Position numbers and translations under genes: made by a program. A stretch of DNA of 37,837 nucleotides from a virus (taxonomy: Duplodnaviria > Caudoviricetes), in IMG/VR virus record IMGVR_UViG_3300012347_000374, positions 1 through 37,837 of that record; one strand, given 5' to 3'. Every line of letters begins with the position of its first letter. The first letter of the stretch is position 1. Below the pieces are notes generated by a model. The model was not told the DNA's origin and did no database searches. It worked only from the letters and a program-made list of their open reading frames with translations. Positions 1-37,837 of the stretch are shown here, in pieces.

Positions 1-9
1 GCCATTGGT

Positions 10-16
10 AGTACCT
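10..16 (-). other. Putative cosQ-like packaging termination element (AGGTACT); cosN probably lies just outside the window
   Basis: Minus strand CCCCCCGGCAAAGGTACT directly after the gpZ-like gene resembles lambda cosQ (GGGTCCT); the other window end lies immediately upstream of terS. Confidence 0.45.
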
Positions 17-37
17 TTGCCGGGGGGTGGTAGATGG

Positions 38-607
38 TTAAGCATTGCGTGCATTGAACCGGTCTGTATAAAACTTTGCCTCACGAGCAAACAACTCAGG
101 GAACTTTGTCTCCATCATGCGCACCACAACGCTGTTGATGCGCTTGGTGTTGAACATCTGAGCAACGTCAATGGTTTGCAGTGCTTTGATTGGCAGGCGT
201 TGCTTACCCTCGCGAATCATCAGCGTGCGCCCGTTATTGATGAGGAATGAGCCAGGTATGAGCATTCGTGGACCATTGCGCTTGACCTTGAACGTCACGC
301 CCTTGCGCGTGGTGCGTGGTTGGAAGTTGGCAAGGTTCAGGCTTCGGCCACGCTTGGCTGGTGACTCAAGACTGGCTTCGAGCTTCAACCATCCAGCGTT
401 GGCCACGGCACGATTGACACGCAATGCAGCGCTGACCTTTGATGCAGTGATGACAAACTCTTGGCGTATCTCACGGCTCATGGCCGTCTTGGCTTGCGCT
501 GTGGTGGTGTTGAGTGCGCGTGCTGTCGCCTGCTTGGCCACATCGTCACGCATGGTGTCGAGCATCTTGGCCACGCTTGGAAAGTTGGTAGAAATGCTCA
601 GTTGCAT
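38..607 (-). CDS. Phage minor tail / tail completion protein (lambda gpZ-like)
   Basis: Basic 189 aa protein with ARALNxT motif and the G(S/A)F...R.G..RLPI motif typical of Minor_tail_Z proteins. Confidence 0.75.
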   Translation of the reverse strand: MQLSISTNFPSVAKMLDTMRDDVAKQATARALNTTTAQAKTAMSREIRQEFVITASKVSAALRVNRAVANAGWLKLEASLESPAKRGRSLNLANFQPRTTRKGVTFKVKRNGPRMLIPGSFLINNGRTLMIREGKQRLPIKALQTIDVAQMFNTKRINSVVVRMMETKFPELFAREAKFYTDRFNARNA

Positions 608-617
608 ACAGCCTCCA

Positions 618-833
618 TCACTTCAAGCCCACCATGTCGAGCGCCACTTGGTTGAGCACAGCTTGGCGCGTGGGCGCTTCTTTGCATCGGCCAATCGCGG
701 CCAGTAGCACTGATGCCATGCGTTTGCTTGGGTGCGCTGTGGCCACCAGCCGTGCGCAGCATTGCACGCAGTGGAAGTTGTAGACCCCACTGTGTGGCAG
801 TCGTTTGGATGATTCGCATTGCACGCATTTCAC
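618..833 (-). CDS. Hypothetical Cys-rich (Zn-binding) phage protein
   Basis: CxxC and CxxCC motifs; ATGA overlap with dnaB stop. Confidence 0.65.
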   Translation of the reverse strand: MKCVQCESSKRLPHSGVYNFHCVQCCARLVATAHPSKRMASVLLAAIGRCKEAPTRQAVLNQVALDMVGLK

Positions 834-2185
834 GGCGCCTCTCTTTTAAATTTCTGCATTGATGTGGGCGCTTGGCCGCTCCAGTTGTCGAAGCGGGTTT
901 GGTTGCCTTGGTAAAACATGTTGAACACACCGCATGGGCCATTGCGGTTCTTGGCCACTGAGGCTTTAGCGTAGTGGTCCCACTCTTGGCTCAGCTCGGG
1001 CTTGGCTTGCTTTGGGCGGTGGACAAAAATCACCACATCAGCGTCTTGCTCAATCGCGCCGCTGTCGCGCAGGTCTGACAGGTTTGGCATGGCATCGATG
1101 CGTTCTTCCACTTTGCGGTTGACCTGTGCCAAGCACACCACCGCAATGTCGAGCTCTTTGGCCAAGGTCTTCAAGCCGCGGCTGATTTCTTCAAGCTGAT
1201 AGGCGCGTGGTGCGCGTGCATCTAGGCCGGACATCAGGCCGATGTAGTCCACAGCCAACACATTCAGGCCATGCAGGCGCTTGATCGCACGCGCCTTACT
1301 GCGCACTTGGTTAATGTTGAGGTTGCCTTGGTCGCTCACGTAGAAGTTGAGCGCCTTCGACTTCTCTGCGCCTTCCAGCACCTTGTCCCACTCAAGGCCA
1401 TTGCCACGGCTTGGGCGCTTGACAGAAGACAGGCTCACGCGGCCCAACATGGCCGTCATACGATCGCGCACCTCGCTGTGCGGCATTTCCATGCTCAGCA
1501 TGGCCACCGAGTAGTCGCCCGCCATGCCAAGGCCAATGGTCATACCCAGCGCCGTCTTTCCCATCGAGGGCCGCGCACCCACGATCACCAGTTGCCCAGG
1601 TCGCAGACCACCCTCAAGGATGTTGTCCAAATCGGTCAAGCCTGTGGGCCATGCGTTGGTCTTACCCTCTGCACGCTCCTCAAGCACAGACATGTGCGTC
1701 ATCATCGACTCAAACGCGCCCACCCAATCATCGCGTGGCGCTTCGTCGATCAGCTTCACCAGTTGACCTTGGGCGCACTCCACGCGGTCTTCGATGCTGC
1801 GTGTGTGGTCGTTGGCCAGATCGGTGATTTCTGTGCTGACCTGCAACAGCGCACGGCTTTTGTGGCGCTCAATCACCAGCTCGGCATAGCGGCGAATGTT
1901 GGCCGCGCTTGGCACGTATTGCGCGATCTCATTCAGCTCGGCCAGCGTGACCTTGCCCGTCAACGCCATGCCCACCGTCAGCACATCGGCCAAGTGGCCG
2001 GTGGAGATTTGACGGGTCAGCTCGGCAAAAATATCGCGGTGCTGTTCAACGTAAAAATGCTCGGCCCGCAGCTTGTCGCTGATGCGGTCAAAGGCTTGAT
2101 TGTCAAGCAGCAATGCGCCCAGCAAACCCATTTCGGCGTCGATGCCTGCCAGCGCATCGGCTTCGCGCAAGGTGGTGGCGTTCAT
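830..2185 (-). CDS. dnaB: Replicative DNA helicase DnaB
   Basis: Walker A GARPSMGKT, SMEM, VDYIGL, LAQVNR, LRDSGAIEQDAD, KNRNG motifs. Confidence 0.97.
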   Translation of the reverse strand: MNATTLREADALAGIDAEMGLLGALLLDNQAFDRISDKLRAEHFYVEQHRDIFAELTRQISTGHLADVLTVGMALTGKVTLAELNEIAQYVPSAANIRRYAELVIERHKSRALLQVSTEITDLANDHTRSIEDRVECAQGQLVKLIDEAPRDDWVGAFESMMTHMSVLEERAEGKTNAWPTGLTDLDNILEGGLRPGQLVIVGARPSMGKTALGMTIGLGMAGDYSVAMLSMEMPHSEVRDRMTAMLGRVSLSSVKRPSRGNGLEWDKVLEGAEKSKALNFYVSDQGNLNINQVRSKARAIKRLHGLNVLAVDYIGLMSGLDARAPRAYQLEEISRGLKTLAKELDIAVVCLAQVNRKVEERIDAMPNLSDLRDSGAIEQDADVVIFVHRPKQAKPELSQEWDHYAKASVAKNRNGPCGVFNMFYQGNQTRFDNWSGQAPTSMQKFKREAP

Positions 2186-2973
2186 GCGGCCACCTTCATT
2201 TCCTTGTGGAAGTTGCCCGACAGCACCTTCTCAAAATTCTCAGCCTTCACCAGCCACGCCATGTTGCAGGCAAATTCGGTTTTGCGGCCCGTGAGGAAAT
2301 CGCTTTCGGCCACGTATCCGAAATATCGATCAAACCACGCCACCGCATCCTCTGCCGTTTGCGCATAACGCTCACCGCTCGACTTCTTGGCCGTCATCAC
2401 CCATCGCCACCTTTGCGCAAGTGCCTTTGCGTTTTTACCGCTACGCCAAAGCTCAAGGCGTGGCTTTGGTAGCTCAGGCATGTGCTTGGCAAACAAGCCA
2501 ATGATGACCTCATGCGGACAGTCGGCAATCTTCGGTTCATCCGAAGTTGACGAAGAAGCGTTAGCTTCTTTAATATGGTTATTGGTTAATGGTTCTTGGT
2601 TAGGGTTTTTTTGGCTTTCATTTGGGTTTTCAGTGGGTTTCGTTTGGGTTTTCTTCGGCCTTCCACCTAGCTTCCCGTTGGTACGGTTTTTCTCTGCAAG
2701 GCCGTGGTAGCCTGCAATTTCAGTGTCACAACGTGTTTGGTGGTAGCCGTCATCGCCCAAAATAAAGAAGTCTTCAAGCACATTTTTGAGTGATTGAATA
2801 TCCGACTCAGAAACCAAACGTAACCGCCTAATAACCACTTGGGTTTCTTTGGGTATTGGCTTTTCATCCAAGTAATACCAGTCGATCAATTGGCGATAAA
2901 TGCCGTGCTCAAGCGTCGAAAGGTGCGCAGTGTCCTTTCGATAATCTCCGATGTTGTGCGAGTAGTAGTGCAT
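2182..2973 (-). CDS. Replication initiator, YdaU/DUF1376 family
   Basis: N-terminal MHYYSHNIGDY...HLS.LEHGIY signature, NGKLGGRPKK linker, C-terminal WLVK.ENF.KVL.GNF; directly upstream of dnaB. Confidence 0.85.
   Translation of the reverse strand: MHYYSHNIGDYRKDTAHLSTLEHGIYRQLIDWYYLDEKPIPKETQVVIRRLRLVSESDIQSLKNVLEDFFILGDDGYHQTRCDTEIAGYHGLAEKNRTNGKLGGRPKKTQTKPTENPNESQKNPNQEPLTNNHIKEANASSSTSDEPKIADCPHEVIIGLFAKHMPELPKPRLELWRSGKNAKALAQRWRWVMTAKKSSGERYAQTAEDAVAWFDRYFGYVAESDFLTGRKTEFACNMAWLVKAENFEKVLSGNFHKEMKVAA
2598..2653. repeat. Iteron array / putative replication origin inside the initiator gene
   Basis: About five ~11-bp-phased units on the minus strand: GAAAACCCAAA, CGAAACCCACT, GAAAACCCAAA, TGAAAGCCAAA, AAAACCCTAAC, followed by an AT-rich AACCA run; same position as the lambda O iterons. 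Confidence 0.7.
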
Positions 2974-3179
2974 CAGCCACCCACCGTTTCAGATGGAATC
3001 TCGGTGTAAAGGCCCTTTTTCTCTAGGGCAAACTTCAAAAATGAAATGAGATCACCGCAATTTCCATCACTCCAGTGCGCACATGGGCCAACTGTGTCTG
3101 CAATCTCAAGGCACAGCTCTTCGCACTTGCCCCATGCGGCCATTACAGCATCTGATTTATGGGTTTCAACTTTATTCAT
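2973..3179 (-). CDS. Hypothetical protein
   Basis: ORF with TGATG coupling to the initiator; start placed at MNKVETH (uncertain). Confidence 0.6.
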   Translation of the reverse strand: MNKVETHKSDAVMAAWGKCEELCLEIADTVGPCAHWSDGNCGDLISFLKFALEKKGLYTEIPSETVGG

Positions 3180-3210
3180 AGCGTTCTTCCATGTCTCCAA
3201 AAAATGAACA

Positions 3211-3266
3211 TCCGGCAGGCGTGGAGCTCGCTTTTCGCTTGGGGAGCAACCCCCAAGCTAGCCGGA
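3211..3266 (-). ncRNA. Candidate structured cis RNA element (three-way junction) upstream of replication genes
   Basis: TCCGGC/GCCGGA closing stem, GCTTGGGG/CCCCAAGC 8-bp stem, GAAAA linker, short GCG/CGC stem; fills the intergenic gap. Confidence 0.55.
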
Positions 3267-3276
3267 GTCAAAAACA

Positions 3277-3609
3277 TCAAGCGCACAAACGCGCCTGCTT
3301 CAAAGGAATAAACACCGGATGCACATTGCGCTTTGAAACGCTGCACACTCGGGTATCAATGCGACGCTCAAGGCGTTGCGCTGCGATCAGGTTGCTCACG
3401 CGGGCGCTCACTCGGTTGAGGTCGATGCGCTTATCGTGGATGTGCTCATACAGGTCGCGGATTTCGGTCAGGCTCATGTCTTGAGCGCCGCGCTCGATGC
3501 CTACGCGTACCACTTCATATATCTCATTCAGCGACTTGGCCATGCCTTTGACACCCACAGCCTTGAGGCTTGCACTTTGGGTATCAATCGTGTCAACTAC
3601 TGCGTTCAT
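3277..3609 (-). CDS. Hypothetical winged-helix-like DNA-binding protein
   Basis: MSLTEI...VSARVSNLI HTH-like segment; ATGA overlap with cII. Confidence 0.65.
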   Translation of the reverse strand: MNAVVDTIDTQSASLKAVGVKGMAKSLNEIYEVVRVGIERGAQDMSLTEIRDLYEHIHDKRIDLNRVSARVSNLIAAQRLERRIDTRVCSVSKRNVHPVFIPLKQARLCA

Positions 3610-3914
3610 TCGTCACCCCATAAAAGTTCGATCGGGTTATTGATTCGCTGCATGGCAGCCTCGTAAAGCGTCACCATGGCCAGCGCTTTGGCTGGGTCGA
3701 GGCACTTGTATCTAGCTGGCACAACCTTCAAGCCACACGCTGCAATGAGCTTGCAAATGGCGTCGATCTGGCCATCCTTCATGCGACTCAAGGTGCTTTC
3801 TGATGTACCAGCCAACACAGCCACCTTTGATTGGCCCAGCTCTGAAAGCGCGACTAATATTTGCCGCTCGCTCTTTCGTGCCATTTCGTTCACAGAGGCG
3901 CAAACTTCATTCAT
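3606..3914 (-). CDS. cII: CII-family transcriptional activator
   Basis: ARKSERQIL..L...GQ.KVA...G.SESTLSRMK and GLKVVP match lambda CII family; downstream of cro; start placed at MNEVC. Confidence 0.85.
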   Translation of the reverse strand: MNEVCASVNEMARKSERQILVALSELGQSKVAVLAGTSESTLSRMKDGQIDAICKLIAACGLKVVPARYKCLDPAKALAMVTLYEAAMQRINNPIELLWGDE

Positions 3915-4001
3915 GAACTGACCCCTTCGCCAAATTGGTGGCCGTGGTCGCATTCATAGAATCGAAGCCCCTCAGCAACAAAACTACGAAAGGCCACGGC
4001 C

Positions 4002-4328
4002 ATGAACTTAGAAAACGAAATCAGGCAGCTCAAAGCCTCCAACCATGTGCTCACGCACATGCTCAGCGCCGTGTTGGCGCAGCACGAAGCTGAGGGGCTG
4101 CTGAATGTGGGTGTCATGCTGGACGCTTTCCGCACGAACATGCTGCGCACCGTGCATGGCAGCAACAACAGCAACAACGTGGGCGACAACCCACACATGC
4201 AGGAGCTGTTGGCTGTGGAGCAGCTGTATCAGCCGGTGTTGGACCAGCTTGGTCATTGGGTGCATGAGGCGAAACGCCAAGGCGGTCTTGACGACCAAAG
4301 TCTGGGCGCATGGCCAGCACGCGATTGA
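4002..4328 (+). CDS. Hypothetical helical protein, antisense to the cro-cII operon
   Basis: 108 aa ORF with AAAGG upstream and protein-like composition; fills the cro-cII gap. Confidence 0.55.
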   Translation: MNLENEIRQLKASNHVLTHMLSAVLAQHEAEGLLNVGVMLDAFRTNMLRTVHGSNNSNNVGDNPHMQELLAVEQLYQPVLDQLGHWVHEAKRQGGLDDQSLGAWPARD

Positions 4329-4346
4329 GTAACTTGTCGATCAGCT

Positions 4347-4598
4347 TCATGCCGCAGCCTTTTGTTGTGTGCCAGGTGATGGCAGCTCTGGCCAAAACTT
4401 TTGCCACTCGTTTGGGCAAAGGTCTTGACGCTTAACAGCACCACCCGTGAAAAGCTCGATGGCCAACGCATGAGCAACTGGCACAGGCTTCTTGCCCGTA
4501 ATCCATTCGTTGATGTTTGGCGGTTGAAGTGACAGATGACGCGCAAGTGCAGCACTGCGGCCTCTTTCCCCCTTCAACCATTCTTTTAATGTGTCCAT
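4347..4598 (-). CDS. cro: Cro-like repressor (YdaS family HTH)
   Basis: ALARHL...PPNINEW..GKKPVP...A.AIE..TGGAV.R.DL.P..W..FWPEL; divergent from the repressor. Confidence 0.88.
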   Translation of the reverse strand: MDTLKEWLKGERGRSAALARHLSLQPPNINEWITGKKPVPVAHALAIELFTGGAVKRQDLCPNEWQKFWPELPSPGTQQKAAA

Positions 4599-4605
4599 GG
4601 CCGTC

Positions 4606-4634
4606 ATATTACGCCAAGCGCAATACGTTGTCAA
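4606..4634 (-). promoter_or_regulatory. PR-like sigma70 promoter for cro
   Basis: TTGACA (4634-4629), 17 bp spacer, TAATAT (4611-4606). Confidence 0.85.
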
Positions 4635-4673
4635 TAGCCACGGCGGAATTTTCTTTTTTACTCTGAGCGTATC
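4608..4673. promoter_or_regulatory. Three 17-bp OR-like operators (consensus ATTACGC-N3-GCGTAAT)
   Basis: ATTACGCCAAGCGCAAT 4608-4624, AATAGCCACGGCGGAAT 4633-4649, TTTACTCTGAGCGTATC 4657-4673; 24-25 bp spacing as in lambda OR. Confidence 0.8.
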
Positions 4674-4683
4674 CAATCAACCT

Positions 4684-5076
4684 ATGCAAACCATTTCAGA
4701 AACAAGACGGCAAAGACTGTCCATGCTCATTGAGAAATACGGCTCTATTGCGGCCATGAATGAGGCCATCGGCCTAACCCGAACCGATGCAACGCTGTCT
4801 CAAATTCGCAACCAATCCGTCCACCACACCACCAAAACCCCCAGAACCATGGGCGACCCTATGGCAAGGAAAATCGAGGAAGCGCTGGGCCTTGAGCAAG
4901 GCTGGATGGACACACCGCCAACTTATGCGGAGCTGCAAGGCGAAGACGACCCACGGGCCAAACTAGAGTCCATGATTCGCGCTATGGAGCCAAGCCAGCT
5001 CTATGTGGCCACCAAACTGCTTGAGGCACTGGGCAAAACAAGCCAAAACGCTGACGACGACAAAATGGTTGCATAA
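4684..5076 (+). CDS. Phage repressor (CI-like HTH, 130 aa, no S24 peptidase domain)
   Basis: RR.RL..LI...GS.A...LSQI...MGD.MARKIEEALGL..GWMD is typical of Betaproteobacterial phage repressors; divergent from cro. Confidence 0.85.
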   Translation: MQTISETRRQRLSMLIEKYGSIAAMNEAIGLTRTDATLSQIRNQSVHHTTKTPRTMGDPMARKIEEALGLEQGWMDTPPTYAELQGEDDPRAKLESMIRAMEPSQLYVATKLLEALGKTSQNADDDKMVA

Positions 5077-5121
5077 GTTCTCATTTTTCATTACGCTACG
5101 TATAATTTTTAACGTAAAGGA

Positions 5122-5625
5122 ATGAAAATGAGGGCTTTAAAAGCGGCAGTTTTTGCCATGGTGTGCGTTGTTTTTACAGGCTGCGCGTCCACCAACTACT
5201 CAAAAAACCCAAACCCAGCCACCATCACTGAATACTGGCTGAGAAGCGCTCCAGCCACATGGGAAGGCGTGAAGGTTTTTAGAATCAATGACGTCGAATA
5301 TGGCTACGTCCACGACAGCAACGGAGAAACCTATACAACCGACCACGGCAAAACAGAGATTCAGGTTTGGTTTACAGGTCGAGAAGCCACCGATTCATTT
5401 GGCGAAATGCCCAAACAAACAGACTTGGCAGACCTAAGCGCAACTTTAGAGCCCAACGGCGAGTACCACCTTGACATCGCAAAAGACGCGGGCCTCATAA
5501 AAATCAGCCTGGTCAACACAAAAACAAACATCACCGTTGCATCGACAAACCCACTCAAAACCGTGAGAAGGCGACCCGTGATGGATAGAACAACGGTTTT
5601 ACCGCTACCTATACCGGCCAAGTAA
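5122..5625 (+). CDS. Lipoprotein in the immunity region (possible superinfection exclusion)
   Basis: Signal peptide with lipobox-like FTGC; TATAAT at 5101 and AAAGGA RBS; lower GC; function inferred from position only. Confidence 0.65.
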   Translation: MKMRALKAAVFAMVCVVFTGCASTNYSKNPNPATITEYWLRSAPATWEGVKVFRINDVEYGYVHDSNGETYTTDHGKTEIQVWFTGREATDSFGEMPKQTDLADLSATLEPNGEYHLDIAKDAGLIKISLVNTKTNITVASTNPLKTVRRRPVMDRTTVLPLPIPAK

Positions 5626-5636
5626 AAACAACACAT

Positions 5637-5660
5637 AAACCCGCCAAGGCGGGTTTTTTT
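5637..5660 (+). terminator. Rho-independent terminator
   Basis: AAACCCGCC-AA-GGCGGGTTT followed by a T run. Confidence 0.9.
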
Positions 5661-5677
5661 ACGTCTGGTGAAAAATA

Positions 5678-5722
5678 TTTACGCTTGGGCTATTGACAGA
5701 CCATTACACCTAGCGTAATAAT
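5678..5722 (+). promoter_or_regulatory. PL-like promoter flanked by two 17-bp OL-like operators
   Basis: TTGACA 5693-5698 and TAATAAT 5716-5722; operators TTTACGCTTGGGCTATT 5678-5694 and ATTACACCTAGCGTAAT 5703-5719. Confidence 0.8.
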
Positions 5723-5764
5723 CCAACCACACACCGCAAATGCTCGGTGTAGTTGGAGCAAACC

Positions 5765-5923
5765 ATGAAGTCACCAGCCAAACAATTCCGCATCAAGGTC
5801 AAGACCCCCACGGCCACGACCGTCATCACCGCCATTTGCCCCTCTGCCACCGAGGCATGGGACGCAGCTTGGGGCATCGCCGGTGAACAGCCAGCCAGCA
5901 TCAGCGTACAGGTGCTGGCATGA
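5765..5923 (+). CDS. Small hypothetical protein (52 aa, absent from ORF track), first gene of early operon
   Basis: GGAG RBS, ATG 5765, MKSPAKQFRIKVKT...SVQVLA, ATGA overlap with next gene. Confidence 0.7.
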   Translation: MKSPAKQFRIKVKTPTATTVITAICPSATEAWDAAWGIAGEQPASISVQVLA

Positions 5924-6162
5924 CCCGTCTACCTCAACACCTACTCACCACCGCCAAAGTCGCCATGCGCACCCTTGGCGCAGCCGTGGGCCTGTTTGTC
6001 GTCTTGTCTGTGTGGCTCACCCTTGACGCCCTCACTCACATGAACGACCGCCCATTCACCCCGCAATGCGTCCAAGCCACGCAATGCGTGCAGGTGAACC
6101 AGTGCATCAAAAGCGTCAACGACTACTGCACCGCCACAGGCGACGAAGGGGTGAAGCTATGA
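5920..6162 (+). CDS. Hypothetical membrane protein
   Basis: One hydrophobic segment, QCVQ repeats, ATGA overlaps on both sides. Confidence 0.7.
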   Translation: MTRLPQHLLTTAKVAMRTLGAAVGLFVVLSVWLTLDALTHMNDRPFTPQCVQATQCVQVNQCIKSVNDYCTATGDEGVKL

Positions 6163-6476
6163 AAGCCACAGGAATTTTGTTTTTAAACCGCACACGCCCC
6201 ACCGCTGGCCTCAATGCCGGTGGCGAGTTTGAGCTGGTGCTCAGCGCCCTGCACCGCATCAGCGCCCGCCAAGCCGAACTGTGGCAAGTGCGATACATCG
6301 GCCAACGCGCCAAAGAGTGGTGGGACGCCTGCGGCGCAGCGCTTGTGCCAGGTCAACCCATCGCAGTCAGCGCCAAAGACATGCGCGTGTATAGCAATGG
6401 CCGCCCTGTGATTGAGGCGATTGCCGAGAGCGTGGTGATTGCGCCGCGCAGTTACTTGGTGGAGGTGGGGGCATGA
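6159..6476 (+). CDS. Hypothetical protein, possible OB-fold/SSB-like
   Basis: Start MKATGIL with ATGA overlap; WQVRYIG..A...L.PGQPI.V pattern resembles OB folds. Confidence 0.6.
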   Translation: MKATGILFLNRTRPTAGLNAGGEFELVLSALHRISARQAELWQVRYIGQRAKEWWDACGAALVPGQPIAVSAKDMRVYSNGRPVIEAIAESVVIAPRSYLVEVGA

Positions 6477-6670
6477 GCGACCAACACTTTAAATTCATTG
6501 AGTACAACCATCGACGCGCCATGCGTGGAGCCGCCGCAGCGCGTGTCGAAGTAGACACCGATGGCGAATGGCTATGGATGACACCGAGCGACATTTGGAA
6601 AAACATGAAAAGTTTTGGGGCACACCCTGAACTGCAAAAGGCGCTTGACGCTTACAAGGCCGCCGCATGA
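6473..6670 (+). CDS. Hypothetical protein
   Basis: GGAGG RBS; ATGA overlaps. Confidence 0.7.
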   Translation: MSDQHFKFIEYNHRRAMRGAAAARVEVDTDGEWLWMTPSDIWKNMKSFGAHPELQKALDAYKAAA

Positions 6671-6867
6671 TCGTCTCAATCGACAAACTCCAACGCGAAG
6701 CGCAGCAGGCGGCACAAAGGTATCAATCAGCCAATGACGCCTGCCCATATCCGTTTGGCACAGAAGCGGCCAACGTGTTTTGCGCGTTCTTTCATTCCAT
6801 CAAAAAAGCCGATGCGCTCGTTCCAGCCATCGAGGCAGAGCTGATTGCCGAAGGGGTGCTGGCATGA
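6667..6867 (+). CDS. Hypothetical protein (CPY motif)
   Basis: ACPYPFGTEAA..F motif seen in small phage early proteins; ATGA overlaps. Confidence 0.7.
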   Translation: MIVSIDKLQREAQQAAQRYQSANDACPYPFGTEAANVFCAFFHSIKKADALVPAIEAELIAEGVLA

Positions 6868-7130
6868 CACCCACGCTCAACGCCGCCTACCTGTTCATCA
6901 GCACCTTTGTGTTGGTGTTTTGCCTTGGCCTGCAAAGCCAATTTGTAAATAACGGGCTTTATGTGGACGCATTCATCAACTCGCTGGCCATCGGCTCTGC
7001 CAACTTGGTCCTGTTCAAGCTGGCCCCCGAAGCCAGCGGCGCAGAAATAGTGGCCTATTTGACCGGCGGGCCATTCGGCATTGTGGCCAGCATGTACGCA
7101 TTCAGACGATTCAAAGGGAACCAACCATGA
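6864..7130 (+). CDS. Small multi-pass membrane protein
   Basis: Start MTPTLNAA; about three hydrophobic segments; ATGA overlaps. Confidence 0.7.
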   Translation: MTPTLNAAYLFISTFVLVFCLGLQSQFVNNGLYVDAFINSLAIGSANLVLFKLAPEASGAEIVAYLTGGPFGIVASMYAFRRFKGNQP

Positions 7131-7642
7131 ACCAAACCAACACTCACGGCCTGCGCAAACCGCGCCGCCCTAAATACCAACTGTCGCCCGACACCATGCT
7201 CATTGCCATGCGCGGGGCCAGCAAGCTCAGCATTGACGAAGTGGCGCAAATCACCGCGCCCATCACCGCTGCGTTTACCCAACTTCGCCGCGCACAGGCC
7301 ACCATGCTCGATTGGTCGGTGCTGGCTGGCAGCATCACGCTGGCATTGCGCATCGAGGCGCAGGGCGTGGTGCGCGGGCTGGACGAGCACTTGCAAAGCG
7401 CCGCCGCCGCCCTTCAAAAAGTACATGACCGCGCCATGCTATCTGGCCAGTGGCGCTGCACCTGCCTGTATGCCGCAGAGCTGGAAGCCATCGACACCGG
7501 CCTTGACCTGCACCGCTATCAGCTAGAGCAACTCAGCCAAAGTGAGCTAGTGCGTGCGCTTGAATCAGCCGAGGGCGATGTGCGCAGCAATCGCGGTGTT
7601 GTGGTGAATCGGCGGGAGCTTGAGGTGGGGGTGGCGGCATGA
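7127..7642 (+). CDS. Hypothetical phage protein
   Basis: 171 aa helical ORF, translationally coupled on both sides. Confidence 0.75.
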   Translation: MNQTNTHGLRKPRRPKYQLSPDTMLIAMRGASKLSIDEVAQITAPITAAFTQLRRAQATMLDWSVLAGSITLALRIEAQGVVRGLDEHLQSAAAALQKVHDRAMLSGQWRCTCLYAAELEAIDTGLDLHRYQLEQLSQSELVRALESAEGDVRSNRGVVVNRRELEVGVAA

Positions 7643-8043
7643 AAGATTATTTAATTGCTCACATCGGCCACACAGGTAAAAGCGACGAACACATCACTTG
7701 GTGGAAACCAGACAGCCGAGGTTATACGGTCTGCATCGAGAAGGCTGGTCTATACGACGAAGCCGAAGCGCGAAGCATTTGCAGCATTGGCCTTTGCATT
7801 GCGGTCCCCAAGTCGGTTGCGGCCCCATTGGCACGCACCACCCCGTATTACCGCCGCGCTGATGGCTCGCTGAATAAGCTCTATGACGGCGGGCCACACT
7901 CAGTAGTTCCCAACGACTTGCAAGCGTGGAAGAAGCTGCTATCAGGTCGCCTTGGACGCTGCGCCCATCCCGACAAGCCCACTCCAATCGGAGCCAAGGC
8001 CCGCGCCATCTACATCGACGGCATAGCAACGGGGGCCGCATGA
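7639..8043 (+). CDS. Hypothetical phage protein (WW.P...GYT...AG.Y motif)
   Basis: GAGGTG RBS, ATGA overlaps, motif recurrent in phage early genes. Confidence 0.7.
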   Translation: MKDYLIAHIGHTGKSDEHITWWKPDSRGYTVCIEKAGLYDEAEARSICSIGLCIAVPKSVAAPLARTTPYYRRADGSLNKLYDGGPHSVVPNDLQAWKKLLSGRLGRCAHPDKPTPIGAKARAIYIDGIATGAA

Positions 8044-8285
8044 ACATGAACGCTTTCCACCCCGCCTACGTGCAAACTCACATGCCCGAGTTCATGGCCA
8101 ACTTTCGCCGCGAAAGCCACGCCATCACCGAAGGCAAAAAAGCCGCTGCACGACCACGCAAAACCCGCGAATCAGCAGGCCAACACCAAGCCGCGCCGTT
8201 GAGCAGCTTTCCAAAAACAAAGAAAGCCAGCATCAACCTTGAGCCGCGCCAGTACTACACATACAGCAAGGCGGGTGCCAAATGA
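8040..8285 (+). CDS. Hypothetical protein
   Basis: Start MNMNAFHPAY; ATGA overlaps. Confidence 0.65.
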   Translation: MNMNAFHPAYVQTHMPEFMANFRRESHAITEGKKAAARPRKTRESAGQHQAAPLSSFPKTKKASINLEPRQYYTYSKAGAK

Positions 8286-8626
8286 TCGTGCGCGAACAAC
8301 TCAAATATCTGCTTGAGGCCCACTCAGACGGCCTCACCATCCCGCAAATGATGGAGCGCACCGGCAAGCCCAACGCGCACCTGTTTCGGGTGCTGCACGA
8401 AAACAAAGGCTTCTACATTGCCGATTGGCTAGAGAGCAACGGCAAAGGCCCGCGCCCCGCCCTGTGGAAGTGGTCAGACACACCGCAGCGCAACAAGCCA
8501 AAGCCATACGTGGGCAACACCAAAGCCAAGCGGCCAGTGGTGAACCTAGTGAGGCCAATGGCTCCACGCGCAATACACACAACCATCCGCGGGCCTTGGC
8601 CTTATGAATTGAGGGGTGAGCAATGA
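8282..8626 (+). CDS. Hypothetical wHTH-like protein
   Basis: DGLT...M..RTG...FYIA.W..GPRPALW pattern. Confidence 0.65.
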   Translation: MIVREQLKYLLEAHSDGLTIPQMMERTGKPNAHLFRVLHENKGFYIADWLESNGKGPRPALWKWSDTPQRNKPKPYVGNTKAKRPVVNLVRPMAPRAIHTTIRGPWPYELRGEQ

Positions 8627-8853
8627 CAAACGAAGCAATCATGCTCCAGCGCATCGACGCGCTCACTAGCGCCGTGCAGTTCATGGCCTCTGCACTAGGC
8701 CAGCGCCTCACACGCGCCCAGCTCTGCGACCGCATGGGTGTGCACCGCAACACCTTGGCCAAGCTAATGAAAGACCCTACGTTTCCACTGCCAGGCAAAG
8801 ATGGCAAGTGGTTGTTGAGTGATGTGATCTCTTGGGAAACGCACTCAAAATGA
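8623..8853 (+). CDS. xis: Excisionase / AlpA-like HTH
   Basis: LTRAQLC.RMGVHRNTL...FP.P...GKWLLSDV..WE; near the integrase. Confidence 0.75.
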   Translation: MTNEAIMLQRIDALTSAVQFMASALGQRLTRAQLCDRMGVHRNTLAKLMKDPTFPLPGKDGKWLLSDVISWETHSK

Positions 8854-9095
8854 CCCCTCAAAAGCGTGGCCGGTCAAAGAGCAAAAAACAAATGCTCTTT
8901 GGCACTCGCAAGCGTCGGCCGTGTCATTACTGCGAAAAAGAGTTGACCTTTAAAACGGCAACGCTTGACCATGTCATCCCATTGTCCCGCGGCGGCTACG
9001 ACCGCCTAAAAAATGTTGTGCTTTGTTGCTCAGACTGCAACCAGAAAAAAGCAGATCTGCACGTGGACAAATTCAAAAAAATATATGGCCTGTGA
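8850..9095 (+). CDS. HNH endonuclease
   Basis: CHYC...TLDHVIPLSRGG...N.V.CC..CN..K. Confidence 0.9.
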   Translation: MTPQKRGRSKSKKQMLFGTRKRRPCHYCEKELTFKTATLDHVIPLSRGGYDRLKNVVLCCSDCNQKKADLHVDKFKKIYGL

Positions 9096-10085
9096 TTAGG
9101 TCATGCGCTTGGCCAGCTCTGCCGCGCTTGGATTGAAATATGTAAGGGCTCGGGTGGTCGTCTTCCACCCAAACACCTTGCACAAGTCCAGCACATGCAG
9201 TTTTTGCGCAAGGCGCGTGGCCGCTGTGTGGCGTGCGTCGTGGAAAGTAAAACCATCCAGCCCGGCACGCCCACGGGCTTTTCTAAACAGCGCATCGAGC
9301 GTTTGGCTCTTGATGCCAAACACCAGCTCATCGTCCCACCCCTTGAGCTTATCCAGCGCACGGCGCACGGCGGGTGTCATAGGCACATCGCGCTTGCCAG
9401 TTTTGCCAGCCTTGATGCGCAAGTGGCTGGCCATCACATCGTCCCACTCTAGCCCGCACAGCTCACCGGCACGCATACCGTTTTGCAGCGCCACAAAAAA
9501 GCACACGGCCACGGCCTCGCTCACGCTTCGCACACGATCAGACGGCCACCCAAGCTGACGCAGCATGATGCGCACCTCTGGCCCGCTGATAACGCGCTCA
9601 CGATGGTCAGGCTCCGCAGGGCGGCGCACATCGCGCATGATGTTGACCGTGCACCACCCCCACTCACGCTTGGCCCGCTCAAACACCGCAGCCAGCACAG
9701 ACATATCGCGCAGCACCGTGCCACGCGACACCTTGGCCAGCCGCGCATCGCGCCACATGGCAATGTCGGACGGCGTGATCTCTGCAAACTTCTTGAGCAA
9801 CGGCAAAGGCTTGTGCTCGGGCGACTCAAATGCCTTTAGGCGCACCACCTCCCACCGCTCCCCCTTTTTGGTGGGGCTCACATCTTCGGCGTACCGGCGC
9901 AGCGCATCGCGCAGGGTTTTGATGGAGCCAGCTTGGCCAGAGCCGATCAGGCGCAACTCAGTGGCGCGGCGTGCTGCCCAAATCTCAATCTCGCGCTTGG
10001 TGTCCATCGTTTTGGACTCGCGCACACCGCCAATTTCGATTTGGATTTGCCAGCGACCAGCCGCTGTTTTCTTGGGGGTTGCCAT
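9096..10085 (-). CDS. int: Tyrosine integrase
   Basis: GMRAGEL, K.G, FHDARHTAAT, GW...LTY catalytic motifs. Confidence 0.95.
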   Translation of the reverse strand: MATPKKTAAGRWQIQIEIGGVRESKTMDTKREIEIWAARRATELRLIGSGQAGSIKTLRDALRRYAEDVSPTKKGERWEVVRLKAFESPEHKPLPLLKKFAEITPSDIAMWRDARLAKVSRGTVLRDMSVLAAVFERAKREWGWCTVNIMRDVRRPAEPDHRERVISGPEVRIMLRQLGWPSDRVRSVSEAVAVCFFVALQNGMRAGELCGLEWDDVMASHLRIKAGKTGKRDVPMTPAVRRALDKLKGWDDELVFGIKSQTLDALFRKARGRAGLDGFTFHDARHTAATRLAQKLHVLDLCKVFGWKTTTRALTYFNPSAAELAKRMT

Positions 10086-10302
10086 TTGGGGATTTTGATG
10101 GGGATTTTTTAGGGGTTGCTATGTGCAAACCAGTGCAAGTGATGCACTTTACCAAATCACGCTCAATCTAGAAACCCTGTATTTGTGCGGGTTTGTGCTG
10201 TGGTTGCACTTGATTGAATTGGCTAATGGTGCCCGAGGCCGGAATCGAAAACTTTGGATTCATGCGCCTCAAGCCCGTTTTTTGGGGGTGAAATGGGGGT
10301 AA
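10069..10302. mobile_element. attP: core identical in form to a tRNA-Leu 3' end (10227-10249), flanked by arm-type repeats
   Basis: Minus strand TTCGATTCCGGCCTCGGGCACCA (T-loop to CCA); TGGGG(A/G)T direct repeats at 10069-10117 and 10278-10302. Confidence 0.85.
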
Positions 10303-10406
10303 GAATCCGCAATGAATGCAGCGTCTCCCGCCTGTGGAGGTATTTTCGCACAAAGGCACATCCACAACACCGCACAAAAGAAATTCTAATTTTGTAATAC
10401 TTTAAT

Positions 10407-10434
10407 TTGCAATATACGCCATTTGGTGTATATT
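10407..10434 (+). promoter_or_regulatory. Putative promoter of c4 locus overlapped by a 24-bp inverted repeat
   Basis: TTGCAA 10407-10412, TATATT 10429-10434; AATATACGCCA-TT-TGGTGTATATT at 10411-10434. Confidence 0.5.
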
Positions 10435-10483
10435 TTTAACCAGCACTTGTTTTGTGCTGACTGCGATGGCGTCCAATAAAACT

Positions 10484-10557
10484 GGCGGCTCGGGTGTGGG
10501 GCCACAAGCCCACTGGTCCCGAAGGGTGCGCCAGTACGCCAACGCGCCCGAGCTTCC
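10484..10557 (+). ncRNA. c4-like antisense RNA (P1/P7 c4, P4 CI type)
   Basis: Outer stem GGCTCGGGTG/CGCCCGAGCT, two inner hairpins (GGGC..GCCC; ACTGG..CCAGT), single-stranded ACGCCAA with complementary targets TTGGCGT (10564-10570) and ATGGCGT (10466-10472). Confidence 0.75.
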
Positions 10558-10612
10558 ACCCGATTGGCGTTGGGTGGCGGCCTGTATCAAAGCACCCACG
10601 GAGGCCAACAGC

Positions 10613-10858
10613 ATGGCAACCATCTACACCTACACTGCAGACAGGAAGCGCCCACGCAATGGGCAAGGCCCGCGCAAAACAATCGGCGCAAAAATCATTC
10701 GGCTGATTCAGTTCAAAGCGCAGAAAAACGAAGCGCGCCAAGCGCAGGCACGCCACGCGCATCAGATAAAAATGCATCGTGGCGCGATTGAGCAGTCTGA
10801 AAGCATTATTCACCAGCTACGGTATGAGCTGGCGAAGATGATGCAGAGTTTTCGATAA
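10613..10858 (+). CDS. Hypothetical basic protein downstream of c4-like RNA (candidate antirepressor or host inhibitor)
   Basis: GGAGG at 10600-10604, ATG 10613; in frame with an upstream Ash-like reading frame (YAN.P motif). Confidence 0.6.
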   Translation: MATIYTYTADRKRPRNGQGPRKTIGAKIIRLIQFKAQKNEARQAQARHAHQIKMHRGAIEQSESIIHQLRYELAKMMQSFR

Positions 10859-11081
10859 CCTCAATGACGTCAGGATTTGCAGCCAAGAATGCTTTGAGTT
10901 TTTCTTTGGCACTTTCCACGGCGCAAACCGCAGGCGCTTCGACCACTGGCGCAACTTCGGATGCGCGGATTTCTTCGGCCTCTGCTTCGCTGATCTTCAC
11001 AGAGCCAGCTGGGAGCAAATACTCGTGCGATTCGTCATCGAGCCAGTGCAGTTTGTTTTCGGTGTCTTTGTAGTTTGGCAT
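10806..11081 (-). CDS. Small tail-fibre-associated protein
   Basis: AAGGA RBS; follows the fibre gene; LLP.G.V.I.E.EA..I motif. Confidence 0.7.
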   Translation of the reverse strand: MPNYKDTENKLHWLDDESHEYLLPAGSVKISEAEAEEIRASEVAPVVEAPAVCAVESAKEKLKAFLAANPDVIEVIENSASSSPAHTVAGE

Positions 11082-11093
11082 TTTGTTTTTCCT

Positions 11094-11963
11094 TTAGCGA
11101 AGTTCATTCCAATAAGTTAAAGTCCCGCCATACACAACCGAATAACTAGCGCCAACAGGTATTACTGCATTGCAAATGTTATACACAGTATTTGGTTGAA
11201 TCAAAGACCCATTTACAGTTAACCCGCTACCACCAGCACTCCAACATGCAACTAAATGTATGGGCTTTCCTGTTGTGTTGTAGTAAATAGTTCCAGACGC
11301 TCGGCTTGCTGTTACGTTCTGCCAAGTCTGCCCATAACCCAATCCGACACCGGCAACATCGCCAGATCGAATCTGACCACCAATACCTTGAATCTTTGAA
11401 GGCGCTGCCGCCCAAGTTCCTGCCGTTGTTTGTGTGCTTTCAACAAAACCAACGATGCGGAAAGGTACGTTTGTCCGCGCTGTTGCTGAATAAATCACGC
11501 TTGCACTGTCAGCAGCACCATCAATAACAGTCGTACTTATCAGACTTGATTCATCCAAAGCTAATGAGCTATTGCAAACTGCCAGCTCAACAGTGCCAGC
11601 GTTGTCAATAGCCAGCAGCATCACCTTTGAAAGCGTGGCATTTGCAGTGCCAAGCGTTGCACCCGAAGGCACGACAGCGTTGATGGCCGATGAAATGGTG
11701 CGCGTGTTGACCGTTCCACTGCCAAGCGTGGCTGATCGAAAATCAAGCGTGGTCGGGTTGAGCGTGACGGTCAGCGCATTGGATGCGACCGAGGCCGCGA
11801 TGGGTTTGAGCTCAACAAAACCCATGGCCGTGCGGGCATCCGAAGGGTTGCCGCTTGTGCCTAGAAGGCCTGTGATGTAGTCCCACAACGCACCAAAACC
11901 AGCTTTGGCCTCGGCGTTTGTGGGTGTGCCCGCTATTGCGGCTCTGTCGGGTGCTGCTGCCAT
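11094..11963 (-). CDS. Tail fibre / receptor-binding protein
   Basis: Ser/Thr/Ala-rich beta protein; C-terminal GLGYGQTWQNVT.SR..GT.YYNTTGKPI domain; follows tip protein. Confidence 0.8.
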   Translation of the reverse strand: MAAAPDRAAIAGTPTNAEAKAGFGALWDYITGLLGTSGNPSDARTAMGFVELKPIAASVASNALTVTLNPTTLDFRSATLGSGTVNTRTISSAINAVVPSGATLGTANATLSKVMLLAIDNAGTVELAVCNSSLALDESSLISTTVIDGAADSASVIYSATARTNVPFRIVGFVESTQTTAGTWAAAPSKIQGIGGQIRSGDVAGVGLGYGQTWQNVTASRASGTIYYNTTGKPIHLVACWSAGGSGLTVNGSLIQPNTVYNICNAVIPVGASYSVVYGGTLTYWNELR

Positions 11964-11981
11964 TTTGGTTTCCCTTTCAAA

Positions 11982-14900
11982 TTAGTAGGCTTGAATTACC
12001 GCATCCACCAAACCTTGGTGTGCGTTTCCGTTTTTGTCTATCACCTGCACAAAGGCAGTTTGCTTGTCCAAAATTCTGGCGCTCACGCCCAAGTTGCCAT
12101 CGTCTTGAATGGTGAGCTGAATGTTTTTGATGACGTTCACCGTCTGTCCTAGCGGCAAATATGTGCCTGCAATGTTGATGACCACATCGTTCAGACTGAT
12201 GTTGATGTCTGGCACATCCAGCACAGCCGAGAGGGTTTTGATGGCGTCTTGGCCAAGCCCACCGGCCATGGATATTCTGAACTCAAATATCTCACTGCTG
12301 GTAGTTTCTAACTCGCCAGGCCACGGCAGCCATGAGCTGGCTTGCCCATAAAACGGGTCAGTATCTGCGCCATAAAAAAAGTCAGCATCCACACCATAAA
12401 AAGGCGACTGATTGCCGCGCAAGTATTCGATGGTGTAGCTGGTGGCCACAATGTCGTGCTGCAATTTCAACAGTCCAGCAGCTGTGGGCACAAGTGAAAA
12501 TTGGTAGACACTTGGCAGGCATGATGCGGCCCCATAAAAGCTCACAGAGTCTGCGTCATAAAACGCCGCATTGTCTGCACCATAAAACGTGTCAGTGCCA
12601 TCGGCCACCAACCAGCCACCACTCACCGTGCAGTTTGTTTTTGTGCCAAGCCATGCCGTGTGCTGTGGCCAATCGAGCAAGATGTTGTCCACCAGCGTGT
12701 CGCCCAAGTTGAGCGTGATGGTGGCGGCGTTGACGCTTTCATTGCCCGATGTGTCCACCGCTTTTATAAGCAGCGTGCAAAGGCCAGATGGGCGGCGCAC
12801 CAGCGAGTAAGGCATCTCGGTAATCAAACCATCATGCAGGTCGGATGCCGTAGGCCACCAAGTGTTTTGGCCATACTGAAAGCGGATTTTGTAGCCAGCC
12901 AAATCGACCACATCGACAGCGCTCCAATTGAGCACGCTGTTGTTGATGGTGAACAGGGTCACATCAGGCGGCGGTGCAGACACGCCCACCACGGTGTATG
13001 ACACGCGCTTGGCCTCACCAAAGTGGCCAATGCTGTTGTGCGGGCGAACCTCGATGTTCCAAGTTTCCGACAATCCCCCCACCCAAGCGAAGCTCAGGCC
13101 CGTGGTGGACCCCATCAGCACGGGCGATGCACCACCTGTGCTGCCCCATATCTGCACACCCGCCGCTGGGCCGCTGAGCTCAAACTGTACCGTCAGCTCT
13201 GTGCTGTAGGTGTTGCCCTGCCTTTTCAGCACCTCACGCACCAAGGCTGACAAACAGTTTGGCACTTTGTCCAACAGGCTTCGGTTGGGTGGCGGCGTGT
13301 AGTCGCCATTCAGCACATAAGGCCAAAACTCATCCGGCAACGGCGTGACGGTAACCTTGGCCCCGCCTTGGTTGTCTGCCGGTTGTATTTGGGTGACCAC
13401 CACTTTTTGGCCCGGTGTGGCTTTGAAATCGTAAATCCAAAGCGCATCCATAGGCTGGCCGTTTGCACCGGGCAAAGGCACACCACTTGGCCACGCCCCC
13501 ACCAGCGTCACGGCGCGGGCGCTTCCTGTGAATGTGGCCACCGTGAAAATGCGGTATTGAGACTCGCCAATCAAGCGCAGGCCGATGTAGGCGCTGCCCG
13601 ATGTTGGCGCGGGGATGGAATCATCTAATGTGAGCGTGACCGTGCCAGACGCATTGACCGCGCTTTGCACGCGCCCGCTGTAGCCCCACTGCGTCATGTC
13701 ATGGCTCAGGGCCAACACCGTGCCGCGCTTGTAGGTTAAAAACTCAAGGTCTTGGTCAAACGTGATCGACTTGCCCATGTAGATGTTTTGCGCCATGGCG
13801 TGACGCGCCAAAATGGCGGCGTGTGCCTCGCTGGTGATGCCCATGTTGGACAGCCGCGCCGTGTTGGTGGGCACAGATACGGCGGGGCTTTGCACGCGCA
13901 GGCTGTTCCACTGGTGGTTGGCGGCTTCATCAAAAAAGCCATATTCAATTTCGTCAGCGCGGTCGCCAGCGGCATAACCCACGCTGAATGAGCGGGCCTT
14001 GATGTTGCCCATGTTGATGACACCCTCGACAGGCGCATCATCGGCCAACCACTGCACACCCAGCTTGCCACCCGCCCAACTGATTGAGCCCATACCTGCG
14101 TAGGCAATGGACTCCAGCAAGTCGCCAATGCTCATGGTTTGTTGCATGACCGCATCAAACTTGAAACCCTTGGCCGCACACCACACCATGAACGCCTTGA
14201 GCGATTCAATATCGATGCGTGAATCAGCCCAGCCCAAGCCCGCAATGAGCTTGCTGTTTTCGTCGTAGATGCCACGGGCCAGCTGCAATATTTGTGCGCC
14301 AGGGTTACTCAGGCCATTGGCCGAGCTGGTGGCCGTGGTCCAAGCGCTGCCATTCCAGTAAGGCATGGGCCGCGCAGTGGCCACCCAGTTTAACTGGTCA
14401 AGGCTGCCCGTGAGCTGGCCACTGGCCTTGATGCTGAGCGCCACCAACGATTGCCCAGGGTAAGTGGTGAGGTCTGGTTGAAACGACTTGAGCTGCGTCC
14501 ATGTGACGGTGTTTTGTGCACTGGTGGACGTTTCGTTTTGTGTGACCTTGCGGATGCGCACATCGTATTGGCCAGCAGGTACGTCTAAGTTAATGCTGAC
14601 GCGCAGAGGCTTTGTGCTGGCGTTTGAGTAAACAGCAGTGCCGTCAGGATAAGCAACAGTTCTCCACGAATAGATTGGGGTTTCAGATGGCTGCCCATCT
14701 TCGTATGTGCCATATTCATAACCCGAAATAAATCTTTCTTGATACGTTGAGCCAGTTGGCACACCAACCCAAGTGCTTGAACCTGTTGGCCTGTACTCCA
14801 CATTGAGCGCAACCTCTTTGGAAACATAAGCCCCAGAGCTTGTGCTCACACCAAACAAAGACATCTCAAAGTCAATACCAATGCGAATGGTGTCTGTGCT

Positions 14901-15713
14901 GGTGGTGCGCTGCACCCACGGGCCTGTGCCGCTTGGCGCGTCCAACAAAGCACCTGTAATGGTGTCCACGCTGTTGGCTGGCAGATCGGATGGCCACGAT
15001 GATTCTGGCAAACCTTTTGACCGAATGGTGACACCCTCATACACGCTCAGCGCGGTTTGGCCAATGCGCAATGAATCGACCCGCTGCAAGTTGATGCCGC
15101 CGTGGAAGATTTGGGTTAGGTATTGGTCCTCACCGCTGAAATAGGTCCAAGGCTGGCCAGCCAAGTCGGGCACGACATAGGGCTGGCCCAAGATCAAGCT
15201 CATGGGCTCCCACATGCGGGCGCTGTTTCGGCCACCGCTTAGGCTGTAGGTTGGCTGAGTTTCGTTGCTTGCCTTCATCATAGAAGGAAGGCTTGGCGGT
15301 AGCACTTTATTGATAATCATCGTGCCAGCAACTACAACACTGGCAGTTATCAAGGCGGCAGTCGTCCCCTCCGCTCCATAATAAAGCGCCACCTCTGGCG
15401 CAAAATAATAAAGAGCAATAGTCGCAATGATTCGCAGCGTGTCATTGTCATGCACCGCCCGCCGACACTCAATCACCACCCCGTGCTTGACCCGCGTGCG
15501 CCCCCACATGAGCGCTGGCACTTGGCGGCCATCAAGCTCCACAATCCAACCATCATCCACACCCGCGCTGAACAGCACAGAGGCAAGGCTTTCACCCTCG
15601 GCCATCATCACGGCCACGCTGGTCTGGCCATGCAATGTGAGCGGGTGCGGCGTGACCACCAGACGCGCAAGGCGGTCAATGGGTTGGGCGGCTGTGTGGC
15701 GCATTATTTCCAT
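11982..15713 (-). CDS. Tail tip / host-specificity protein (lambda J-like, with N-terminal gpI-like region)
   Basis: ~1243 aa; GQYDVRIRK, SNP...LARG, FN3-like PPPDV..F segments; follows NlpC gene. Confidence 0.88.
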   Translation of the reverse strand: MEIMRHTAAQPIDRLARLVVTPHPLTLHGQTSVAVMMAEGESLASVLFSAGVDDGWIVELDGRQVPALMWGRTRVKHGVVIECRRAVHDNDTLRIIATIALYYFAPEVALYYGAEGTTAALITASVVVAGTMIINKVLPPSLPSMMKASNETQPTYSLSGGRNSARMWEPMSLILGQPYVVPDLAGQPWTYFSGEDQYLTQIFHGGINLQRVDSLRIGQTALSVYEGVTIRSKGLPESSWPSDLPANSVDTITGALLDAPSGTGPWVQRTTSTDTIRIGIDFEMSLFGVSTSSGAYVSKEVALNVEYRPTGSSTWVGVPTGSTYQERFISGYEYGTYEDGQPSETPIYSWRTVAYPDGTAVYSNASTKPLRVSINLDVPAGQYDVRIRKVTQNETSTSAQNTVTWTQLKSFQPDLTTYPGQSLVALSIKASGQLTGSLDQLNWVATARPMPYWNGSAWTTATSSANGLSNPGAQILQLARGIYDENSKLIAGLGWADSRIDIESLKAFMVWCAAKGFKFDAVMQQTMSIGDLLESIAYAGMGSISWAGGKLGVQWLADDAPVEGVINMGNIKARSFSVGYAAGDRADEIEYGFFDEAANHQWNSLRVQSPAVSVPTNTARLSNMGITSEAHAAILARHAMAQNIYMGKSITFDQDLEFLTYKRGTVLALSHDMTQWGYSGRVQSAVNASGTVTLTLDDSIPAPTSGSAYIGLRLIGESQYRIFTVATFTGSARAVTLVGAWPSGVPLPGANGQPMDALWIYDFKATPGQKVVVTQIQPADNQGGAKVTVTPLPDEFWPYVLNGDYTPPPNRSLLDKVPNCLSALVREVLKRQGNTYSTELTVQFELSGPAAGVQIWGSTGGASPVLMGSTTGLSFAWVGGLSETWNIEVRPHNSIGHFGEAKRVSYTVVGVSAPPPDVTLFTINNSVLNWSAVDVVDLAGYKIRFQYGQNTWWPTASDLHDGLITEMPYSLVRRPSGLCTLLIKAVDTSGNESVNAATITLNLGDTLVDNILLDWPQHTAWLGTKTNCTVSGGWLVADGTDTFYGADNAAFYDADSVSFYGAASCLPSVYQFSLVPTAAGLLKLQHDIVATSYTIEYLRGNQSPFYGVDADFFYGADTDPFYGQASSWLPWPGELETTSSEIFEFRISMAGGLGQDAIKTLSAVLDVPDINISLNDVVINIAGTYLPLGQTVNVIKNIQLTIQDDGNLGVSARILDKQTAFVQVIDKNGNAHQGLVDAVIQAY

Positions 15714-16144
15714 TCGTAAAAACCTTCGATGCGCTGGCCTCGCCATGCGAAGTCGCGCAAGTTATTCAAAGCCACACCACCCATTGGGCGACTGTTGTGC
15801 AGCACCCACCACTGGCCGTTGTGGTCTAGCACCACGCCGATGTGCCACAGCTCGCCCGCCTCACTTGGCCCCACCAGCAGCACCGCGCAGCCATGCACGG
15901 GCTCTTTGATTTGGGTGGCCAGCTCGTCACGCGCGGCGCGTATTTGTGCGCCCTGCCCCATGCGGCCTTGGGCGTGTGCCATGTGGCGTGCAGGCAAGGC
16001 AAGTTTTCGGCCAAATATTTCAGCCTGCACTTTGAGGTACAGGTGGGCACAGTCAAACTCGCCATCGATGTAGGGCAGGCCAACATAGGTTTGCGCCTGC
16101 TTAAAGTCGGCGGCGTGGTTGCGGGTAGCTTGGGTGGCTGTCAT
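15704..16144 (-). CDS. NlpC/P60 tail tip assembly protein (gpK-like)
   Basis: YVGLPY...FDC, HIGV, VLH motifs. Confidence 0.9.
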   Translation of the reverse strand: MTATQATRNHAADFKQAQTYVGLPYIDGEFDCAHLYLKVQAEIFGRKLALPARHMAHAQGRMGQGAQIRAARDELATQIKEPVHGCAVLLVGPSEAGELWHIGVVLDHNGQWWVLHNSRPMGGVALNNLRDFAWRGQRIEGFYEWK

Positions 16145-16147
16145 GGC

Positions 16148-16621
16148 TTAACCTGCAAACAAGGCGGGCGCGGTGGCGGGATCAAAGCGCAGGCGCACCG
16201 CGCTTTGGCGCATGGCGTCGTCTAGGCCGAAGCTGCAACTCACCACCGTGGGGGTGACGTTGATGGATGTGAGCTGGCCAATGAACTCAAAGTCCACCAC
16301 CGAAGGCGTGGCACGGCTCACCACACGGATGGTGGCGGTGAGCGATGCGCCCACAGGTAAACCTTCTAGCAAGCTGGTCAGCGCGCGGCCCACGTTGTCG
16401 AGCTGCAAGGTGGCGCGTGGGTTTTCTTTTTGGGCCTGTGTGGGCAGCTTGAGGCGAAATGGCAGGCCCACATAGGTGTCTGCGCCAATCGTCCAATCGC
16501 GGGTGTCGTTGACCACATGCAGCGGGTTAGCAAAGCTGGCATGGTCGATCAGCAGCAACTCAAGAATGCCTTGGTTGTCGCTGATGCTTTGCAGCGCGGT
16601 GGTGGTGGTGGCGCTAACCAT
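16148..16621 (-). CDS. DUF1833-family minor tail protein
   Basis: LL.IDH...PL.VVND...PF.L.LP...L.LDNV...RFDP..APALF; start MVSATT. Confidence 0.8.
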   Translation of the reverse strand: MVSATTTTALQSISDNQGILELLLIDHASFANPLHVVNDTRDWTIGADTYVGLPFRLKLPTQAQKENPRATLQLDNVGRALTSLLEGLPVGASLTATIRVVSRATPSVVDFEFIGQLTSINVTPTVVSCSFGLDDAMRQSAVRLRFDPATAPALFAG

Positions 16622-16989
16622 CAGTAGGCGCTCCGCAGGTATTCGAGCTGCAAGCTGCGCTCGGCAAACGTCCACGCATTGCTGCCAGGCTTGAGTGCGC
16701 CAAGGTTGCCGCCCACGATGCGGGCTTGCACTGCGGTGCTGGTGCGCGGGTTGGTCCAAGTGAACCAATCTGTGCCGCCGCCAATTTGGCTGTATACCCA
16801 ATCCTCAAAATCTGTGGCGTTGGCCTGTGTGCGGAAATACAGGGTGACGGGCACGGTCACCATGGTGTCGCTGGCCATGCGGCGTTGCTTGGGCACACCG
16901 CGCTCCATCTCTGAGCGCAGCACCACCGAGGCGGGCTGCTCTGCTGTGTCGGACCATCGTATGCCCACGTAGCTTGGAAAAGTTGCCAT
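16621..16989 (-). CDS. Distal tail protein (gpM-like)
   Basis: RSEMERG.PKQRR, F..W....I.GG.DWF.W..P; follows the TMP. Confidence 0.75.
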   Translation of the reverse strand: MATFPSYVGIRWSDTAEQPASVVLRSEMERGVPKQRRMASDTMVTVPVTLYFRTQANATDFEDWVYSQIGGGTDWFTWTNPRTSTAVQARIVGGNLGALKPGSNAWTFAERSLQLEYLRSAY

Positions 16990-16992
16990 GCC

Positions 16993-19227
16993 TTATGCCC
17001 CCGCCGTGCGCAAACCGTAGCGCGATTCCATGGCGCGTGGCATTGAGCCCACGCCGTTAAACACATCGTCAGCCATAGAGTTTTTCACCATATCGACCAA
17101 CACCGTCAAACCACCCTGCCCGTCAGGCTGTGCAGACACTTGGGCCTGCGAGTTGTTGTTGATGATCTGCACATTGATGTTGGAGCCCCCGCCGCCCTTC
17201 ATGGTGACGGGTATGGTGCGACCATCTGGCAGGGGCACGTATGCCTCATTCATGCGGCCTTCACCAAACAGGGCAAGCTGAGGGCCTGTGGCAATGCCGC
17301 CGTTGCTGTAGGCGTTCATGGGCAACGGGCCGCCGCTACTCATCACGCCGCCATTGGCAAATTTGCCGCTCGGTTTAAGGCCCAATCCACCTGTGTTTTG
17401 CCCAGATGTAAGCGAGTAGTCTGTGCCGCCAGATGATGGCCCAGCAAACATGCCGCTCATGGCCCGTGCAAGTGGCCCAGTGATGCTTTGCTGCACTTGA
17501 ATGCGAATCAGGTCTGAAATGATCGAGTCGCTCAATGACTTGAAATCTAGCTTGCCAGTTTTGACAAAGTTCACCATGGCGTCTTCCATGCCGCGGAAAG
17601 CGTTTTGCACGGCGTTGCGGGTGTTTTCGCCCATGCGTTCGGCGCTGCGCCAATAGTCTTTCATGCCTTCGCTCAGGCCGCGCAGGGCGTCGTATTGTTT
17701 GTCGTATTCGTCAGCGGCTTGTTTGGCGTACTGGATGCGAGTTTCTTGCGCTTGGCGCTCGATCTCATACATCATGGTGGCGGCCTCAAACGCATCAAGG
17801 TTTTCTTTTTTGACCTTGCGCTGAATCTCGATTTCTTGCTCGCGCACTTTGTTGGTCAGCTCAAACTCAAAGCGCAGCCGCGCTTGTTCTTCGGCGGTCT
17901 TGCCAATGAGCGACACCTCAAACTGCATGTCGCGCGCTTTGTCTGCAAAGGGCTTGACCGTGCTTTTCCACGCTTCCTCTACGGTCACGCGGCGTTTTTC
18001 TTGGTCGATCAATTCGGCCAATGAAAGCGCCTCGTTCTTTTGCGACTGCGTGAACTTCTCGCTACTCAGTGCCAGTTGACGCTTGACTTCATCGGTCTTG
18101 GTGATCGTGCCGTTTAGGGCCGCATATTGCGTTTGGAGGTTGTTTAGGAAGTTGGCAGAAAAGTCGCTGCTGGCCGCGCTGCCAATACTTGGCGCTGATT
18201 TTTTCTCGCTTGTACGTCCGTATTTGCGAGAGACAGCGTCACCGTTATCACCACCACCTGCAAGCGCTTCTTTGGCTTGCATCTCTTTGAGGTAGTTGAG
18301 CTTCTTTGTAACGTCTGCAATGTCTGCATCAAAAGCCTTGGTGTCCCAGCCGTTGGCGAGGTACTTTTCACGCGCCTTGCCGAGGTCTTCAAGCTCTTGA
18401 CGATAAGTCGCCATGTTTGATGCTTGGCTCTTGAATGGGTTGATGGTCCCAAGCGTCAAGATGGCATCCATAAAGCCATCGGTGTTTTTTCTGCCGATCA
18501 AAAATTCTTCACTGATTGCGATCAATGAAGGCAACAAGCCCTCCATCAAAGACACGCCTGCGGCCTCGGATGCAAGGCTTAATTTTTTGAGGTTGTCGTT
18601 AAATTCGGCGGCTGACTTTGCTGCATCGTCAGAAAAAATCACGCCAAGTTTCTGACCTTCTTCGGTCATCCGCGCAATGCCATCCGCGCCTTGGTTCAGC
18701 AGCGGAATCATGTCTTGACCGGCTTTGCCAAATACCTTTTGAGCGAATGCAGACTTCTCAGCTCCGTCTGCGTAGCTGGCAAACTTGGCGGCTACATCAA
18801 CCAAGATTTTGTCGGTGTCGCGCACTTGGCCATTGGCGTCTTTCACGCTCACGCCGAGCTTGGCGAACATTTCGGTTTGCTCTTTGCTGCCGCCCGATGC
18901 CTCGCTGATGTTTGCGCTGAATTTCTTGAGGCCCGCCGCCAGTTGGTCAAACGATGTGCCGCTGGCCTCGCCTGCGTAGCGCAGGGCGCTGAGGCTTTCG
19001 ACAGAGATGCCAGATTTTTCGCTCAGGTCATCCAAGCGGTCGAGCATGTCCACCGCGCCTTTGAGGGCTTGGGCTGAAAACGCCGCCGCAATGGCCGCGC
19101 TGATGGCCGGAAAGTAGCCAGCCAAGGTGGAGGCAGACTGGCCCAAGCCTGCCAGGTTCTTTTTGGCAGACTCTATGGCGGCCTTGGTTTGGTCGCTTGC
19201 CGATATGACAATTTTTGCTTCTGCCAC
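16993..19227 (-). CDS. Tape measure protein
   Basis: 744 aa Ala-rich helical; lambda-type C-terminal TGKLDFKSL..SII.DL.RI; FANGG/GE...EA..PL. Confidence 0.93.
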   Translation of the reverse strand: MAEAKIVISASDQTKAAIESAKKNLAGLGQSASTLAGYFPAISAAIAAAFSAQALKGAVDMLDRLDDLSEKSGISVESLSALRYAGEASGTSFDQLAAGLKKFSANISEASGGSKEQTEMFAKLGVSVKDANGQVRDTDKILVDVAAKFASYADGAEKSAFAQKVFGKAGQDMIPLLNQGADGIARMTEEGQKLGVIFSDDAAKSAAEFNDNLKKLSLASEAAGVSLMEGLLPSLIAISEEFLIGRKNTDGFMDAILTLGTINPFKSQASNMATYRQELEDLGKAREKYLANGWDTKAFDADIADVTKKLNYLKEMQAKEALAGGGDNGDAVSRKYGRTSEKKSAPSIGSAASSDFSANFLNNLQTQYAALNGTITKTDEVKRQLALSSEKFTQSQKNEALSLAELIDQEKRRVTVEEAWKSTVKPFADKARDMQFEVSLIGKTAEEQARLRFEFELTNKVREQEIEIQRKVKKENLDAFEAATMMYEIERQAQETRIQYAKQAADEYDKQYDALRGLSEGMKDYWRSAERMGENTRNAVQNAFRGMEDAMVNFVKTGKLDFKSLSDSIISDLIRIQVQQSITGPLARAMSGMFAGPSSGGTDYSLTSGQNTGGLGLKPSGKFANGGVMSSGGPLPMNAYSNGGIATGPQLALFGEGRMNEAYVPLPDGRTIPVTMKGGGGSNINVQIINNNSQAQVSAQPDGQGGLTVLVDMVKNSMADDVFNGVGSMPRAMESRYGLRTAGA

Positions 19228-19240
19228 TGTTCGCCCTTTT

Positions 19241-19579
19241 TTACGCCACTTGTTTACGCCATTGGCGTAATGTTTCTTGTTCCATCACTTGCACGGCTTG
19301 CATCACTTCTTGCCACTCTGCCCTTGGCACACGCTCAGAGCGTAGGAAAAGCTCCAACGCCTCCATGCGCAAACCTATCGGGCCATTCATGCCCATGGTC
19401 CACTGCGTGGCCATTTGGCGAAACACCAAAAACGGTGTCACGTTTTCTGGCCACACATCCAAGCTGTCGGGCTCTTGTGGGCCGTCTAGCTTGAGTCCGA
19501 AGGCTGCAAGCGCTTGTTCTTTTTCGTCTTTGTCCTCAAAGCCGTTGACAAGCCTGCTGGCAGCCTCAATCAGTTTTTT
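19241..19579 (-). CDS. Tail assembly chaperone GT C-terminal part (DUF1799-like), reached by -1 frameshift
   Basis: VWPEN....VF..MATQW.....GP.GL...ME..L motif; frame opens across the slippery site. Confidence 0.8.
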   Translation of the reverse strand, partial: KKLIEAASRLVNGFEDKDEKEQALAAFGLKLDGPQEPDSLDVWPENVTPFLVFRQMATQWTMGMNGPIGLRMEALELFLRSERVPRAEWQEVMQAVQVMEQETLRQWRKQVA

Positions 19580-19899
19580 CGTTTGGCCTCGGTCAGCTCG
19601 CGCAAATACGTTTTGAAAATCTCGCCATGCGCGGCTGGGTAGTTCTCTAGCAAGTCGCGCAGCGCGGTCGTGCTGAAAGGCACTTCCTCGCCCTTGTCGT
19701 CTTTCATGCCCACCCAACCTGTCAGCACTTCGGCCAGCAATGTGGTGTCGTCTTTGCTGCCGGCGTCTTTCATCCACGCGCTGAGCGCGGTTTTGTTTTT
19801 GTGTTTGAAGGTGACGCGCAGCTCGACGGGCTCAGGAATACCGGCCACGCTCAGTGGCACAGCGCATTCAAAAGTCGGATTTGGGTTGAGTTTGAACAT
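19570..19899 (-). CDS. Tail assembly chaperone G
   Basis: MFKLNPNPTF...GW...PFS...KN; between tail tube and TMP. Confidence 0.88.
   Translation of the reverse strand: MFKLNPNPTFECAVPLSVAGIPEPVELRVTFKHKNKTALSAWMKDAGSKDDTTLLAEVLTGWVGMKDDKGEEVPFSTTALRDLLENYPAAHGEIFKTYLRELTEAKRKN
19573..19579 (-). other. -1 programmed frameshift heptamer A AAA AAC
   Basis: CGA AAA AAC TGA; -1 frame reads KKLIEAASR into the downstream ORF. Confidence 0.85.
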
Positions 19900-19906
19900 G
19901 GGTTAA

Positions 19907-20866
19907 TTACTTGCAGTAGATGATGAGGTCGTCGTTACCAGCCACAGGCACAGAGCGCAGGTCGAAGCCAATGAGGCGGCGACCGTTGGCGTCTGTCTTG
20001 CTGGGGTTAATCAGCTGCGTGGCGGCCATATACACACCCACGATGGAGCCAGCGGCTGTGCCGTGCTCTAGGCTCATGCTTTGGGTGGTGTTGGCTTTGA
20101 CGCTGCCCATGAATGTGACTTCTTGCGCGGCAGTCAGATCGAGGGCGATGGTGCCTGTGACGGTGCGTGATGTGATGTCGATGTACTCACCACCCAGCAA
20201 TGGGGTGTATTGCACGCCGTTGCCAAGGTCGAGCTGCAAACCCTGTGAGGTGTAGCTAGTGCCAGCGGTGACCACGCCTGCGGCGTAGGTGCTGCCAAAC
20301 TTAACGTCACCTGTGTTGGGGTCGGTCACGACAATGGGTTGCTTCCATGATGTGAGCGTGGTGGATGGGTTGGCCACGGCTGTCACGCCGCCGTCTTTGC
20401 CGGTGAAGCTGAAAGCCAAAGCGGGACGCTCGCCAATGCCCAAGGCAATTTTGACTGTGCCCTTTGCGCCCAACAGCTTGTGCAGCACGCCATCGTCGTA
20501 GTAGTACAGCGTGGCGCTTTTTTGGTTGCTTGGGGTGTCGGGTGCGTATTGCTTGTAGGCGGCTGCACCGGTTTCGGCAAAGCCACACGCGCGGAGCAAT
20601 TCACCCCAAGGTGCGGCTGTGCCGGCCGTACCGCTGCCCGCCAGTTCTACCGTGAAGTCGATGGTCACATACGCTGTGCCCACCAGTTGCTCAGAGCCGC
20701 CAAAGTAAGGGCGCACCACATCGCGGTCCACGTTTTGCGCGTTGAGCGGGTTGACGGTGACGTTGCTGATGAGCAAGGCATTGGCCGCGCCTGTGGGGGT
20801 GGCATCGGTGCCTTCGGTGGTTTCGATTTTGGCCAACAAGGCGGTGTTGCGGATATAGCGTGGCAT
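19907..20866 (-). CDS. Major tail tube protein
   Basis: 319 aa; LAK.E.T.GTDA.PT, ELAGSGTAG.AP.WG.LLRACG; position before chaperone. Confidence 0.88.
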   Translation of the reverse strand: MPRYIRNTALLAKIETTEGTDATPTGAANALLISNVTVNPLNAQNVDRDVVRPYFGGSEQLVGTAYVTIDFTVELAGSGTAGTAAPWGELLRACGFAETGAAAYKQYAPDTPSNQKSATLYYYDDGVLHKLLGAKGTVKIALGIGERPALAFSFTGKDGGVTAVANPSTTLTSWKQPIVVTDPNTGDVKFGSTYAAGVVTAGTSYTSQGLQLDLGNGVQYTPLLGGEYIDITSRTVTGTIALDLTAAQEVTFMGSVKANTTQSMSLEHGTAAGSIVGVYMAATQLINPSKTDANGRRLIGFDLRSVPVAGNDDLIIYCK

Positions 20867-20871
20867 GTGAT

Positions 20872-21303
20872 TTACTCCAAGGTAAGGTGTTGTGTGCGGT
20901 GCTTGACGATGTAGGTGAGCTGGGCGCAGCCCATGCGGTCACCGTCTACGTCGTAGTCAAAATTGACAGAAATGAATTGGCAGTCGGCCACCAATGCGCC
21001 CAGCGTTGGGTCAGCGGCCAAGCGTGCATAAGTGGCTTGCATGATGGCGTCCACCGCCAAATCGGGGGCCAGCGTGGCGCTGCGTGCGTAGCACTCGACC
21101 ACCACAGTGGTGTCAGCATTGACGGGAGCGCCCATGATGGCCAAGCGGTCAAGCTGTGAATCTTGCAGGCGCACCACCACGGCGTCTGGCCACTCTTGGG
21201 CGGTAGGCCGAATGCGTGCGCGGTGAATTTGGGCTGATACGGGTGTGCCAGCGCTCAAGGCGCTGACCATGGCCGTGACCACATTGGCAAAAGCGGTGGT
21301 CAT
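20872..21303 (-). CDS. Tail terminator-like protein
   Basis: 143 aa, L.ADPTLG.LV.D motif, between head closure and tube genes. Confidence 0.7.
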   Translation of the reverse strand: MTTAFANVVTAMVSALSAGTPVSAQIHRARIRPTAQEWPDAVVVRLQDSQLDRLAIMGAPVNADTTVVVECYARSATLAPDLAVDAIMQATYARLAADPTLGALVADCQFISVNFDYDVDGDRMGCAQLTYIVKHRTQHLTLE

Positions 21304-21590
21304 GCTGCCACCTCCAAAAGCAGCTGGCTCACGCCAGTGCCATCGGGCTGGTGTACGGCGACTGTGTAGGTCTTGCCGTTCACCACTGCGCTTTTGCCAA
21401 TGGGGTCTGTTGGCACATCAGCCGTGCTCAGGGTGAGCATGGGCTGCGTGCCAGACATACCAAAGGGGCCAACAGAGCCCAGCTCGTAGTTGTTGTCGAA
21501 GATGGCCTTCACAGGCGCACCATCCAACGTGGTGGCAACTGCAAAGTCGTCCACGTTGAAAAATGCGGTGAGGTCTTCGGTAAACGCCAT
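21300..21590 (-). CDS. Head-tail joining / head closure protein (FII-like)
   Basis: MAFTEDL..FF..DDFA...PDGTG.S.L.LE. Confidence 0.78.
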   Translation of the reverse strand: MAFTEDLTAFFNVDDFAVATTLDGAPVKAIFDNNYELGSVGPFGMSGTQPMLTLSTADVPTDPIGKSAVVNGKTYTVAVHQPDGTGVSQLLLEVAA

Positions 21591-21621
21591 GTGAGCTGGG
21601 TCTGTTGGTGTGAGTTGGCAA

Positions 21622-23625
21622 TTAAGCGGTGAGCGCGTCAACCATGGTGGCGAACGACTCGACGTTGCGGATGGCCACATCTACGTCTTGCAATGCCACC
21701 ACGCGAACCGTGCCAGCAGAGCTGCCTGTGTATGGGTCAACCATCAAGTCCAAGCTGCCCCACATGCCGATCATCAAATCAGCAAAGTTGCCGAAGATGA
21801 TGGCGGAAGCCACGCCAGAGGCAGTGCCCTTGGTCAAGTTGCTTGGCACACCGTTGGTGATGGCGCAGTTGTAGCCGTTGAGTGGGTTTGAGCCTGCGTC
21901 CCAAATTGGCTGGCCGTTTGAGGTGCCAAACTTTTCTGTGGACTTGAGCTTGCCGCGCACTTTGGCGTTGGTCAGGTAGCCCATAGTGCCCACATCGGCG
22001 TTGGCGGCTGCAATGGCAGTTTCCAACGCGATGATGTTGGCCCATGTAGGTGCTGCACCGTTTGTGCCGCCCACCACGCTTGGTGTGCTGATGGCTGTCA
22101 AGATGCCTGTGGGTTGGTTGGATGCACCAGAGCCGTTGATGGCGGCTTGCTGAATGGCCAAGCCCAACACGGTGGCCAAGTCGGTTTGCACCATGTTTTC
22201 CACAGCGATGCTTGACTGCAACAGCAAGCGGCGGCTGATGTCGGTGAACGCGCCCACGGTCTTGGGTGTCATGGTGACTTGACCGAAGGTTTGTTGGCTT
22301 TCTGTTGGCGCTGTGTTTTCAGCGACCCAATACGCAGTGGCTGCACCGGTTTGCTTGGGGATGGCGATTTGGCCAACCAAGCCTGTCAACATGCGAGCGC
22401 CCAAGCCGTCGATGACCATGGCGTTGCGCAAGATGTCGATGAACGAGCCAGAGAGCAAGTCTGTGGCCACGGTGTTACCACCGGCTGTGGGTGTGCCCAC
22501 CAGCAAGTCACGCTTTTGCACTTCGTTTGGCACAAAGAAGCCACGGGCCGATTTGCCTTGCACCTTGGCCACGGCTTCGGAGCACTCGCGCTCAAAAGCG
22601 GCTGCACGTTGTGCGGCTGCATCGCCAGGGTTGCTCAGGGCGTTGATGGCACGCATCACGCTGAACTGCTTGGTTTCTTCTTTGCTCAAGCCGATGTCGG
22701 CTGTTGGCACAGGCTTGCTGGCCAAAGCGCGGATGGCTTCTTGCTGGAACTGTTCGACAGTTTTGCCTTCTTGGATGGCACGCATGGCCATGTCTGCACC
22801 GCCGGGGATGGTGGCTGCGATTTTGGTGATTTCGGCGGCGTGGTTACGCTGCTCTGCGACTTCGATTTTTTCCATGATGATTCCTTTGGAAGATGGTTTG
22901 TTGATTTGTTGGCGGCTTTCGTCGGTTGACGGAAGCACGGCCACGGGCTCGGAGGCTTCTTCTTGCTCACCATCTGCTTCACTGTCAGACCAAATGGTTG
23001 TTTCAACCACATCGCCAGAGTCGTTCCACACAGTTGTTTGAACAGTCAATGCGCGTTCTTCACCCTTTTGCTCGGTGCTTTGGGTTTCAAGGCTGCGGCC
23101 CACGCCAACGCTTGCGTCAGCAGGCACGCTCACCAGCGAAACCTCGTAAGGTTCAAAGTCAGTCACGCGGTAGGTTTCCACACCGTCCTTTGTGCTTTCT
23201 AAGACTGCCTCATGAATCATGTAGCCGAACGACACGTTGCGACGGATGCCGCCCAGCACGTCTTGCCACACTTCCTCTGCGCGGGCGCTTTTCCCAAAAC
23301 GCACCGTGGCACGGGCAACCCTGTCCGCACCTATCTCAACAGATTCGACGACACCCACTACGTCACGCACATCGTGGTCACAGAGTAGGTTTGCACCACT
23401 GCGCAGGCGACCTTGGCGCATACTTTGTGGTGCGATGTTCAAAACTTCAATACCCCACCAGCGCTCATAGGGCGTTTCGCTGGCAAAGGCCAACGTGGCG
23501 GTGCGTGCGGCTTCGTCTACGGCGGCACGGTCAACCAACAGCGCACGCTCTAGCTTGCCGCCCGTCTTGGCGAGGTGGCCGCGCAAGGTGTCTGGCACAA
23601 GTTGTTTGGTGTGTGTTTGGGTCAT
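21622..23625 (-). CDS. Prohead protease - major capsid protein fusion (HK97 fold)
   Basis: N-terminal protease (LL.DHD, VSFGY, EVSLVSVPAD), acidic linker, C-terminal capsid (WVAE, G.G...QPTGI, IIFGNFAD, VDPY). Confidence 0.93.
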   Translation of the reverse strand: MTQTHTKQLVPDTLRGHLAKTGGKLERALLVDRAAVDEAARTATLAFASETPYERWWGIEVLNIAPQSMRQGRLRSGANLLCDHDVRDVVGVVESVEIGADRVARATVRFGKSARAEEVWQDVLGGIRRNVSFGYMIHEAVLESTKDGVETYRVTDFEPYEVSLVSVPADASVGVGRSLETQSTEQKGEERALTVQTTVWNDSGDVVETTIWSDSEADGEQEEASEPVAVLPSTDESRQQINKPSSKGIIMEKIEVAEQRNHAAEITKIAATIPGGADMAMRAIQEGKTVEQFQQEAIRALASKPVPTADIGLSKEETKQFSVMRAINALSNPGDAAAQRAAAFERECSEAVAKVQGKSARGFFVPNEVQKRDLLVGTPTAGGNTVATDLLSGSFIDILRNAMVIDGLGARMLTGLVGQIAIPKQTGAATAYWVAENTAPTESQQTFGQVTMTPKTVGAFTDISRRLLLQSSIAVENMVQTDLATVLGLAIQQAAINGSGASNQPTGILTAISTPSVVGGTNGAAPTWANIIALETAIAAANADVGTMGYLTNAKVRGKLKSTEKFGTSNGQPIWDAGSNPLNGYNCAITNGVPSNLTKGTASGVASAIIFGNFADLMIGMWGSLDLMVDPYTGSSAGTVRVVALQDVDVAIRNVESFATMVDALTA

Positions 23626-23651
23626 AGGTGGTTACTTTCGCAAAATGGCTT

Positions 23652-23683
23652 GGAAATGTTCAGCGAGGATTTCAGTTTTTTAC
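23652..23683 (-). promoter_or_regulatory. Late promoter element, copy 2 (exact 32-bp repeat)
   Basis: GGAAATGTTCAGCGAGGATTTCAGTTTTTTAC identical to 34311-34342; upstream of the capsid gene. Confidence 0.8.
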
Positions 23684-23889
23684 ACACCCAAGAACAGCAG
23701 GTCGGTGTCGCGCTTTTTGCGCGTGCGCTGTGCTGGCACAGGGTGGAATGGGACGAAGTGCCACGCGGGGCGGCCACGGCGCTTGCCCTTGGTTTTGCCA
23801 GCGGGGCTTTGGCCATCGGTGACTTGGCCCCATGTGTTTTTCCATGTGGCCAGCCACGACTTGGCCCATGCTGACTTGCGCATACTCAT
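23680..23889 (-). CDS. Small basic Trp-repeat protein
   Basis: ATGA overlap and GAGGTGG RBS; SAWAKSWLATWKNTWG. Confidence 0.7.
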   Translation of the reverse strand: MSMRKSAWAKSWLATWKNTWGQVTDGQSPAGKTKGKRRGRPAWHFVPFHPVPAQRTRKKRDTDLLFLGV

Positions 23890-26800
23890 GGGGCCACCTC
23901 TGAGGCTGGGCCCCATTCGTCACCCTCTGCACCTGTGCCATCCACAGGTACGTCGTTGACGTACTTGATGTTGGCGGCGATGGGGGTGGTGGCGGCAGCG
24001 GCCAGCACATCAGCAGGGATGGCATCGACCTTGGCCTTAATGACAGACAAGCCATGCAATGTGGAAAGGTAGTTAGCACCACCCAATGCGCTGATGATTT
24101 GCGAAGCCAAGCCAGCTGATTCAGCGGTGGCGGGGCTGCCCAAAATGATGGAGTAGCCAGAGGGGTTGCCACGCACGCGGTCATCGGCGCTTGCACCTGT
24201 GTCTGCATGAATCACTGGACAGGTAATCTTGACGGTATTGGTGCTGGCATCCGTCAGGTACATGCTGATCGGGTTACCAGTTGGGATGATGATTTTTTGA
24301 CTTGTCGAGTTGGCCGTGACAGGCGATGTCCATGTCCACACCAGATCGGGCAAATGCTGGATGCGCTGAGTGGCTTGGTACAACTCAGCAAAGCCAGGTG
24401 ACAAGATGCCGTCAGTGCTGTTGGCTACAGACACCTTGTTGGATGTTTCGTCAAAGTTAAAAATGGCCTCAAGTGCAGCGTCAAACGCCATGGTGTATTG
24501 CGGCGTGTTGTTGGCACTGATGTGATAAGCAAGGCTCAAGTCAATCGACAAAGACAGCGTGGCATCGAGCGTGACTGTTTTCCAGTCGTAGCCGCGCACA
24601 CGGGCTTGCAATGTGTACTCGGCTGCATCCACCACGATCTGCGTGCTGTTGCCTGTGCCACTTGCTGTTGTCCAAGTGGTCGTGCCAGCCTTTTGCCAGC
24701 GCAAGAACCATGTGACGCCAAAACCTTGAGGATCGAGGCCGGTGACGCTTGCGCGGCTACCGTTCACGTCAGCCACGGGGATTTCGTTGGCCTGCGATTC
24801 GATGATGCCTGTGGTGCGCACTTGAGAAACCAAGTCGGTTGTCAGACCACGCACAAAGCGAATCGACTCGTCCACGGTGTAGTCTGCCAAGCTCAATGTG
24901 CCACCAGTAGACGCGGCCACGATGTTTTGCTCAATGGCAAACGATGCCCACTTGTTGATGATCGCGTTATACATGCGCTGGGCGCTCCATGCGAGCGTGC
25001 CCGTGGCGGCTGCAATGATCTTGGTCGTTTCGTTGACCGTAATGAGCGCGGCGTCTGCTGCGCCCGTGGTGTCGTTGATGTAGTTAGCGTCAACTGCACC
25101 GCTTGCGGTGTAAGTGACCAAGCCCTTCTTGGCCGTGGCGGCTGTGAACGTCACGGAGTTGGCAAGCCAACCCTTTTGACGGAAATCAGCCGTCCAGTTG
25201 ATGGTGTTGATGACCGTTTTATCGTCCAAGCTGTCCACGAATGGCAGGAAGCCGTCACTTGCACCCATGAAGGTTGGGTCACGGAAAAAGCTAGACAGTG
25301 CAAGCGTTGAAAGTGCCGCTGTCTGCACTTGAAACGCTGGGTAGCGTGTGGCCATGGCAGACGGCGTGAATCGCACTTTAGGTGCATATCCATCTTTGTC
25401 AGTGCTGATTGTGGGACGGAAACCAATCACGCCATAGAAGCCGCTTGAGCCTGTCGCAGTAGCACCAGCCGCCCATCGAAACAAGCCGCCCGCATTCATC
25501 ACGGGGTCAACCCAATACCACTTGTTAGCAGAGCCAAAGGTGTTTGGAATTGTTGTCAACGCACCTGTGTAGGTGTAGGTGTCCATCAAAATGTTGGACG
25601 TGCCATTTCCGAAGATCGCGCCGCCGTACTTGAAGCCCACCATCTTGCTGTTGTTGCTGGTGTAGCCCATCTGCCAAATGACGTTTGAGGCTGTACCGTT
25701 GACCGTGAAATTGTTGATGACTGAGGCGGGCAAGAAGTAGGCGTGAATGGCCACCTGCGCCCCATTCGGGCAGTTGAGTGTCAGCGTTGAGTTGCTGATA
25801 TTCCAAGTGGAGCCAGCCTCGGAGTTTGAAAAGACTGTGCCAGAGCCGCCAGACACAATGTTGTAAGTTACGGTGCTGTCGCTCATGTTGAGCGTAGACC
25901 CGCTACGGAACTCGCTTGTCGCGGCCGCTCCATAACCGAGGCCGGCCGTAGGGCTAACCGTCAACGAAGAACCGTTGGTGATGTTGAGCGTGGATCCGCT
26001 TTGGAACTGGAACAAGTCAGCGCGAACCGAAGGCGTCCACACCACGTCATCCTTGTTCAAATTCAGCGACGATGTGTTTCCAAACGTCCAAGCTGTTGAA
26101 CTATTGAACGTGTTGTTATACGTTCCCATAGTCAGAGCGCCGCCTGTGACGTTCATTTTCCAAGGGCTTATCAGGCTGTATTTGCCGCCGGCGCTTGCTT
26201 GGAAATCAGCCTGCGTGCTGTTAGCTGTCAGTGCTTGGCTGTATTGGCCAAAGGCATAGACCTCATCAAGATTGTGCGCCGTGGAAACGGTGTAAATGTC
26301 GTTTGTGTAATCAAGACTTAGACCCGTCAATGCAGCAGCTTGTGCGGGCGTGACGGAGCCATAAGCAGGGTCTGACAACATGAAAACGGGCTGTGAATAT
26401 GCCGCCGTATTCAGGCTGTACGACACAGACTGAGAGATATATCCGTTTTTGCGGAATTGAGCCACTTGCGAAATCGTGTCAACAAAGCTGTCGCACACTC
26501 GGTAAGAGCTGATGCTAGTTGTCCAATTAAGGATTAGCGCCTGCGTTGCAGCCGAATAATCACCAGCCTGCACAGCATTTACAAGCGAGGTGCTGCCGCT
26601 CTTGATATAAAGCGTTACGTCAGAAAGATTTGCGGCAGTTGAATCATTAAATTGAAACGACACGGTGCGCGGGAAATTCAGCACGTTAGTGCCGCCATAA
26701 CGCAAATACTTTGTTTTCAGGTCATTCAAACCCCAGCCAGCGGTGTCTAAATTAATGTTTGAATACGTTTCAGTGGTGCCATTTGAGAAGCCGCCGAGAA

Positions 26801-27776
26801 ACTGTGTTGACAAGACCTGTGGCGCGTAACCGTCAAGCACAAATCCATTTGGGAGGCTGAACTTATGCTGCGGTGTGCTTTGGTAGTTTCCAACGTAGTA
26901 AAGGCCATTGAACGTGGCAAAGTTTGTGCCGTTCGTTGCCGAAATGCTTGAGTTTGCCTTGAGGATGGTGGTGTTGTTCAACACACCAAAAGCCGCGCCA
27001 ATACCGGCGTTTGCGCCTGCGCTGTCGCCAGTGTGGTCGAGGATCATGTTATCCACAATCATTTGCATGCGACCCGCTGCAAAGTAGAACGATGCGTTTG
27101 AGCCCTGCACCTCAACAAATCGCGCATTGTTCATGCGGAATTTGCCTGTCATTGCGCCTGTGGCCGTTCCGGTCCACATATTCGAGCCGCCAGCTCCGCC
27201 GTTGTTCCAGCTTCGGCAGTAGAACGTAGGGCCAGCAGTCTTTAAGAACTGCGTGCCGTTGACGAGGTAGCCGCCGCGCAACTCGCCCAAGATGGTAGAG
27301 CCGTCAAACTGCCACCGGCCTAAATCGCCGAAGTACAAGCTCCATTGTCCAAAATCGAACACTGCACCAGAAACAATGTTGTTCCACAGAACGGTTAAAC
27401 CGCCGGGAAAGTGAATCATGGGCTCGGTGGTAACCACCAGCGAGTTGCCCATGCCTGCGTTGATGATGTCTTGCGGCGTGTTGTAGTCTGTCGCGCCCGA
27501 TTGAGAGATTGTCAGCGTTGAGCCGTATTTACTGGAAACCAAAACGGCAACAGTGCCAGTCGTGCCAGTAAAGTTCACAGCCGCGCCAGATGCGTTGACC
27601 ATTTGCACGCTGGTGTTGGCCACAATCGTGCCAACGCGAGCACCAGCAGGAATGCCCGTGCCGGTGATGGACGCGCCAACAACCCAACCGCTAGTCGCAG
27701 TCACAGCCAAAGATGGGCTGCCGTTTGTCGCAGTTACGTTTTGCGTGGTCCCAGTCAATACAGCGCTAAATGTCAT
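23886..27776 (-). CDS. Giant Ser/Thr/Gly/Asn-rich beta-structured protein (putative virion appendage or adhesin)
   Basis: 1296 aa, no signal peptide, beta-helix-like repeats (GSTLNITNGS/GSTLNMSDS/GSTWNISNS), C-terminal VN...V.GTG...EWGP. Confidence 0.7.
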   Translation of the reverse strand: MTFSAVLTGTTQNVTATNGSPSLAVTATSGWVVGASITGTGIPAGARVGTIVANTSVQMVNASGAAVNFTGTTGTVAVLVSSKYGSTLTISQSGATDYNTPQDIINAGMGNSLVVTTEPMIHFPGGLTVLWNNIVSGAVFDFGQWSLYFGDLGRWQFDGSTILGELRGGYLVNGTQFLKTAGPTFYCRSWNNGGAGGSNMWTGTATGAMTGKFRMNNARFVEVQGSNASFYFAAGRMQMIVDNMILDHTGDSAGANAGIGAAFGVLNNTTILKANSSISATNGTNFATFNGLYYVGNYQSTPQHKFSLPNGFVLDGYAPQVLSTQFLGGFSNGTTETYSNINLDTAGWGLNDLKTKYLRYGGTNVLNFPRTVSFQFNDSTAANLSDVTLYIKSGSTSLVNAVQAGDYSAATQALILNWTTSISSYRVCDSFVDTISQVAQFRKNGYISQSVSYSLNTAAYSQPVFMLSDPAYGSVTPAQAAALTGLSLDYTNDIYTVSTAHNLDEVYAFGQYSQALTANSTQADFQASAGGKYSLISPWKMNVTGGALTMGTYNNTFNSSTAWTFGNTSSLNLNKDDVVWTPSVRADLFQFQSGSTLNITNGSSLTVSPTAGLGYGAAATSEFRSGSTLNMSDSTVTYNIVSGGSGTVFSNSEAGSTWNISNSTLTLNCPNGAQVAIHAYFLPASVINNFTVNGTASNVIWQMGYTSNNSKMVGFKYGGAIFGNGTSNILMDTYTYTGALTTIPNTFGSANKWYWVDPVMNAGGLFRWAAGATATGSSGFYGVIGFRPTISTDKDGYAPKVRFTPSAMATRYPAFQVQTAALSTLALSSFFRDPTFMGASDGFLPFVDSLDDKTVINTINWTADFRQKGWLANSVTFTAATAKKGLVTYTASGAVDANYINDTTGAADAALITVNETTKIIAAATGTLAWSAQRMYNAIINKWASFAIEQNIVAASTGGTLSLADYTVDESIRFVRGLTTDLVSQVRTTGIIESQANEIPVADVNGSRASVTGLDPQGFGVTWFLRWQKAGTTTWTTASGTGNSTQIVVDAAEYTLQARVRGYDWKTVTLDATLSLSIDLSLAYHISANNTPQYTMAFDAALEAIFNFDETSNKVSVANSTDGILSPGFAELYQATQRIQHLPDLVWTWTSPVTANSTSQKIIIPTGNPISMYLTDASTNTVKITCPVIHADTGASADDRVRGNPSGYSIILGSPATAESAGLASQIISALGGANYLSTLHGLSVIKAKVDAIPADVLAAAATTPIAANIKYVNDVPVDGTGAEGDEWGPASEVAP

Positions 27777-27779
27777 TTC

Positions 27780-28145
27780 TTAACCCTTGAAATAGTGCGA
27801 GCGGCCAAACAAGCGCACCGCCAAATACATGAGCACACGGGTGGCAAGGCTCACGCCCAGCACCTTCATGGCTTCCAAAAAAATATGGTCACACTCTTTG
27901 CGTGGCCTTGTGCATTCGCCATAGAGGTAGTCGTGGACGATGGCCGCATAAGCCCACGGGCCATGAGGGGGGAACACACCCCACAACAGGCGTGGCACGC
28001 TGGCAAAGTCGGTCACAAAGCCAACGGGCACCTCAATCACATCGGTGCTGGGTAGCTCTCCAACGTGATAGTCGAAGGGCGCAGCCAGCCGAAACTGGTA
28101 GTTGCCCAAGAAATCGAGTCGCGGTGGCTTGGTGAAGCTGCTCAT
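27780..28145 (-). CDS. DUF1353-domain protein
   Basis: VP.GFVTDFASVPR, AAIVHDYLY, D.IFLEAM, MYLAVRLFG. Confidence 0.9.
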   Translation of the reverse strand: MSSFTKPPRLDFLGNYQFRLAAPFDYHVGELPSTDVIEVPVGFVTDFASVPRLLWGVFPPHGPWAYAAIVHDYLYGECTRPRKECDHIFLEAMKVLGVSLATRVLMYLAVRLFGRSHYFKG

Positions 28146-28152
28146 AGACACC

Positions 28153-29298
28153 TCAGAAAGTTTTGGCGATGCGAAAACCAATGGCGTTGCCTGCCTTGGC
28201 GGTGGCCACACCGGCGCGGGTGGTGGCGTTGTCGTGGCTGCGTGTGGCTTGCACGATGGTGTGCAGGCCATCGGACCAATCGGTGCGCCATGCCACGTTG
28301 GTGGTGGGCACATCGACGCGCTGAAAGTTTGGCGCTTTGGCGTAGGTGGTGACGTTGGTGTACTGGCTCAGTCCCAATGCAATGCTGTGGCTTTGCGCGG
28401 GTTTGTAGATGGCCTCGATGGTTTTGCTTTGGCCGTCCCACGCATAGGGCAGCGCGGGGTTGGTTTGGTTGCCTACATACGAGGCCACAGAGCCACGCAG
28501 GGTGAGGTTTTGCAGCGGGTTGCCCTCGATGGCGATGTATCGGGTGTCGTAGTCGAGGCGGCGCTCATAGCTGCCGGTGTCGCTTTTTTGGTTTTGCAGT
28601 GTCTTGAGCAAGGCCACGCGAAACTGCACGCCTGTGGGCAAGTGCATGGCGTTGATGCTTGCGCCCATTTTTTTGTGCAGCGTGTTGGGGCCAACTTTGA
28701 CGTAGGGGCCGAGCTTGTCGCTTTGGCCATCGACCTCGGGGCGGTAGATGCCAACCATGCTGTCCACCATCCAGCCACCTGCAATGGCCGAATGAAAAGC
28801 CTGCGCGCCAAATGCGCCTTGGGCCAGCTCGTTCAAGCCATGAAAGCGGCAAAACGCGTCGGGCTCGGCCATCCATGGGCTGTTGGCGTCATAGGTGCGA
28901 CACCAGCTCGTTTTGTAGGGCAACACGCCCACGCGCACGCCTGTGCTGTCGGTGATGCGCACGGATGCGTCTAAGCGGTCCACACGGCTGCCAATGAGTG
29001 TGTGGTGCTGGCCTTGGGCGGTGAAGGTGACGGGGCCAAGGGCTGTGTCTACCTCATGCGATGCGGTGGCCTTGGCCCACTGGCTGAATGGGGTCCACTC
29101 TTTGCCATCGGGCAGGCTGTAGTTGGGCAAATAGCGCACAGAGGTGGTGGGCACGCTCCATGCGTCTAGGCCAACGGTGGCGGTGGCTGTGAAGGCTTGG
29201 GCGCTTTGGCTTGACATGACGCACCACATGGCCAGCAGCCACAGTGCAGTGCCTACCCAAAACTTGGAGATGCGAAATTTAGAAACACGGCGCAACAT
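28153..29298 (-). CDS. Porin-like outer-membrane beta-barrel protein
   Basis: Signal peptide ending AQA, alternating amphipathic strands, RVG..PY...PW..P segment, C-terminal IGFRIAKTF (terminal Phe). Confidence 0.7.
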   Translation of the reverse strand: MLRRVSKFRISKFWVGTALWLLAMWCVMSSQSAQAFTATATVGLDAWSVPTTSVRYLPNYSLPDGKEWTPFSQWAKATASHEVDTALGPVTFTAQGQHHTLIGSRVDRLDASVRITDSTGVRVGVLPYKTSWCRTYDANSPWMAEPDAFCRFHGLNELAQGAFGAQAFHSAIAGGWMVDSMVGIYRPEVDGQSDKLGPYVKVGPNTLHKKMGASINAMHLPTGVQFRVALLKTLQNQKSDTGSYERRLDYDTRYIAIEGNPLQNLTLRGSVASYVGNQTNPALPYAWDGQSKTIEAIYKPAQSHSIALGLSQYTNVTTYAKAPNFQRVDVPTTNVAWRTDWSDGLHTIVQATRSHDNATTRAGVATAKAGNAIGFRIAKTF

Positions 29299-29746
29299 CG
29301 CGGCCCCCAATGAAAAATGATGTGTAGCCCACAGCGGGTGGGTTGGCGGCAACTTTGTCAATGAGCTGCGATTGCGTTTGCACCACACGGATGCCGCGAT
29401 CGACAAGGCCCGTATCGCTGGCCATGCGCTCTGCGGCTTCGGGGCTCACGCCCAGCTCTGCAAATGCAGCGCGAGTGTCGGGGTGGTTGGCAGGCAGCAT
29501 GACGACCAGCAGCCATTGACGGCCAATGAGCACGGGCTGGCCACCGTAGGCTTGCACCAGGTCGAGGCGGTTGATGCGGTAGCGTGGCGCTTTGCTTGTG
29601 GGGGCTTGGGCCAGCTCAAAGTCGCTGCCCTGCTCAGCTTTGGCAATGGCCACGCGGGTGGCTTGCGATGTGCTGCACAGCCACTCGATGGCGTGCGCCT
29701 GCAAGCAGGCCAAGCCGATGGTGATGGTGGCAATGATGCGTTTCAT
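29279..29746 (-). CDS. Small periplasmic substrate-binding-like protein (single-domain, phosphate-ABC SBP-like)
   Basis: Sec signal (AHA); LP..HP and LIDKVAANPPAVGY motifs typical of ~140 aa SBP-like proteins encoded beside porins. Confidence 0.65.
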   Translation of the reverse strand: MKRIIATITIGLACLQAHAIEWLCSTSQATRVAIAKAEQGSDFELAQAPTSKAPRYRINRLDLVQAYGGQPVLIGRQWLLVVMLPANHPDTRAAFAELGVSPEAAERMASDTGLVDRGIRVVQTQSQLIDKVAANPPAVGYTSFFIGGRDVAPCF

Positions 29747-29749
29747 TGT

Positions 29750-30166
29750 TTAACGGCCAGTGCGCATGGCTTGGCTGATAGAGCCGATTTGCTGGCCAAT
29801 GGTGGCCACGGATGCTGCTATGTTGTCGAGCTTGGCGGCTTGGTCTTTTTGGGCTTGCTTGACCGCGGTGACATCAATTTGCAGCACTTGCATGTCGCTG
29901 GTTTGTTTGGTTTGGTCAGCTTTGACTTGATTGATGGACTGCACCGAAGTCTCAACAGTGGCCAAGCGGTTGACCAGCTTTTCTTGCTCGCGCGCTTGGC
30001 CCATCAAGAACCAAACGAGCGCGGCCAAGCCAACAAGCTGGGGCCAGTATTTGTTGATGCCACCGAAAGTGATAGCGCCTTGCGGCTGTGGGGTTGCGTT
30101 CATTTTTTGGGCCTCCAAAAGCTGTTGAAGTAGCAATTCAGTTGGGTCGGGTTTGCGCTTTGTCAC
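29750..30166 (-). CDS. Single-TM coiled-coil protein
   Basis: TM LVGLAALVWFLMG followed by ~80 aa Gln-rich heptads. Confidence 0.7.
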   Translation of the reverse strand: MTKRKPDPTELLLQQLLEAQKMNATPQPQGAITFGGINKYWPQLVGLAALVWFLMGQAREQEKLVNRLATVETSVQSINQVKADQTKQTSDMQVLQIDVTAVKQAQKDQAAKLDNIAASVATIGQQIGSISQAMRTGR

Positions 30167-30173
30167 GGTGGGC

Positions 30174-30632
30174 TCAGATGTAGGGGCGTGTGCCGGTTTT
30201 GTCGATGATGAGTTTTTGGCCGCGTGGCTTGTCTTTTGCGCCGTTGGGCACGCTGATGTGCGTCCAGCCGCCGCCCAGCAGCGGGTCAGAAAACTCTCGG
30301 ATGATTTGGTCGAACGGCACTTTGGCTTTGATGCAGGCTTGCACCACTTCGTTGGGCGTCATGCCCGGCACTTTGAAGTCAGCGGCGCAGCCGATGCGGT
30401 GCTGGCTGGTGTCTTTGCTGCCCACGCTGTCGTTGACGGCCTTGCTGCGGTAGCCGCTGCTAATCATCACGGGCTTGCCACCCACGGCCACTTTGACAAA
30501 CTCCAACAGGTAGGCCAAGCGCAACAGGTTGGCCAGCTCGTTTTGGTTGGGGGTGTTGTCAAGGCCAAGGCGTGCAGCGTTGTCGCTGTGCGTGAGCTCA
30601 GCCAAGGTGAAGTGGTCGGTGAGCTGGGTCAT
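30174..30632 (-). CDS. Endolysin, peptidase M15A family
   Basis: HFTL.EL..S, ISSGYR...N..VG....SQH..G.AAD, W.HIS. Confidence 0.92.
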   Translation of the reverse strand: MTQLTDHFTLAELTHSDNAARLGLDNTPNQNELANLLRLAYLLEFVKVAVGGKPVMISSGYRSKAVNDSVGSKDTSQHRIGCAADFKVPGMTPNEVVQACIKAKVPFDQIIREFSDPLLGGGWTHISVPNGAKDKPRGQKLIIDKTGTRPYI

Positions 30633-31135
30633 TTGGCCGCCAGTGCGCCGTGTAGCGCGTCTGTTTTTTCTTTGCTGCCAGAGCTGCTGCCGTAGTGGTA
30701 GGCCAGCACCATGGTGGCGATGGCGTCGAGCAAGCCCAAGATGCGGCCAGCCACAATTTCGGGCACGGCGGATGGGTAGCCGTTGAACAGCACCCACAGC
30801 TCTGCACCCAAGGTGACGACCAGCAGCAGGCACGACATGACAAACACCTTGCCCGATGTGCCACCGGCCACGGCGGCGTCACGCGCACCTTGGCGGTCAG
30901 CCACTGCCAGCTTGGCAAAGTCGAGGCCAAGCTGATCGGCTTGCTGTTGTAGCTCTGCCTCGGCCTGCTTGAATGCGGCCATTTGCTCGGCGCTCAGTGT
31001 GTTGCCCGCGATGGCTTGCTTGACATCGGTGGCGCTCATGCCAGTGGCTTTGCACAGGCTGTCGATGGCCATGCCAGCCAACGGGCCGCCAAGCGCGGTG
31101 GCGATGGTGGGGGCAAGTTGTTTGAGCCAATCCAT
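30629..31135 (-). CDS. Putative holin (GTA 3TM-holin-like)
   Basis: MDWLK.LAPTIATALGGPLAG, DR..AR, two C-terminal TMs, YHYGSSSGS. Confidence 0.7.
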   Translation of the reverse strand: MDWLKQLAPTIATALGGPLAGMAIDSLCKATGMSATDVKQAIAGNTLSAEQMAAFKQAEAELQQQADQLGLDFAKLAVADRQGARDAAVAGGTSGKVFVMSCLLLVVTLGAELWVLFNGYPSAVPEIVAGRILGLLDAIATMVLAYHYGSSSGSKEKTDALHGALAAK

Positions 31136-31137
31136 GT

Positions 31138-33048
31138 TTATGCGCTCCGGTCTTCGGTGGTGTATTCGGTGACGGTGGCTTTGATTTCGCCGTCTTTGTC
31201 GCGCTCCACGGTTTGGCGTGCCTTGACAGGGTGCTGCACCACGACTTGGGCGGCGGGCACTTCATTGGTGACGTTGACCACGGGGGCTGCGTTAGTCATG
31301 CGCACGATGGGCGCGGCCACGTTGACGATGGGCGCGGGCTGGTCTGGCACGATGATTTGGATGGGCATTTCTTCCAGCTGTTTGACCCACGCATCGCGCA
31401 AGTCGTTGAGCATCCGCTCGGCGCTTTCTTCGATGCTCTTGGTGTTGAAGTTGACCTGTGTGGCAGGCTGTTGGATGGTGATGGGGGCTTGACCGCGCTC
31501 AGCCATGGCACGCACCATGTCGATGAGGGCTTTTTGTGTGGTGTCGGCGGGTGCGGGTGTGGTTCCGGTTGCTGCACCATTGCCATTGGCGGGGGATGCG
31601 CCAGGTGTGCCGTCATACGCGTTGAGGTTGACGTTGTATTCCTTGGCCAGTGCTTGCGCGGCGGCGATGGCTTTGAGGGTGTCTTCAAAGTCGTAGCCCA
31701 TGCTTGAGCAAAGGTCTTGCGGGCTGATGAGGCCAGCTTTGACGCTGAGAATTTTGGCTTCCATGTCGCCTTTGGGGTCTACCCAATCCCAGCGGCGGGC
31801 TTGCCATTCGTGCTTTTTGAATTTGGCGATCTTGCTGGCTGGCAGGGCTGAGCCGTTGTTGAGGGTGATAGCGCCCGACAGCAGCGAGGTTTGCAGCCAC
31901 GCTTGGAACACGGGCTCCATGAACACGGCAATAAACCACTCTTGGTCTGCGGCCCAGCGGTCGCGTTCTTCTAACGTGCCGCTGCGGATGGATGAAAAGC
32001 TCACGCCCTCAAGGTCGTTGGCCAGCGAGTGGTAGGCCACGCGCCAACCGGTGGCAATGCGCTGCAAGGTGGTTTTGACGAAGGGGCCGAATGTTTCGTT
32101 GGGGTAGCGGCTTTCATGCGGCTGGAACGTCACGCCTGTGGGCAATGTGTCGTACGTGCCCGGCTGCGAGGTGGTGATTTGTTGGCCGTTTTCAGTCTGG
32201 CCCAACATGGGCGCAGCACCATCGGGCGTGGTGAAAAAGCCGTAATGGTTCGCGCCATGCTCTGCGGCCAGCAAGGCTGACAGCTTGAACGCGCCCAAGT
32301 GGTGCAGGCTGAGCATGGATGGAGCCATCCATGGGATGCCGCGCACTTGCTCTGCACGTTCTAGCTTGAAACGGTGAATGGTGTCTTCGGTGCTCACGCG
32401 CACGCGGCGGCGGCTGCTGCGCGTGCCATCGTTGGGGTGGGCTTCAAACAGGTGCAAGGCCACGGGCTTGCGGTAGGCGTTGACTTCCACGCCCATGATG
32501 ACGGTGTTGCCTGCGTGCGAGCCGTTGAATGTGGTGTCGATGCGGTCCACATCGATGACTTGCAGGGCAAAGTTAAAGCGGTTGCCAGCGTCAGCGCCGC
32601 GCACCATCTTCACCAAAAACTCACCATCGCTGGGCAAGCTGCCCACGATGTTTTCGCAAAGGTCGCGCAGGGTTAACTGACCGGTCACATCACACGCTTG
32701 GGACCATTCGGCCCATGCTTTTTCGATGGCATCGCCCGCGCCTTTGTCGGGTTTGCCGGGGCCGTCTTCGGGGCGGCTTTGCAGGCGAATGCCGCTCGGG
32801 CCTACGATGTTGTTTTGCACCATGCCCACAAACTTGCGGGCGTAGTCGTTGTTGTTCACCAGTTGACGGCCACGTTGGCGCAGGCGGTCAAGGTCGCCCA
32901 TCAGCTCTTGGTTGATCGAGCTGGCTGTGGCAAACCAATCGCCACTCAGGCGGTCAAGGCGGGCAGCGGCAAATTGTCGCACCAAGCCTTGGGTGGGCTT
33001 GGCAAAGATTTGTTTGGCGCGTTGCCACATGGATGGTTTTTGTGTCAT
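31138..33048 (-). CDS. Portal protein, lambda family, with long C-terminal extension
   Basis: LR.R.R.L..NN.YA, DGE, QVRGIPW, DL.GV.FSSIR.G.LE, W.WVDP..D. Confidence 0.93.
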   Translation of the reverse strand: MTQKPSMWQRAKQIFAKPTQGLVRQFAAARLDRLSGDWFATASSINQELMGDLDRLRQRGRQLVNNNDYARKFVGMVQNNIVGPSGIRLQSRPEDGPGKPDKGAGDAIEKAWAEWSQACDVTGQLTLRDLCENIVGSLPSDGEFLVKMVRGADAGNRFNFALQVIDVDRIDTTFNGSHAGNTVIMGVEVNAYRKPVALHLFEAHPNDGTRSSRRRVRVSTEDTIHRFKLERAEQVRGIPWMAPSMLSLHHLGAFKLSALLAAEHGANHYGFFTTPDGAAPMLGQTENGQQITTSQPGTYDTLPTGVTFQPHESRYPNETFGPFVKTTLQRIATGWRVAYHSLANDLEGVSFSSIRSGTLEERDRWAADQEWFIAVFMEPVFQAWLQTSLLSGAITLNNGSALPASKIAKFKKHEWQARRWDWVDPKGDMEAKILSVKAGLISPQDLCSSMGYDFEDTLKAIAAAQALAKEYNVNLNAYDGTPGASPANGNGAATGTTPAPADTTQKALIDMVRAMAERGQAPITIQQPATQVNFNTKSIEESAERMLNDLRDAWVKQLEEMPIQIIVPDQPAPIVNVAAPIVRMTNAAPVVNVTNEVPAAQVVVQHPVKARQTVERDKDGEIKATVTEYTTEDRSA

Positions 33049-33710
33049 GCGAAAAGCGCCTCTTGGTTTTCTGGTGTTGGCTTTTCGGGCGCAAAAAGCT
33101 GGCCTTGCGCAACAGCTTGCTCAATGCGCTTGCAGGCGATGTCAAAGTATTTGGGTTCACGCTCAATGCCGATGAACTTGCGGCCCATTTGCATTGCTGC
33201 AACGCCTGTCGTGCCGCTTCCCATAAATGGGTCTAGGATGGTTTCAGGGTTTCCAGCTTGTTCTATGCACCATTTCATTAAGGCAAGTGGCTTTTGTGTC
33301 GGGTGGCCAACACGCTCTGGGTTTGTAGCTGCAATAGTCCACTGAAAGTAACCAGCTAACTTATCCATATTTGTCCAAGCAAGCTCAACGCGGCTAAACG
33401 ACTGAGGGCCGTCTGGTTTATGCCAAACAAGCCAGCGCCGAGAAGGTGGCAACTGAAAATAATTTCCACCCCACAAAATTGCTTTTTCTCCTTTGCACAA
33501 TATTTCATTAAGCATTGACTTTGTAGGGGCTGATTCATCCCAATCTTTTTTTTCAGCGCCATTCATTCTTTGATGTTTAAATGGTTGCGCAGCAATGTTT
33601 AAACCATAAGGCGGATCAGTAATAACCGCATCCACCTTTGGCAGCGTAGGCAGCACATCAATGCAGTCGCCCAAGTAAAGGGTGGCATCACCAATTTGCA
33701 CGGGGTTCAT
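33045..33710 (-). CDS. Orphan DNA methyltransferase (N6-A/N4-C, beta class)
   Basis: TDPPY, HPTQKP, LDPFMGSGTT, GIERE..YF. Confidence 0.93.
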   Translation of the reverse strand: MNPVQIGDATLYLGDCIDVLPTLPKVDAVITDPPYGLNIAAQPFKHQRMNGAEKKDWDESAPTKSMLNEILCKGEKAILWGGNYFQLPPSRRWLVWHKPDGPQSFSRVELAWTNMDKLAGYFQWTIAATNPERVGHPTQKPLALMKWCIEQAGNPETILDPFMGSGTTGVAAMQMGRKFIGIEREPKYFDIACKRIEQAVAQGQLFAPEKPTPENQEALFA

Positions 33711-34264
33711 GAGCCAAACCTCACGTAAGTTCTGTTTTTGAGGCCCAAGCCATTGGCCGCGTTGGTAGCTGCGTCTTCGTTGCGTACTTCGGCGCGGAAT
33801 TTGTCGCGCAGTGCCAGCAACTCGCCCACGCTGTAGTGCTTGAGGCGGCGACCCGCGATTTCGTACTCAAGCACGCCGCTTGTGGCTGTGCCTAAGATGC
33901 GGCTTTCAATGGCTTCGAGGATTTTTCGGGCTTGGCTGCGGTTGTCGAGCGTGGCCGCGCCAAAGCTGGGCTGCACGGTCATGCGGCCCGAGGCTACGGT
34001 GTAGGCATCGGTGTCTTTGGTGACTTGGGCGCGGTAGTCGTAGTCGCCAGCCGCCCAAGTGGTGGTGACGGATGGGGCTACGTTGACAAGGTAGTTGAGG
34101 CCATCAGCAATGGCAACAATGGAAATTTTGGACGCCGCGCTGATGAGCGTGTACGTCAACACCCAGCCCTCCGTGGCCGGATAGTCGGCCAAGTTCTTGA
34201 GCCACTTGGCTGTGTCGCCAGCGATGAGGCTGGTGGGTTCGGTGGTGGGTGTTTGGGCTGTCAC
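33707..34264 (-). CDS. Head completion / head-tail adaptor (gpW-like C-terminus)
   Basis: EYEIAGRRLK....EL..LR....EV; lies between terminase and portal. Confidence 0.7.
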   Translation of the reverse strand: MTAQTPTTEPTSLIAGDTAKWLKNLADYPATEGWVLTYTLISAASKISIVAIADGLNYLVNVAPSVTTTWAAGDYDYRAQVTKDTDAYTVASGRMTVQPSFGAATLDNRSQARKILEAIESRILGTATSGVLEYEIAGRRLKHYSVGELLALRDKFRAEVRNEDAATNAANGLGLKNRTYVRFGS

Positions 34265-34310
34265 GTTGCGGCAGTTCGATGGGTTGCATCGAACTATCCG
34301 CTTTCACCTC

Positions 34311-34342
34311 GGAAATGTTCAGCGAGGATTTCAGTTTTTTAC
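34311..34342 (-). promoter_or_regulatory. Late promoter element, copy 1 (exact 32-bp repeat)
   Basis: Identical to 23652-23683; downstream of the Mor-like gene, upstream of head genes. Confidence 0.8.
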
Positions 34343-34365
34343 TGTTGCAAAGCGTGACCAAAAAC

Positions 34366-34398
34366 AAAAAACCCCAAGGCTTTGACACCTTGAGGTTT
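34366..34398 (-). terminator. Rho-independent terminator
   Basis: Minus strand AAACCTCAAGG-TGTCAAAG-CCTTGGGGTTTTTT. Confidence 0.8.
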
Positions 34399-34528
34399 CC
34401 TGCTTGTGCGGCCCGAGCTGTTGCCAGCTCCTAAGTGGTAAAACCACACAAATTTTCTCTTTCAACTTGTCCCGCTGAAACCCCAAGAGTTGACTTTGAG
34501 ATAAGGGGCTCTAGGCACCCCTGCGAAC
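34366..34528 (-). ncRNA. Candidate structured small RNA (~160 nt)
   Basis: Own promoter and terminator, three stem-loop domains including GAGCTG-GCAA-CAGCTC (GNRA loop), no ATG-started ORF. Confidence 0.6.
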
Positions 34529-34534
34529 GCTTTG

Positions 34535-34563
34535 ATTGTAATCTGAGTGAATTATTTTTACAA
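34535..34563 (-). promoter_or_regulatory. Sigma70 promoter for candidate sRNA
   Basis: TTGTAA (34563-34558), 17 bp spacer, TACAAT (34540-34535). Confidence 0.7.
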
Positions 34564-34564
34564 C

Positions 34565-34915
34565 CTATTTTCCAAAAATGATCTGACGAATCCGGCGCTC
34601 ACTCAACTGGTGGCGGCGAACCAAAAGCGGGATGCGCTCACCGCGTTGCCAATCGGCCAAGATGCGTTGGTCGCGTTTGCTTTTGTAGTCTGCGCCGCCG
34701 TTGGGGCTGATGTAGGGGCGGTCGCCAGCCCAATCTTGGTGTGCCTCTTTGCTGACTTGTGCAATGAGCGCTGCGCCGAAGTCGGGCTTCATTTCCAGCA
34801 CACGGCGCAGCACATCGTCGATGATGCTGCCATCGCGCGGGGTGAATTGCTCGATGTCGGTTTGTGCAGCGTCTGGTATGGCGCGGCGAATGTTTTTTGC
34901 TGTCGTAGTTACCAT
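34565..34915 (-). CDS. Mor/C-family late transcription activator
   Basis: W.GDRPYI, RD..I..DW..G.....L.RRH.LS.RRIRQII. Confidence 0.82.
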   Translation of the reverse strand: MVTTTAKNIRRAIPDAAQTDIEQFTPRDGSIIDDVLRRVLEMKPDFGAALIAQVSKEAHQDWAGDRPYISPNGGADYKSKRDQRILADWQRGERIPLLVRRHQLSERRIRQIIFGK

Positions 34916-36948
34916 GATGGGCGGCCTTGTCGTGGTCGGTTGGCGGGGCGGTAGGGGTTGATTTTGTTTTGCGCGGCGGGGTTGACAGGCTGCTGCATCA
35001 TTTTCGTGGCATCAGGAAATTGATGGTTAGTTTCCGCTTGCAAAGGCTGTGCGAATAGGTCACCACTTCGGGGCTGCACAGCGTCTTCCAGCTTTTGCCA
35101 CATGGCGCTGGTGTAGGCGTGCAGGCCCAAGGCGTGGGTGCAAAAAATGGCGTACACGGAACAGTCCAGCACTTCGTTGCGGGCGCGCTTGGTGTTGACC
35201 CACTTGTACTCAATGCCACGGCTGGTTTTTTGGGGCACGCGGCTTTCAGCGGTGAGCTGTAAATAGAACTCGGGCGGCAGGTCTTTTGAAAAATGCACAA
35301 AGCCAGCGCCGGGCTGCGTGACCATCAAGCGGCCATAAATCAAGTCTTTGGCGGTGTCTGTGCCCACGTACCACAGGCGCACGCCGCGCTTGAGCACTTG
35401 GCCTCGCCAGTTGACATCCTGAATGGTGGCCTTACCTTTGACCATCTTGCTTGGCTGCGGGTCACCGCGCACGGCAAACACGCGCTGGCGTTCGCGCTGG
35501 CGGCAGTAGTTGTACGCTTGGTGCGTGAAGTGGCCACCCGTGTCAACGGCCATGGCTTCGATCTTCATGCCCTGCCCGTTGGCGTGGCTGAACACGGTTT
35601 CGCGGTAGGCGTCGAGCTTGTCCCACTCGCGCTCATCGGCGGGGTTGGCTATGATGACGGTGTAATCGATGGCCCACATTTCCTCGCCCTTGCCAATGGC
35701 CCATGTGACCACCTCAAAGCGGTTGTCTTGAACGTCACAGCCGGTGACCAGCACTAGGCCACCGTAGGGCACGGTGAATCGGCGGTAGTCTTCGGCGCGG
35801 CGGGCCAGTGCGTTTTCGTCGGCTTTCTCAATGGTTTCTTCCCAGCACTCGCCCAATGTTTCGTTGACGAAGCCTTCAAGCGGGCCCGTCTCGCCTGCCT
35901 TGGCTTTGGTGCTGGCTTCCAAAAACTCGCGCACGATGTCCGACCACGCACGCTGCGGGCTGTAGGCGGTCCACACATGAAAGGCCACATGGCGCGGTGC
36001 GCTGCGTTTGTCGCCCAGCGCGTTGCGCCACACGCCGTCTTGGCCATAGCGGTAGTCGCCACAGGCGCTGACCCATGCCGCGCCCTGCTCCCACACCTTA
36101 AGGTATTCGGCTTGCGTGATGCTGCCACGGCAATGCGGGCACACATGGCGCACGGTGGTGTGGTCTGCACCGTCCCACTTGAACCCGTGGTCAACTTTGG
36201 AGCCACCCCACAGCAGCGGGTGCTCTGCCTCGCAATGCGGGCAGGTGATGTGGTAGGCCATGCGTGCGTCTGCGTGTTCTTCGCGGTACTCGACATGGCT
36301 CAAGCCTTTGATGCGCGGAGTGCTACCGGCCACCAGCTTGGGGAACGGCGCACCCTCAAGGCGACCACGCGCCAAGGTGATGGGGTCGGATGACTTCTCA
36401 ATTTTCTGGTCAAAGCCATCGGCCTCATCCAACATGGCCACGGCCACGGTGATGCGTCGATACGCACGCGCAGCCTTGCCGCCCAAGATGTGCAGCACCG
36501 AGCCCAAGAAACTCTTGAGCTTCATGGTGTCTTCTTTGCCGCTCAGAATGACGGGCTTGAGCGCGGCCACATCGCGCAGCATGGGGTCCACCTCAGACTT
36601 GACAAAGCTGTCGCGGTCATCATCGGTGGGCTGCCACAGCGCCTGCTTGCGGCGGCGGTGCGCGGCGTTGTAGGCGATGAACGACAACAGAGTTTTGGTG
36701 TAGCCCACGCGCTTGGCTTTGCGAACGGTCACCTCCTCGATGTCGTCATTGCTGAACGCATCCATCCACCCGCGCTGGAACGGGTAAGCACGCCAAGCCC
36801 CCTGCGTGTGGCTGGCCTCGGCGCTCAAAAAGAAGTTGTCCTCAGCCCAACGGCTGAGTGTCTGCGGCGCAACAGCCTGCAACGGTTGCAAGCCAGATGT
36901 GACCGCAGTCAATATCGCGCGGAGGGTTTCGCTGGGGGCTTTGCTCAC
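34909..36948 (-). CDS. Terminase large subunit (lambda GpA family)
   Basis: KAKRVGYT Walker A variant, MLDEAD, STP, CPHC x2, GCDVQ, VDTGG, RNEVLDC. Confidence 0.96.
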   Translation of the reverse strand: MSKAPSETLRAILTAVTSGLQPLQAVAPQTLSRWAEDNFFLSAEASHTQGAWRAYPFQRGWMDAFSNDDIEEVTVRKAKRVGYTKTLLSFIAYNAAHRRRKQALWQPTDDDRDSFVKSEVDPMLRDVAALKPVILSGKEDTMKLKSFLGSVLHILGGKAARAYRRITVAVAMLDEADGFDQKIEKSSDPITLARGRLEGAPFPKLVAGSTPRIKGLSHVEYREEHADARMAYHITCPHCEAEHPLLWGGSKVDHGFKWDGADHTTVRHVCPHCRGSITQAEYLKVWEQGAAWVSACGDYRYGQDGVWRNALGDKRSAPRHVAFHVWTAYSPQRAWSDIVREFLEASTKAKAGETGPLEGFVNETLGECWEETIEKADENALARRAEDYRRFTVPYGGLVLVTGCDVQDNRFEVVTWAIGKGEEMWAIDYTVIIANPADEREWDKLDAYRETVFSHANGQGMKIEAMAVDTGGHFTHQAYNYCRQRERQRVFAVRGDPQPSKMVKGKATIQDVNWRGQVLKRGVRLWYVGTDTAKDLIYGRLMVTQPGAGFVHFSKDLPPEFYLQLTAESRVPQKTSRGIEYKWVNTKRARNEVLDCSVYAIFCTHALGLHAYTSAMWQKLEDAVQPRSGDLFAQPLQAETNHQFPDATKMMQQPVNPAAQNKINPYRPANRPRQGRPSW

Positions 36949-37280
36949 GGCATTGACTTCCCGATTTCTGATGCAACTTTGACAATAGCAAGACGGACAG
37001 CGGCAAATTCATTACGACCGCAATCTTCAATATTTACAACAATAGGAGCATCACCAAGGTTTTTATCAACCAGCGCTTGTCCAAGTGCGCCGTGGTAACG
37101 CACCTTTAAACGCAGTGTCACTGCTAATCGAAACGCATCCCCATCATTGTCTAGAGGGTCCCAACTACCAGCAGCTTGTGACCCTGGCACGTACCATCCA
37201 ACATCCATACCGTTAAATGTTGCTGGCTCAATTCCAGCTGCTTTTGCGGCATTCAATAAAAGTTCTTTTGTTTCATTCAT
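36945..37280 (-). CDS. Hypothetical phage protein inserted between terminase genes
   Basis: LL..AAKAAG...WDPL..DGDAFRLA...RLAIV..A.EIG motif; lower GC. Confidence 0.75.
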   Translation of the reverse strand: MNETKELLLNAAKAAGIEPATFNGMDVGWYVPGSQAAGSWDPLDNDGDAFRLAVTLRLKVRYHGALGQALVDKNLGDAPIVVNIEDCGRNEFAAVRLAIVKVASEIGKSMP

Positions 37281-37810
37281 TACTTTGTCTCCAAGTCTTC
37301 ATCATCAACATCGTCACTCATACCAAGCCGTGATGACACCAGCTCGGCCGTAGATCGTACCCACTCATTACGCGCATTGGCCAGCAGACCCATCACTTGG
37401 TCACGCGCAGCCTCTGGCAAATCAGGGCACGTTTTTTTCAACGCTCCCGGCAACTGCTCAAACCGCTCCACCACCGACATACTGGCTGTGGCCAACACCT
37501 CCGACAGCAAAGCGATTGGCGCAAACTCACCACGCGCCACAGCGTTCTTGAGCTCAATGCCATGGCGCTGCTCACGCGCAAGCGCTGCACGCTCTTGCAC
37601 TAGGTCAAGCCCGCCCACTTCCATCGACTGACGCCCAGCCGCTACCTCACGCAGCCATTCACAGTACTGGCGAAGCTGCACCGACAAAGTAAGCCCGCGC
37701 TCCACGATGCCATCGCTCATGATCTGACTCACCCTTCCCTCGCTGACACCAATCAGCTCAGCCAGTTCAGCCTGCGAACCTTGTCGCTCCAATGACTCAG
37801 CAGCCCTCAC
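37280..37810 (-). CDS. Terminase small subunit (Nu1-like)
   Basis: N-terminal HTH (SQAE.AELIGVS...VS), YC.WLRE.AAGR, ERA.LA...ELKN. Confidence 0.85.
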   Translation of the reverse strand: MRAAESLERQGSQAELAELIGVSEGRVSQIMSDGIVERGLTLSVQLRQYCEWLREVAAGRQSMEVGGLDLVQERAALAREQRHGIELKNAVARGEFAPIALLSEVLATASMSVVERFEQLPGALKKTCPDLPEAARDQVMGLLANARNEWVRSTAELVSSRLGMSDDVDDEDLETK

Positions 37811-37837
37811 TTAACCCCCTTAGTAAAGTCATGAAAC

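Follow-up and report, generated by a model that had tools for sequence, protein, structure and literature searches.

Among the described systems closest to the locus reported here is VpvABC of Vibrio cholerae (VC2456-VC2454), in which a porin, a small periplasmic binding protein and an inner-membrane partner, a membrane diguanylate cyclase (DGC), are encoded in one operon and vpvAB has been suggested to form a separable sensing unit (PMC12456836). The phage trio that we describe comprises a transmembrane (TM) coiled-coil protein (the rod), a half-sized binding protein (the lobe) and a porin. We liken VpvA and VpvB to the phage porin and lobe by description, not by sequence, and we draw a distinction between VpvABC or chromosomal Cache-GGDEF-EAL cassettes, which have a receptor and an enzyme, and the phage trio, which has a bare single-TM coiled coil in their place.

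To our knowledge, the phages that sense the outside late in infection are few, namely those with lysis inhibition of the T4 type and a few others. In T4, a single-TM N-in/C-out protein (the holin T) and a periplasmic partner with a signal peptide (RI) time lysis on an outside cue (PMC11413866), an arrangement with which the trio may be compared. We found no sequence or fold link between the two, and RI and T work without a dedicated porin. Moreover, the periplasmic domain of T is not a bare coiled coil.

Here, we propose, tentatively and as the best of the available readings, that the trio is a late-expressed relay from the outer to the inner membrane that tunes lysis. An initial annotation had suggested either a non-spanin route to outer-membrane disruption or an envelope sensor or uptake device influencing lysis timing; it is partly supported, with sensing and lysis timing as the best-fitting branch. 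In the literature outside subscription journals, we found no account of a phage form of the module.

A three-gene block among late genes

The window, by which we mean the whole 37,837-nucleotide stretch of phage DNA analysed, encodes an integrase (profile scan of its ORFs) and carries the trio among the following features:

30629-31135, - strand: holin-like membrane protein, 168 aa (PHROG family 1544, which has no known function; putative holin)
30174-30632, - strand: endolysin, peptidase M15 (PF08291, E 2e-17; phrog_894)
29750-30166, - strand: rod gene, encoding a 138-aa TM/coiled-coil protein, GTG start
29993..30049, - strand: hydrophobic segment of the rod, about residues 40-58, weak (Kyte-Doolittle 19-mer mean 1.1)
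29279-29746, - strand: lobe gene, encoding a 155-aa signal-peptide protein, predicted to fold as a single PstS-type (PBP type II) lobe
29399..29419, - strand: lobe loop, residues 110-116, predicted from model contacts to enter the porin lumen and touch L3
28153-29298, - strand: porin gene, encoding a 381-aa signal-peptide protein with a predicted 16-stranded barrel and a C-terminal Phe
28819..28917, - strand: porin loop L3, residues 128-160, with invariant Cys133 and Cys150 and acidic residues (alignment)

For the porin we use 28153-29298, a longer TTG ORF from 29406 being a mechanical call only. As first annotated, the three genes follow the holin and endolysin in tight coupling, with gaps of 7 bp (endolysin-rod) and 3 bp (rod-lobe) and a 20-bp overlap (lobe-porin). 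The lobe does contain KVAANPPAVGY, but near its C-terminus and not at the very end, as had been stated, since 14 residues lie beyond it. A scan of 27500-31500, in itself weak evidence, agrees with the earlier view that the trio has no separate promoter: it found no sigma-70-like promoter, against an expectation of 0.8, nor any - strand terminator before 27904.

The trio lies inside the structural-gene range in GC and GC3 and is under purifying selection (dN/dS 0.08-0.30 against relatives L001 and L015). This selection, together with 77, 84 and 24 homologous proteins and a conserved gene order, argues that the trio is not due to chance. None of the three proteins received a significant family name from Pfam, PHROG or NCBIfam.

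The trio is a gene block common to many unrelated uncultured phages. A TM coiled coil lies 5' of the lobe in all 16 phage-type relatives and a porin follows the lobe in 15 of the 16; two contigs that begin inside the porin (L016 and L017) are excluded from these counts. In L014, a 34%-GC contig with a ribonucleotide reductase, the order is rod, lobe, lysozyme, and the 10.8-kb fragment holds no porin. In 17 of 17 phage-type contigs the trio is on the same strand as, and tightly abuts, late genes. According to the porin tree, the module has passed among lambda-like, P2-like and other phage types, and one copy (L027) belongs to a prophage within a Limnohabitans genome.

The initial annotation proposed a search for conserved linkage to lysis genes. 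In 10 of 13 lineages, at most two genes separate the module from a holin, endolysin or spanin gene, and the endolysins belong to four families, but in the other three (L003, L008/L019 and L020) the module follows the portal gene and the fetched DNA has no lysis gene. Fibre- or spike-like genes flank the module in at least 9 of the 13 lineages by our own reading, about as frequently as lysis genes do. Given the portal-side lineages and the fibre-like flanks, the association may reflect a general hot spot for accessory genes.

Three of 12 loci (L024-L026) were 37-residue matches with no gene context and were dropped as spurious, and an apparent porin-PBP fusion (L126) was excluded because it is a truncated porin whose reading frame continues into another signal peptide. 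There was no match by tblastn against deposited phages or against plasmids, and scans of viral contigs with divergent queries gave no further contigs.

The predicted porin-lobe pair and its chromosomal relatives

The initial annotation expected a barrel and a binding-protein fold, and structure prediction gives both. The porin is modelled as a 16-strand barrel (pLDDT 89) with a signal peptide, antiparallel strands, a long L3 and, as annotated, a final Phe. Its fold matches are OprP (Z 25.2, rmsd 3.6, 308 aligned), DcaP (24.1) and general porins (23-24). L3 is its most conserved stretch. The lobe is predicted to fold as one PBP-II lobe (4gd5, Z 10.7, rmsd 2.2, 104 aligned); its mature chain of 136 aa aligns to residues 108-216 of 4gd5, i.e. 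to one lobe with no two-lobe cleft, and its Cys24 and Cys154 are invariant. A BFVD fold search with the lobe gave no matches at E<=0.001.

Docking of the two proteins, which had been put forward for multimer modelling, is likewise predicted, with a complex score of 0.86 against 0.44 for the best of three controls. By rough counts, made with our own alignments, 116 of 157 complexes of solved structure attain this level, against 2 of 215 pairs of mismatched proteins. The runs share at least 96% of contacts, with a partner pLDDT of at least 71. In the model, the lobe docks under the periplasmic face of the porin and plugs the lumen from inside. It touches each of the 7 periplasmic turns, the two termini and L3; the 7 remaining extracellular loops are free of contacts. 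Interface residues of the lobe are the more conserved ones (0.80 vs 0.71, p=0.025), with p=0.053 when a wider alignment is used; the porin shows no such difference (0.65 vs 0.67, p=0.78). PDB sequence searches found no similar complex and only chance matches. A porin-lobe unit with a linked rod is, in our judgement, probable.

Pairs of a half-PBP and a porin had been said to adjoin signalling enzymes in bacterial chromosomes, and some signalling enzyme is indeed present in 15 of 20 fetched chromosomal loci, and in 13 of the 20 the porin is directly followed by a dCache_3 receptor. One cassette type, made up of half-PBP, porin and Cache-GGDEF-EAL, resembles VpvABC. Homology links the phage lobe to the chromosomal half-PBPs (hhalign 96.5%, E 8e-10), from which it differs as a long-branch clade with added cysteines. 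The phage porin and the chromosomal partner porins are of the same fold class, but their profile similarity is not significant (hhalign 1.8%, E 0.027, across 100 columns around L3).

In the nearest chromosomal relatives, the receptor's place is taken by a subtilase or is empty, a point against the relay reading. The closest cellular ones are Comamonadaceae loci with an S8 subtilase, a half-PBP and a porin (L021-L023, L028, L029, L036-L038 and L103-L107), for which we found no description in the literature. They share the gene order and about 27% (lobe) and 25-30% (porin) identity with the phage trio, but have no coiled-coil rod and usually have a secreted subtilase upstream. These loci fall inside phage diversity in the lobe tree, and separate from phage copies in the porin tree, which has no outgroup. 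The phage trio was likely captured from a bacterial porin and half-binding-protein sensing unit resembling VpvAB.

The rod and the spanin question

The rod consists of one short hydrophobic segment, an 80-aa heptad coiled coil (heptad p<0.002) and a basic tail, and its sequence makes it likely an inner-membrane protein with N-in/C-out topology. This topology is uncertain in that the hydrophobicity of the segment is low and, in the window copy, three K/R lie just C-terminal of it against one N-terminal. The C-terminal part measures 72-95 aa in 14 of 15 rods, although distant rods are only 16-30% identical to the window copy. In L015, the lobe, porin, holin-like protein and endolysin are 94-99% identical and the rod only 32%, which argues against a sequence-specific interaction of the rod with a partner and fits a plain strut. 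A PDB sequence search with the rod returned generic coiled coils only, and profile scans of this 138-aa protein found no GGDEF, EAL or kinase domain or other enzymatic output. With Lpp chemistry in mind, a peptidoglycan link through the rod C-terminus was considered and dropped, only 4 of 15 rods ending in Lys.

Rz/Rz1 spanins have a type II membrane protein with periplasmic helices next to lysis genes, a topology that the rod may share, but the trio has no lipoprotein partner and its outer-membrane part is a barrel. The initial annotation saw a lysis cassette without an o-spanin lipoprotein and placed the trio where spanins should be. As to the first point, a six-frame lipobox scan, which recovered the o-spanin in 3 of 3 P2-like relatives as positive control, agrees: it finds no lipoprotein on the late (-) strand of the window or in the trio, and hence no lipobox for a unimolecular spanin (a lipoprotein with a C-terminal TM) in either. 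In 10 of the 13 lineages, too, the fetched DNA shows no o-spanin. Disruptins such as phiKT gp28 are small cationic amphipathic peptides encoded near lysis genes (10.1101/515445); the intergenic space of the late strand near the cassette holds no candidate ORF of 30-90 aa.

The second point is not supported. All three P2-like carriers retain embedded Rz/Rz1 beside the trio, and the porins of these carriers do not form a single clade (AU p=2.5e-5). Because the trio coexists with Rz/Rz1 on separate branches, it probably does not serve to rupture the outer membrane. In addition, the o-spanin is missing as well from the fetched DNA (2-12.5 kb) of 16 of 16 contigs that have the same holin but no trio, so its absence does not call for the trio as an explanation.

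Might the trio nevertheless be a tether between the two membranes that aids rupture, a non-lipoprotein spanin analogue with the rod as i-spanin and the porin and lobe as outer anchor? The i-spanin-like topology and the conserved length would suit this role, as some 80 aa of coiled coil reach about 12 nm and the lobe adds about 3 nm. Spans of this order are known for periplasm-crossing complexes. The widespread absence of an o-spanin and the exchangeable rod of L015 also favour a tether, as do weak matches of 2 of 33 rods to Rz-like PHROGs (E 3e-4 and 5e-4), although the window rod has no match to the Rz family in Pfam and PHROG scans. Kongari et al. raise the possibility that an outer-membrane protein (OMP) could serve as o-spanin, but also count 91 of 677 phages without a spanin (PMC6139136), and the same-holin contigs have neither trio nor o-spanin in the fetched DNA. 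With Rz/Rz1 intact in the P2-like carriers, no porin in the 10.8-kb fragment of L014 and a rod of only 44 aa in L020, we regard the tether as unlikely; were it correct, the trio would be a barrel-anchored spanin substitute, a device proposed but not previously found.

Sensing, lysis timing and other possible roles

How, then, might the trio act as a relay that tunes lysis? It would be expressed with the late operon, with which its genes are co-oriented and tightly coupled. The porin would sit in the outer membrane with the lobe docked beneath, loop 110-116 being pressed against L3 in the predicted complex. The coiled coil, to judge from its position, the conserved rod length and the loss of the receptor, may replace the Cache-domain receptor and contact the lobe. 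Since there is no enzyme to drive, the output would fall on inner-membrane lysis proteins, as a delay or a trigger, much as T4 RI acts on holin T; this is the weakest step. Candidate cues are adsorbing phage or a small released molecule. In a bolder form, which we consider possible but doubtful, the trio would be a portable, enzyme-free antenna that the phage installs across the envelope, with the porin reading the medium, the half-PBP relaying and the rod setting the time of lysis.

Alternatively, the plugged porin could trap or block superinfecting phage, or the pair could jam VpvAB-type c-di-GMP signalling of the host. The predicted plug, the lack of an output enzyme, the frequent fibre-like neighbours and the movement of the module between lambda-like, P2-like and other phages would all be compatible with exclusion or a decoy, but a late-operon position without an own promoter is late for exclusion and the invariant need for the rod is left unexplained. 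A host system to jam also appears uncommon, as lobe relatives occur, on a loose look, in at least 3 of 401 genomes of the family and at least 6 of 127 of the genus of the named host-borne carrier. We judge this role unlikely.

The uptake device of the initial annotation, here a module that would raise late replication by taking in phosphate or another anion, fares worse. The top fold matches, OprP and PstS, and the conserved Arg residues on the barrel strands point towards it, and cyanophages (P-SSM2, Syn19) provide a phage-borne periplasmic binding fold in PstS (7xg8, Z 8.6 with the lobe). That PstS is two-lobed with an intact site, whereas the window protein is a single lobe, and the margin of OprP over DcaP and general porins is only 1-2 Z units. 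The phosphate-binding motif of PstS is RxDGSGT. In the lobe, its position is occupied by LPANHPDT according to a transitive alignment whose second alignment is weak (12%), used because the profile of the phage lobe could not be matched directly to four PstS sequences (0.3%). As only one lobe is present, the motif is replaced and the pore is predicted to be plugged, and as a scan of 30 window ORFs revealed no permease, uptake is very unlikely.

Lc and NmpC are phage-borne lone porins of lysogenic conversion without periplasmic or inner-membrane partners. That the trio is such a moron, expressed from the prophage, is highly improbable: the integrase in the window, the Limnohabitans prophage and the mobility of the module would allow it, but in each of the 17 phage-type contigs the trio shares the strand of late genes and abuts them tightly, its GC and GC3 are in the structural-gene range, the weak scan found no promoter, and the module also occurs in L014.

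Thus, we return to the late relay that tunes lysis as the preferred reading. If it is correct, a mobile three-gene block under purifying selection would add a new route of late-infection sensing, and in the bolder form this sensor would be common to lambda-like, P2-like and larger phages. The predicted contact between porin and plug may extend to the chromosomal cassettes. The trio would, in that bolder form, also be the simplest genetic handle on the VpvAB-type signal, and lysis time would give a simple read-out for finding it.

Gene layout and spread of the trio

The window record is 97% complete (CheckV) and codes for an integrase, a lambda-type terminase and portal, and capsid and tail genes. 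On the minus strand, the late genes run portal, 168-aa holin-like protein, M15 endolysin, trio, DUF1353, 1296-aa unnamed protein, capsid and tail. The coordinates of the trio, its 7- and 3-bp gaps and its 20-bp overlap are as initially annotated, with the porin starting at ATG 29298 (381 aa); the overlap also occurs in 9 relatives (starts assigned by eye).

Genes discussed here
29750-30166, minus strand: rod, 138 aa
29279-29746, minus strand: lobe, 155 aa
28153-29298, minus strand: porin, 381 aa
23886-27776, minus strand: 1296-aa Gly/Thr/Ser-rich protein between the lysis block and the capsid gene
33045-33710, minus strand: DNA methyltransferase between the head-tail joining gene and the portal
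34565-34915, minus strand: Mor-family late activator, after the terminase
5122-5625, plus strand: 167-aa lipoprotein directly behind a repressor-like gene; no Pfam match

The 1296-aa protein, which has no significant match in Pfam, PHROG or NCBIfam, is possibly a head fibre or spike. Its kin adjoin the trio in the relative loci L001/L002, L010, L016 and L020. The methyltransferase is missing from that position in L001 and L015. The 167-aa lipoprotein is a candidate superinfection-exclusion protein.

Collections of viral, metagenome and genome sequences were scanned for relatives, which yielded 16 phage-type contigs that extend upstream of the block, a further 2 that are truncated and 5 chromosomal loci; 3 further matches were dropped as spurious, and searches of deposited phages and plasmids gave zero matches. 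A TM-coiled-coil gene lies immediately 5' of the lobe gene in all 16 phage-type contigs, and a porin gene follows the lobe gene in 15; L014 has rod, lobe and lysozyme, the porin being absent from its 10.8-kb, 11%-complete record. The rod profile was made from these same loci, and the independent check is the measurement of heptads (p≤0.006 in 14 of 15 rods) and length (a C-terminal part of 72-95 aa in 14 of 15; 44 in L020). The genes are conserved under selection: measured against L001, dN/dS is 0.08 for the porin, 0.15 for the rod and 0.30 for the lobe. Carriers include lambda-like, P2-like and Phage_portal_3 types and one 34%-GC contig with a ribonucleotide reductase. One, L027, is a prophage within a Limnohabitans genome, which hints at the host group rather than identifying the window's own host.

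Five loci have, adjoining the trio, a small gene (85-111 aa) that is alike by eye and is usually followed by a long tail-like protein; a PHROG search of four copies gave no match.

Copies of the small gene
L003: 8438-8755
L015: 9156-9491
L018: 3069-3326
L019: 4863-5159
L020: 2525-2818

Lysis neighbours and spanins

Once near-copies are merged, 13 lineages remain. In 10 of them, no more than two genes separate the trio from a holin, endolysin or spanin, the endolysins belonging to four families (M15, GH108, phrog_669 and phage lysozyme). With a chance rate of 0.2 the binomial p is 1.6e-5, and with 0.33 it is 1.5e-3, these rates being assumed and the lineages non-independent. In L003, L008/L019 and L020, the trio follows the portal, and these short contigs show no lysis gene; fibre- or spike-like genes, by our own reading and mostly without family matches, lie beside at least 9 of the 13 lineages. 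Because such neighbours are common and some short contigs show no lysis gene, the trio is tied to the late lysis/fibre region rather than demonstrably to lysis itself, and it is probably expressed late.

The initial annotation noted that an o-spanin lipoprotein is missing from the lysis cassette and supposed that the trio might stand in for spanins. The first point agrees with a six-frame lipobox scan, which found no lipoprotein on the late strand of the window, the sole credible one in the window (5122-5625, plus strand) not being Pro-rich. The second is not supported. Three carriers keep an Rz-like gene beside the trio (L004, E 4e-10; L005, 2e-9; L027, 1e-21), each overlapped by a Pro-rich lipoprotein. 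A quick tree speaks against a single clade of their porins (AU p=2.5e-5), and thus the block has been exchanged among phage types and has lasted beside spanins. As a control, 18 contigs were found by way of the holin-like protein of the window; the trio is missing from 16 of them (L041-L056), and in the 2-12.5 kb fetched for each of these 16, no o-spanin was seen, although this set includes several near-duplicates and a spanin might be encoded elsewhere. Several also bear a small TM and coiled-coil gene. For Kongari et al. (PMC6139136), spanins were not found in 91 of 677 phages, and an OMP is suggested as able to act as o-spanin. A missing o-spanin is ordinary for this cassette type; the idea that the trio is a tether stays only a rival, and an unlikely one. 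L006 alone has, immediately 5' of its rod gene, a 201-aa lipoprotein (287-892) that is without family match and not Pro-rich.

Predicted folds and chromosomal relatives

The initial description of a barrel protein with an SBP-like partner is borne out by the models, which predict a porin-type fold and a PstS-type one-lobe fold. The porin model (AlphaFold2, 74 sequences, pLDDT 89) has a signal helix and 16 strands, and it matches OprP (Z 25.2, rmsd 3.6, 308 aligned), DcaP (24.1) and general porins (23-24), with 234 Foldseek matches at E≤0.001. The lobe model (pLDDT 80; just 2 of 5 models good) aligns with a single lobe of the PstS-type fold (4gd5 residues 108-216, Z 10.7, rmsd 2.2, 104 aligned), its ten best structure matches being phosphate-binding folds throughout, and is weak by Foldseek (best E 0.003). 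In agreement with these folds, a language-model search put Porin_4 on 40% and PBP_like_2 on 46% of the members of nearby clusters. The phosphate-binding motif of PstS, RxDGSGT, pairs with LPANHPDT of the lobe in a transitive alignment whose second alignment is weak. Heptads are strongly marked in the rod, and its one hydrophobic segment is weak; a charged N-terminus would favour an N-in/C-out orientation, as would a Lys that in most relatives immediately precedes this segment.

Modelled as a pair, porin (36-381) and lobe (20-155) gave a complex score of 0.86 against 0.44 for the best control. Of 157 solved complexes, 116 attain the mark for this score, as do 2 of 215 mismatched pairs; both counts are rough here (own alignments). 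Runs share at least 96% of contacts, with partner pLDDT of at least 71, which supports porin-lobe binding as a prediction. The lobe is predicted to plug the barrel, touching every one of its seven periplasmic turns, its two termini, residues of the lumen and the point where L3 begins but no other extracellular loop; on the lobe side, contact is most certain at residues 112-115. In the lobe, the interface is better conserved than the rest (p=0.025), whereas the porin shows no such difference (p=0.78). That such a trio is an exclusion or jamming device is rather improbable, next after the tether. Less probable again is an uptake module.

Among 400 genomes of the class, 27 gave a match to a broad lobe profile (E≤0.01); the tally takes in the centre genome and three others marked as unpublished, which are used for no other result. 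In the 20 chromosomal regions fetched (21 of the 28 other matches), a porin-like gene lies beside the lobe in 19, and a dCache_3 receptor directly follows the porin in 13 (12 with GGDEF-EAL, one cut by a contig end); one region has a kinase and one a response-regulator GGDEF-EAL instead. The point in the initial annotation that SBP-porin pairs occur beside signalling enzymes in chromosomes holds. The phage lobe is homologous to these half-PBPs (profile comparison 96.5%, E 8e-10); between phage and chromosomal partner porins, homology was not significant.

Within Comamonadaceae, lobe relatives occur in 3 genomes of the family (401 searched) and 6 of the genus (127 searched), each count including the prophage carrier. 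These loci are nearer to the phage trio, mostly with an S8 subtilase upstream and without a rod; one is flanked by a CHASE2 kinase operon and a CHASE8-EAL gene, L028 has two tandem porins, and in genome G391 the porin lies elsewhere in the genome.

Comamonadaceae chromosomal loci with S8 subtilase, four-cysteine half-PBP and porin
L021-L023, L028, L029, L036-L038, L103-L107

Since their lobes nest inside the phage lobes in the lobe tree (support 96/86, long branches), these loci may have returned from phages.

A proposed sensing unit in phages

According to PMC12456836, VpvABC is a porin, a periplasmic binding protein and a membrane DGC whose signal is unknown, with vpvAB put forward as a separable sensing unit; an earlier paper (10.1101/2021.10.04.463056) gives VpvA and VpvB as of unknown function, and PMC12051071 lists the locus tags. 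The layout so described is the same as that of the chromosomal cassettes, a likeness by description rather than by Vpv sequences. Our literature search, with subscription journals outside its coverage, found no description of the phage form.

We suggest that a sensing unit would have shed its enzyme and acquired a membrane rod of fixed length that would contact the lobe, while staying in the late region. The simplest, if tentative, reading of such a trio is a relay that would act on lysis proteins of the inner membrane. T4, where a signal-peptide periplasmic protein acts on a single-TM protein and delays lysis (PMC11413866), offers a precedent. Counting against the relay, and suiting a strut, is an apparent rod swap: the rod gene of L015 (7104-7553) is a distant allele (32% identity), amid lobe, porin, holin-like and endolysin genes that are 94-99% identical. 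A contig of sequencing run X4 over window 29708-30150 likewise has a gap at the rod gene. A lysogenic moron is the least probable reading: as first annotated, no separate promoter was seen for the trio (no promoter-like sites were found nearby, at a chance expectation of only 0.8), and its GC (0.54-0.62) and GC3 (0.63-0.75) match those of structural genes. The trio is probably a VpvAB-like unit rewired by phages, and its output may be a relay to the lysis proteins of the inner membrane.
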